This document shows positions 1-64,000 of a stretch of 64,000 nt of DNA, in pieces (the stretch's first letter is position 1; every line of letters starts with the position of its first letter). The notes below the pieces were generated by a model. The model was not told the origin of the DNA and made no database searches. It was given only the letters and a program-made list of their open reading frames with translations. This DNA is from Tubulanus polymorphus (Eukaryota > Animalia > Nemertea), in the NCBI RefSeq assembly GCF_964204645.1, contig NC_134035.1, positions 6,843,101 through 6,907,100 on the forward strand, written 5' to 3'. A program made the translations under genes and the position numbers.

Positions 1-158
1 TTTTCAGGAATAAAATCGAACTAGACAAATAGACCTTTAAGTCTGTGGTCCCCCATATCAACATTGTCATAGAAGATTTGCCGGCAGATGTAAAACATTA
101 TAACCACTTAATACCTCAGTATAATCTACCAATGCTTCAAGGCCCACGGGCCTCTTGT
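1..158. mobile_element. End of a Helentron-type non-autonomous repeat (second copy at about 7417-7579)
   Basis: 1-158 is near-identical to 7417-7579; both end in the palindrome AGGCCCAYGGGCCT followed by CTTRTT, typical of Helentron-associated elements. Confidence 0.6.
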
Positions 159-159
159 T

Positions 160-1075
160 TGCAAATTTTGTGTTGTCGATGATGCGGCCGCATGGACACT
201 CTGCGTACTTAAGCACGTAATAATCATGCAACGTGCTACTATGCCTGTGGTCACAAGTTCATGGCATTGGACACTGGTTACAGATTCCATATCAGACGAG
301 ATATTTAGCGATTCCATTCTTTCGCCGATATTATTTAGCTGCTCGGTAAAGCCCTACATGAACAGTGTTAGATCCAATTTCTCTCTAAACGACGCAGGGA
401 GTTTACATTCGGTGATCGGAGTAATGAACGCTGAGCATTCAGCTGAGTCTACTCCAAGATTTTGTAACGATCGGATATCGGCGTTGACTTAATTATAAAA
501 CTCGCTAATCTGAATTCGTTCATGGGCGCTATGATAGCTAGCAAGCTATTTAGCTAGCGACCCGAGGTTCCCATCTGATGCATATATCCCTTGGACTGCT
601 TCCACCGCATTACCTGACAGCTGACCCATGATGTAGTTAGATTTGGTGATATCAGCATAGGGTCCGTTTAATATATCCACTACCATAGCGTGCCAAAAGG
701 CTGACCATTCGGAAAAGATTACGTCGAAAACGAGCTTCAACTTCCGCAGTTGAGCTGTTTGTTGCATTCAGAAGTGGTCGGTTTTGCCTCATCGGTTATA
801 GATCCGGAGGTTAAGCTGTATTGAAATTTCTTGAACTTCAACAATTTCAATCGCTCTTGATTTGATTGAGAGTTCAGCTTTAAACTCGACTGGCTGTTCT
901 TCCTGCCTCCAGTTTGTCTGTTCCCACTCTTGGTACGCAGATTTCATCCCTGCAAGACCGACTTCGATTAGTACAGGGATGAAAATCTTCTGACCATAGA
1001 CGGATTTCCGACCGTTTCTGACATTTTCTTTATTCCTGAGAACAGTGTAAATCACCTCAATCGCTTTAATTATAG
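160..1075 (-). pseudogene. BEL/Pao retrotransposon gag relic (DUF1759-like)
   Basis: ORF 546-767 has LRKLKL..F...SEWSAFW....DITKSNYIMGQLSGNAVEAVQG; the minus strand near 380-490 reads IRSLQNLGVDSAECSAFITPITECKLP, a Pao gag motif. Frameshifted. Confidence 0.7.
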
Positions 1076-2757
1076 CAACTTGTTGTTTTGTTTAGAAATG
1101 TATTTGTTAGTCGTGTTTGTAAAGTAATTAGTCATATGTTCTTTCTGTCTTTGTTTATGGCATGTTGTTGCTCAAATTGTCTACTCACTGTCTGTCACCT
1201 TTGTTTTTCATACCTAAGTTTTTGTTACTATGCAAATAGTATATATATAGATGGAATATATATATATAGATATAAGAGTCAGTTGAAACAGAATGAGGGA
1301 CACAACACACACTTTTAGTTGGCAGTTTGTACTGAGCAGTTGTTGTTGCGGTCGGTCAGAAGCCGACCAAGCATTTGAATAAAAGATTTTATCAAGATGG
1401 AATTGATGACTTTGGATTTATTTTGACGAGCTAGTTCCCGAGTGCACTGAAAATTCCAGTTGTTACATAATCATCTAAATCGCGGGCGTCACATCGGAGC
1501 GCTCCGTAGTTAGGAGTGCTCCTTAAGACGGTTTTCGGCAGTTGTTATCGCTACTGTGGAGTCGGAGAAACCAATATGGCATCTCATTCAAAAAGCGGTC
1601 CAATTCAGGCCCAAACTATTAACATTTTGACCAAAAGGAAGTAAGTTTTTTGGCTAAAAGTTACTGATTTTTGTTCCCCAAAAAAATTCTTTTTTTTTGA
1701 AAATATTTTCTGACTTTTTCTATATGGGCAGTTTTCATCCCTGTTAGTAACAGCTCTTCGGAGATATGAGAAACTTGTTCCATGATTTTCTCGGCAATAT
1801 TCCACTGCTCGTCGAATCCCTCTTTAAACGTGGTTGTTTTTATCTCGGGCAAAGCCCGAGATGTTGTAATGGGTCCAAAAATCGAAATGTTGGAAATGGA
1901 ATTTTGAATATCGCGTACATTTAAGAGAAATCGACGAATTTGTGGCGATTTTTCAAGAAATTTCAAGGAGCATTTTGTTTCATAAAACGGCTAGAAGGCC
2001 GACCTACAACGTTACATTGAAGTAAAATAACTGCTCCCTGCGTTAGGCTGAGCTCCCGCTGTCAATCAATATAAGGGCATATTCGATTGACGCAGACAAA
2101 CCAAGAGCATAAGAGTAGCGTACATCATAGAAAGATATTTGGACCAAATGAAATGTACGATATAAACAATTCTACGATATATAAAATGACAGTCAATTGT
2201 CAACTCACATAATCATGTATATCTTTAACAAAAAGATATACATGTATGTCTAAGGAGGGCATAAAGTGGAAAAAAAATCACTAATGCATTTTTGTTTGAC
2301 AATCATCATCGTCATCGTCGTTGTCATGAAAGGAATGCACAGTTGATCTATATCTATTGTCAGCCCATCTATTGTCAGCCCGGTATATAAGGCGATGGCG
2401 AGTGAGACTCGCTCTCTCTCCAGGCAGGCGGTCTCGGCACAGATATCATGTAACAGCTGGGGTGTCGTAATTATATCTTTAATTATACTCTTACCTAACG
2501 TAATAAACTTTTCGATTCTAATTCTGTTGTTTGCTTTTGTAAATCGGGATATTTCCACAGTTGTGCCAGGTTTCCCGTGACAGTCGTCATCATCATCACA
2601 AAAGGGAGGACAGCTATCTGAGTTTGCTTAACTTATTTATGTACCCAGGCTTTATCATGGTGAAATAAGCCATTATTGATGTATTTTCTTCATACATAAT
2701 TCCGTTCAAAACAGAAACTGGAAAACTGCCTCCTACATTGTTTCAACAGTAAACAAT

Positions 2758-2900
2758 TTAATATACATGTACCTTTGGTTTGGACTTTGATCCACCAGGG
2801 TAGAAAGGGGCTGCTTTCAAAAACTCCTTAATTGCATCATTAATTTGCTCCTCTGTGGAGTTTAATTTTTGCAAATGATTAAGTAAAAATTCTATTTGGG
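2758..2900 (-). pseudogene. Orphan C-terminal exon of a DUF4806-like transposon accessory gene
   Basis: INDAIKEFLKAAPFYPGGSKSK resembles the terminal exon IRDAIATYLRYAPDRRGGGGRK at 19660-19766. Confidence 0.45.
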
Positions 2901-3588
2901 GTTGCCAAACAAAATAATCGAATATCATTAACATCATGTAAAACAAGCCATAGGCTACAATGGTTGGTTCACGGCAAACACTTCGAAAATACCATGTGTT
3001 AGTTCCAATTGGTTTTTGGATATACAGTCATATCTCGATAGACCGCCAACATTGGGGATTCATGATTTTGGCGGTATAGAGAGTATGGCGGTGTATCGGG
3101 GTATTTATTACAAGCGTTCCTGAACCATCATTTCATCCTACCCCGGGCAGGGATTCAAACCTGAGGGCGTATCGGCACAAGCTTTTTCTTTTACGGATAG
3201 AGATATAGGCGTCGGTGCCATTTTTAGCATTGGTTGACGTCTATGATGTCATGCCAATGCGAGTAAAATGGATCGAAAATAGTAGTACAAAAAATAGCGC
3301 CGACTCTTCTCATTTTCATAGTAACTTCAAATTGTTACTCCGTTCACGTAAAACATTAGAAACAGCTGAAAATGACAAAAAAAAATGTTTCAATTATTCC
3401 CCACAACATAGCGTCGCCAGATTTCTGATTTAATGGTCCAAAAAGTTATTCGATCGCATTTTTCTCGTTCATTATTTGGTAGATGAATTCTCAGCGTCAG
3501 AATACGTATTTCTAGAGCAGTGGAACGGCAGCCTACTCGTGACTGAAACCCGTATGTGATCGTGCGGGAACGCCTTTACTAAAGTTAA

Positions 3589-6412
3589 CACGTTGACTGC
3601 CATCTACGAGATATCTCGTAGTAGCAGGTGTACCGCTCCTTGCCACTACGAGATATCTCGTAGTAAGCCCGGAGTGAATGAATTTTTTCTGTTTGGCAAT
3701 GTGGATAACAACATAAATCGAAGTCTGGCAACTCAGATAAACAAGTAATTTTTAAAAAATCAATAACTAACTTTTTTTATCAATTCTTTATTTATTTATG
3801 AACATCTAAAAAATCAAATTATATTACGTGATTATTTTCACATCAAAGTTTATGAGGCATCAAACGCTTATCAAATACCTTTCCTAATTGAAAAGAAATG
3901 ATTCACCTCACTATGAATCGATAATAAACATAGAACGATAGAAATTATAGCATTGTTGTCATGGCATATCTTTAGTTTTGTACATGGTATCTCCTGAAAC
4001 AAGGGGTTACACATAATGCTGGTTTTCCAGGACAGACATCACAAACGTAACGTGTTTCTTTGCGGTTACCATCTCTTCTGCAAATGCGACATGGCTTTGT
4101 GGGGTATTGCTTTCTATCTGATGGGGGAACACATGCAAGATAGTGAAATGCTGCTGGAACATCTGGGTTTAGGGGAGGGGGAACTAATGCAACTGGTGCC
4201 AAGGCGGGGATATCGCTAAGCAAATGTTTGACGATGGCTTCACGGAAAGCTAATATCTGAATTGAGTCATTTGCATCATTGTACATCATATGTGCATTGA
4301 CAATGCTCATTTCTAGTATGTGCAAACCAATCTTTTTATACCAACGCAGTGTTTTGCGCAATGCAGAGTGATATGACATCATTTGATCGGCTCGGTCAAT
4401 ACCGGACATGCCAAGATTATAATCCCTAATGATATTAGGTTTCTTGGTAATCTTTCCATTTCGGTTTGGAACGTCCAGCATTTCTACCCGGTGCATATTA
4501 CTGATTGTCAAAACATCTCGTTTATCCTTCCATTTACAAACAACAACCGAGTCCGACCTTTTCCATGTGTGCTCACCTTTTTTGAGCTTTTTAGTTGTTA
4601 CCTCTAAGGGGTTTTCCTTACGATCGGTACGCAGTGTCCCACAACTATATGTCCGTTTTCCAGTCATATATTTGACCAATGACACAGAATTGTAAAAGTT
4701 GTCTGTATAGACAATATGCCCTTTATCAAGGAACCTTTCCATGAGATGGAGAACAATGGCTCCTGACTGGCCTAGGTTTTGGTATCAGGAACTGCTTTTC
4801 CAGAATATATGTGAATTCTTAGAACCATGCCACGAGACTCGCAAAGCTCATAGAATTTTACACCATATTTATGTTTTTTGTTTTTTATATATTGCCTGAA
4901 CACAAGGCGGCCCCGCCAGAGAACCATTGACTCATCAATCATCAAGTGATAACGATTGCCCTGGATAATAAACCCGATCCATCCTATTATTGAAGTTTTC
5001 CAATAAAGGTCGGATCTTGTAAAGTCGATCGTCAGGTTGAACTTGGTTGTTGTTTGCAAAGTGCCAGAAACGTAACAATAATTGGAATCTATTTCTGCTC
5101 GTGACACGACCAAACAGTTTTATACAGTATAGACTGATTCCAGTAATGTTCAATTGTCGGCATTCCGTTAGGGCCCATATGAAAGAGGAGTCCAAGAAAC
5201 CATTTCATTTCAGCAGCATCTGAATCTCTCCATGCATGGAGACGTGACTCTCTACGTAGTGGGCGATTTCTGTTGATTTCCTCCTGCGCATATCTATTAT
5301 TAGTTTCTTCAACCATGAGATCTATTAGTTCTGGAGTCACCAATAGATCAAAATAACTTCCTGGCTTTTCAGGATTGCGGACAGCAGTACGCAAACCAAC
5401 GACTTCATTGAAAGGAAAGTCCGGCGGATTTGCAGGAACAGCAGACCAAACATGAACAGCAGCAGGTGGTGCAGCAGCAGGTTGCTGCACATTTTGAACG
5501 ACTGGCTGTGCTGCAGCAGCAGGTTGCTGCACATTTTGAACGACTGGCTGTGCATTTTGTCTACAGGGTGCTGTTGGAGGTTGACCTCGACCCCACCTCT
5601 GGTCTGAACACCGCGGCCTCTAGGCCTATTACTGCCCCTAGTCCGAGCTCCACGGACTACGGTACCTACAGCGATTGCTGTTGGTGGATGCACTGAGGGT
5701 TAAATACCCCGACCTCTAGTACTGCCCCTAGCTCTAGCTCCACGGCCTCGAAATACTGGCCTACCACGTGGTGATGAGAGTTCATCATTCTCGGACGATG
5801 ATGAGGGATCTTCTGACGACAAATTGGGATCCCCTTCAGAGGCAGAATCCAATTCAGAACTTTGATTATTTACATTATAGTCACTATCATTCATGCTATC
5901 GTCTATTTCTGAATTACCTGACTGGCTTATATCCATTTCATCAGATACATTGTCTACATTATCGGACAACATTACAAGACCAGCGACATCGGCAGCGACA
6001 GACAAACGCGCCATTTTCACCATGTGCTTAGCCACGTGCAGCGTTTCCGGTCCAAAGGGGACAGTAGTAGCTGGTATAGAGATGAAAAACGGTTTGGAAT
6101 ATGTATCGTAGCTGGCAATGGGGGAGAGATATTTATTTCCACTGCCAGCTACGAGACTCGTCGTTGGCAGTGGGGGTAAACTTTTTATACCGGTTGCCAA
6201 CTACGAGTCTCGTAGCTGGCAACTGGTATAAAACGTTTACCCCCACTGCCAACTACGAGACTCGATTCAACTCTGTTTTCACCATACAATAGGTGTAATA
6301 CATGCATTAAATGCAATAAAAATCAATATATGTGGTTTCCGCCTACTTTTCGTTGATTGGTGAAATTGGCAATGTTGAGAAAAAAAAAATTTTTTGAGTG
6401 GCAGTCAACGTG
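3589..6412 (-). mobile_element. Full-length piggyBac DNA transposon, 2824 bp
   Basis: TTAA at 3585-3588 and 6413-6416; perfect 14-bp TIRs CACGTTGACTGCCA / TGGCAGTCAACGTG; subterminal CTACGAG..CTCGTAG palindromes at both ends. Confidence 0.95.
3972..6024 (-). pseudogene. piggyBac (PGBD4-like) transposase with a nonsense codon and several frameshifts
   Basis: ORF pieces 5700-6200, 5337-5693, 5089-5532, 4935-5195, 4772-5113 and 3972-4742 carry DESM, YTDNFY and GIDRADQ (DDD triad) and the C-terminal Cys-rich domain CRIC..ETRYVCDVC..LCVTPCF..YH. Confidence 0.92.
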
Positions 6413-6858
6413 TTAAAACTATTTCATGATGACACGAAACATCAAACGGTAAACGGTATGCTACCACCATGATACGATATCACCAATAAAGATAGATCAT
6501 TTTATTCAATTTTACCAGAGTTGTTTATTGGAGGAAAATATCATTGTTAAGTACGCCGAGAACAACCATGTTGTATTATCAATCAGTTGACTGACATTGT
6601 AAAATTCGATTCGGCTATATTCTAATATTAGTTTTCTTTTTAGGACGCCCTTCCCGCCTGCTGCGCACTCATAAGGCGGTAGTACCCTCTTACGCACTCG
6701 GCAGAGATTCGCTTTGTAATGCGCGCCGGGAAAAAATACCTTTTATTATCTTTTCCATGCGTTAAACAACAGTGATTGAATTTACGCGTTGTTTGTCGTA
6801 AATTACAATATTGCGATGGTTATTTGCCGCTGCTGTAGTTTTTTGGAATTGAATCGAG

Positions 6859-7085
6859 CGGCCTCGGTAGCTCAGTGAAATAAGGCATGATGCTATTGAA
6901 TCCACTATCAATGCTGAGTGACAAGTGGGTTCGAGTCCTGCTGGCTGCGAACAGTGTGCGGGCAACACTTCAAAGGCCGTACCGTCGTGAGGTTAAATGA
7001 ACAATCCAATAGGAATAGTCTCGGGAAACCAAGATCCAAACGACGTATGTAAAGCCAAACAAACAAAAAGACTAACAAACAATCA
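6859..7085 (+). mobile_element. tRNA-derived SINE-like element
   Basis: A-box-like TAGCTCAGTG near 6868, B-box GGTTCGAGTCC near 6928, (AAAC)n-like tail near 7055-7083. Confidence 0.5.
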
Positions 7086-7416
7086 TCAGCCGGCCTCAGT
7101 GACACCAATGCTGGCATCGCTCTCTGCGACGTTTTGCATGCGTACATGCATCAGAGCTTGGAGCTCTAAGATCAGAGGGTCTTGCAATTGCATTCAGAAA
7201 AATCGTTCTGTCTTTTTTTTCATTATTCAGTGGGGCCTAACAGTTCATGCGTAAAATGGGTTTTTGTATCCAAATCTTGATTGATATAAATATCTTGACT
7301 GGGAAATGATGGTAAACATCAGAATAAATTAGTTTTGTCTTTTTAACAGAATCACATTAATGAGGTTTAACAGTACAAATAGCCTAGGCTAAATCGTTCG
7401 GCAGAAAATAAATTCA

Positions 7417-7579
7417 TTTTCAGGAATAAAATCGTACTAGACAAATAGACCTTTAAGTCTGTCTGTGGTCCTCCCAATCAACATTGTCATAGAAGATTTG
7501 CCGGCAGATGTAAAACATTATAACCACTTAATGCCACAGTATAATCTACCAATGCTTCAAGGCCCATGGGCCTCTTATT
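7417..7579. repeat. Second copy of the Helentron-type end seen at 1-158
   Basis: Direct near-identity to 1-158. Confidence 0.75.
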
Positions 7580-7694
7580 CCTAATTATAATGATGCACTA
7601 TTAGTTCAGATGGCATATCGGCATCCATCCTCGCTTGCCAGGGGTCCGCTATCGCTCCTGAACTCACTTCCACCACCCCTCTGGCTTCACGACA

Positions 7695-7950
7695 CGCAAT
7701 TTCATTACTGGCGCTTTTGCGCATGACGTCATATATCAGACACTCGACAATACTTCAAAGTTTGCTACGTGTTTGCTGATTGGTCTATTTACTGGGAAAT
7801 TCCATAGAAGCCTTATGTCGTTTGTTACAATCGCTGTGATTGGCCTGACCTGATTCTGGTCGGCTCGACTCCCAACGACTCGTGAGGTCAAGGGGTTCAG
7901 GAAACGGCTTTAGCTAAGTGGGTTCGAATCCCTTGACGGGTGAAGATGAT
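7695..7950 (+). repeat. Interspersed repeat also present at about 34438-34650
   Basis: Shared TTTCATTACTGGCGCTTTTGCGCATGAC...GGGTTCGAATCCCTTGACGGGTGAAGATGAT. Confidence 0.75.
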
Positions 7951-8179
7951 CGGCATCAGGGCATTCAAGCCACAGCACCATCTATCACTACTCTACTTGT
8001 TAATGTGTTTCTGTACCTACCTATCTTACTCGTAGATTGTACCATAGAACTAGTCCAGCAGCCGTGGCAGTTTAGATGGATTTCTCTGTTACAGTTTTTT
8101 TCTATGTTGATTATTCATTTATAGGATGTCTGTGATGAAGTCCAAGTGGGTGTAGGGTCGTCACCCTTGGGCAATTCCA

Positions 8180-8515
8180 GAAATCCAAGATGGCCACCGA
8201 CCAATGCAGCCACAGTAACTCATTAACAGATGCATTCCACCTAATCTCAAATAATAGTTCCTGAACATGGCTGGATTCTCCCAGGTGATATGTACGGCAA
8301 TGCGATACAGTTGCTGGTCAGCTGTAAATACAACAAACTCTTGGCCGGCATTATGTGATACATCTTTTGCCACAAGCAATGCTGTCATCATTGTCGCAGG
8401 TTCTGCTGGCGGGCTGTCTACAAGCGGAAGGTACACCACTCTTGTTTTTGGTTTCATTGGCCTTGCTCTCGACACAATCTGGTGTTGTAACCATTAAACT
8501 CGGGGCACGCCTTGC
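8180..8515 (-). pseudogene. DNA transposase fragment, probably Academ-type
   Basis: Motifs PEFNGYN...YLPLVDSPPAEPATM...FTADQQLY...RLGGMHLLMSYCGCIG. The superfamily is recalled from motif similarity, not searched. Confidence 0.6.
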
Positions 8516-8519
8516 TGCT

Positions 8520-9845
8520 CAGGATATCTTGGAAAAAGGCAAAATCAGGGCGACGCGTCATTTTATAATAAGTTTTCTCAGAGATAGCCGTTATGTCCGC
8601 ACCCGTATCGATCTTAAACTGGATATCCTGGCTTTTCAGATTTAGTTTGACCGACCAAGGACTGCTGGAACTACCAATGATTTCACCTAGGAAGGAATCA
8701 ACATCTTCCTCTACCGAGTGTTAACTCCTACCGGGTTTCAGCTTCCCCGATAGGCACACAGCAGCAAAATGTCCTTTCTTTGAACTTTGTCGGCGTGTTG
8801 CATCCTTTGCCGGGCAACGCATACAGTCGTGGTTCGGTTTGCGACCACACCAGGAACATAATGAATCGTTCGAATAACACATTTTTGATTTCTCGGGCTG
8901 TGACGCACTGTTTGGTCTGAACCGGGCCTTCCCTGATTTGTTAGGGTTTTGAAATCGCTTATGACGAGCTTCAATCTCTTCCACATCACTGTTAGATGCA
9001 GAACCACCATTTCTGATGGCTTGTTGCTGTATCTTTACTGACTCACTCACTCGCGCGATGTTTACAGCCTTTAGTAAGGTGAGCTCATTGTTCATCTGTA
9101 GTCGTTCGGAGAGTTTCTCATCCTGTAGTCCAACAACGATGCGGTCCTGTATCATCTCCTCCCGCAGAGCACCATAATTACAGTGTTCAGCGAGACCGTA
9201 TAGTGCTGTGATGAAAGAATCGACTGGCTCACCCGACAACTGAATCCTACGATTGAATTTGGTTCTTTCATATATGATGTTTCGACGGACAATAAAATGT
9301 CCTTCAAACTTCGCTTTGACTGTTGGTAAGTCAGATAAATGTTGTTCAGTAAGGTCGAAGCTAGGTAAGATTTCATCAGCCTTTTCACCCATGCTGTAAA
9401 TCAGTGTATTTACCTGGGTAGCCACATCCTTTGTTGACAGGCCTGATGCTATACTGAACCTATCAAATCTCTGGAGCCATTTCGGCCATTCTGTAGGCTT
9501 AGAAAAATCAAATGGTTCTGGTGGCGCGATCTGAAACGAGGCCATCATTCGCTGTATATCCTTATACACGTGTAGTGTAGTCATGTACTTAGCTGTATCG
9601 TTTTAAGGAAGGTCCACGTCACGAGTCTGTCTCTGCTGACGTTGCTGGTCTTTCAGCTGAGCGAGACTATTTATCTTTTTGGCTGACAGAAATGCATCCC
9701 ACTTCTGACACCAAGTTGTGTTATGGATTCCTTTAGCTACGACATATGGACGACCAACTCTATAATCGCCATATTATAAAACAGTATTTTCTATCAAACT
9801 CCACCAGAGGGCGCCATGCCCTGGTACAATATATTTAGCTTACAC
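8520..9845 (-). mobile_element. 5' fragment of a Ty3/Gypsy LTR retrotransposon (short LTR, PBS, gag, protease)
   Basis: PBS TGGTGTCAGAAGTGGG (tRNA-Leu type) at 9698-9713 on the minus strand; gag ORF 8721-9584; protease motif FKIDTGADITAISE near 8575-8620; LTR-like segment about 9717-9844. Confidence 0.85.
8721..9548 (-). CDS. Gypsy gag with degenerate zinc knuckles
   Basis: PPEPFDFSKPTEWPKWLQRF...ERTKFNRRIQ..GEPVDSFITAL..LAEHCNYG..EEMIQDRIVVG...CSWCG..H....CPA...KKGHFAAVC. Confidence 0.85.
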   Translation of the reverse strand: MMASFQIAPPEPFDFSKPTEWPKWLQRFDRFSIASGLSTKDVATQVNTLIYSMGEKADEILPSFDLTEQHLSDLPTVKAKFEGHFIVRRNIIYERTKFNRRIQLSGEPVDSFITALYGLAEHCNYGALREEMIQDRIVVGLQDEKLSERLQMNNELTLLKAVNIARVSESVKIQQQAIRNGGSASNSDVEEIEARHKRFQNPNKSGKARFRPNSASQPEKSKMCYSNDSLCSWCGRKPNHDCMRCPAKDATRRQSSKKGHFAAVCLSGKLKPGRS

Positions 9846-12300
9846 TACAGACGGATGGGAAGTTTTTTCAATGGGCTGCAATATCAATGCCTTCCTTGAT
9901 TGATCCATGGAATATGAACTGGAAGGCTGTTGTGACTGGAAACCTAAAAAAAAAGAATTTTTTTGTCAAATTTGTATTAGGAATCATCAGAATGAATACA
10001 AAAATAATAGCAGGTCATGCACTATTGGATATAGATGATTTCTTTTGCAATGATGGTGGTATTATCAGCGAATCTGTGAAATAAAAATATGTACAATAAC
10101 TAAACAAGACACACATATACATACAAGTGCTTGAAACCAACATTGAGTAGGTTTATTATCAATAATTGTCAAGAAACAATATGATGTAAGAATAAGATAT
10201 ATATTCACCTGTTGAGTGCAGATCCTTTTCGTTCTGACCAGTTGAGGCGGTGGTTTCGGTAAAACTGGCTTCTCTGACATAATTTCAAAAAAGAAAATAC
10301 TTCAGCACAAGTATAAGCTGTGTTTTGTATGTTAACAAACTATCAAGCCTCTACTTTTTCTTATGATTCATTGCGCTAATTTTCTTAATCATCAGGTTTG
10401 AAAAAATAAAGCCAAAAAAATAAAATCAATAGCAATTTATACATGGCAATCTCAGCTAATTTCAAGATCATCTCAGAACAAATCTCCCAAAGCTAATCAC
10501 TTCAATCATATCATAACTCCTTCGATTTAACAACAAAGCACGGGGAAAACTTAGTTCACTCACCAGAAGTACTGAAGGCAAGGCAGATGAATCTATTTCT
10601 GGATCACAGTCATTATCTTCATCAGAGGTGGCTATGAACCTTGGCGGAAGCTTTCTTTTACGCTTCATCTTGTGCACAATCGATTCATCTATTTCACTAT
10701 CATCTAAATTTGATGTTAGTTCACTTCATTGAAGCTGAATTTCAGCTTTCTCAAAATTATCCAAATAATTATGAGAATATCTTTTTATAGTTGTACATTC
10801 ATCATAGTGAAAATATTTAATTCTCTCCATCCTTGGAGCAGAAATTCATGTTATGTTCACCAATCGAACAAAACCAACCAGCATTATATGAATTCAAAAA
10901 GTTGCCACGTAAATACCTGTACCAAGTGATAACTTGTGAAGCAAAAGACAGTTGTAAGCAACGTGATAAGTGCTGATGAATAAGAGATTAGTTACCTCGA
11001 TTAAATTAGACACTGGTCAAATTAGCTGGAACAGTTCCTAAGGGTTATCTAAATTATAGACTGATGAAAGTCTTAAGTAAACTGTTACATACCAGTATAG
11101 GACAACACCTTTATTTCAAATTTTCCCCATGTTTTTTGTCAGGTTCGACCATTTTCATTGCTTTCCTTGTTGGATCTGTATAAGGCCAGTACGCACACAG
11201 TTGCTGATTCATGAAAGATATGGGATATAAAATTTAACATGTAAAATAAAGTGTAAACCGGTATTGAAAATTTTCAATCTGAAAATGGTTCTAGGGACCC
11301 TGGGTATTCATCGCAACGTTTTAAAACACTTGCAGCTAATCATTACATAAAACAGCGGGAATACAAAACTCACATCATTCTCTCCATTCTCTTCTATCCA
11401 CAAGCGATACGCTATCCCCACTGTGTCATCGACCAAAAATGGATGACAGTGAAAGCTACGACTGCACTGAAAGATTTTTTTATGGAGCCTTGAAGTAACA
11501 TTACGAACTACGTTTTACAAATTATAGTTACAATGGAGGGCTTTAAACTTCCCTAAATAATTGGATTCCATCTATGGACAGCAGACAAAAAGTGAGTCTC
11601 GCAGTAGCCCGCTAGGACTTAAGTCCCAATTGAGCTATCATTCTTGAATTCTTGGGAAGCCTGTTGGACAAAGTAAGTCAGTAATGATTCCGCATAAATC
11701 AATATGCTCCTGAGAAAGTGTTCGTGAAACTAAAATGAGCAGGGCAACTGATAAGCACAGAAAGTAAGTGATTCATTATATCTTCACAAAGTATGTTCCT
11801 CAATACGACTGGGCCTGTATACAGCAAGAACTGGCAATACTCGGATTCTGATGCAGTGTGCAACGTTGGCTTTGTAATAAATCTTAAACATTGTCATCTC
11901 ACCTGAAATTTATGGCATCAAGTAGTTGGGACTGAAGTAGCACTGCAATAAATGCAGCATAATTCTGGTATGTACACAAAGGAAGCCTCAAAGCTCTCAT
12001 AGTTAGAAGGTCAACTGGAACGTTTTGCATAATGGTGCGACGACAATCAACTTTATATGTCAAGGCTAAACGGGAGTCACATGGACTATCAAACAGAAAG
12101 GTTGGCTGTTCATACAGCCGGCAATGCAACTTCATATCAGCAACACGATTGATAATAACAGCCATGCATACACCATCATGTATAAAACAATCACCTGCCA
12201 TAATCTTTGACTTTGCAGTGGCTCTATTAATTGGAATGTCCTCACCTTCACTGAGCCGTTTGATTATTTGACTTAGAGGAAAATTAGCTGATCTTATCAT

Positions 12301-13411
12301 TTTTTTGCCCACTTGGGACTTTAGTCCCAGCGGGCTATTGCGTTCACTTTTCGTCCGTCGTCCGTTCGTCCATTCGTAGACGGAATCCAGTTATTTTGGG
12401 AAGTTTTGAAGATGCTTCAAGGTAATGTCTTGATATTTGGTTTATACATGTATCTACACTAGACACATCTTCAGCCCAAAAACTGGCCCTGTGAGAATCA
12501 AGATGGCCGACTGGCAGCCATTGTTGTTCGTCTAAATCAGCACTTTTTACACTTTTTGAACTTTTTGAGGGAAATTTTTAAGACACTCAAATCAATTACC
12601 TTGATCTTTCGTATATATTTGAATCCCCCAAGGGCCCATCACCATACAAAAAATTGGGTCGATCGGACTCAAGATGGCCGTCCTATGACCTTTTTAGTGC
12701 CCAAAAATGTCAATTTTTGCCCAAATTCTGTCCTGTAGCTTACTACTGGTTTGCCATTTCTCATTGCAATTTGTGCAGGGTATTCTTTGGAAAGGGATGT
12801 TTTATACCTGAGCCAGGTATTTTTGATCGACCATTTATGACGCAATTGGCGGCCATCTTGGTATCATCAGTACTCATTCATAGGTGGAAAAAAGTTTTTC
12901 CACATTATATTGATACCTAAACATATTTTGTTACCACAATCAATTGCAAAGTTGTAGCTCGTGACATCGTCTATGATTGTGGTGAGTTTTAAGGGCATTA
13001 GCTATTCTATCTGGTCACCAGGGGGCATTGGATAGTAGAATAACTTAGTATTTCCTTATTAGATTGGTACCTAGGCATATTTTGTTACCATGATCAATTG
13101 CACAGTTGTATTTTATGACATGTTCTATTATTGTTGTGAGTTTCAAGGTCATTGGGTTTTGCATATGGTCCCCTGGGGACATTGAATAGTAGAATTACTT
13201 CGTATTTCCATATTAAATAGGTAACGAGGCATATTTTCTTATCACAATCGATTACAAAATCGTAGCTGCTGACATGTTCTATGATTGTAGTGAGTTTCAA
13301 GGTCATTGGTTTTTGTATATGGTCACCAGACGGCGTTGAATATTGAAATTGTTAGATTGTTGAGCATTGGAAACCACTTCCCAAGTGGGCATGGTGTCCC
13401 TGGACCCCTAG
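12301..13411 (+). mobile_element. Complete Helentron-associated non-autonomous element (HINE/DINE-1-like), family A
   Basis: Inserted in a T-run, splitting transposase QQLK|KMIRS; 12-bp subterminal IRs GCCCACTTGGGA (12307) and TCCCAAGTGGGC (13379); 5' hairpin; (GTCC)n-like microsatellite; three ~150-bp tandem units; 3' stem-loop then CTAGTT. Confidence 0.88.
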
Positions 13412-14552
13412 TTTCAATTGTTGCATGTAATTTTCAAATCCAAAAGCGCTATAACTGTCAGGGTTACCAAGATTTCTGACGTCATGGCATAAATGAACAA
13501 GCCCATGCAAATTATATAGATATATCTCTGGTCCATACAGCACGGCAGTTTGCTTCACAAAGTAAACAAGCAGTTGACTTGCATAATCATTATGTTCAAG
13601 TGACAGAGTTGGAGATATTAAAATTCGTGTTGCAACTGTCAGACACAAAAAGTGTTCATATGAATCCTGTTTAAGGATGCCTTTTAAAACAAGTGGCCCT
13701 GTATACAACAAAAATTGGCGATCGTCTGTCGCTTTCCAGAATTACAGCTGCATGAGTGACCGTAACCTACGCTGGAAAATCTGAGTCGTAATAATGGCGG
13801 AGTTCTATCAAACGTGCGCCTATCACAGCACATTGTTGCATGGACATTTTAACTTGACGCTTTCCATCTCTCCACAGTAATAGCGACGCTTCATTCCCCC
13901 AGACAAACAAGATGCATATTATCCATCGGAAATGCATCCACCATATCAATATTTAGTTCTAAAAGCGAAGTGTCACCACGATGATGATCTTCTTGAGTCT
14001 GGTTTCTAAATGTTTCATTAGTTCTCAGTGTCAAATTATCAGGTCCAGGGGAAGTCATCCTACCATCCCACACACCACGTTACGTACACTTATCGCATCC
14101 ATTATAACCAGTATGCCCTATTATGCATTTAATAAATGCTTTTGCAGGTGCATCACATACAACAAACTTGCATTGACCTTTTAATGCCCTGTCATGCAAT
14201 ACAATTCCTTCCAGGATAACCTGCTCAAATTCTGCAACGAACTCCGATAAAAAATCAAGATTAAAAGGTTTCGAATTCCCGCATGTTAACACAGCTGGAA
14301 AAACTATGTACTGCCCGAAGTTTAAAATTGCACAAAGTACGGGCCTAAGCGACAGCTGAGAGCTCTTAAACAACGGCAAACCATCAACATTCACACCAAT
14401 TTCAATTGTTTCAATCAAATTTACATGATGCAGCGGCAATCTATTTAAAGTTTCTTTCAGTTGATCTTCAAAACCAAAGAAATGATAATGCATACCAGAA
14501 ATCTGTCTTAGCATGATAGAACGGATTGTTTTCATCAAGGTTCTTGCTGATC

Positions 14553-14832
14553 TAATAATAATAATAATAAACACGAATTTGTATAGCGCCTCTTTCCATG
14601 TCCCTGTGTACAAAGTTCAGCTGCGCTGTCAAACCTGATTATTATTACCCAGCTTCTGTTACCATTCCATAGCAGTCTTACTCTCCCTGGGGAGATACAA
14701 CACCGATCAGCAAATCACGATCAGGCGTCGTCAGCCAGTAGCAAGTGTGAATTAATGCCTTGCCTAAGGACACTACAGCATAGCCGGGGTTCGAACACTG
14801 GACATCTCGATTGAGAAGCCAACGCCTTAACC
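14553..14832 (-). mobile_element. tRNA-derived SINE with (ATT)n tail
   Basis: Minus strand: GGCGTGGCCTAAAGGTTAAGGCG (A box), GTTCGAACCCC (B box), GTGTCCTTAGGCAAGGCA core, GCGCTATACAAAT then (ATT)n; splits transposase HPNLP|RSARTL. Confidence 0.8.
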
Positions 14833-15420
14833 TTTAGGCCACGCCACTCCACAAGGAAGGTTTGGATGAGAATTTCGTTAAACATTCATCAATGCCTCAA
14901 GTGAATTTTGTCTGATATTGAATTCCACTGCCCATGAACATAAATTATCAACAATATCCATTTCATTTTCACTTTCAATGCTAGAGACCCGAGAGGAACT
15001 TTCCAAAAATGACGCCATGATTTTCATCAAAATCTATTTCACCATCAGCTAGGGAACTGCCAGTCAAATGCAGTTCATAATTACTAATTTCATTAACTGT
15101 ACTAGTTGTTAAGTTGCTATCATTTGGCTGGTATTGTTCCTCTAGGACATTGTGTTGGAGTACTAATGGTCATGGGTCAGAATCATTTTCAATATCGGAT
15201 ACTGATTCACTCGTCTCTCTACCATGACGTTCATCAGGCTGCACTACGGTCCTAAGTGACAAACGTCTAGCTTTCATGTAGTGACGGGAGTATTTCAGTC
15301 GTCTAATTTTACTTTCTGACATGACCAAACCCTAAAAATTAGTAACAGCCACATTGTACTACCAAGTGCAAAACTAGGACAGAGGAATCAACCAGATCAA
15401 AGCCCATGCCTTTGACCACT

Positions 15421-15754
15421 CAGGGTCCCTACAGATCAGTCATCCCAGAATTCAAGGACTCTTCAAGGCGAAAATTTCAAAATTCGAGGAGTGTATGCAT
15501 CACTTTCATATCCCAATAACTGTAGACTCCTCAATCGGTACTGTTTATCTCAGTAAACCATTTAATTTGGTGGAATCTGTGTGTATATAATAATAACAAG
15601 GCTTAAAACCTAAAGATTTTCTAATTGCAAATTTCTCAAAATTCAAGGAGCTTTCAAGGACTTTTTGGCATTTTGCTCAAATTAAAGGATATTCAAGGTC
15701 CTAGAAAAACAGTTTAGAGAACAGTTTAGGAATCAAGGACCTGTAGGGACCCTG
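15421..15754. mobile_element. hAT5-type MITE
   Basis: Perfect 14-bp TIRs CAGGGTCCCTACAG / CTGTAGGGACCCTG, 5-bp TSD CCACT, internal TTCAAGG repeats. Confidence 0.88.
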
Positions 15755-15949
15755 CCACTCTAACTTTTTGTGGTTGGAGATCGAGTTAATTCAATTTAAC
15801 CAAATTTGGAATGGAGCCAAAGATCGGGGCGGTGTTGAGGAGAAACTACAACAGCCCAAAGGACCAGCCGTCACATTTGCATAAATTATAAATGATGCAA
15901 TCTGTAGGTTACATTTTTCAAAATAAACTTCCCGCTCAATACAATTTAC

Positions 15950-16362
15950 ACAGCAAAACCAGGTTTTATAAGTAGCACAGATGGCAGAAAGGAACCTCGG
16001 ATTTATATTTTCCCTTCATCTCATTGTTCGATTGCAGAATGAAATCGAATTTTATTTGATGTAATTTTGTTCAATAAAATAAAATTGAATTGGATTTGAT
16101 TTTTTTCGTTGTTCAATAATCAATTTTAACTGGATTCTAGATCATTTTGCAGAATATGGCTAATTAGCATGTCAAGGTCATCCATCTGATATGAGAAAAA
16201 GCCATTTTTCCCGAAATTTGCGCAAATTGTAAAGAATAAATTTCTCCCAAAAACCAAATCAATTTCACAGAAATCGATTGAAATACATCTCAAAATCTTA
16301 GAATAAAACCCGGATATAAAACAGTAGACAATACTGCAGGTCCACATGAACGCCTGCTGAAT
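15950..16362 (-). repeat. Internal fragment of Helentron-type family B
   Basis: Reverse complement of about 56505-56965. Confidence 0.7.
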
Positions 16363-18432
16363 CAAGGTTCCTACAATTCCTGGTATCCGGAATTCAAGGA
16401 TTTTTTAAGGAGTAATTTTCGAAATTCAAGGAGGTTTTCGTGGTCATATATAAGGAAAAAAAGTCGAAAATTCAAAAACAAAATCCACGTTTTTCACAAA
16501 TTTAGATCAGTTGTTGTGTGTGCCGTTTTGGTTTTTACATGTTTAAATGTTTTTAATCTCACAATGGCGCCCGTCTCTGCCGATTTGGCGCACGTCAATG
16601 GTGCAGCGCTAGCGGCCTTGTTCAGCGGCGTCGCCTATTTGTCCAATGGAATTCTACAGCATTCATATCATTCATACCCAAAATCACCTATATAACATAA
16701 CGAATCCCATACTACACTAATGAAAGTCATAACTGAGTTTTTAAATCCTTAAGTTCTCCTTCAACAGTAGATAGTTCGCTCTCTTTTTGAACTGCATGCC
16801 TTCGGAAGGCATTAGATTGCATCAATAACGACATTGCATTTTTCGCTTCCGCATCAGTAGCATGTTTATCGGCCTTATTTTTAAGTTGCTTATATCATAT
16901 TCAAGACGTCGTTTCTTGGTAACTAATTCACTTATATCACTTTCAAGTCTCTTTCATTTGTTGCCTCTTTCGCTCGCATCTTTCTTTCTCTTCTCTTCTA
17001 AATATATGTTGTACATATTTCTCGCTGAACTACAGCTCGCGACAAGTTCTTTAGAAACTACACAATTTTCGATACCACCAACAGCGCGTAGGTGATCATT
17101 GACTATCCACTCCGATACAAGTGTCTTTTCACTTAGATTTGTCCGAGTGACCTAAAAAAATCAAAGATCATGTTAGTATCTGAGCATCATATTGTATTTT
17201 TCTTCATAAGTCTGATATGATATAGCTGTTTTAATAAATTTTTTATCAATAAAGCAAATAATCTTTGGTTGTTCCTAGGCACCTACTCAGTTCTTGGGAT
17301 TAATATATTACAAACCCCCATATCTCATCATTTCAAACGATCATCTTATCTACTCACCCAGTAAACATGTCAATGTTATTACAATGTTAATGAAATGTTA
17401 AATCCTGATATTGAATTAAAGTTGATTTTTGGGTGTATAAGTAAGTTGTGACAACCAACATTACTACAACATTCATCAATTCGCACATCGATTCAATGTC
17501 GACATGGTAACCATCTCCTCATGATGTAGATTCAACATTCATACACCAACATTAAACAAACGTTACTCCGACATCAATACAAAGTATTAAGATTCATATG
17601 AACTAAAATTAAAATTTATTGTTGAAAACCTGTAAAAATAAAATCATATAAAAGACATACTGTCTGATTACAATATTGACTGATCACAGAACTATGGGCC
17701 AACAATTCAGTGGCTTTCAGTGCTTTTTTTAGCAAAATCGAACCAGCCGAATCTGGATTTCAGCTTAATCTAGAAATGATTGGCGAGATCAAATGTTTAA
17801 AATATTTTGAAATCTTAAATCTCTCTTTTTTACAAGAGATATAAATGCTTCAAATACCATTAGGGCATATTCACAATCTCTGAAATGTAAAGAAACTGCT
17901 TTATACATATATCAAGAAAATGCACAGTTAGAGTCAGTGGTGTGTCCACAGGCTAGGAGTATTCAATGAATAGGTCCAAGAGTAGATCACTGAGTGCACT
18001 AGATAAGAAATTTTTAAAACTTTCACAAAACATAAAAAATTCTTTTCAAAGAAAATTCTTTATCTCAATATGAAACTCTCTCTTAAATGTGTAAATTTGC
18101 CACCAAACAAGCCACCTTAAAACTCCGAAATCTCAAATGAAGAACATATACAATATAAGACAATTGAGTATACTGCGCGTGAAACCGTCGTGAACTGTTC
18201 GTGAGCTTAATGTGTGAACTAGTCGTTTGAACAGTACCAGTTCGTGCCCCAAAATATCAGGACACTGCAAGTCTCAGGCCTGCTTTAAATAGAAAGAATT
18301 AGGCAATATCAAATGAATCTCTTATTCATGAGAAACCAACCTAAGAAATGAAAATAACCATATAAATTTACCGGTAAGCTGAAGGGAAGGCCGACTCAAT
18401 GACTCAATGATGTCGTTCATTCATTTCCTTAA

Positions 18433-18681
18433 TAGTGGCGCTACTAATCTTGTATTTTGAAAAGCGCCCTCACCGTTAGCGAGAGAACAAAAGATTTGGG
18501 GGTAATATTCCATGAAATTTCCTCAATAGAAGCCGTTACTATAGTGTCGTTCACCATTTATATTGGTATTAGAACTAACACATATGAGAAGAAGAATTTG
18601 TCTTTCACACAGGTCTAATTCTATTGTTTTATCGCTACCAGTGAGGGCGCTGTCAAAATATAAGATTAGTAGCGCACCACT
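18433..18681. mobile_element. MITE-like element with ~50-bp imperfect inverted repeats
   Basis: AGTGGCGCTACTAATCTTGTATTTTGA.AAGCGCCCTCAC versus GTGAGGGCGCT.TCAAAATATAAGATTAGTAGCGCACCACT. Confidence 0.6.
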
Positions 18682-19099
18682 GAGAGAGTTGGCTTTCCCT
18701 TTAGCTAATAGTTCTATGAAATAACATAATATTCTAAAAATTACCAACAACAAATGAAATTATACAAGATTTCCAAGATTAGCAGGAAGGCAGAACCATA
18801 TAGATGAACAAAATCTCCCCGACTTAGGCTGCAATTACATAGGAAGACACTCTACACTGGACACTCTAGACTTGCTTATACGGTACGCTTAGGAGTAGTA
18901 TACATAGGCTCTATGTATACAGAATATTATGTTTTTTTCTATCATCTATTCTAAATGCCAAACAAAATTAGAAATTGTTTATCATTTTCAAAATATTGCG
19001 AGACATGTTTTGAAACAAATTATAGATAAACATTTTGATTTATCAAAACTTTAAGTTTTTATTCCCATTAATGCGAATGTCGTTAATATCAGGGGGACG

Positions 19100-19345
19100 C
19101 TGAATATGCCAGAACAGAATTATCCAGAAACAGAAATAGCACTACCTGATTCAGTCAGAATATCTGATTTCGGATAATGTCAGAAAATGTACAATTGGAA
19201 TTTGCCAGAATCTGAAAATGACAGATCGCACAAACTGGAATTAGTCAGAAAATTCCTTCACTGGAATAAGTCAGAAGATACACAGTTAGAATTTGCCAGA
19301 AACTGAAATTGCCAGAATATATAGAACGGAATTTGTCAGAATATT
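19100..19345 (+). repeat. Degenerate minisatellite built on GAAT(T/A)NG(T/C)CAGAA
   Basis: About ten spaced occurrences of TGCCAGAA/GTCAGAA. Confidence 0.65.
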
Positions 19346-19659
19346 TCGTTGGTCATTTATACGTAAATTATTTACTAATATACGTATTATTTATACTAAT
19401 ATTACGTATAATGGTCAAATATATGGAATCTTTGCCATATAAGCCAAAAAATAAAGGGATTAACTGTTTCGCTTTACACGAGTATTTCGTATAACTACAT
19501 GGTGCCTTAAACTTCTAATTCCATGTAAACAGGTATTGCATAAAAAGAAGTTTGTTCCAACTTACACGCGTATAGGTGGCATCGTGTCCAGTATACCGTG
19601 TAGAGTGTCATCCTATGTAACTTCAGCCTTAAGGATACTACATGTATTTACAAAAAATA

Positions 19660-22600
19660 TTACTTTCTACCACCCCCTCCACGGCGGTCAGGAGCATATC
19701 TTAAGTACGTGGCAATTGCATCCCGGATTTCAAATTCCGTCGCACCATATTCCTGAAGAGCAGCATCTGAAATAGTAAAAAAAGAGACTCCTCAGGAATT
19801 ATGGCATTGAAAATATGCTTTTAATACGTAACTGAATATCATTGTCGCTTTCAAAAATGAACTGCTTAAATTAAACTAGATTGCGTATGAGGAATAAAGA
19901 TGACTGCTGAACGTTTTTTAACATGACATTGTTCCAGTAGTAGTAAACATCTGGAGACTTACATTCATCGCTTTCAGAATCAAAGGGGTTACTAAAAATG
20001 GTCACAATTTAGTTTCATCCGGCTCACATCTCAAATAAATATGCCTATTTTCAGAGTCCAACATAGTCAAGTCGAGAGAAATTATTTCAGAATCAATGTA
20101 ATAATAATAATAATAATGATAATAATAATTCATTTTCTTATATAGCGCAGATCTATAGAATAATCGCTGCGCTTTATGTGCCTATCAATCAATTAATGAC
20201 CGCAATGGTAATTGCTTGGGGCGCTGTTTAAGTACTTTACCAGTTGAGCAAGAGTATAACTATTACATACCTCTCACTACTATATATATCTGCAAATTTT
20301 CAAAGACCAGCTTTCCCTTTGATCCTTGAAGGGAAAACTCGGCCATAAGCTTGTTTGACATGAGCCTTAAAATAGAATTTTACAAACATAAAGACATATA
20401 GGCCCTACCAATCCAGGGTCTATCTATAGTGAGAATACTGGGGAGAAGAATTTCTTGGCTAATAAAAAAATTTAGAGATTACAAATATCAACATATGTGA
20501 ATTTTCTTCATAAATAAGATTATTATATGTTTGAATAAATATAGTAATAAATTCGATGTACACTACCACTTTGAATGTCTTGCAGAAATTTTTCAGTGAA
20601 ATTAACACCTAAGCCGCGGTCACACGGAAACTATTTGGCTCGAGCCAAACTGGCACCGACCAGGCGCGAGCCAAATTTGACAAATATCTAAGAGCGTTCA
20701 CCCGTAAATCTGCAGTTGGTTCCGAAATTCAGAGCAATTATCCAAATTACACATTCATTGCTGTCAGGACAATAGAATAATCTTGCGTTGAGATGTTTAT
20801 CACTGATAAGACAATGGCCTGGCACCAATTAGCATTCACACAGAACCGTTCCAAAAGTAGGCTCGGGCCTGGTCCGACGTTTTTAATCGGGCCAAATTTG
20901 GCTCGTGCCTTTTAGATTCCAGCCTGTTTTTCACTCGTGTGAACGCTTGTCTCGGGCCAATTCTGGCTCAAGCCAAATAAGGCTGGGGCCAAACATGCTT
21001 GTGTGACCGCTAGGGTGTGTAAGAGCAGGGACACTTCTAGTGTCCCTGCTATTAAAGAGTGATGATTAAATCTATTTAGTCAATCCTTTTTAAAGTAGTT
21101 ATAGTTTTCAACACTTACTTTTGCATAACTCGACGTATGAAATCTCCAAAGTTTGTACCACCATAGGCCTTTATTTGTTGCGTCTGAAAATAAATTTTAA
21201 GATCATGTTTAAGTAAATTAAAAAAAGATGTTCATGTTTTTTATATATTATCTAATAAGCAGTATCAATTGAAAGTTAATTGATTTACCAGTAATTTAAT
21301 TTATGAAACGTGAGTAACAGATGAAACCTACCAACTGTTGACGGAAATTGTCATCGTCTAATTTTTCTTCTAGATCTTGTAAAGATTCTAATGTATCCAT
21401 GGTATTTATCGTTGGTAGCGATGGATGATTAGCCCGATTTAACACTCTCTCAACAAGCCCTCTAATATCCGTCAGGCTATGCAGAACCTTTCTCTGGAAC
21501 TCTACAAAAATTCAATGAAAAATGTAAGGATGCGTAGTACATCAGACACACAATGGACAAAATTATATCTTATTAGTTGCGTTTTCAGGTAGAATTCAAT
21601 AAGGGATCTAGACAACATGTTTCTATTATTATTTTTACATTAAAAATTTCATATTTTGATTAACTTTCACTACGCCTAAGTTTTTATGCTTTTCATTTCC
21701 TATCTAAAATAAATATTCAGCATCCAGTATAACTTCGTTGGAAATAGGAAACAAAGTACATTTTTTGAGTTCAAAGTCCATAATTAGAAAGGGAACGATA
21801 GAAGAGGATAGGTTCTACTTGATTAACCAAAACTATTTGTTTTTTTTTTTTTTTTAGATCCAATTGTACTTCCACCAGCACCAAAAATTCCGAAATTAAT
21901 TAGAGTATCACATAGATCATTTTCATCTAAAAAGAAGACAGATTTGTCGCCACAGTCAGAAAGATCATCGTTCCAAAGTAATACACGTTTACAGTTTATA
22001 TGAAAATCTTGCAATGTAAATTTAATAAATCCTGTTATTGACCTAGATTGATGATGAGATAGAATCTCAATCAAACTTCGACTTACAGGTAAGTCTCGTT
22101 TAATTTAATAATTACAACACAGCTTTTTGATTATCAAAATTGAGACTAAAAACTAAACTACTTACTAAGTAAACAAACTACTTACTTGCATCTGACAGAG
22201 GAAATCTATCGTCAAGCACTGGACTTGAACTTGAAGTAGATGGCAAACATCTTGGCTTGGTAGATGGTGATGGGGAACGGGTCCCAGATGGCGATGGGGA
22301 ACGTGTCACAGATGATTGAAGTGGTATCTTAAATGTTTCTGATGATGGTGATTGCAGCTTCGAATCAGCCTTTTTGAGTTTCGACATAAATGCGTAATGT
22401 GGTTCCTTTAATTGAGCCGGATTAGGAACTAAAAATAAATTGAGAGGAGATAAATTCAAATTAGTTGACATACTATTTATCATTCACCTGACCAACTAAT
22501 AATGAAGCATAGGTAACTTTAAGTTCTGTTTCTTTGATTAAATGACAATTTATAAAAGAAGAATGTGACAGACTAAAGCCTTAACACACAATTCAAATGT

Positions 22601-25600
22601 ATACACAATATAAAAACTCAAACTTTACCACTATATGGTAGCGTTAATGGGGCATGTGATGCAAATTATACTGCATGAATCTCTGAGGACATGTCTAAGC
22701 CTTAAAATTTAGTTTTTTGGTATGTTTTTAACAGGATTTATTAAATTTACATTGCAAGATTTTCATATAAACTGTAAACGTGTATTACTTTGGAACGATG
22801 ATCTTTCTGACTGTGGCGACAAATCTGTCTTCTTTTTAGATGAAAATAATCTATGTGATACTCTAATTAATTTCGGAATTTTTGGTGCTGGTGGAAGTAC
22901 AATTGGATCTAAAAAAAAAAAAAAAAAAACAAAAAGTTCTTGACATTCTACGCAACAAACCAGGATCCTCAGATTATTGAGGATTACCCCTTACAGACCG
23001 ATACATTTCTATTTTCATTCTGGAATAAAACATTGTGACATATTAAATTTTTCTAAGATGCAGTGAATTCCATTAAATTAGAGCAAAATAACTAAAAGCT
23101 TGCTTTCTAACTTTCGCTTTGGGATTAAATATATATCAACAAAATAAGTTTCTAATTAAGTCAATTTACCCACCGTTATCATCATCCTCTAACTCAGTAT
23201 CTGTATCTGAACCCTCTTCTAAAGGCTGCTTCGGATCTAAATTGAGAAAAAATACTTTAGTTTTAACTCACCAAGAACTCCAGCTGTGCCAAACAAAGCC
23301 ATCCAGCTCCAAAGTGCGAAGTGAGTTTCGTCTTTCTCAGTTTCAACAGACCATCGATAGATATCATGTATGACTAAGAAAAAGCCAAGAAGTATGAACT
23401 TTAAAATACAGTTAAATTTCCAAAGGTTATCCTTTCTATCCCTTTTTTATCTCAAAGTGCGAATTCCAAATTCCCTATCTGCAGAGTTTTGGTTTCATTT
23501 CAGTATGCCATTATTAAAAATAAATATAGGGTGATCACCCAAGCTTGTAAAATGAATTTGACAGTAGAGTCGAAATAAATCATCAATGGAAAAATTATGA
23601 AAAAGAACTGTGTTGCACTTTGCACATGAATAAAATAGCAGCTCGTTCGAGTGTAACCCGTTAAAGATTAATTAACTCAAATGTAACAGTTTCGTCTGAG
23701 GATATAAACCTTTTAGGATAAATATGGACACATAATGAAATACGATTATATAATGATTAAGACTTTCTTATGTTTTCAAATAAATTTCAGCTGCAACGTT
23801 TAATTCAGAGTTAACCTACTACGGTAGTTGTCCAATCATAAGACTAATAGGGCAAAACCTGATAACATTACTGACCATACAGAGTCAATAGAAAGCCAAA
23901 ATTATGGCAAAAATTGGCTAGATTTTCAATTTGGAATACAATTTTGACAAGGGGTTAGACACACCATAACCAATGGAAATTACTAATTCATGACAAGACC
24001 AACTCACTGGCTTTGTTCTCTGTTACTTCAAATGAAGAGATAAAATCTGGATCTTCCTTTTTTTTTCGTTTCCGCACATCCAATTCAGATTCAGATGTGT
24101 CCTCATCCATATCACAGACTGATTTGTCATCTGCAAAAATATGAAGAGCTATCAGTACTAATAATGTCAATTATATTTTGGCAGAGGGGTCAGCATATTG
24201 GATGATATTTGTCCTATTTTCTTGACACATGTGTAGCATAGTGGTCTATCCACATTAAGCTCAGTTGAATACTACTTTTACCACTGAAAGTAGTTTCCAT
24301 GTAGGGGTCAAGGGGTGTATAAACAAAGATGCCTGCCATTTACATAATATGTCAACTAATATAGGCCATCATTTTTATTGTAACAAGCCAATTTAAGGAA
24401 AGGATTAAGTTAATGACCAGACAGTAGGAAGTAATAGTGACTCAAAATTATGTTTACCTGATTTGACTTTGATTTTCACTAACTTGAATTTTCTCCATTT
24501 ACTATTCGGAGTCTGTTTTTGATCCATAGCCTTTTCAGCATTGACTCCAGGGGGCCACATTACCGAGCCATCTACAATCCATGAGTCTGGGATGACACCG
24601 GATACCTCTTTTATCCCCTCAACCCACACAGCCTTAACCCACTGAAATGGAAAGGTTAAGAACTTAATGTGTACATTCAGGGTTCAATCTATAAGCAATT
24701 TGTGGTGTTACATTCTTAAAACTTAACAGCAATTAAAGTTATTGTTAGGCTACTTATCAAACAACATGAAGCTCTAAGAAGATAAACCCACAATTTTGAG
24801 AATTAACATCTAATTTCTCAGACATCTGATGAATTATTTGTTAAAACTCAATTTATCGTAGGTTTGTCTTCTTAGATCTTTCTTTTATTAACCAAGTTAA
24901 TTTGGTTATTTCTACATGAAGTTTCCTTAGCACTTCTATGATCAAATCTTAAATTCAACATGAACCTCAATGTTGATAGGTGTAACATACAGTAGGCTAA
25001 ACCCCCGATATGCCGCCCTTCTTAATATAGCCACCCTGCCTACCGCCAGGTTTTTTCTCTATGTACCTGCCTATGTATTACTGGCCAAAACACCCATGAT
25101 AAACTATTGTATACCACCAAAATCATTCTGCACCAATTTGGACATTATATCGAGGGTTGACTGTAGTAACAATGACATGTGGTCCTAACCAACAACCAGA
25201 CCACATTGGAGCTTATAAAACCAAATATGCACTAACCACAAAGAAAGTAGAATGTTTAACCCCCATGCAGCAGAGGAAAGATGACATATCCATCATTGAA
25301 AGGCAAACAAACAGCTTTGCTATTGAGTTGCTCTTTATCAACCAATCTTCTATGACATATTCGTTCAATACGCTGCACAAAAAAGATGTCCACAATGCAA
25401 GATTCATAAGGTTCATCATAAAAGTTGTCCATATGTTGACATTTCACTATATCACAAACGTAGCCATTTGGATTCCATTCTTTAACAAAAGCATATTCAC
25501 TGGGGTTTAGACGAAACGCACTGTCTTTATCATCATTAGCTATCCTAAATCCACAGATTTTTTTCGAAAACAAAGTTGTATTGTTCTGTTCAGCCTCTTT

Positions 25601-28600
25601 AGATCTCTTACATAATTGAACCAAGGGAGACCTACTATTCCTAATAGTTTTCTTGAGCATTTGCAAAAAGTTCTCGAAGGGAAATGATGATAATTTATTT
25701 AGGGAGCATCCAAACTTAATAGAATCATCGCACACATGCATCAGAGAATGGACATTGTATGTACAGAATGTGTCTCCATAAATATGCTGACTTTTTTGGA
25801 CAAAATAAGAAAGAAGGTCTTTAGCAAAGGGCAGAAGTCTGTTTCTTCTTTGGTTATCTGGGTTTAACAAGATCCATGAAGCAATGGATAGCGTTAAAAA
25901 GTGTTCATAAGTTGCAGATGGGATCACATCACGCAATACAATCTGGCCTGTATACAAAAGAAACATTCTATATTCGGTTGCTTTCCATCGTTCTAATTCT
26001 TGGAGCCCTCTAGGCTGACGGGCAAAGTCAGAAGGCATTTTACCACTAAAAGACTCAAGTCTTTCTGAGATAAGCTGAATTTGAGCTTGAGAGAGTCTAC
26101 AGTATCTTGGTCCATTTTTTTGCTTACCAGTCAAGAACAATAACATCCTCTTGGTAACACCCAAACACAATAAATGCATGTAGTCTAGAGGAAAGGCTGA
26201 TATGCAATTGAACCCTATATCTATCAATGGGGACCTTGCCTTTTGATGTTTGTTATACGCACACTCTCTAAACTTCTCATCAGTTCTTAAATCTTTGATC
26301 CGTAAACTATTGAAAACAATTCTGCCTCGGGTATAAGTGCCTTTGGTCTTACATCTTTCACAAGAAAAGTAAGCTGTATGCCCTACTGTACATTTAACGA
26401 AAGATCTGGCAGGAGCATCACATATGAATGCCTTAATTACAACGGTTAAATGTTTTTCAGAGTGGATGATGCCAGATTCCTGTAACTGCTGATATTCAAT
26501 GAGAAAGTCGTTTAGATAGCTATTTACATCATTTGGTTTAGAAATTCCGATCCATAAAGCTATGATAAATGGAACAAAATCCGAGAAGTACGCAAGGATC
26601 GGCCAGCATTGTTTCCGGCTAGACTTAAACAATGGTAGTCCATCGACATTAATCACCAAATCGATAGAGTTATTCTCTTGAATAAATTGTGGATTTGCCG
26701 CTAGACATTGTATCACACCAGTCTTGATACCAAAATATTTGTAGTGGCCCCCACTTAATTCTGTGGTTTCGATGCACTTAGGCCGTTTGATCAAAGTTCG
26801 GCAATCTTTAGGAAGCTCATCAAAACCATGATTTCGCAAAATCTCTAACAATCTATTAAGCGAATACTGCGAACATTTGCTCTCAACTGCCCATGCAGCT
26901 AAATCTTGATGCAAGCTGGTATCAGGATCAAAAACATCATCATCATCATTATCATCCACACCATCACTAGAAAGAGGTTCAGTTTCATCATTACCAGATA
27001 ACACGACATTCTGATCTAACAAATCAGGTTCATTAAACTCTATTTCATGATCAGAGTATTCCTCAGTATCAGAATCAATTGATGATAACTGTAACTCCCC
27101 CTCACTATGAGATAATAAGTTCTCAAGCTGTCTGTCAACAAATCGCCAGCGTCTTTGGCGTCCTGAGGCCATTGAATCAGGATTACTGTAAGAAAATTAA
27201 GAACAAGAAAGTAAATTCTTTACATTGATTTGATATGATTGATAATCCTATAATAAGGACTGAAAGATCTAATCCCAACGAGAGGGATTATATCTTTCGA
27301 GCTTTATTGTATGATTGATTATCATATCTAAGACACTGATAATTGCGTCTAATCAAGGACATATTGACTTCCAGACTGTCAATTTTGCAGAATGGTGTAC
27401 TTCAGTGTGGCTGTAGACTTAAATCGGGGAAGGTTGGTGTTAATTCACTTCCATACCCCCTAATTCTACAGTTATCAGTGCAAAATTAGTCTGAAACATA
27501 AGCCTTGTCTATAGCCTACTAGCGCGTAAACCTGTGTTTGAATGCGGGTTTCCTCGGACCGGGGTTCTGCTTATAATCCGTGTTTGAATGCTGTAGCGTC
27601 TACACACGAGATATCTTACACCTCCATTAGAGTGTATAATAATAGACATTGTTTATTTTGATAACGGCATCCCACATACAGTTCACACGCTTCACATGCA
27701 AAGCCGTGTTTGAACGCGGGTTCCACCATCTACACACAATAAAATCGCAGAGCTCGGTTCGAACGCGGGTTCAAACCCTTCTTTAATTGCAAGGTTTTCA
27801 AAACCCGTCTTTTCGGTAAAATGGCGTGTTTGAAAATAACAAGATTTTATGAAAACTGGGGACGCTGCACGGGCCGCGATTCAAACACTTCAACAACCCT
27901 AACTATGTTGCAATGATACGCATAGACGAGAGCATGGTACAAATTATTGATTGTTGGAAATTACTCAACTGCACGAGTGTTTTCATATTCAAAAACATTT
28001 AATGCATAAAAAGAATTACAACAAGGATTTTAAATTGTGCAGATATAGTGAAAATTACCCATAAACCTGAAAGAAATCTGGGACTGAGTGACATGGGCAG
28101 ATAAGGAGTCGCTCTGCATGGGACGATGATGAAATACCGGTAGAACATTACGAAACCACAAAGTTTTAAAACCCAGAATAGGTAAACAAAAATATCGCCG
28201 GGATGTTTATGAAGGGGTAACCGGGACAACCAGTAAATGTCTGTGACAAATGAATCCGTCATTGTACCGGCGAATCCAGGACGGTTAGTGTTGGCGCAGC
28301 TTTGGACTTCAGGCTTCTAGTAATTTTTTAAGTCAAAGCATGCCCAGAATGAATCATATAGCCTACTCATAACAAACTGAATTGAATAGTAGGCCTACGG
28401 TCACGTGCGGGTACACAGCGTGACAATTGTCAATTATTAGGCCTATAATTTTCAGTAGGCCTATAATTTTTGATTCGCGTTTATAATTCAAATTCAATAA
28501 AATAGATTTTAATTGATATTGAAAAAATTATCAAAAATTTTGATTTACTTAAACCTTGATAGGCCTAAATCTTACGATGAAATAAAAAAATTCATGTGGG

Positions 28601-28858
28601 GTTACTAAACACCGGAAACCGCATTACTAGCGCCGCCTTTTTAATTTTGGCGTGGCAAATATAAATAAATCCGCATGGGATGGCATGCACTGCTGAACGG
28701 CATAGGCCCTAGAGTTGAGGAAACTCAAAATAGGCTCGAACGTTAATCTCCCAATCATTTATAAAAACTGTGTATTAATATTAATTCTTGAACGCCGGGA
28801 TGGCGGTGGATTAACTTACTGTCCTTGATGAGCAAGAAACGTCGCTGTTAGACGCCAT
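19660..28858 (-). CDS. Predicted 10-exon DUF4806-like transposon accessory protein, 402 aa
   Basis: Hand-spliced exons 28858-28820, 24641-24458, 24130-24008, 23236-23174, 22908-22789, 22428-22186, 21501-21332, 21183-21119, 20365-20271, 19766-19660. All introns GT-AG and phase-compatible, total 1209 nt, no internal stop seen. N-term VIPDSW..MWPP..PNSKW; C-term FQRKVL, GGTNFGDFIRRVMQKLMSNKLM.EFSLQGSKGKLVF, YLRYAPDRRGG. Exon 1 is the least certain. Confidence 0.8.
20612..21013. mobile_element. PIF/Harbinger-like MITE in an intron of the accessory gene
   Basis: Inverted ends GCGGTCACAC / GTGTGACCGC and internal TTGGC(T/C)CGNGCCAA palindromes. Confidence 0.6.
21835..22036 (+). repeat. Inverted duplicate of accessory-gene exon 5 with its splice signals (partner 22730-22933)
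   Basis: About 200 bp, one visible substitution (TCA vs TTA codon) apart from T-tract length. Confidence 0.92.
25256..27172 (-). CDS. EnSpm/CMC-type DDE transposase, 638 aa, uninterrupted
   Basis: INVDGLPLFKSS..QCWPIL, ICDAPARSF...GHTAYFSCERC, FPLDYMHLLCLGV, WKATEYR, YNVHSLMH, SSFPFENFL. Confidence 0.93.
   Translation of the reverse strand: MASGRQRRWRFVDRQLENLLSHSEGELQLSSIDSDTEEYSDHEIEFNEPDLLDQNVVLSGNDETEPLSSDGVDDNDDDDVFDPDTSLHQDLAAWAVESKCSQYSLNRLLEILRNHGFDELPKDCRTLIKRPKCIETTELSGGHYKYFGIKTGVIQCLAANPQFIQENNSIDLVINVDGLPLFKSSRKQCWPILAYFSDFVPFIIALWIGISKPNDVNSYLNDFLIEYQQLQESGIIHSEKHLTVVIKAFICDAPARSFVKCTVGHTAYFSCERCKTKGTYTRGRIVFNSLRIKDLRTDEKFRECAYNKHQKARSPLIDIGFNCISAFPLDYMHLLCLGVTKRMLLFLTGKQKNGPRYCRLSQAQIQLISERLESFSGKMPSDFARQPRGLQELERWKATEYRMFLLYTGQIVLRDVIPSATYEHFLTLSIASWILLNPDNQRRNRLLPFAKDLLSYFVQKSQHIYGDTFCTYNVHSLMHVCDDSIKFGCSLNKLSSFPFENFLQMLKKTIRNSRSPLVQLCKRSKEAEQNNTTLFSKKICGFRIANDDKDSAFRLNPSEYAFVKEWNPNGYVCDIVKCQHMDNFYDEPYESCIVDIFFVQRIERICHRRLVDKEQLNSKAVCLPFNDGYVIFPLLHGG
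27525..27890. repeat. MITE-like repeat with recurring GTGTTTGAA(C/T)GCGG motifs
   Basis: Several direct and inverted copies of GTGTTTGAA / TTCAAAC. Confidence 0.45.
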
Positions 28859-31800
28859 ATTGGATGATCAGCTTATTGCAAGGTGTGGTATAATTCAGAT
28901 CTCTCAGTTTCACCTCGAAGACGGCATGTTCTAGATGGGTTCGAATCCTGCTTAAGCTTTTCAAAAAAACTACCAGCATGCTATTTTCTAGCAAATATTA
29001 TACACACAAAATACTCGCACGGTAAAGTAGACACGAAAATAAACAACATAAACTATTTATATGTAGAAAATAAACAAATTTTGAATTACATTGAATCGAC
29101 ATTTAAAAAGCAATGTTTAATCTAGGTTGAATTTTGATCAAAGTGGCAACGGTTGCAAATTGGGACATTGATTCATCATCGTTATCTCAAATATCATAAT
29201 AAAATATGGAATAAACATTGAAATAGAGCTGGTGTCATGGAATCAACGTTGATATCTCAACATGAACATTGAATCAACATTGATTTCAGGTCGCGTGTTT
29301 ACTGGGCACCTCTTTATTTACGGAGAATCCACGTTCCACTGATGCTTGCCCATGCAAAAGCACTAAAACTGTATGGATAACTTTCCAAAGTTTGTCGTAT
29401 TCTGGTTTCCCATGACATTGTTCGTTATAGAATTTATCTAGCCGTGACTCTTTCTTGTTATATTCCTTGTATATAGATGGTCTGCCGGCAACACATTGGT
29501 CTAGAAAGTCGGTGTACTGTCTAGTGACTATATCCACGTCCGTTAGGCTCATCTTAGCATCAGCGAGTGACTAAAGAAATTAAAACATTTTTACTATTAA
29601 TACAGAGAACATTAATTTAAAGCACTCATTAGGAGAATAATATCCCAGGGATAAGAGAGAGGAGAGAGCCAGATGATTGAAAATCTGAAAAACAAAATAA
29701 TTCTAAAAACAAATCCATACCTTAGCTAATCTAGACATTCTATCTATACACTTCACTTGATCTTTTACCATTAGTTTGGGTTGAGACAACTACAATTTTG
29801 AACAAGGGTGAACTTTGAAGGAGCCTTCTCTATTAACTTGTGAGCAAATCTTATGAGGACTTATTGACACTCGTTGTAGAAGTGCAGCTTCGTTGTAGAA
29901 GTGCAGCTTCTGCGATTTGTTCATTTTACTGTTCCTTATCGCCTCCTTTGTTGCTGCACCAACTTGTATCTGAAATATAAATGAAATAAATTATACATCA
30001 ATGAATGATAATTTACAGATAATTATTAAGTATTACAATTATAATTAAAATGCCACTACCATTTTTGGAAGAAGTCGGTTTTTTGAATATCAACCTTCAT
30101 TTTCCGAGACGGCGTCGTAGCATCTTGCATTACACTAGGTAACATAAACTGTAACGTAAGTCCACGTATTATTGAAGATAAATCGTCTGCTAAAAACGGT
30201 ACCATCGGTTTATCTGTCTGTTATGTTTCCAGAAACGGATGAATATCGGAGCTTACAGATAAGAAGAAATGTAACATTGGAACTGTTGTCGCATCTTTAC
30301 TCACATTTAAAACCGATTCCCACGATTTGCATGTTGGTTTCGGTATTTTCTTTTTCATAAATGCGTCCACGTACTGAAGCATCTGGGGCCATAACAGAAT
30401 GGCTCTCTGCGCAACAGGCTTATTTTCTAGCCAACGGTGTTTTACGAATCTAAGTGGAAATAATTCACATGAAGTAAATTTTATCAAATCTTCCCTGTCT
30501 CGCAGGTGAGTCTTTGAATAAATAAAACATGGATGATAACAAATCCTGCACTTTGAAATCAGCGACCGAGAATCCAGTTCCCACAGCGCCATAAACGATG
30601 TGTAAACCACAAGTACCGATATTGAGAAGCGTGTTGTTGTTATCCGTTTTCAACTGGGCTGCAATGTCTCGCTCGAACTTAAGATTAACGTTTGGTCCAT
30701 CCATCGATATCTGTAACAGGTTTCTAAGATTCAAATCCGTAACGGCCGTTTGAAATTCACTCAATAAACCGGCATCACCACCATGGCCCATGAACTGTGA
30801 ACCGTAGTAGCTGGTTAATACGTTATCTGCCGACCAAAAACGAATCCATATACCCATTTGTTTTCGCTGAGAAATTTTATTTAGCGCTTGTCGAACAATA
30901 AGACATAATCATCACAGTTAGTAACCGAACGCTGCAGCATTTTATGGAAATGTGGAGCTAATCCAAAGTTAACTTAACGACACTTGTCTTCATGCATTTT
31001 GTATCCAGATGATATAGCGCTATCAGGAAAGGCTCATCCAAATATATTCCCTTTTCTGTTCATTGAACTGTAAGAGTAGTGATTATCCACAGCATCTAAT
31101 GGTATAAGGATTTCCGCTTTTGATACTTCAGTTCTAACAACTGTAATCACAGATGATGGCGGTTTCGGTGTTGAAGCTTGAATTGCAGTTGACCGACTCA
31201 GAATAAACGGTGTCACCGTAAGACTATTCTGCGTTGACGATTTAAATTCCTCTTCCAATTTTTTGTGCTTGGCACCAGCTTTATGACTTGTATACTCGAT
31301 TTTCCTCCATCGGCAACAGAAAATATTCTATCGCATAATGAACATTTGGCAGAATGTTTATCTGAAGTCTTTGATAACCAGCATTTGAATTGTGGCTGCT
31401 TAAGCCAATTATCCTGAAATTATATATCCTGGAATATTTTTATTTGCTCTACAGAAAATATCATTGACAATTGTGCAAAGTCCGGGAAAAATAGCTTTTC
31501 CTCAAGTCAGATGGATCTCAAGTCGGTATTGAAAAACCAATGAATATTTTTGACATAAGCTATTACCATGTGGGAATGTTATTGTTTACAAGCAAGCATC
31601 TACCAATCGTATTTCCCATAATACATGTGGGGGTGGCAATCACGTTGCAACCCACGCTAATGAAAACCAGTACTGACGGACCTTTGTGCTAAATTCTACA
31701 CTACTACGATATCACGCACGTCTGGTATACAGATGTTTTGAAGATAGACCTATATTGTTTCAGAATTTGGATATAGGTCACATCGAACTGAACTCGATAT

Positions 31801-32727
31801 TGCTGGGTGATGAGTAATCCATCAAAATGTTTTCTCCGGCAAAGCGACGGCCACTAGTTAGATAAATAAATGTTTGCCGTGCTGGCAATTTAAAGGCTGG
31901 TATTCAGTCAGTAATATTCAGCCAATTTTATTTCACATCTGATTTATCATAAATGAATTACTAAAAAGATTTTTTGGACAAGTACGCCATTATTTTATGA
32001 TAAAAATGTACCTGTAGTAGGAGACATCTTGGCTCTGTTCATATGTCAAAAACGCTCTCAGCTGATTATCAAAATGAGGGTCGCTCTCGCTGTCACTCAT
32101 TGACTGCAATTTCTTTCTTTTCAAACACTAAAAAATGAAAATATAAATAACACTTTGAAATTTTTGAAACCAGGAACGAAAACTGGACAGCTCGCTAACT
32201 AAGATCCTGCTGTTAGCCTGAGAGCGTAGTCTGAACACGTTGGCTTTTTTGTACTTACTGACTATGAATATATTCATTCTATTCTTGACGATTAACATGA
32301 ATATGGGTCATGATCGGGTGGGAAGCGGTTACCTGGGCACTGCAGCATCAGGCATGATCAGCTGATGCAAGCTCACAGGATTCCTGCCAAAATTATCAAC
32401 GAACAGCTGAAACAGAGATTGCTGCTCTTGTCAGAATTGCAGCACACATCAACAGACTTTATGTCGTCTCTTTCACTATATCTGTCACTGACATTACAAA
32501 TTGATATATACCACTGAAGACAAATGCATGTTACCCTGAAAAACTTTGAACAGCCAACAATTTGGCAATTATTGAATAACGTGCGAATAGACATGCAAAT
32601 TAAGCTTCGATAATTTAAAATAAAAATTAAATAGTGAAGGAACTACTGAATTAATAGTAATTCCTGACGAAGAGATCCATTAATGTCATTTCATTTTGAT
32701 CAAATTTTTCTATTAATAATTTTTCAG

Positions 32728-32883
32728 TGTTTGCAGCTATTAATTTTGCAAGTCCAACAGAAGGGTCAACAATGTTTTCAATGATATCTGATTATCAGCC
32801 GAACATGCCGATATTTGTGGCTGAATTTTGGTCCGGTTGGTTCGATCATTGGAGTAAACTGCATCACAAGGTCGCAACAGAAG
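32728..32883 (+). CDS. Beta-galactosidase exon (catalytic nucleophile region)
   Basis: ttttcag|..FAAINF..QPNMPIFVAEFWSGWFDHW..TE G|gtaagt. Confidence 0.93.
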
Positions 32884-35800
32884 GTAAGTATTTTGATAAT
32901 TATAGAATATTTGAAATTTTCTGGGGTTCTCTGCTACCTCACAGTAACACTAAGTACGGCATTTTGTTAGTGTATGCAGGCAAGTGTAATGACATTACAC
33001 TTCCCTGGTGCATGTATGTCAGTGGATTAATAAAATGTTTACACATTGATGAATTTGACTCAGCGAGTACATGTGCTACATGTATTGATTCAACGGCAGT
33101 ATACTGCGTGCTACAGTGGCAATTGAGGATTCCATGTATGGCAGGCAAGTTTCCACCAAGTTAGCTAGTAGATAGTTGGTCATCTGCGTTTGATTTCCTT
33201 CCTCATTTCAATTAAATTTGAATGAACTTTTCTCTTAAGTGAATCAATTATTTATGAAAACTATCCCAATCTGCGATCCAAGTCCTGCGATAGTATAGAT
33301 ATAGATTCAGGAGTCTAAAAATCCAGTTCAAAGTTAAATGAAAATGATCTAATTTTCAAAACGAACAACCTACTGCTCTATACGCCATCTGGCGGGATAG
33401 CTGGTCTTGTGGGTACCTCATTGTACTGTTTAGATTATTGGTATTGACATTGACTCTCTGGGACATACGTTTTGACAAATATAACCCACAGAATGCATCA
33501 TTTGCCATTTATGAAAATTCAGCAGGCTGCCCATAGTACCCCTTGTTTAATTTACTCATTTTGTCATAGTTTTATAGAATGAATGATATATCATCCCAAT
33601 TGCTGTTTGACGATAGTAGTGCATTTAGAGCGAGATTAACATTAACAATACTATAATTTGAATTTGGAAGCTAATTCAAAATATTGAAAGAGAAATCAAT
33701 GTTGATTAAAATTATATTAAGATTCAGCGATTCAGTGATTAATCTGTTCAGCAAAGTTTGAACATCAATTAGGGACACCTGTACTGCAGCCACTCCATTG
33801 CTTCAGGGTCTTCTGCATCCTCACTTGCCAGGTTGTGGTTGTCTCCCTCTAAAGCTCGTGTAAACCAAACCCTGACCGCAAACACAAAATTGGTCTAATA
33901 CACTGCCCGAGATTTCTTTGGTAGACAAGTTCCCCGCTCAGTGGCCACCAGTATTTAGATCTAACCAATCAAATCTATGCTTAGCTAAGTTGTTAACTAA
34001 GCAACTTAGCTAAGTTTAGGGTTTTCTGTTTCTTCACAGAAAACCCTATTGATATTCGCGTGATTATTATTATCTTTATTAGGGTTTCTGCTGCTTTCGC
34101 AGAAACCCTCTTGTAATTCTGTTGATTATTAGGCCAGCCGTAGGCTGAGCCTATTACTATACAAATGGAGCGAATTTAAATGACATGGTTTCCACACAAA
34201 AGGCTCTTTTGCTTGCCAAGTGAGGGCATATTCGAACAAATCACGTATTTAAGCTTAATCCATTCTCGGAATCGTAGCGAGCAAAATTTTGAAATAGGGT
34301 CTCATAAAAATGTTTTCTGCATTTTTCACGAAAGTTAAATCGGGAAAATTTCAATTTTTATCAGCCAATCAGGAAGTTGTGTCTTCCCTGTGATTGGTTT
34401 ATCTGAAAATATCAGCAGCTGTTCACGTGAATTATCGCGATTTCATTACTGGCGCTTTTGCGCATGACATCATGTATCAACACGCGACAATACTTCCGCG
34501 TTCGCTACGTGTTCGCTGATTGGCCCATTTACTGGGAAATTCCACAGAAGCCTAATGTGGTTTGTTGCAAGCGCTGTGATTGGCCCGACCCGATTCTGGC
34601 ATGGCTTTAGCTTAGTGGGTTCGAATCCCTTGACGGGTGAAGATGATGGATCCTATCAATATCTATTGAAACAAATAAGTTTCCCGGTTGGGCAGCCGCG
34701 GATATCTACTGGAAGTGTTCCGGTTCGATATTTCGAGGTTTCTTTGAATTTTGGAGTGATATTGAAATCCTGTAAATACCAGCGGTAGATTGTGAAAACC
34801 CATTGCATGATATTTGTATTACTTAATCAACGAAAAGCGTCGGGGCCGCGCCAGGAGTTTTCGTGATTCAAGTAGCGCAATAGCCTACTTCTTCGTGTTC
34901 GTCCACCTCAATTTTCACTCCGCCGATCTCTGACACGGCTCTGTCCCCGTCGGCGCTGTGATTGCACTTTCGTACCACCAAAATTTTTTATTTCTATATC
35001 AGGGAGGTCTGGAGAATAAAAAAGTCAAAATTTGGATATCACATAGGCCTGATTTCATCGAATAAGTCGACCATGGTCGTTACGTTTCCGTACTTATTAC
35101 CACCTAAAACCGTCTGAACAATTTTGTCACAACCAACATTTCGTTTACAGAAATCAGGTGTTCACGTGAATCCGCGGTAGCGGAATTTTTATTTGCTCTA
35201 CAGAAAATTCATCCTTGACAATTGCGCAAGGTTCGCGAGAAAAAGGTTTTACCAAATCGGGTGTATGACCTTGATATGCTAATTAGCCATGTGCCCGAAT
35301 TGCAAATTCAATCAAATTTTATTCTGCCAAAAAATGTTAAATACAATTCGCTTTCCGAGAGTTAATGGTATGCTGCATGGAACAAAGTTGTTTTGAGATG
35401 GGTCTTGAAGCTATTGAGGTCGAGAGATAACCATCTAGATAGTTCGTGAGAGTTCCAAAGTTTTGAAGACGCTTCAAGGTAATATCTTGATATTTGTTTT
35501 ATACGTGTATCTACCCTAGACACATCTTCAGGCCAAAAACTGGCCCTGTCAGATTCAAGATGGCCGACTGGCAGCCATTGTTGTTTGCCAAAATCAGCAC
35601 TTTTTACACATTTTTGAAGTTTTCGAGGGAAATTTTGAAGACACTTTTATCAATAACCTTGATCATTCGTATATATTTGTATCCCCCGAGGGCCCATCGG
35701 CATGACGAAAATTGAGTCGATCGGACTCAAGATGGCCGTACTGTGACCTTTTTTGTTCCCAAAAATGTCAATTTTGGCCTGAATTCTGAGTACTGTAGCT

Positions 35801-38800
35801 TTCTAATGGTGCGCCATGTTTCATTGCAATTCGTAATGGGTATTCTTTGGAAAGGGATCTTTTATATCCGAGAGGGTATTTTTGACCAGGCAATTATGAC
35901 GCACTTGGCAGCCATCTTGGGGTCATCAGTACTCATTCGTAGGTGGAAAAAAAGTTTTTCCACATCATAATTGATACTTAAGCATATTTTGCTATTATAA
36001 TCAATTGGAAAGTTGTAGCTCATGACATGTTCTATGATCGAGGTGAGTTTCAAGCTCATTGGTTTTTTTTATGGCCACCAGGGGGCGTTGAACAATACAA
36101 TAACTTAGTATTTCTATATTACATTCGTTCCTGCTGTCTGTGTTAACACACGATTTTACTATGTAAATGATATTGAGCAGGGAGTGTATATTGATAAATA
36201 TAACCCACAGATTACATCATTTATAAAAAGCAAATCTGACAGGCTGGCCATTGTGCCCCTTGGGGCTCTTGTTATTATTATTATAAATTTTCCACTTTCC
36301 AGCCAAAATTTTTTCATAAAATGTAACTCCTCTCAGATTCGACCACTAACAGCTTATAAACGTAATTTTCATTTCTGTCAGAAATATAACTCAGTGCCTG
36401 ACCATTTCGAATTTGCGTATAGTAATTTATTATGAATTAATATCGTGTAATAACCGGGTCTAAATAGCGACAAGCATAACGCAAAGCATTGTCATCCATT
36501 GATAAAAGTACATCCCGAAAAGCCTACAAAGACGACCTCGAGCATCAAACTCAACCGTAAATTGCGAATTCTGACCTAAAATTAGTTCGGATCCGTCATT
36601 TACTGCGGACAATATGCAGCCAACATGGTGGATGGTTGAAATCATTTTCAGCTTAAATTTATCGCAAATTTATGGCGAGTTTTAGGACTTAAATGAACTA
36701 TGATCCCTAAAATGAGTCAATTGATTAATTCTATTAGTAAATCAATTTACGTTGGCTACATTTCCTGAAGATTTCTGGCTCAAATCAACGTTATATGGAC
36801 AGGAATGGTAGGGATTTTCCTATGGAATTTTACTTCCGCGTTCATGACTCAAATCGATGACAATACAATTTAAGGTGAGAATCCACTAAGTAGGGAATGT
36901 TGGACATGATTTCTTGGTCTAACTGCAGTTAAGGTTACCTTTCCACTTTGTGGTGCTATGATATGAGTACATATGATAGCAAACGAGGTATCGAATGAAT
37001 TTATTACTACCAGTGATTCAGCCACGGGCTTCAACTATTTATAAATTTTTTTTTTCCTACAGTACCAATCTTTACCAAATCCACTATTTACTAAATAATA
37101 CCTATATATCACACACTCTCTTCCATTAGCTAGGCTCACACTTGATATTCAAAGTTAGTGACTTAGGAGATTGTTTCGAGGTCGCTTGATGTAATATTCA
37201 CTACTTATATCTTGTATCGGCTCGTGTCGCCACCTATGATAGAAGAATAAAGGTAGAGCTATAATAATGGACTCCAATGTGTTTTTTCGCTGAATCGGTC
37301 GTCGGTTTTCTTGAACATTACATTTGGCGACGAGGATGGTCGCGCCCCGTGTCTTTGTAAACAGTGTGGGAATATATTGCTGCTGATCGGGGAGATTCGT
37401 GCTGACGGTCTCATTTACTCGTAATACGTAAAATCCGATTTTATTGAGTTACACACGTGTGTTGCCACATTGGCTCGTCAGTATGTTGCAATGCCTGCGA
37501 CACTCGATGCTGTTGAAGATAGAGCGCATCGTACTGTGAAATACAAGTGTATAGTAACTGTATATATGTTAATACATACGCTGGTTTTACCTAGTGATTT
37601 CATATGTTAAGGTAAACAACACTGGAAACATGGCCGTACCGAGTGTTGACTTGGTGACATCTTTTGATGCCGAGGTAGGTGAAAGTGAAACTGCCCATGG
37701 TCCTAAATGGGATAAATGGTTATGTAGATTTGAGAACTATTTAGTTGCCGTAAACGTCGATGTCGACAATCGTCAACGTGCTTTGTAATTGCACGCCGTC
37801 GAGGCTAAAACTTTTGATATTTTTACAAACCTTCCTGATCGTGGTAAAACATACGTCGAAGCAAAGACCACTTTGATTATTTTAAGCCTAGGGTCAATAT
37901 CGAATATGAACGTGCAGTGTTTCGCAGATTGAGGCAGAATGATGGTGAAAAAATTGATTCTTATCACACCAGGTTACGTCAAGCCGCTGGAAGCTGTGGA
38001 TTCGCTGATGTTGAAGGAGAGTTGCGATCGCATATTATTCAAACAACTAGTGACTCCAAATTGCGAAAATATGGATTAAAAACGGACAGATTAATACTCA
38101 AGAACATTCTTGATATGGGTCGTAATAACGAATTAGCGCAAGAGCAAAACTCGGAGATGGAAAAGGACTTAGTCCCAGGACAGCAGGTTAACAAAGTGTC
38201 ACATCAAAATAAGCTTAAGTGGTGACCACCGTCATCGTCAACAGCTGGCCAACGCCAGGGCCATAGACAACCCCGAGAAATGGGAATTGAGTTGAAACTA
38301 AAAAGTGTTTTAACTGTGGTAAATCATATCCAAATTTTGGTGGATATGAAAAGTGTCCTACTTTTGGGAAAGTATGTCATAATTGTAACAGCAAAAATCA
38401 TTTTGCTAAATTTTGTAAACAAAGAAAACAGCGTCAAGTACACGAGGTACAAAATGCGTCCAGTGATGATGACTATGTTTTTGCTGTAAATCATGTTAAT
38501 AGTAGAAGTGTAACGAAAAAACCACCCAAGTTTCTGATTGAGTTTGACAAATGTTCTATTTTCATGACTGCTGACAGTGCTGCTACCTGCAATATACTCA
38601 ACGAAGAAACATATTTATCCAATTTTGATATGAAGCTTGATGGATGTAGTGACAAACTGAATGCCTATGGAGGCACATGTATCAGCACTGTGGGCAAATT
38701 TGTTTCTAGAGTGAAATGTGGTGAATTTTCAATTATTGATACTTTTTACATCACAAAAGGGAAATATGGTAATTTGTTAGGTGTAGACGCCAGTTGTCAG

Positions 38801-41800
38801 TTAGGGCTTCTTAAGGTAGCTAATCATGCAGTCCAAACAGTGTCTTCTGAGGATATGCAGAAATACCCTGGTGTATTTACGGGTATTGGTAAGTTGAAGG
38901 ACTTCAAAGTACACCTTCACATCGATAAATCTGTACCCCCTGTGGATCAGCGTCATAGGCGGATACCATTTCATGTGAGGGCTCAGGTCTCAAAGGAGCT
39001 ATCAGAGTTGAAAAAAAACGACATAATTGAGAGGGTAACTGAAGGCCCTACTCCATGGGTATCTCCAATTGTGGTTGTACCCAAACCTAAACACCCTGGT
39101 GCTGTTCGAATTTGTGTGGACATGCGCCAAGCCAATCGTGCCATTGTTAGAGAAAGGCACCCGATGCCTACTATGGATGATATTGTGGCTAAGTTAAATG
39201 GTGCCCATGTATTTAGTAAGAATGATCTGAAATCAGGTTATCACCAACTTGTTCTGGATGATGAATCCAGGGAGATTACCACAATTTCTACTCATGATGG
39301 TTTGTGGCGTTATAAAAGATTAAATTTTGGCATTTCTAGTGCCAGTGAAGTGTTCCAAAATGTTATTGAACAAGTTATAAAGGGTGTAGATGGTGCATTC
39401 AACATATCGGACGATATATTTGTTTTTGGTAAGGGTGAAAAAGCTGAACAGGACGATGATAAAAACCTAGACATGGTCTTAGAAGACTATAAGATAATGG
39501 CCTCACCGTGAATATGCCAAAGTGTGAGTTCAAAAAGCAAAAGATGATTTTCTATGGCATGGTATTTTCTGGGGCTGGGATCGAGCCCGATCCAGCCAAG
39601 GTAGAAGCCATTGTGAAAATGAGTGCTCCAACTAATGTAACCGAGGTTCAAAGTTTATTGGGTATGACTAATTATTGTAGTAGGTTCATAAAGAACTACA
39701 GTACGCTTACTGCTCCAATTCGTAAACTTCTCTGTAAGGACAATCCCGAAATTGTAATGCCGAAATTGTGGCATATGGTGGCCGCGCGCTCACTCCAGTT
39801 GAGCAATGATACAAAAGCCAGTTGGAACGTGAAGCTCTTGCTGTAATGTGGGCATGTGAGTACTTTCACATTTTCATATATGGTGCCCCCGTTTAATTAC
39901 AGACCATAAGCCATTAGTCACTCTGTTTGGTAACCCCAATGCTAATCCACCGTTAAGATTAGAGAGATGGACTCTACGGTTGTTACCTTATCAACCTCAG
40001 GTCATATACAGAAAGGGTAAAGACAACCCTAGTGATTATTTATCTAGACATGCATTTGACTCAGACATGAGTAAACGTGAAACCCTTGTGGCAGAACAGT
40101 ATGTAAACTTTATAGAGTGCGGGAATATGCCTAAAGCTATGACATTTGACCAGGTCGTCGAAGCCACTTTAAGTGATAAAACTTTAAGTGCCGTTAAAGA
40201 AATACTTGTTACTGATAAATGGTATTTAATGGAAACCAAATATAGCAAAAACCCTGATATTGATATGACTTCATTACAGTCATACAGCCGTGTAGCCAGA
40301 GAGCTTAGTATTAGCAATAATGGGTTAATCTTACGAGGTACTAAATTAGTTATCCCCGGTAAATTACAAAGTACGGTTGTGGCCATTGCCCATGAGGGTC
40401 ATCAGGGCCTAACCAAAACAAAAGCCCTCCTAAGGGAAAAGGTTTGGTTTCCAGGTTTAGATTCAATGGTTAAAAGAGTAGTAGATGGCTGTGTGGCCTG
40501 TGCAGCCTCTTATGAAGCCTCTAAAGTACGTGAGCCAATAGTTTATGTCTAAGCTTCCCAAAAGGAAGTGGTCAAGTTTGGCTTGTGATTTTTATGGACC
40601 TCTTCCCTCCGGAGAATATTTGCTAGTTTTGATGGATGAATACTCTAGATTTCCAGAAGTTGAGATTATAAGATCTCTGTCAGCTTCTACGGTTATACCA
40701 GTCTTAGATAAAGTATTTGCATCACAAGGAACACCGGTCAAACTTAAAACTGATAATGGTACTCCTTTTCAGAGTCATGATTTTAAGCAGTTTGCAGATC
40801 ATCTTGGTTTTAAACGCCAACGTATTACGCCATATCACCCAGAGGCCAATGGCATGGCAGAACGTTTTATGAAGACTATTGGTAAAGATTGTAAAGCTGC
40901 AACAGTTGAGGGAAAGCCCTGGAAACAGGAATTGTTTACATTTTTACAAAATTACCGGGCTACCCCTCACTCATCAACCAGTATTCCTCCTGGCACAATT
41001 TTAAATGGACAAGCATTGAAGGTCAAGCTTCCTGAATTGTCTCATGTTGACCCTACTGCTAGTTATGTTTGTAAAAAAGATAAAGTTTCTAAAGACAAAA
41101 TGAAAATGTACGCTGAGGATAGAAGGAACATTAGGAATAGTCCTATAGATATAGGTGATAAAGTGTTAATGAAAGATGTAGTTAATCTTGGAAAGTGTAC
41201 TCCAAGGTTCCAGAAGGATCCTTTTAATGTAATTGATAAAAAGGGTTCTATGGTAGATGCTCAGCGTGGCAATGAAATCAAGGTGAGGAATGTTAGCCAT
41301 TTCCGTCCTGTTAGTACTCGTAAAGATCCTTCCGGGTATGAGCCTGATGATGATGTCATTACTGAGCCACACATTGCTGAACCACATCATATTTCTGCTC
41401 CTGACAATGTTGCAGTTCAACCTCATGTTCCTCCTATCTCTAGCCGTCCTAAACGTGAAAGGACAATTCAGAAACGTTATAACGAGTTTGTTGTTAACAT
41501 CCCGGGACAATAATTGGCTGTTATCGGGTACATACAAATACGGTGTTCTTATTCTTAATTTCTATTAAATTTGATTGATTTTTTTTTGTATTCTTGTATG
41601 TTTGTTTTTTTTTGGTTTAGGGGAGATGTAATATTCACTACTTATATCTTGTATAGGCTCGTGTCGCCACCTATGATAGAAGAATAAAGGTAGAGCTATA
41701 ATAATGGACTCCATTGTGTTTGTTCGCTGAATCTGTCGTCGGTTTTCTTGAACATTACACTTGATGTGTTTATTGAGTTGTGTACGCGACCTTTAGGCCT

Positions 41801-44800
41801 ACTGAGCTTTACTGTTCTAAACAAACACAGTATAATTGTTGTGATTATTTACTGACTCACGGATTGAACTTCAAACAAAATTTGCAATAAAAAATCCGGC
41901 AACATTGCTGCGACGCGTAGTACAAAAGATTTGTTTCTTCATAATCCGAAAATAAAATTGATTTTATGAATTGAATACCCCGGAGACTATCCCCTGTTAA
42001 AAAGAGTAGGAATATGATGTTTAGGAGGGTTGAAGTGCAATAGGCCTAAGGCCCTTTTGTCCGGATGCAAGGACACGTAGGCCAACATAGGCTAGTAGCC
42101 TCTATCAGGTTAAGCTATGTTACCTGTAAAGGAGGAATCAAATTTATCAGATCGATTAATTAGGAATCAGATCGATCGAACAGAAAGTATATTGTTCGAT
42201 AGAACAGAATTCTTTCATTCAAACAAAATTTTCTTGTCATGACAATTAGTTTTTCGTTTGAACTAGTTCGACCAAAGTGTTTTTCATTCCAACGAAAACA
42301 ATTTTTCGTGGAACTAAATAGTCTTTTTGTTATATAGAGTAATCTTCATTCAATCGAAACTGAAATTATTTTCATTCGAACATTCGTTCAAAAAAATTGT
42401 TTTCGCTCAAATTTTTTTGTCGGCACAAACAATTTTTTGTTCGAACAATAACATAGCCTTATTCGAACAAAATTTTTGTCAGAATGAAAGGTTTTTCGTT
42501 CAAACAGAATTGTTTTTCGCTGATCAAATTTTTTGACGGTACAAAGAGTTTTTCGTTCGAACAATAACATAGCTTTTTAGCCCACTTGGAACTTTAGTCC
42601 CAGCAGGCTATTGCGTTCACTTTTCATCCATTGTCCGTCCGTTCGTCCGACCATCCGTCTGTCCATAGACGGAATCCAGTTATTTTGGGAAGTTTGAAGA
42701 CGCTTCAATCTAATGTCTTGATAGTTGGGTTACACATGTACCCTAGACACATCTTCAGCCCAAAAATTGGCCTTGTCAAGATGGCCGAGTGGCAGCCATT
42801 GTTGTTCACCAAAATCTGCATTTTTTACACGTTTTGAACTTTTTGAGGGAAATTTTGAAGACGCTTTGATCAATTACCTTGATCTTTCGTATATATTTGA
42901 ATGCCCCATTTGAAGGGCCCATCAGCATAAGAAAAATTGGGTCGATCGGACTCAAGATAGCCGTCCTGTGACCTTTTTGCAATTTGTGATGGGTATTTTT
43001 TGGAAAGGGATGTTTTATACCTGAGACAGGTCTATTATTGATCAGCCAATTATGACGCATTTGGTGGCCATCTTGGTGCCATCAGTACTCATTTATAGGT
43101 TGGAAACAGTTTTGCCACATTATTTTGATACCTAAGCATATTTTGTTACCACAATCAATTGGTAAGTGGTAGCTCATAATGTGTTCTATGATTTTGGTGA
43201 GTTTCAAAGTCATTGGTTTTTGTATATGGCCACCAGGGGGCATTGAATAATACAATAACTTAGTCTTACTATATTATATTCATACCTATGCATATTTTGT
43301 TACCGCAATCAATTGCAAAGTTGTAGCTCATCGTCTATGATTGTGGCGAGTTTTAAGGCCATTAGTTATTCTATATGGTCACCAGGGGGCATTGAATAAC
43401 TTAGTATTTCCTTATAACATGATCAATTGCAAAGTTTTAGTTCATGATATGTTCTATGATTGTGGTGAGTTTCAAGGTCATTGGGTTTTGCATATGGTCA
43501 CCCGTGAGCGTTGAATAGTAGAATAACTAAGTATTTCCATATTGAATTGGTAACGAGGCATATTTTGTTATCAACAAATTACAAAATCGTAGCTGCTGAC
43601 ATGTTCTATGATTATGGTGAGTTTCAAGGTTATTGGTTTTTGTATATGGTCACCAGGGGGCGTTGAATATTGAAATTGTTAGATTGTTGAGCATTTGAAA
43701 CCACCTCCCAAGTGGGCATGGTGTCCCTGGACAACATGAATATGTCCTTGTATCAAGTCAACATAGTCATGACGACTTGCCGCCTTATGTCGCTTAGTCA
43801 GTCATCTTAGTCGTCATTTTACTGGCGTCCTCATCTAGCATTTCGACGTGTCTTCAAATGATGGCTTGTCCTGTAAAAAATGGACAAAAAATTGAAATTT
43901 GTTGCGAAAACGTCACGATATTTGACGCGATGTATCGCGATATGTCAACAAAAATATGGCGACTTGTCAAGTTGGAACGAGACAACTGAGGCCCTTTATC
44001 GCTCCCGTAGAAAGTATATTGTTCGATCGAACAGAACTGTTTTCATTCGAACAAAATTTTCTTGTCGTAACAAGAAGTTTTTTGTTCGAACAAGTATATT
44101 TGATCGAAGTAATTTCATTTGAAAGAAAAAAATTTTCGTAGAAGTAAATAGTCTTTTCGTTATAAAGCGAAAAGAATATTGTTCGAGCAAATTGTTTTTC
44201 GTTCGAAAAATAACGTAGTTTTGGTTCCAACAAATGTTTTTGTCGCAAGGAAAAGTTTTCCGTTCGAAAAAAAGAATATTGTTCGATCCAACAGAATTGT
44301 TTTCATTCGAACAAAATTTTCTTGTCAGGACATTAAGTTTTTCGTTCGAACAATTTCATTCCAAAGAAAGATTGTCGTGGAACTAAATAGCCATTTCGTT
44401 CTAATGAGTCCTCTTCATTCAAGCATAATAATCTTCTCACTCGAACTAAAAGTTTTAATATGAACCTGGGTTTTCTTTTTATCCAATATTCATATTAAGC
44501 CTTTTTCAGATTGATTTCATTCCAACAAAACTTTTTGAAGAAATCGTTCGATCAAAATCGTTTTCGCTCAACTATTTTTTTTTGTTGGAACAGTTTTTCG
44601 TTTGAACAATAACATAGCTATTTATGTGAACAAATTTTTTTGTCAGAACGTAAAGTTTTTCGTTTGAACAAAAAGTAAATTGTTCTATTGACGAGAATTG
44701 TTTTCATTTGGAACAAAGTTTTCTTTTGTTGAAACATAAAGTAATCCGAGTAATCCGTTCGAACAAGGACATTGTTCGATCAAAAAGTTTTTCAATCCAA

Positions 44801-47800
44801 AGAAAAAAATTGTTGTTGAACTAAGTAGTCTTTTTGTTGCAATGTAATATTCAGAGCTATCTTCAATCGACATATAGTATCTTCTCACTTGAACAAAAAG
44901 GTATGATATTTGAACTTTGGTTTTCTTCGTATCCAATATCCATATTATGCCTTTTTCACGTTGAAGCTCATCTTCCATGTTTCTGACCACATACGGAACA
45001 CAGATTGTTTAGGTCATTTTGGAAATTTCCTAGGTCCTGTACATTTCGATTACGCACTTATCAGGACAGTTAAGAGAAGACGATTTATGATACTACCTTG
45101 TGTGACTCCACCAGATAGACCTACTTTTTTCCAGATTAGACAGTTCTGTTGATATCGGCCACCTGTTTTTCCGTTCAGAGAAATCTGCCGAGCCATTTCA
45201 GCAACCCATCATTGATACCGTTTCCATATAGCTTGTTTAGTAATGACTTATGTTGTACCTTAACAAATGCTTTTTCGAAATCCATAAAGCCTAATTAAGG
45301 CCTAACAGTCGCGTTTCCAGAGTCAAATAACCATCTGGTCCAGTCGTCCATGGTTTTAAAGTAGACCAAATTGACTAATTGTAGACCTTCCATTTATAAC
45401 ACGGGTTGACCGGTGAACAGGGTTTGAATTCCCTTCATTTTCAATTCAATAGCACGGTGGGGCTGGGTCAACATGATACACACAATCATGGTCGACACAG
45501 TATCCAGACAAGATCAAGAATAGTACGAAAATGACTGTGCAGAAAACCCATTATCGCTGCTTTGCAGCTATATTGTTTATATTGTTGTTCTTTCTTTCAA
45601 GAATACATGAAGAATTTGGTTTACATTTTGGATAAAAGAATCACGTCAGTGAATTTATACATGTTTCACGGAGGAACTAATTTCGGTTTTATGAATGGTG
45701 CAAACTCACCTGACCAGTTTACGATTACTAGTTACGGTAAGTAGACAAAATCTGGCCTCTATTCAGTCATAGAAAATCCATATTACAGAATCAATTTTGG
45801 TTAGATACATTAAACAGCTGTGCTTCAACAATGGAAAAAACTGAATATAGATTCAATTGAAAATCTGATATCGAATATAAATTATGTATTATATTCATGG
45901 ATCTGTGCTGTATTTGTTCTATGGGGTCCAGATTCTTTTCTCCATTTTCAAGTTCTGTGCCCTTCAAAAATCCATGACCCCTTTCGTGAGTTTAGTTAGA
46001 CAGAGTTGAAATTAGTTGAGATTAGATTTTTCCAGCATTTTAAACCTTAAGTCAAATTTATTTAAGAACTTAAGAAATGGATCCAAAGCTATAAACTTCA
46101 TAAGTATTTTGAATCTCATCCTTGGCAGCAGAGCATCGTGGACACAGCTCAAAATGCTCCAAAGTTTTAAAATTTTTCGTACGTTTTAACCGGCATAGCG
46201 TTGTTACATTCATTCCCTTGATCTCGTTCCATCACATCCCCAGGGAGGGACTCATGTGTCCAAATGTATTTGGCACTCAAAGTAACAGAGAGCATATCTG
46301 AATTTGGTTTAATATATTTTATTTCTTAGTTTACAGTTGTCAATTAGTGATTTACTAGCTGGACAGTATTTATACTTAAATAATAGGCCTACTCCAATGA
46401 AACCAGTTGGTTTGTTTCATCACACCAGGGGGTATTCCCTTTTCATTCATAAAAGATGTGAAACGGATCTAACGAACTATCGGATATAACAAACTTTTTA
46501 TTTTTCCTCCAGTGGTTCATTAGTACGAGGCTTGCTGGCAAACGCTGCTTGCTGGCGCTTGCCAATATACATGAAAATAAGCTTTCATTTAAACTATTAT
46601 AGCAGAGTGCTTAGTTTTCTGTTTGATAGAATTGGTAATAAATTGTAATTTCTTGTGACCTGCTAACTAATATACTTTGCAGCAAACTCTAGGTATAGGT
46701 GGTGGTCTGAATATTTTAGTGGTAAAATCCAGGATTTAAAACGATCTACTTACATACGCCGATTTTTTACGGCACTGGTATGTTATGTAGCTTCTGCGGC
46801 CATACATTGTAAAAGGTTGTCATGACTCAATATTTAGCTACCCTCTGATTGGTGATACCATGTGAATTTTACTCAAATATTTTTCAAAAAAAATTTTTTC
46901 CAAATAGAAAATAGTTTTCCTGTCTACCTGTCTGTACCCTACAAAATTTTGAAATATGTTTATTTTTGGCCTTGATTTGACGTCACGAATTAAAAAGGAT
47001 TTTCATAAGCAATGCCATGTTTTCAAGGTAAACCAGACTTTCCCCTTGGGCAATTTATTTTAAGTGATTCGGCCATGTCTGTCTCTAACAAGCTTCACTA
47101 GTAAGAAGGAAGGCCGCTTCCACTAAATTACCACTATTATTGACGAATTGACAATTAGTTGTTAAATGTTGCGCACTTACGCGTTAATTGAGGTCACTAA
47201 TCAATCAAAAGCATTACAATGGTTGCGAACATGCTCCTTACGATAATAGCTACCTACCTACTGTACAAATCTGTCTTTTTTTCTGGAGAATTGACCCTAC
47301 CTTTTGTGAAAATACAGCGTTCTATATTCAGAAAAATTTTTACGGATTTTTATTCACCTGAGAATACAGAAAAATTTGATGAGTTACAGAAAAAATCATT
47401 TTCATGTCAAATTGCATCATTCTTTCTATAATCTCTAAGAATCGCCTTTGTTAACTCAAACTCTCAATATGACACTGTACTGGTGCGCCATCTGTACTAA
47501 GATGGGGGACAAGTAATGTCACAAGTCGGAAAAAAATGTTTTTGTTCAACGTAACCCTAATACAGATTTCAAGACCTCAATACTGATTTTAAAAATGTCT
47601 TCTGGTTTGAATATTCGGCACTTCTGGAAAATTTTTTAAGATACTGATTAACTTGGACAAGTGTTCAGCAAAAGATAAAATCTAGGTTGCCGGCTCTATA
47701 GATACAGCCTGGATTGATGAAAATCATGATATTTTTTTGTGAGATCTTCATCTAGAAAACTAGCCAATTAAATATAACATGTCTTTCTCTTGCTGTTATT

Positions 47801-50800
47801 AAATCAATAGATTACGATGCTTTATTGAACGAATTTGGAAATACAACAGAAAAATTCTTCAAAACCCGTGAATTGATTCAACAATATCAGCCATTTGCAG
47901 GTATGTTAGTTTAATAAGGAATCACTTATCAATACCTTATCTTGGTAATCCTTGTTAAGATACTTTTGAAAGAGTAAATGTATGGTCAGTACCACTTGAG
48001 CCTCTCTCTCTCTCTCTGGGTTAAATATATTTTAACTGCAATTAACTTCACCAAAATCATGTATACTATGAGGCAGCATTGAACTGGAGTTATCTGTGAA
48101 GTATGTATTGATTAAGGGACAGAGATGAAAATGTAGATTCTGCTTGTTCCAACTTAAAACTGAAAGAAGTTTTATTATGACTATCCATCATATCTTTCCC
48201 ATTGCCCTGGAATTGAACTTTCGGTAGATAGTCAATTGTAAAACCACAAAAGAACGACCATATTTGAAAACTTCATCGTTGAATAGTAGCAAATATATTC
48301 CAAAAATAGAATAATCCGTAGTACAATATTACAATTGTCCAAAACTATTTAATTTTATAGAAAACCCTCATCTATGGATTTATTACTCAATGTTGAAGAT
48401 GTTTTCCATGCAAATGGAAAATTGACCTGATATAATGCTTTCTTCATAGAGCATTTACCATCTCAAGTAATAATCACTTTTCCTGTGGCCTTTTGCCCAA
48501 ACAGGTCATTTTGCCCTGAATTCCGAGACGTGTAGCTCCCAAATGGTTTACCGTTTTTCATTGAAATTTGTGATGATAATACTTTGAGAAGTGTTGGTAA
48601 ATATCCTAAACAGATTCTTTGATCAGTTAAGCGTGACGCACTTGGCAGCCATCTTAGTGTCATCACTCCTCATTTATAGTTAGAAAAAGGATTTTATGGT
48701 CATTTTGTAGCTAGTAAAAATCCTGCCGTTCACCGAACAAAACCAGTAGTATCTCTACTGCCATGGATATAGTCCCATAACGCTGTATCTGATAGAACTG
48801 ATAATCCGATAAAAAATTGGCTGTTACATGTCATTTGCCTGTAACCAATGATTAGCTACGACTATCCCTGTTGTATTTAGGATCCAAACATTGTGATGAA
48901 CTATGGAAATTTTTGAGGCGCATGAAGGGCTGACCTGTCGTTGAATTTTCTATATTGGTTTTACCTTGCAATAAAATCTTATCCCCATTACTATCCTTAC
49001 AGGTGCTCGTGCACTGATAGATTCGAAAGTAATTCATATAAACTGCGCAGTTCATAGTTTACACTAACTGGGAGAGGATTGGTAGATTATTGTCTCTGTA
49101 GGGCGGGTTTGTCACTAGCCCGTGATTCTTTTTTTAAAGCACTGCGAGTGAGGGATTTTCCTCAGGAAAATTACCCGTGGTGCCAGCCGGAATCACGTGA
49201 AGCAGTTTTCATGGAAAATGAATACAGTAACGATGTGTCAACAAGGCACAAACATTGGCTATTGAACCAATAGTGTTTATTTTTGGTGTCATGGTTTGGC
49301 TTAATGAGTTCTCGAGCCAACAAAAATTCCATAGTGATTGAGTTATTTTAAGGGGGTTTATTCTTGAAAAACACGCAAAATCCCTGCTTTTTAGCACTAA
49401 GTAATCGCACGTTTTTACATATGACAATTTGCATACTTGGAATTGAAATATATAAAAGTTCAATCCTTCCTGGAAGTGTTGCCGTTTTATGTGCGATTTA
49501 TCTCGATGTTCTTTTCGACCTACAGGCCCTCACTTATTAAACCCCCTAAATTTTTTCGCTTCTATTTATCTGAATTGACCTTGTTACTTGAGCTACAATG
49601 AATGTGATTGGCTGTTTGTGGGATATACGGGAATTCTGGGAAATTCGGCGCTTCTGATGTAATTGGGAAAGCCCATTGGGAAAGCCCAATGTGGAACCCA
49701 AAACAAAATGGTGAGCATTTCATTTGACTAGGTATCGTATGTTCACTTCCGAACAAGCAAGTATGACGATACCAATGAAGTTTTGGCTTAGATTTGTCTT
49801 GTCAATGCCTTAAAGACCTGCTAACCCGTATGGTTTAACCGCGGCCATCGGCTTTTTTGTGAACCGTGTTACTGCTCTACTCTATTCAATTCTAGTACGA
49901 AGAATTGTGAGAAGTGATAAATTAATAATGGACTAAATTGTCTGTAGACAATCGCGGGCAGTGGAATGCTCTCATCTATTCATCTATCTAATCAGCAGTC
50001 AGTTTTTTCAACACTGATTTAGAGGTGGGAACTAGTCTACACACAGATTGCTATTGTACTACGGAAATCCGTGTGAAGCGATCATTAGAGAATGTACAGT
50101 ACGGTTATCACACGCGTGCTGTTAAAAAAACAAACACAGATGAGACTAGGAGGGTCACGCGTGTATATTTCCGTCGAGTACTGTACCCTTTCCTATGGTT
50201 TTTGCCAATATTTTCTAAATTTGGATTTATCGCCAATGGTTTTTCTATACGACCCGGCCCTGCGGTATTGCATTTAGCCACCGGCGAAATCCGTCATCTT
50301 TTTTCTTGGCGTTCTCGCAGTAGAACGCGTTGGATTTTTTCGCCGTAAAAATCTGGGAATTAGGATATTAGGGAGTTTTCACTCTCATAACGGTGAGTCC
50401 GTTCGGTTTGGGGGTTATCCCTGATTTCTTTTTTTCCGTAAGAATTTTATTTACAAATATAATTTGATTGAATTGAATTGTTTTGATTTGTAACAGGATA
50501 ATTATGCCACCCCCTCCTAAGGGTCAGCATCGTGGCGGGGAGGGATGCGGGCATTTGTTTGGCGCCTGGGACAACCACGATTCATGTGCGTCGTGCAGGC
50601 GCAAATCCGGTCAAATATGTGCAAGGAGCAATCCTTGCAATATTTGCGTCGTGTGGTCCGAGGACCTTTGGCTTCGGGCCGATAAGGCTCTTAAACTAAG
50701 AGATCGTCGTCGAGTTAGCAGGGATTCGTCGGTTTCGGCCGATGTGCCAACCGACGTTTCTAATCCTGTTTCTTATCGTAAAGCGGAGCGGTCGCCGGTC

Positions 50801-53800
50801 GTTCAGGTACGATCGGCTTCCCAACTCCGTTCACCGGGGAGGAACGCTGGTTAACCGGCACCGGTCTCCGGTCATTCACCGGTCTCTGGTCGTTCACCGG
50901 TTCGGCCGGTTCAAACTACATGTTCGGAACCGAGCACGCGCCACGGTATTCGCGAACGGCCCGCACCGGTTCGGTCGGTACCGGTCCGGTTCGGTCCGGT
51001 CCGGTCCAGACGTCGTCCGGTCCAGACGTCGTCCGGTTCAAAACATCCGGTACGTTCATCGTCTGATTCTGATCGTCGCTCTGGGGATAGAGCTGGCTCT
51101 CCCACTAGATTTAGACGCTGTGAGCGTAATAAACGAGCAAGATCTCCTTCTCGCAGATCAAGGTTTGATCGCTAGAGGGACTACGATCGTTATTGTCGGA
51201 AGTTTCGCCGTCGGTCTTCTCATCGTTCGTCGAAGTCGGTTAGCGATGAAAGCGATTCTTCTAGTAGGTCGCGATCCCGTTCGAGGGACCGTCACCGAAG
51301 TCGGCATGATCGTCGGGATACTGGAAAATACCTGACTCAGAAGGATTTCCATGTATTTGAGGAGAAAATTTTAAACTTGTTATCTTCGTCGCAACAAGTC
51401 GCTGCAACTTCTACAACAGGTAAGCCTATTCCTGATTGTCCGTTTAGAAGTTCGCCAGCCCACTCAGTTTTTCGGAATTCTGACTCTGAATTCCTGGATG
51501 CTGCGGTAGGGTCTGATTTCAATGAGGATCCGGTCCCAGAGGCGGCAATTCCTTCTGGGGTCGTTCCTGTCGCAAGCAATTGTGGGTTGCCCCAGACGAT
51601 GGGGGCTTCCCTGGCTCGCAATGTATCTCCGTCCCGTTCAGTTTTATCCGAACCAGCGGGGGACATGCCATTTAGCTTAACGTTTTACGGGAATCGTCAG
51701 CGGTTTCGAGAGAATGGGCTCGATTGGATACGCAATTATGGGGTGAATGTCGGCCTGGAACATTTTCATTTCCCCCTCCAGAATGGGGTATGAAATCTGG
51801 GAAATATTTTAGTTCAACCGATCCACCTATAGGCGCATTTCGCTCGGCGTATTACGCAACTCCAGGTGCTGTGGATCACAGTCATAACTGCCTGGATGCT
51901 GATTATACTTTGATCAGCCCGGATACTGTTACAGCACAGTCGGGTATTCGTTTGCCTAAGTCCGGTTTGGTGGCCATGACGTCAATCCTGGACAATCTTA
52001 CCAGGGTTGGTTCGTTTCAAGATATGGCACTTAAGGTGTTGACGGGTGAGCTTCGCGAGACTCACGCCGCCGTTCATGCGGGCTCCGACCCAGAGTCAGT
52101 TGCCCTAAAACTGGAGGGAATGGACCGGATTATCCAATCTTTGGCTCGGTCTGTTTCGCATGTAATTCCGTTGTCGGTTCGGGGTCAGGCTAATCTGGTG
52201 TTAGCCTCCCGTCAGTCAATGATGGACTCCAGTGCCAAAACTCGTCTACCGGATATGGTGTCCAATGCTTTGCTGGGAGCCCCATTGGGGACGTCTTCAC
52301 GTCTTTTCTCCGGTTGGTGCGCTCCGGTTTCCGCAGAGCTGAGGAAGATTCGGGAGGTTCAGGCCAAGTCCAACCCCCGAACTCCGTGGAAAAAGCGTTC
52401 TGGTCCGACGCCGGCGGCGCAAGGTTCGGCACGGACGCAAACAGGACCATCTCAAACTTCAGCGCTTTCTCAGGCGGCTTCGGATGCCGGTTGGAGAACT
52501 AGCGCGCAACTTCAACAATCGTGTCAAGCCTCGTCCGGTCGTAACAGTTCCGGTTCGTATCGAGGCAAGGGGAAGGCTCCAAAAAGGGGCTCTTCCTTTC
52601 GGAAAAACTCGAAATGAATTCTTGGGACCAGTGGGATGTTGTCTGCAGCAGGCAGCAACCCACTGGTCCGACCTCTTTGGAGACGGTTGGCCCTCCCGGG
52701 TCGTCTCTCGTGGCTACCGTCTCCGTTTCCTAAGGCGACCGCGCCTGATGAGGTCACCTCCCGACATGCGGCCAAAACCAGGTCAGGAGGCCTTAATCTC
52801 TCCGGCTCTCAAGGAACTGGCAGAGAAGGGAGCGATAGAACTAGTTTGTAACGAAACTTCTCCCGGCTGGTTTTCTCGAATATTCATGGTACCAAAGGCC
52901 ACAGGGGGTCAACGGACAGTGATAGATCTGTCATCCCTCAATCGGCACCTAGACATTCCAAGGTTCCGGATGACCAAGCCCAAGGACGTGATTCAAGGGC
53001 TCCGTCCGGGTCAATGGGCGGCTTCATTGGACCTGAAAGATGCTTACTTTCAGGTTCCAATTCACCCAAAATCTCGGCGATTTCTCAGGATAAAGTGGAA
53101 AGGCCGCCAGTTCCAATTCAGGTCTCTTCCATTTGGCCTCAGTACGGCCCCGTGGGTTTTCACCAAGTTGGTCAAGTCAGTTCTGAAGGTACTTCAGTCA
53201 AGGGGTGTTCGACTGTTCGTTTACCTCGACGACTGGTTAATAGTCGCGAATTCGGCTCAGGAATGTCGGGAGGCAATGACCTCAGTCTTGGACTTAGTCC
53301 ATCAGCTAGGGTTCCGCGTAAACAGGGAAAAATCTCAGTTGACGCCGGCCCAACAGTTCACTTATCTCGGCATGGACTTCGATCTCCGAATCGGCAAAGT
53401 CTTTCCGTCTATGGTTCGAGTGGCCAAACTTCAAGAAGCTGTAGCGCGAGTGTCCACAACCCCGAGAACAGCTCGTTACTGGTCACGGCTTCTAGGCTCC
53501 ATCAGCTCCATGGGTCTGGTGGTGCCCTTAGGCCGCCTCAGAAGCAGGCGCTTGCAACAATATTGGAAGGTCTTCTGGTCTCAGTCGAAGGGCAACTGGG
53601 AGGCCTTGATTCCCGTACCTCCAACCGATCTAAGTCCGGATCTTCAGTGGTGGGCGGCCACTACGAATCTTCGGCTCGGGGTGTCACTAGCCTCGTTAGA
53701 GGCTCCAGTTTGTGTATTCACGGATGCCAGTCACCAAGGATGGGGGGCACATCTGGAGAACCGAGTCAAAGCCGGGAAATGGTCTCGCTACGAGGCCACC

Positions 53801-56800
53801 AACCACATAAATTTCCTAGAAATGCTGGCCGTGTGGAAGGCCCTGAAGTTCTTTCACAGGAGAGTGGAGGGCCACCACGTTTGGTTAGCCACAGACAATT
53901 CAACAGTGAGGGCTTACCTTCAGAACCAAGGGGGCACTCACTCAGAAACCCTCACAGGTCTGTCGGCCAAAATTCTTCTTTGGTGCCAGACAAAGGGCGT
54001 GTCCCTGACTGTGGCACATTTAGCAGGGAAAAGGAACGTGATGGCCGATGCTCTGTCTCGTCGAGGTCAGGCTATTGCGACAGAATGGGTTCTCCACCAA
54101 GAAGTAGCCGATCGGGTTCGGGGCATTTTTGGCAATCCGCTGCTGGATCTGTTTGCCACCCGGTTCAATCGGAGGTGTCCTCTGTTTGTGTCCCCGTTTC
54201 CAGACGCGGAAGCGTGGGGGGTCGATGCCTTCTCTCTGGACTGGTCGGGGATGCATGCGTATGCGTTCCCGCCCACACCAGTCCTGCCGCGCTTACTGGA
54301 TCAAATAGAGAGATCAGTCAATTGCAACATAGTTCTGGTAGCACCATGTTGGCCGGCTCAGAAATGGTTCCTACCACTTCTCCACCTACTGTGCGACAAC
54401 CCCAGGATTCTTCCGAATTTCCCATCGCTTCTGTCTCAGGGGATCTTTCGGCATCATCCTAACAGCCAGTGGTTAAATCTGCTCGCCTGGCCATTGTCCA
54501 GCGATCCTTGTCAGCTTCAGGCTTTTCAGAACAGGCTGCCTCCTTTATCGCAGGATCTAAGCGGCCATCAACAAGTACCATTTACGATGCCAAATGGAGT
54601 CATTTTGCGGATTGGTGTGCTGCAGGGGAAATTGATCCATGCTCACCCTCTGTAGCTCAATTGGCAGATTTTTTACTGCACCTATTTATAGTAAAAGGTT
54701 TACAGGTCATAACTATTAAAGGTTACCGCTCCGCGATTTCTCATACATTGCGTGCTTCTGGATGGCCAAATGTAGCAGGGGATCATCGGATATCCCAGCT
54801 GGTTGCTGGGTTTTCTATTTCCCGGCCTCGGGTAACAAGGACAGTTCCACCATGGGATCTGTCTGTAATTTTGAAGAAGTTAATGGAGGCTCCATTTGAA
54901 CCTCTTTCGGCAGCGTCATTTGCAAATTTGTCAAAAAAGACTGTATTTTTGCTGTTCTTGGCTTGCTCGGCCCGTCGCTCTGAGATTCATGCGCTTTCAG
55001 TCCGACAAGGTCATATTGTCTTTGGGCCAGCGAATGAATTTGTTTCGCTGTGGCCTGCTTTGGAATTTTTGGCAAAGAACCAACGACCAGGCTCGGTTGG
55101 GCGTCAATGTCGAATTGAAGCCCTAAAACATCGAGTGGAACCGGGCATCCCGGACAGGACTTTATGTCCTGCGCGGGCGTTGTGTTTCTATTTAGATCGC
55201 TCTGCTTCACGGAGGGGTTCACGGGAGCGGTTATTTATTCCGCTGCTGGATCACCTAAAGGGGGATATTTCGCGGGACACAGTAGCCCGATGGGTCTCTT
55301 CAATGATCAAGGACATTTTCTTGAAGGAGAATCTTTCCTCGGAGGGAGTCCTTTCTAATCAAGTGAGGTCTATGGCTACTTCCTGCGCAGCCTTTTCGGG
55401 TGCTCCGTTGGAGGAAGTCTGTCGGGCCGCCTTTTGGAATTCACCGTCGACATTCACGTCATTTTATTTACGGGATGTTTCAGGCCAGTTAGGCTCATTA
55501 GCTTCACTTGGTCCTGTTGTCATGGCTCAAGGTGTCCGTTCTTTCCGATCGGACCCTTTAGTGTAGAATATTTATGTTGCATTATCAGGATCACAGGGGG
55601 TGTATCCTTGTACATAGTTTGTGCTCATATCTGCAAGTATTAATTTCGCAAAATTCTGGGGGGGGGCCCCTGAGCTGGACGACCTCACTGTGGCCAACCG
55701 GTCTTCCCTGTGCTACAGTGCTCCATTCCGTGCTTGGGTAAGTGCTCTCTTTTTCCCTCTTACCTTGCGTTTGAGCGGTGGTTTTTCTATCTACCTTTCC
55801 CACCATCCTTGTGCTAGGCTAGTCTAGCAAAAACCATAGGAAAGGGTACAGTACTCGACGGAAATATTACAATTTTTGGAACTAAAATTTGTATTTCCGA
55901 GACGTACTTACCCTTTCCTATGGTGGGAATCCCACCCACCTGCCCCGCATAGCTGTTTTTTTTTGGTCTGCTATGACGTAAAAAGATGGCGGATTTCGCC
56001 GGTGGCTAAATGCAATACCGCAGGGCCGGGTCGTATAGAAAAACCATTGGCGATAAATCCAAATTTAGAAAATATTGGCAAAAACCATAGGAAAGGGTAA
56101 GTACTACTCGGAAATACAAATTTTAGTTCCAAAAATTGTAATTTTAATTTAATTCAAGGATATAATAATAATATCTTGTATGTATCAATCATGTAATAAA
56201 GGGCTAAGAATTAAGGAAGTGATGATTAGGACAGCTGTAGGCTGAGCCTATTACTATACAAATGGAGCGAATTTAAATGACATGGTTTCCAGAGCAAAGG
56301 CTCTTTTACTGTGCAACTGAGCATATATTCATACAAATTATTCATTAAAGCATTATCCATTCTCCAAACTCTACGTAGCTGAATTTTGAAAGAGGGTCTC
56401 GTTAAAATTTATATGAGCTTTTTCGCGAATATGTGATCGCAAAAATATTGGTTTTGAAAAGCCGATCAGAAAGCAGACTCCTCTATAATTGGCTTAGCCG
56501 CAGAAATCAGCAGGTGTTCACGTGAACCCGCGATATTGTCTACCGTTTTACTTCCGGGTTTCATTTTAAGATCTGAAATTGTATTTCAAGATCGATTTCT
56601 GTGAAAGCTTTAGTTGATTTGGTTTTTGGGAGGAATATTTTTATTAGCACTACAGAAAATATCATTGACCATTGTGTTAAGTCCGGGAAAAATAGCTTTT
56701 TCTTAAATCGGATAGATGACCTTGATATGCTAATTAGCCCATGTGCTCAAACTACAAATTCAATCAAATTTTATTCCACAAAAAATATCAAATTCAATTC

Positions 56801-59800
56801 AATTTTACTTTATTGAACAAATAAAAACATCAAATTCAATTTTGTTTTATTGAGCAAATTTAAGAAAATTCAATTCTATTCCGCATTAAAATCAATAAGA
56901 CCAAGGGAAAAGATTAATCTGAGGTATTTGTTCCTGCCAGATCCAGTCGCTGTCTGTGCTACTTTTGTATTCTACGATTGTATTGTGTAAATTATTAGGT
57001 ATTGACTTAGTTAGTTACCTAATCGTTGGTGGTAAGCTTTTTATAATCGGATGGGTTTATACCAACCTGTGATTTGTGAAAATATCCGATCGTGAAACTA
57101 AACCACAGTCAAGTGGTGAGGCTTATTTCTGAAGGGGGGTCTGGGGGCCCTCCCCTAGAAATATTTTGAAAATTCAATCGCCGGAGATACGTTTTGGGGC
57201 CATTTCACGGTCTTATCACAGAAGCATGAGATGCTGTGAGCCAACCCCCTAGTTCAGAGAACGACGAGCTGCTACGCGGTACTGCGTGCTTTTGAAAAAA
57301 TTTTGAGCAAAAAAGTGGGGCGGCTTTGACCGCCCCTGCCGCCCCTGTTCCGACGGCCCTGGTGCTGGGAGTGTATTTTGCCAAATTTAACCCACAGAAT
57401 GCATCATCATTTGCCATTTTTTGAAAAGCTGACAGGCTGGCCATGGGGCTCTTGTATTTAGAATAAAATATTGATGTTTGAAGAGTTCAGCATATCGTCA
57501 GTTGATGGTTTTAATTCGGTAATCTATTCTACATTCGATTGCAATCCTAATTGATTTATAGTGCGTGTAATATTTTTGACAATATACACTCAATGATTTG
57601 ATGGTGAGCCATAGAGCCATTCAGGCATTGGACCTTTATTTTTAGTGCAATCCAGCCTATGATTCTACATTGATTTTCATGAAATTTAGTGGGTTTAAAC
57701 TGCATACCCTGGGGATACATATGTTGCTTCGCCACATTCTAGTTGGCTTGACATATGACGACAAAATCTATATATTACACCTGATGAATGAAAGCAGTGA
57801 AATCGTATTAACTAGTTTTTGAATATATTCACTATATTCAATCATGAATTTTCTAGTAGTTGTGATTCTTGGAATTCGCTTGCTGTTAGTCCCGTGAGTC
57901 CCAAGGTAAGTGCAGCCTACTGTATCCATGTAATCGACCCATACATATCTATTGGTTGTCCTTCTGTTTCAGCAATTTCTCTACCTAAAGACATTCCTAA
58001 ACCGTTTGCTTACGGAAAACTGCGATTCAACAGTTACATTTTACTCAGCGAAATGATCAAAATCGATGTGGTAAGCTCTATGAACAGAGTATTAGAATGA
58101 CTTGTTGATCATCGAGTATTAGAATGTTTATATGTATATTTTGTAGCCGGTGATCAAATCTAAGACTGTTCTACCAATGGAGTTTCTACCTATCAATAAA
58201 AATGGTGGACAGGGTTATGGTTTTATTTTGTATAAAGCCATTATCCCTCATGGCAAGGAACTTACCTTCACTGACTATGTTCGTGATCGCGCCGTTGTAA
58301 GTTATTGTAACTTAAGATAATTCGTATTGGGAGAGTTGGCGAATGTTGGTTGTGAACTTGGAGATTTAACACTGACATAGGGACAAAATTGAATTGTTTT
58401 ATCCTGGCATTGATGCAATGGTTAGCTTTCATAAATTCTGAGCAAATCAAAGAAAACCAGATGAATTTCATTGGTTCCAAATTATCTTGATTTTTTGCTC
58501 TCGAGGAATGAGAGAGCTATTACAAGCCTGTCGGCATCGTGTGGTGTATGTGCACCGCGAACCAAAGCACACCATTTTTACAGTCATTGCATTAACAGAT
58601 CCGATAAATGGGGTTAAATACGCAGCTAAAATAGATCCGGCAACTTTGTATTCAAGATCATTTCACATTATATCGGGTTGAATAGTGAAAAAAGTTGATC
58701 ACAATAACATAAAAAGATTTTGGAAATTTACTGCAGCCATATTGCGTAGCAACAGTAGGTGTCTACCCATATCAGTGTACCTACATTAATGACATTTTGA
58801 GGGAGATTCCTCATTAACAGGGTTGTATCCCAGCAACCAATCAGAGCTACGCGCACCTGCTACGGAGTCCCGTCGATAGACTGCTTAGTAACACATTTTC
58901 CTCGCCAAACTTGTATTTTTTAGGATATTAAAATCGTCAATATTCGAAACGATATGGCTTGTCCGAAGCGATCCCGCATCGTGAGGGGAAAATGAGTGTT
59001 TTGCTTGCATTTCATCGTGACGCTCTGATTTCATTCGGGTGTGGCTGCGGGTGTCTTTAAATGCGATGTCGCGATGGAATCAGTCTTAGATTATTGCTAA
59101 TTTATCAGTAAAGAGGCTGGTGCGGTATAGCAGCTCTGTCGTTGGTTCTGTGATAAGCCGATGTTGTTGTTAAGGCCCAGATCATTCCTCTAACCCGGAT
59201 CGAATTTAAACGTTTATTTCAAATTGCATCCCTATATCGTTTACTGACATTTTTTGAACTTCGTCAATTCATCTCATCTCTGCATTTCATAAGGCTGTGT
59301 CAACCTCTTGGCCCATCGGCAATTATTATTTTGAACAAAATAAACTTTATAATAGATTTTTATTAAGTTGTTAGAGGTCCATTTATTATTAAAAAGTCTT
59401 TGAAAGTGATACACATTGGTCTGTTGAACTTTCTGATCTATAACCGGCCATATTTCACTAATGTTTAAGGTAAAACGAATCGATCTGACATATTTGTTCC
59501 TTCCTCCCACTGTCTGAGGCATTAAGTCTCACATTAGTGCATAGGGAGTTGTTTAAGCGAACAGATTTGCATAATTAAAAAGTAGTAGAATGAACAATGT
59601 AATATTTTCATTGATATTATAAAAAGTTGTACCCCGAGAGCACAGGACCTTTGGTCCTCTAGTTAAGTTTTGGTATGTAAAGATTCAAATGTTTAAACTT
59701 AAACTGACACTTATTGGTTACCAGTAGAACAAGAAATATCGCGATTGATGGTTTAGAAATCTTTTGAAATCTTTCGTTTTCAGGTTATGGTAAACGGAAT

Positions 59801-60856
59801 CTCTGTGGCTATCATTGATAATAAACTCAAAAACTCTGTTGTGACATTTAACACAATCGAGGTATGTAAAAGGATGCATGATTCATTCATTCAGGTACAT
59901 TTTGAATTATTCTGTATATCATTTATCTGGACAGTGAAGGGAAGACGACTTAGGATACTACCTTGCATGACTCCACTAGTTAGACCTTTTTATTTCCAAA
60001 ATGAGACAGTTCCCTTGATTTGGGCGACCTGTTTTTGTAACGATCGGGCATAAAGTCCAGAGACCAATTTGACTGCATTGTCCAAATCGGTGATATAGTG
60101 TTTTGTCCCAATCCGCACTTTACGTGTCACAATGTCCTTTGTTCTCCTTTTTTGCTTTTTACAGAATAAATGGTGTGTATCATTATTTTTCAGTTACGGA
60201 GTTATTTAGATGTATTATAGGCCACTGGTAGTTTTCTGAAGGGTCTGACCTACTCAGCTAGCGTTAGGACCCCGATTCTTTACATTTTCGTTCGCAGAAA
60301 ATTGCCGAGCCATCTAAGCACCCCATCATTGATACTGTATCCTAATACCTTGTTTAGTAATCACTGATCACTGCAGTACCATATCAAATGCTTTTTCGAA
60401 ATCTATAAAGCCCCAGGCCTAACAGTCCATTTTCCAGAGTCAAATAACTATCTAATCCAGTCATCCATGGTTTAAAGTAGGCCTATATGACTGTTTGTAG
60501 ACCTTCCTTTTATCAAACGGTTTTGACCTTTGAACAGGATTCTAAATTTCATTCATTTTCAATAGCATGGTGCGGCTGAGTCAACATACATGCAATCATA
60601 GTTGACAGTGTCCAGACACAAACAAGAATACGAACAAGGCTGTGCAGATAACCCGTTATCGCTGCTTTGCAGCTATGTTCATCCTTTTCACTGCTTTGCA
60701 GCTATAGTTTTTATTGTGTGTTCCAATGATCCGTATGTTCTTTGTATTGTTAGTTGAAAAGTGAAAATGAGCTGTTGGTGCTGGTTGAAAATCTTGGAAG
60801 ATTTAATTATTTTTCAAATTCTCAAAATTCTGGAGAGACTTGTCACCCGAGAAAAG
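32728..60856 (+). CDS. GLB1L2: GH35 beta-galactosidase (GLB1L2/GLB1L3-like), seven internal exons; gene incomplete in window
   Basis: Exons 32728-32883, 45602-45736, 47811-47900, 57973-58070, 58147-58296, 59784-59861, 60754-60856; all AG/GT bounded and phase-compatible. Motifs EFWSGWFDHW (nucleophile Glu), NLYMFHGGTNFGFMNGAN, TSYDYDA, GQGYGFILY, VRDRAVV, LVENLGRFNY. The exact orthologue is uncertain. Confidence 0.92.
34131..36272 (+). mobile_element. Helentron-type family B element carrying nested repeat fragments
   Basis: 5' AGGCCAGCCGTAGGCTGAGCCT after TTATT; 3' AGGCTGGCC plus GCCCCTTGGGGC hairpin then TCTTGTT; both ends shared with 56228-57454. Confidence 0.7.
35458..36125 (+). repeat. 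Internal fragment of Helentron-type family A
   Basis: Collinear similarity to about 12400-13070. Confidence 0.85.
37190..41759 (+). mobile_element. Full-length Ty3/Gypsy LTR retrotransposon, coding region degenerate
   Basis: 133-bp LTRs 37190-37322 and 41627-41759 (TG...CA, 4 differences); TSD CTTGA; PBS TGGCGACGAGGATGG at 37325 (tRNA-Ser type); PPT AGGGGAGA; gag, protease (ADSAA), RT (ISDD), RNase H (DHKPL), integrase. Confidence 0.97.
37630..41513 (+). pseudogene. Gypsy gag-pol broken into ORFs 37594-37788, 37917-38225, 38564-39511, 39508-39846, 39980-40552, 40545-41513
   Basis: PWVSPIVVVPK, RICVDMRQAN, DLKSGYHQ, RLNFG, AHEGHQG..C..C, DFYGP, TDNGTPF, NGMAER. Confidence 0.93.
42170..44960 (+). 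repeat. Degenerate tandem/foldback repeat rich in TTCGAACAA motifs, interrupted by a family A element
   Basis: Unit start GAA(AG)TATATTGTTCGAT..AACAGAA recurs near 42183, 44010 and 44275. Confidence 0.7.
42574..43732 (+). mobile_element. Second near-complete family A Helentron-type element
   Basis: Same 5' end TTTTTAGCCCACTTGG, GTCC microsatellite, about four ~150-bp tandem units, 3' TCCCAAGTGGGC..GTGTCCCTGGAC. Confidence 0.88.
45030..45573 (+). repeat. Helentron-like family C copy (partner about 59890-60710)
   Basis: Collinear similarity with 59890-60710; ends in hairpin GCTGCTTTGCAGC then TATATT. Confidence 0.7.
45602..45736 (+). CDS. Beta-galactosidase exon
   Basis: SVNLYMFHGGTNFGFMNGAN..TITSY G|gtaagt. 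Confidence 0.95.
47811..47900 (+). CDS. Beta-galactosidase exon
   Basis: tag|(D)YDALLNEFGNTTEKFFKTRELI..FA G|gtatgt. Confidence 0.9.
50504..52617 (+). pseudogene. DIRS gag-like ORF1 with two in-frame stops and a frameshift
   Basis: N-terminal Cys/His finger CGH..DNHDSCASC..C....CNIC, RS/P-rich linker, pieces 50483-50854, 51377-51793, 51724-52617. Confidence 0.8.
52484..54655 (+). CDS. DIRS reverse transcriptase / RNase H / adenine-methyltransferase-like polyprotein
   Basis: SLDLKDAYFQV, LPFGLSTAP, YLDDWL, FTDAS..GWG, HINFLEM, TDNST, NVMADALSR, LDLFA, DAFSLDW, YAFPP. Confidence 0.95.
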   Translation: MPVGELARNFNNRVKPRPVVTVPVRIEARGRLQKGALPFGKTRNEFLGPVGCCLQQAATHWSDLFGDGWPSRVVSRGYRLRFLRRPRLMRSPPDMRPKPGQEALISPALKELAEKGAIELVCNETSPGWFSRIFMVPKATGGQRTVIDLSSLNRHLDIPRFRMTKPKDVIQGLRPGQWAASLDLKDAYFQVPIHPKSRRFLRIKWKGRQFQFRSLPFGLSTAPWVFTKLVKSVLKVLQSRGVRLFVYLDDWLIVANSAQECREAMTSVLDLVHQLGFRVNREKSQLTPAQQFTYLGMDFDLRIGKVFPSMVRVAKLQEAVARVSTTPRTARYWSRLLGSISSMGLVVPLGRLRSRRLQQYWKVFWSQSKGNWEALIPVPPTDLSPDLQWWAATTNLRLGVSLASLEAPVCVFTDASHQGWGAHLENRVKAGKWSRYEATNHINFLEMLAVWKALKFFHRRVEGHHVWLATDNSTVRAYLQNQGGTHSETLTGLSAKILLWCQTKGVSLTVAHLAGKRNVMADALSRRGQAIATEWVLHQEVADRVRGIFGNPLLDLFATRFNRRCPLFVSPFPDAEAWGVDAFSLDWSGMHAYAFPPTPVLPRLLDQIERSVNCNIVLVAPCWPAQKWFLPLLHLLCDNPRILPNFPSLLSQGIFRHHPNSQWLNLLAWPLSSDPCQLQAFQNRLPPLSQDLSGHQQVPFTMPNGVILRIGVLQGKLIHAHPL
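54469..55566 (+). CDS. DIRS tyrosine recombinase
   Basis: TIKGYRSAIS, PPWDL, ARRSEIHAL, LCPARAL, NQVRSMATS, AAFWNS..TFTSFYLRD. Confidence 0.93.
   Translation: MVKSARLAIVQRSLSASGFSEQAASFIAGSKRPSTSTIYDAKWSHFADWCAAGEIDPCSPSVAQLADFLLHLFIVKGLQVITIKGYRSAISHTLRASGWPNVAGDHRISQLVAGFSISRPRVTRTVPPWDLSVILKKLMEAPFEPLSAASFANLSKKTVFLLFLACSARRSEIHALSVRQGHIVFGPANEFVSLWPALEFLAKNQRPGSVGRQCRIEALKHRVEPGIPDRTLCPARALCFYLDRSASRRGSRERLFIPLLDHLKGDISRDTVARWVSSMIKDIFLKENLSSEGVLSNQVRSMATSCAAFSGAPLEEVCRAAFWNSPSTFTSFYLRDVSGQLGSLASLGPVVMAQGVRSFRSDPLV
56228..57454 (+). mobile_element. Helentron-type family B element with a nested hAT-like MITE fragment (about 57120-57361)
   Basis: Both ends match 34131 and 36272; nested GC-rich piece ends GCCCCTGTTCCGACGGCCCTG. 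Confidence 0.7.
57973..58070 (+). CDS. Beta-galactosidase exon
   Basis: tttcag|(A)ISLPKDIPKPFAYGKLRFNSYILL..DV|gtaagc; phase fits both neighbours. Confidence 0.82.
58147..58296 (+). CDS. Beta-galactosidase exon
   Basis: ttgtag|PVIKSKTVLPMEFLPINKNGGQGYGFILY...VRDRAV|gtaagt. Confidence 0.92.
59784..59861 (+). CDS. Beta-galactosidase exon
   Basis: ttttcag|VMVNGISVAIID..TIE|gtatgt. Confidence 0.85.
59890..60710 (+). repeat. Helentron-like family C copy filling most of a beta-galactosidase intron
   Basis: Similar to 45030-45573; duplicated terminal hairpin CTGCTTTGCAGCTAT near 60660 and 60691. Confidence 0.7.
60754..60856 (+). CDS. Beta-galactosidase exon
   Basis: ttag|LKSENELLVLVENLGRFNY..RK G|gtatgt. 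Confidence 0.9.
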
Positions 60857-61820
60857 GTATGTATGTTTTGAATTCTAACATTGCATTTTGTTTCATTTAC
60901 AATGAAAATATATGGCTTCAAGCTTTTAATAAGCATTATTTTTTGCTCGCTATAAGGCTGTTTTCACAAGCTGAAATTTCTCCGCTCCTAAAAAAAGCCG
61001 CTCCTAAAAACGCCTGCCGCTGGAATTTAAGTTCGGTTGTCCGGGTTATTATTTGATTCTGATGTTTATAAGTGCTCAAATTTGGTTATGAAATAATCAA
61101 CGTCACTCCTTAGTTCAAGCCGCTGTAGCAGGTAACTACGGCGACGCTCAATGCAGTCGGTGTGTGTGTAACACGGAACACGCTTGTACATGGAGATATT
61201 GATCATAGAGCGCGCGCGATATTCAGCGCTAATGCCAAGAGACTCGGGAGTGCTCCGGAAACTACGAAGTGAAGACTTGGAATTCGGATAAGGCCGGATC
61301 ATTCTTTGCAGTTTCAGACGGTCACTACTCTTTACGTAAAAACCAGCATAAATTTATTGGCCAGCTGAGATTCCCGCCCTGATTATATCACTCGAATTTA
61401 CTGAGTACGGGAGCTTCAATCACAGTCGCATGAAATATTGTTGACAAAGTCAAAGTTTAACTACATATTCCACAAAACAAACGAGGCATTTTGATGAATA
61501 GAGTTTATTTTGTTTGAAAAAAACATCATGTAAACACCGAAATATAATCTGCGCACCACGGCAGGTAGTGGGCATCTACTATTTTCTGTATTGATAACAC
61601 CACACGCCCAAGATCCGTGTTTTGATCAACGCTTAGAACTAATCTAAGTAATTAAAGATGGCATTAAGTGTCAGCAATTGAACCCGTCTTTTTTATGCCC
61701 TTACATTACCAATCGTTGGAGCCCAGCTATCTTGTATTTAGATTGCCACACTGATGATTTCGATAATTTTGATACTTAGTGCACAACGCGAGTCGATTGC
61801 ATTGTCAGCAATAAGGCCTT

Positions 61821-62755
61821 CCCAGCTAACAAAATAACGTTCAAAGAACGTTTTCTAAAAGTTTTTCACTAACAATTTAACGTTAATATTAACTGAACGT
61901 TACTTAACAACCTCTGCAACCATTGAGCTTGATAAAAACGTTCCAATAACGTTTGTTTGACGTTACATTATAACCATGTTGTCCTCTTTCATGAGCTCGA
62001 ATAAATCCCTTTCAACTTACGTTAATATTTGAATAACTTTACCTAACTTTTATTTTGTAACTACGTATATACATATATAATATCGAAATTATTCACTCGT
62101 TAGTTAGTCCTCCAGTGCACCACCACCAGTCGTCGTCGTTACATTGTAGCTGGCAGCCTTTGTGATTCCTACAATAAAAAGGAAATAATAAAGAAACTTT
62201 TATTTCATAGTTGTGTTACGGTAAGCCTTGAAGTTCATTTCGATCATAAGTCCATACATACAGTGATTGTTATGCTTGTTATTGGAGAACAACAGTTAAG
62301 TCATTTCATTGATATAAAATCCGACGAAAAGGTCTCTAACATGGGTTTCTACATAAAAGATTGTTTCAAAAACATTCTATCGGTATTTTTCCATGTATTG
62401 ATAGTATCAAAATTTATGGATTGAATAACGTACCTTAGTAAATAAACGATTTTTAAATCCCTCAAACACAAGCTCATTGCTGAACAATGGCGAACACTTC
62501 CTGTTTTGATATGTCACGATATCCATAGGTTTCGAATCCTATATTTTGCTTTACTCCCGAAATTTTGAATCTTGCTTTCCAATGGTATTAAAACGTCAAA
62601 ATCCACGTTGGGATTGCTTAAAACAGGCTATATTGATGATATCTAACTTAACTAATAATTTGCTGCAGGCTCTTGGATGACAACGTTTAGAAAACCTTCG
62701 GTAAACGTTATCACACCGTTTCTGAATGTTGTATGAACGTTGTGTGCTAGCTGGG
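61821..62755. mobile_element. Non-autonomous EnSpm/CMC-type element
   Basis: TIRs CCCAGCTA / TAGCTGGG, 2-bp TSD TT, many subterminal AACGTT motifs at both ends. Confidence 0.85.
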
Positions 62756-64000
62756 TTAGCCCTTTACCATCTATGTATCAATTACGTGTAGTAATAGATT
62801 CGTATAGTAATAGATAACGCTACCCACGGAGAAGATTAGTGTTTTACCGCGTGCACACAGACGTGCATCAACAGACCCACATCTTAATTGTCGAATGGTC
62901 ATGCGAACACATGGTGTCACATTTTAAAAATCTTTAAGCTTGGGCCTAAATTGCTTTACTATTAAAAACTAACATGAATGAATCTATTGAAAGCCACATT
63001 CACTCGGTTGCTGAACTTGATTTCAACAGTAACCGGCCGTCCTGGTTTAATATGTACTGCCCTGAAATTTGAAAAACTTATGTAGCATCTTCTGATTTTG
63101 TTTGTCCCGAGTACTTAATTTTCAAGTTTTAGTTGTTTTATGTCATTGCCTCACGAGATCAAAATTGTCAAGTCCAAAATGTCCATAATTAAACTTGCGT
63201 AACTGTCATTCTTCCGCTGGTGAATATTGTTTTCCTGTTCCACTTGGTCAATCGTAAGACTAGCTATAGGCCCTCAGGGTACAGCTAGCAGTTGGCCTTA
63301 AGAAGGTTCAGTCTGTGAACAGCTTCAAGACACTCATGTTGAATCATGGATGTGAAGCATGTACCCAATGGACTGCATGGTCATTGGCCTATGCCATGGG
63401 TTCTTGGCGATTGTGCCAAGAGCAGACTATATCCGGTGGCCATGGTAAGTATATTTTCTGACGTTTTACCTTGATAGTATGGATTAAAGATGCACCGCAT
63501 CAACGCAGTTACTTCCATTCACTTTTCAAGTTCTCAGTCAATACCGAAACCCATCATGGAAAGTTTCTTTCTGGTTAGGACGTTGTGGTAACACGACGTC
63601 CTGTTGAAATGGTGTAAGTTAGTGTTGTAAAAGTACAACAAGTCAATACGTGGCCATGATATGTAGTTTATTTTAACTCTAGATGGTAGCACCTGCCAGT
63701 ACAAACAAATACATTACATCCTCCTTCTTAAGTATTAAGAATATACCGAATGCTAACTTGTATGAACCAGTAAAAGTTATACCTCTTATCTAACCTAAGA
63801 CCAATTACTACAACAAGTAACTCAAGTTTGAGTTTTTTTGTGTTAAACATTTTAAAACAATAACCCAAAAGGACAGAAAACCATTTCTGTTCTAATCTAA
63901 CATGCACAAATTTCTAACAGGCACAAATGAGTATATCAACATCGAATAATGCAAATTGATATGGTAGTTAATGTTAGTCATCAATGTATATTATTGCAAT

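Follow-up and report, generated by a model that had tools for sequence, protein, structure and literature searches.

The window, a stretch of 64,000 nucleotides from the genome of Tubulanus polymorphus, contains on its minus strand a transposon of 11,950 bp (29306-17357) with an intact transposase ORF and a predicted 10-exon helper gene, whose candidate first exon, a 13-codon leader, lies upstream of the transposase (Table 1). The span of 28858-19660 given in the earlier note was too small, as a comparison of the genomic copies and the position of the ends revealed. The element is bounded by 11-bp inverted repeats, CCCAGTAAACA...TGTTTACTGGG, the 3' end being the reverse complement of the 5' end, and is flanked by a TG target-site duplication (29307-29308 on the 5' side and 17355-17356 on the 3' side); duplications of 2 bp were found at five of five copies in the genome (TG, AT, TT, AT, and TT). 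AAYRTTG/CAAYRTT motifs number 7 in the first 200 nt and 8 in the last 330 nt, against 5 in the remaining 11.4 kb. The copy in the window is the only one of full length, and its transposase is the only intact one of this family in the genome. The element has been active recently, the four other copies being internally deleted and ~100% identical. Inverted repeats of 201 nt, 99% complementary (21837-22037 and 22729-22929), bracket helper exon E. A flanking ORF with an SVERGFS motif was considered as hAT-related, an assignment that Pfam did not confirm.

Table 1. Features of the transposon, in window coordinates
Feature	Position	Strand	Basis
5' terminal inverted repeat, CCCAGTAAACA	29296..29306	-	identity with four other copies begins exactly there
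5' subterminal region, clustered AAYRTTG/CAAYRTT motifs	29100..29295	-	motif count
Candidate leader mini-exon, ATG plus 12 codons (MASNSDVSCSSRT), phase 0	28820..28858	-	sequence reading; predicted use
Direct repeat of 15-26 nt (GTGTTTGAAYGCGGGTT-like), four or five copies, in the leader-to-transposase intron	27526..27834	.	families D2 and D4
Acceptor ttaattttcttacag ending at 27186, then TAA	27183..27200	-	acceptor score; predicted use
Transposase ORF, 638 aa, intact, no stops	25256..27172	-	ORF reading and family comparison
Exon A, conserved N-terminal beta-rich domain (WVKAVWVEG...)	24458..24641	-	homologues; acceptor tttccatttcag
Exon B, acidic and basic linker	24008..24130	-	model; weak collinear match to P0273
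Exon C, doubtful; 102 nt, keeps frame	23272..23373	-	model; no homologue support
Exon D, acidic	23174..23236	-	model
Exon E, Ser/Pro-rich, ending ...DDRFPLSDA	22186..22428	-	model
Exon F, FQRKVLHSLTDIRG..., start of the DUF4806/BEN-like region	21332..21501	-	model and homologues
Exon G	21119..21183	-	model; collinear by eye with P0273
Exon H, LMSNKLMAEFSLQGSKGK..., core of DUF4806	20271..20365	-	model and homologues
Last helper exon, ...YLRYAPDRRGGGGRK, then stop	19660..19766	-	model and homologues
3' subterminal region, AAYRTTG/CAAYRTT motifs	17357..17700	-	motif count
3' inverted repeat, TGTTTACTGGG	17367-17357	-	alignment of copies

Residues D177, D252, E400, C271-x-x-C274, and H475-x3-H479 are invariant in the transposase family, a pattern (D, D, E, CxxC, and Hx3H) that we take to fit the signature of the CACTA/Mirage/Chapaev (CMC) group. 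Pfam returned only DUF4218 for the window transposase, with an E-value (0.014) short of the cut-off, and a search of the whole genome with the Transposase_21 profile (PF02992) left this protein unmatched even at an E-value of 1. Among 28 family members, DUF4218 was matched by 13 (best E-value, 3.3e-6), DUF1258 by 7, and Transposase_21 by 4 (best E-value, 8.6e-5). Judged by its sequence, the transposase is probably a distant member of the CMC group, which is recognized by a target duplication of 2-4 bp and short inverted repeats; the element has 2 bp and 11 bp. Assignment to CACTA/En/Spm in the strict sense was considered and rejected: it needs 5'-CACTA...TAGTG-3' termini and a 3-bp duplication, neither of which is present, and the element, given its own termini and 2-bp duplication, is therefore not filed as CACTA sensu stricto. 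It is presumably closer to the Mirage-like pattern. An exact look-up of the window transposase sequence returned no record.

For the helper, the earlier note had proposed 10 exons and 402 aa. Frame arithmetic and exon-by-exon translation uphold a continuous frame, with canonical AG/GT borders at every junction and a TAA stop at 19662-19660, and correct the length to 396 aa. The model is collinear with full-length homologues, and its E/F junction agrees with the contiguous, mRNA-derived homologue P0217 (...KYPLTDAKFQSKV). By homology, the helper protein appears to be DUF4806/BEN-like: the collinear homologues score 24.8-28.3 bits against PF16064 (curated cut-off, 25), and the homologue P0265 is named DUF4806 domain-containing protein in UniRef. 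When the helper exons were scanned one at a time, Pfam gave no match, because exons F, G, and H each encode only a part of the DUF4806 domain.

DUF4806 has been called a BEN subtype, or linked to the BEN fold, in two papers. We modeled residues 225-382 of the mussel homologue P0273 (pLDDT, 79) and compared the model with the PDB by Foldseek; the top 15 matches are all BEN domains (probability, 0.23-0.99; TM score by target, 0.47-0.66), with E-values that all exceed 0.1 and are at least 0.36 among these 15. A profile of the homologues' C-terminal region matches BEND6 with an E-value of 0.015. The likeness to BEN proteins (Insv, Elba/Bsg25A, BANP, BEND3, and BEND6) thus concerns the C-terminal DUF4806 region of the helper family, as tested on the mussel homologue, whereas the helper differs from these proteins in being transposon encoded and in having an extra N-terminal domain without a fold match. 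A model of that domain, encoded by exon A (pLDDT, 88.5), found no credible match in the PDB by Foldseek (E-values of at least 2.9) or by VIA-align, with which the best Z score was 3.3 and the Tudor domain of ARID4B reached 2.8. The helper's probable binding sites, to judge from TnpA in En/Spm, are the clusters of CAAYRTTG-type motifs at the two ends of the element.

All the sequence features named in the earlier note are present where it had placed them, including the leader: an ATG at 28858 opens 13 codons that run to 28820 and are followed by the donor GTAAGT (28819-28814). The ATG has A at -3 and G at +4, and the donor is preceded by A rather than G at -1. The acceptor tttccatttcag ends at 24642, and the exon starting at 24641 continues the leader in phase 0. 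This exon A has no ATG before Met28 and none back to the in-frame upstream TGA; a Met directly precedes the conserved Trp in most of the 150 relatives listed, and CAG occupies this ancestral start position in the window element, so that an upstream coding exon appears to be needed. The other acceptor, ttaattttcttacag, scores in the top 3.3% of 40-nt windows. As the earlier note had recognized, a leader spliced to it would meet TAA (27185-27183) as the first codon after the junction. The TAA would close a 13-codon uORF 10 nt before the transposase ATG at 27172.

Mini-exons that open with ATG and end in phase 0 are not rare by chance. Upstream of exon A, 6 of the 12 donor-like GT sites have a phase-0 in-frame ATG, the leader being one of these six, and sequence alone therefore does not single out the leader at 28858. 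Further ATGs lie upstream of 28858 if transcription begins near TATAAATA, around 29050. The five genomic copies of the leader region are all ~100% identical and thus uninformative on whether the leader and the TAA are conserved. In the closest paralogue (C12a), the 1.5 kb upstream contains no comparable leader, the only site being a one-codon ATG followed by GTAATT, with a low score; a word search with exon A gave no candidate. A bacterial-type promoter scan upstream of the leader, of a type irrelevant to an animal, stayed at chance level.

A related element in the mussel Mytilus californianus has CCCA ends, a 2-bp target duplication, and CAAYRTTG motifs clustered at both ends; its transposase is 45-49% identical to that of the window over the matched parts, and its helper protein is homologous. 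The mussel elements considered were LOC127722322, LOC127705635, and LOC127701430 (loci L196, L072, L195, and L071), and their RefSeq XP models are predictions. In RefSeq, a single 10-codon leader exon (MAEGNGRDLP, followed by gtgagt) lies 2.4 kb upstream of the transposase. It is joined to the helper gene across the nested transposase in three copies (P0273, P0197, and P0271; L071, L072, and L195), and a fourth (P0282; L196) has it fused in frame to the transposase; the reading of this leader into the downstream sequence that we computed agrees with the RefSeq protein P0282. In the intact copy L195, an acceptor replaces the ATG at the ancestral Met position of the transposase frame. The mussel and window elements are alike in having an ATG leader mini-exon upstream of a nested transposase. 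They differ in that the mussel leader reads in frame into both ORFs, the transposase Met being lost, whereas in the window element the transposase has kept its ATG and a TAA would terminate the leader. The in-frame fusion of Mytilus is set against most other relatives, in which both ORFs have their own ATG. The mussel layout is known from database gene models and not from a published description.

Acceptor-like sites are also enriched in the relatives, both 4-30 nt upstream of the transposase ATG (seven relatives; Fisher combination, p ~0.003) and 0-46 nt upstream of the conserved Trp codon of exon A (eight relatives; p = 0.0004). Owing to the Mytilus leader models, this enrichment, and the missing ATG of exon A, the shared-leader layout is well supported by comparison. 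The part of the earlier proposal that concerned the TAA and the uORF fared otherwise: neither has a counterpart in any relative examined.

Our preferred reading, to which we give a probability of roughly 0.55, is that the element is an autonomous two-gene CMC cut-and-paste transposon with a leader exon common to the helper and transposase mRNAs and a uORF that limits the transposase. There would be one transcription unit starting near the 5' end, and its first exon would consist of the ATG and 12 codons ending at GTAAGT. Splicing of this exon to the acceptor at 24642 would skip the whole transposase and give exon A a start codon, yielding a helper of ~396 aa in which an acidic and Ser/Pro-rich linker connects a beta-rich domain at the N terminus with a C-terminal DUF4806/BEN-like domain predicted to bind DNA. 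Splicing to the acceptor at 27186 would instead produce the transposase mRNA, in which the leader ATG would open the uORF, and the uORF should hold translation of the transposase low. There is an AATAAA around 24889 at which this mRNA could end, unless it runs on through the helper exons to form a message with two ORFs. We infer from the sequence that the leader donor and both acceptors are used in T. polymorphus, from a single promoter; mutual exclusivity of the two mRNAs, an effect of the uORF on translation, and throttling through re-initiation are conjectural extensions of this scheme.

We also consider, more tentatively, that the leader is the common head of both messages throughout the family and that evolution has altered how it relates to the transposase ORF. 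It would be untranslated in most members and an in-frame N-terminal fusion to both proteins in the mussel, while in the window element it would supply the helper start codon and act as a uORF brake on the transposase. Which acceptor is used would then determine the ratio of helper to transposase, with the uORF limiting transposition a second time, at translation.

Separate or tandem expression of the helper and transposase genes is, in our view, rather unlikely. In that case the helper could have its first exon at 28979-28914 or downstream of the transposase (e.g., at 25126-25067), or could start at Met28 (MWPPG...), and the transposase promoter would lie within 28819-27186, an interval that holds the direct-repeat cluster. 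Six alternative phase-0 ATG exons are available, and the repeats at 27526-27834 could be regulatory. Such an organization is in line with the Mytilus edulis annotation, in which the helper CDS begins not upstream but in a mini-exon (ATGTG, followed by gtaaga) 13 nt after the transposase stop, and with isoform X2 of M. californianus (P0272), which starts at a Met equivalent to the internal Met of exon A. However, the candidate at 25126-25067 sits in a nested repeat with many diverged genomic copies, and a start at Met28 would leave out the best-conserved portion of the N-terminal domain. Strong acceptors directly upstream of both ORFs, in the window element as in its relatives, and the RefSeq Mytilus models in which both ORFs share one leader likewise speak against separate expression.

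That the helper start codon was lost in the window lineage, with the full protein left untranslated, the leader matching by chance, and the transposase moving the element alone, seems improbable. The CAG at the ancestral start position and the chance frequency of phase-0 ATG mini-exons speak for such a loss, but the helper exons downstream of the leader all have open frames, canonical splice sites, and conserved motifs, and the element was active very recently. Moreover, the closest paralogue in the genome (C12a/b), like the Mytilus family, has an acceptor and no ATG at the start of exon A, which argues for a maintained arrangement and not for decay.

We regard as very improbable that the acceptors before both ORFs serve a trans-spliced leader resolving a polycistronic precursor instead of a cis leader exon: an mRNA contig of a helper homologue (L074) does begin with a 22-nt sequence that is also 5'-terminal on more than 120 unrelated contigs of the same JGI sample set, the signature of a trans-spliced leader, but its helper exon has its own ATG, such a leader would have to bring an ATG to exon A, which has none, 0 of 80 fetched contigs with the 22-nt leader encode a transposase or exon A, and trans-splicing has no mention on record for the T. 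polymorphus genome. A search of the JGI metatranscriptome for a transposase mRNA with the 5' UTR of this helper homologue found none among the 80 contigs fetched, the 22-nt probe being the trans-spliced leader itself. We know of no report of trans-splicing in ribbon worms.

The preferred shared-leader reading has a counterpart in maize En/Spm, in which the transposase ORFs lie inside intron 1 of an accessory DNA-binding gene within one transcription unit, the first exon is common to the products, and alternative splicing picks the product, tnpA or tnpD (PMC1636069). Both elements also have subterminal repeat motifs, to which the accessory protein binds in En/Spm, and internally deleted non-autonomous derivatives. 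The window element differs in its animal host, in its CCCAG rather than CACTA ends, in its duplication of 2 bp rather than 3 bp, and in its DUF4806/BEN-like accessory protein, which is unrelated to TnpA. Exon 1 of En/Spm is untranslated, whereas that of the window element, as read from the DNA, would provide the start codon of the accessory protein and, in the transposase mRNA, form a uORF.

In animals, SmTRC1 of Schistosoma mansoni, of the CACTA superfamily and thus of the same broad group as the window element, was shown in 2006 by ESTs and RT-PCR to produce several alternatively spliced transcripts, one of them short, abundant, and lacking the transposase domain, another long and with two ORFs in tandem (PMC1636069). 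It differs from the window element in its clear Transposase_21 domain, its CACTA ends, and its accessory proteins without detectable relatives, and its description includes neither a shared coding leader nor a uORF. The novelty that the earlier note had claimed for the arrangement was overstated in view of this work and of the nested layout already present in RefSeq models.

Should RNA confirm the splicing proposed here, the En/Spm strategy of a transposase in intron 1 with a dose set by splicing would not be peculiar to plants, and the layout would recur, with an unrelated BEN-like helper, in a widespread animal family with members in bivalves, echinoderms, fish, crustaceans, and a worm. Animal database proteins named "DUF4806," "SON-like," or "unc-89-like" would gain an origin as transposon helper genes. 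For annotation, the layout points to a class of loci in which a tiny first coding exon, several kilobases upstream, is common to two proteins. One intact copy with four fresh deletion derivatives would also offer a compact natural system for studying self-limitation of a transposase by splicing and a uORF. In two of the deleted copies, part of the direct-repeat region (27605-27437) has been re-used as filler DNA.

The 12-kb element on the minus strand is a real two-gene transposon, with a transposase and a helper gene, and has been active recently. In the genome of the window, four further copies were found, 99.9-100% identical, and since all four begin at window position 29306 and end at 17357, the element is 11,950 bp long. 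It is bounded by 11-bp inverted repeats (CCCAGTAAACA...TGTTTACTGGG) and a 2-bp target duplication in all five copies (TG, AT, TT, AT and TT), and AAYRTTG/CAAYRTT motifs are clustered at both ends (seven in the first 200 nt, eight in the last 330 nt and five elsewhere). The genome holds exactly five instances of the 5' 607 nt, and only the window copy carries a complete transposase of this family. The other copies have internal deletions, 26109>17911, 26111>17658 and, in two of them (L003 and L004), 26950>17724 with a 169-nt filler copied from 27605-27437. At 27526-27834, in the leader-transposase intron, a GTGTTTGAAYGCGGGTT-like repeat is present four or five times; these repeats may serve as an internal promoter or a regulatory array, and part of this region was reused as filler DNA in L003 and L004.

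Hundreds of relatives of the transposase, 42-51% identical to it, are found in bivalves, a starfish, fishes and an amphipod. Against Pfam, the window protein gave a weak DUF4218 match and nothing else, and a whole-genome search with PF02992 did not recover it; among 28 family members, 13 matched DUF4218, 7 DUF1258 and 4 Transposase_21. The invariant residues D177, D252, E400, CxxC and Hx3H are consistent with the CACTA/Mirage/Chapaev signature. CACTA in the strict sense is excluded by the element ends and the 2-bp duplication. About 3 kb past the 3' end, at 13394-14553 on the same strand, a related transposase is present as two degenerate fragments (35-41% identical, with stop codons). An ORF at 29307-29552 is interrupted by the element; its end, ...HGQASVERGFSVNKE, recalls the C-terminus of a hAT transposase, a likeness that Pfam did not confirm.

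An earlier note had proposed that a start-codon mini-exon, the leader, is spliced either to the helper gene, skipping the transposase, or to an acceptor just before the transposase, and all the features that it named were located on the minus strand, at the coordinates it gave.

Features of the proposed splice choice in the window element
Feature	Sequence	Position	Strand	Adjacent features
Leader mini-exon, 13 codons	MASNSDVSCSSRT	ATG 28858, end 28820	minus	Donor GTAAGT directly after
Transposase acceptor	ttaattttcttacag	Ends 27186	minus	TAA 27185-27183 next; transposase ATG at 27172
Transposase ORF, 638 aa, intact		27172-25256	minus	
Helper acceptor	tttccatttcag	Ends 24642	minus	

The ten-exon helper model indeed runs in frame from the leader to a stop at 19660 through canonical splice sites, and encodes 396 aa, not the 402 claimed. 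Exons A (24641-24458), B (24130-24008), E (22428-22186), F (21501-21332), H (20365-20271) and I, the last, are collinear with full-length homologues, a comparison that gave no support to exon 23373-23272. The E-F junction (...RFPLSDA/KFQRKV) is confirmed by P0217, an mRNA-derived homologue of 389 aa that reads ...KYPLTDAKFQSKV across this point. The introns flanking exon E hold 201-nt arms (21837-22037 and 22729-22929), 99% complementary and with poly-A/T ends, which could promote exon skipping or back-splicing; because exon E is 243 nt long, skipping it would keep the frame. Short stretches at 20853-21010, 25000-25167, 20099-20176 and 22046-22117, within the helper introns or beyond the transposase stop, are 72-96% identical to many other genomic loci and look like small nested repeats.

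Read upstream, the frame of exon A reaches a TGA after 14 codons without passing an ATG, and in most of the best 150 helper relatives a conserved Trp is residue 2, right after Met; an upstream coding exon is therefore needed, if the gene is functional. At this point Ruditapes has ttttag/GTTTAACAGA ATG TGG and Patiria tttctag/G ATG; the closest paralogue in the same genome (C12a/b) has, as in the window, an acceptor followed by CTC TGG, without ATG. The window sequence by itself is weak evidence for the leader choice, because an in-frame, phase-0 ATG accompanies 6 of the 12 donor-like sites that precede exon A. The leader region is identical in all copies in the genome.

Stronger evidence for the leader choice comes from comparison. 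A related element of Mytilus californianus (L072, 6778-23381) has CCCACC ends, a 2-bp duplication and CAAYRTTG clusters at both ends. The RefSeq helpers P0273 (382 aa), P0197 and P0271 of this species all start MAEGNGRDLP/ENSEATWALAVW, the first ten codons forming a mini-exon that ends in gtgagt and lies 2.4-2.8 kb ahead of the transposase; the transposase sits within the intron after this leader. P0282 (LOC127722322) starts MAEGNGRDLP/RSYLRRWR, the same leader reading in frame into the transposase through a splice at ccttttacag/CGC, the position of Met in relatives; these RefSeq XP models are predictions. In the intact copy L195, the 665-codon open transposase frame has no ATG at that position. 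Acceptor-like sites are enriched ahead of both ORFs, at 4-30 nt from the transposase ATG (seven relatives; Fisher combination, p ~0.003) and at 0-46 nt from the conserved Trp codon of exon A (eight relatives; p = 0.0004). In the Mytilus edulis annotation (L073:11975-12000), the helper CDS starts ATGTG/gtaaga, 13 nt after the transposase stop, and this mini-exon is spliced to an exon A with its own in-frame ATGs, which suggests a two-ORF message whose transposase-containing exon has its donor shortly after the stop. Since the helper start is placed there, either layouts vary among relatives or annotations differ.

The nested shared-leader layout, a candidate in the window element, is thus well supported by comparison, and the splice switch with its upstream ORF is a reasonable hypothesis for the mechanism. 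The TAA/uORF arrangement was found in the window element only, among the elements examined. The leader ATG that would open this uORF has a strong context (A at -3, G at +4), and 10 nt separate the TAA from the transposase ATG. Under eukaryotic scanning, such a uORF is expected to lower translation of the ORF downstream, and the predicted one should depress that of the transposase. Maize En/Spm has the layout proposed here, with the transposase ORFs within tnpA intron 1 and a shared exon 1. In SmTRC1, an animal CACTA-superfamily element, alternatively spliced short and long transcripts were shown in 2006 (PMC1636069).

Our literature search found no account of DUF4806 proteins as transposon helpers. 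Scanned one at a time, the window helper exons had no Pfam match, and helper homologues score 24.8-28.3 bits for DUF4806 (cut-off, 25). The C-terminal region of P0273 was modelled with a pLDDT of 79, its top 15 PDB matches are all BEN domains (probability 0.23-0.99, E at least 0.36), and a profile of that region matched BEND6 with an E of 0.015. DUF4806 is a BEN subtype according to a preprint and was linked to the BEN fold in a protocol paper. From its homologues, the helper is predicted to end in a BEN-like DNA-binding domain. The exon-A N-terminal domain has a confident predicted fold (pLDDT 88.5), which matched nothing known.

The M. californianus helper models (L196:10001-13773, L072, L195 and L071) are named "muscle M-line assembly protein unc-89-like" in RefSeq, fish homologues "protein SON-like" and a scallop one "arginine/serine-rich coiled-coil protein 2-like"; these entries look like transposon genes under misleading host-gene names. 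A homologous helper mRNA contig (L074:1-48, JGI sample 3300032470) carries at its 5' end a 22-nt sequence with which more than 120 unrelated contigs of related samples (among them loci L075-L154) also begin; it is evidently the trans-spliced leader of a marine organism hosting this transposon family.
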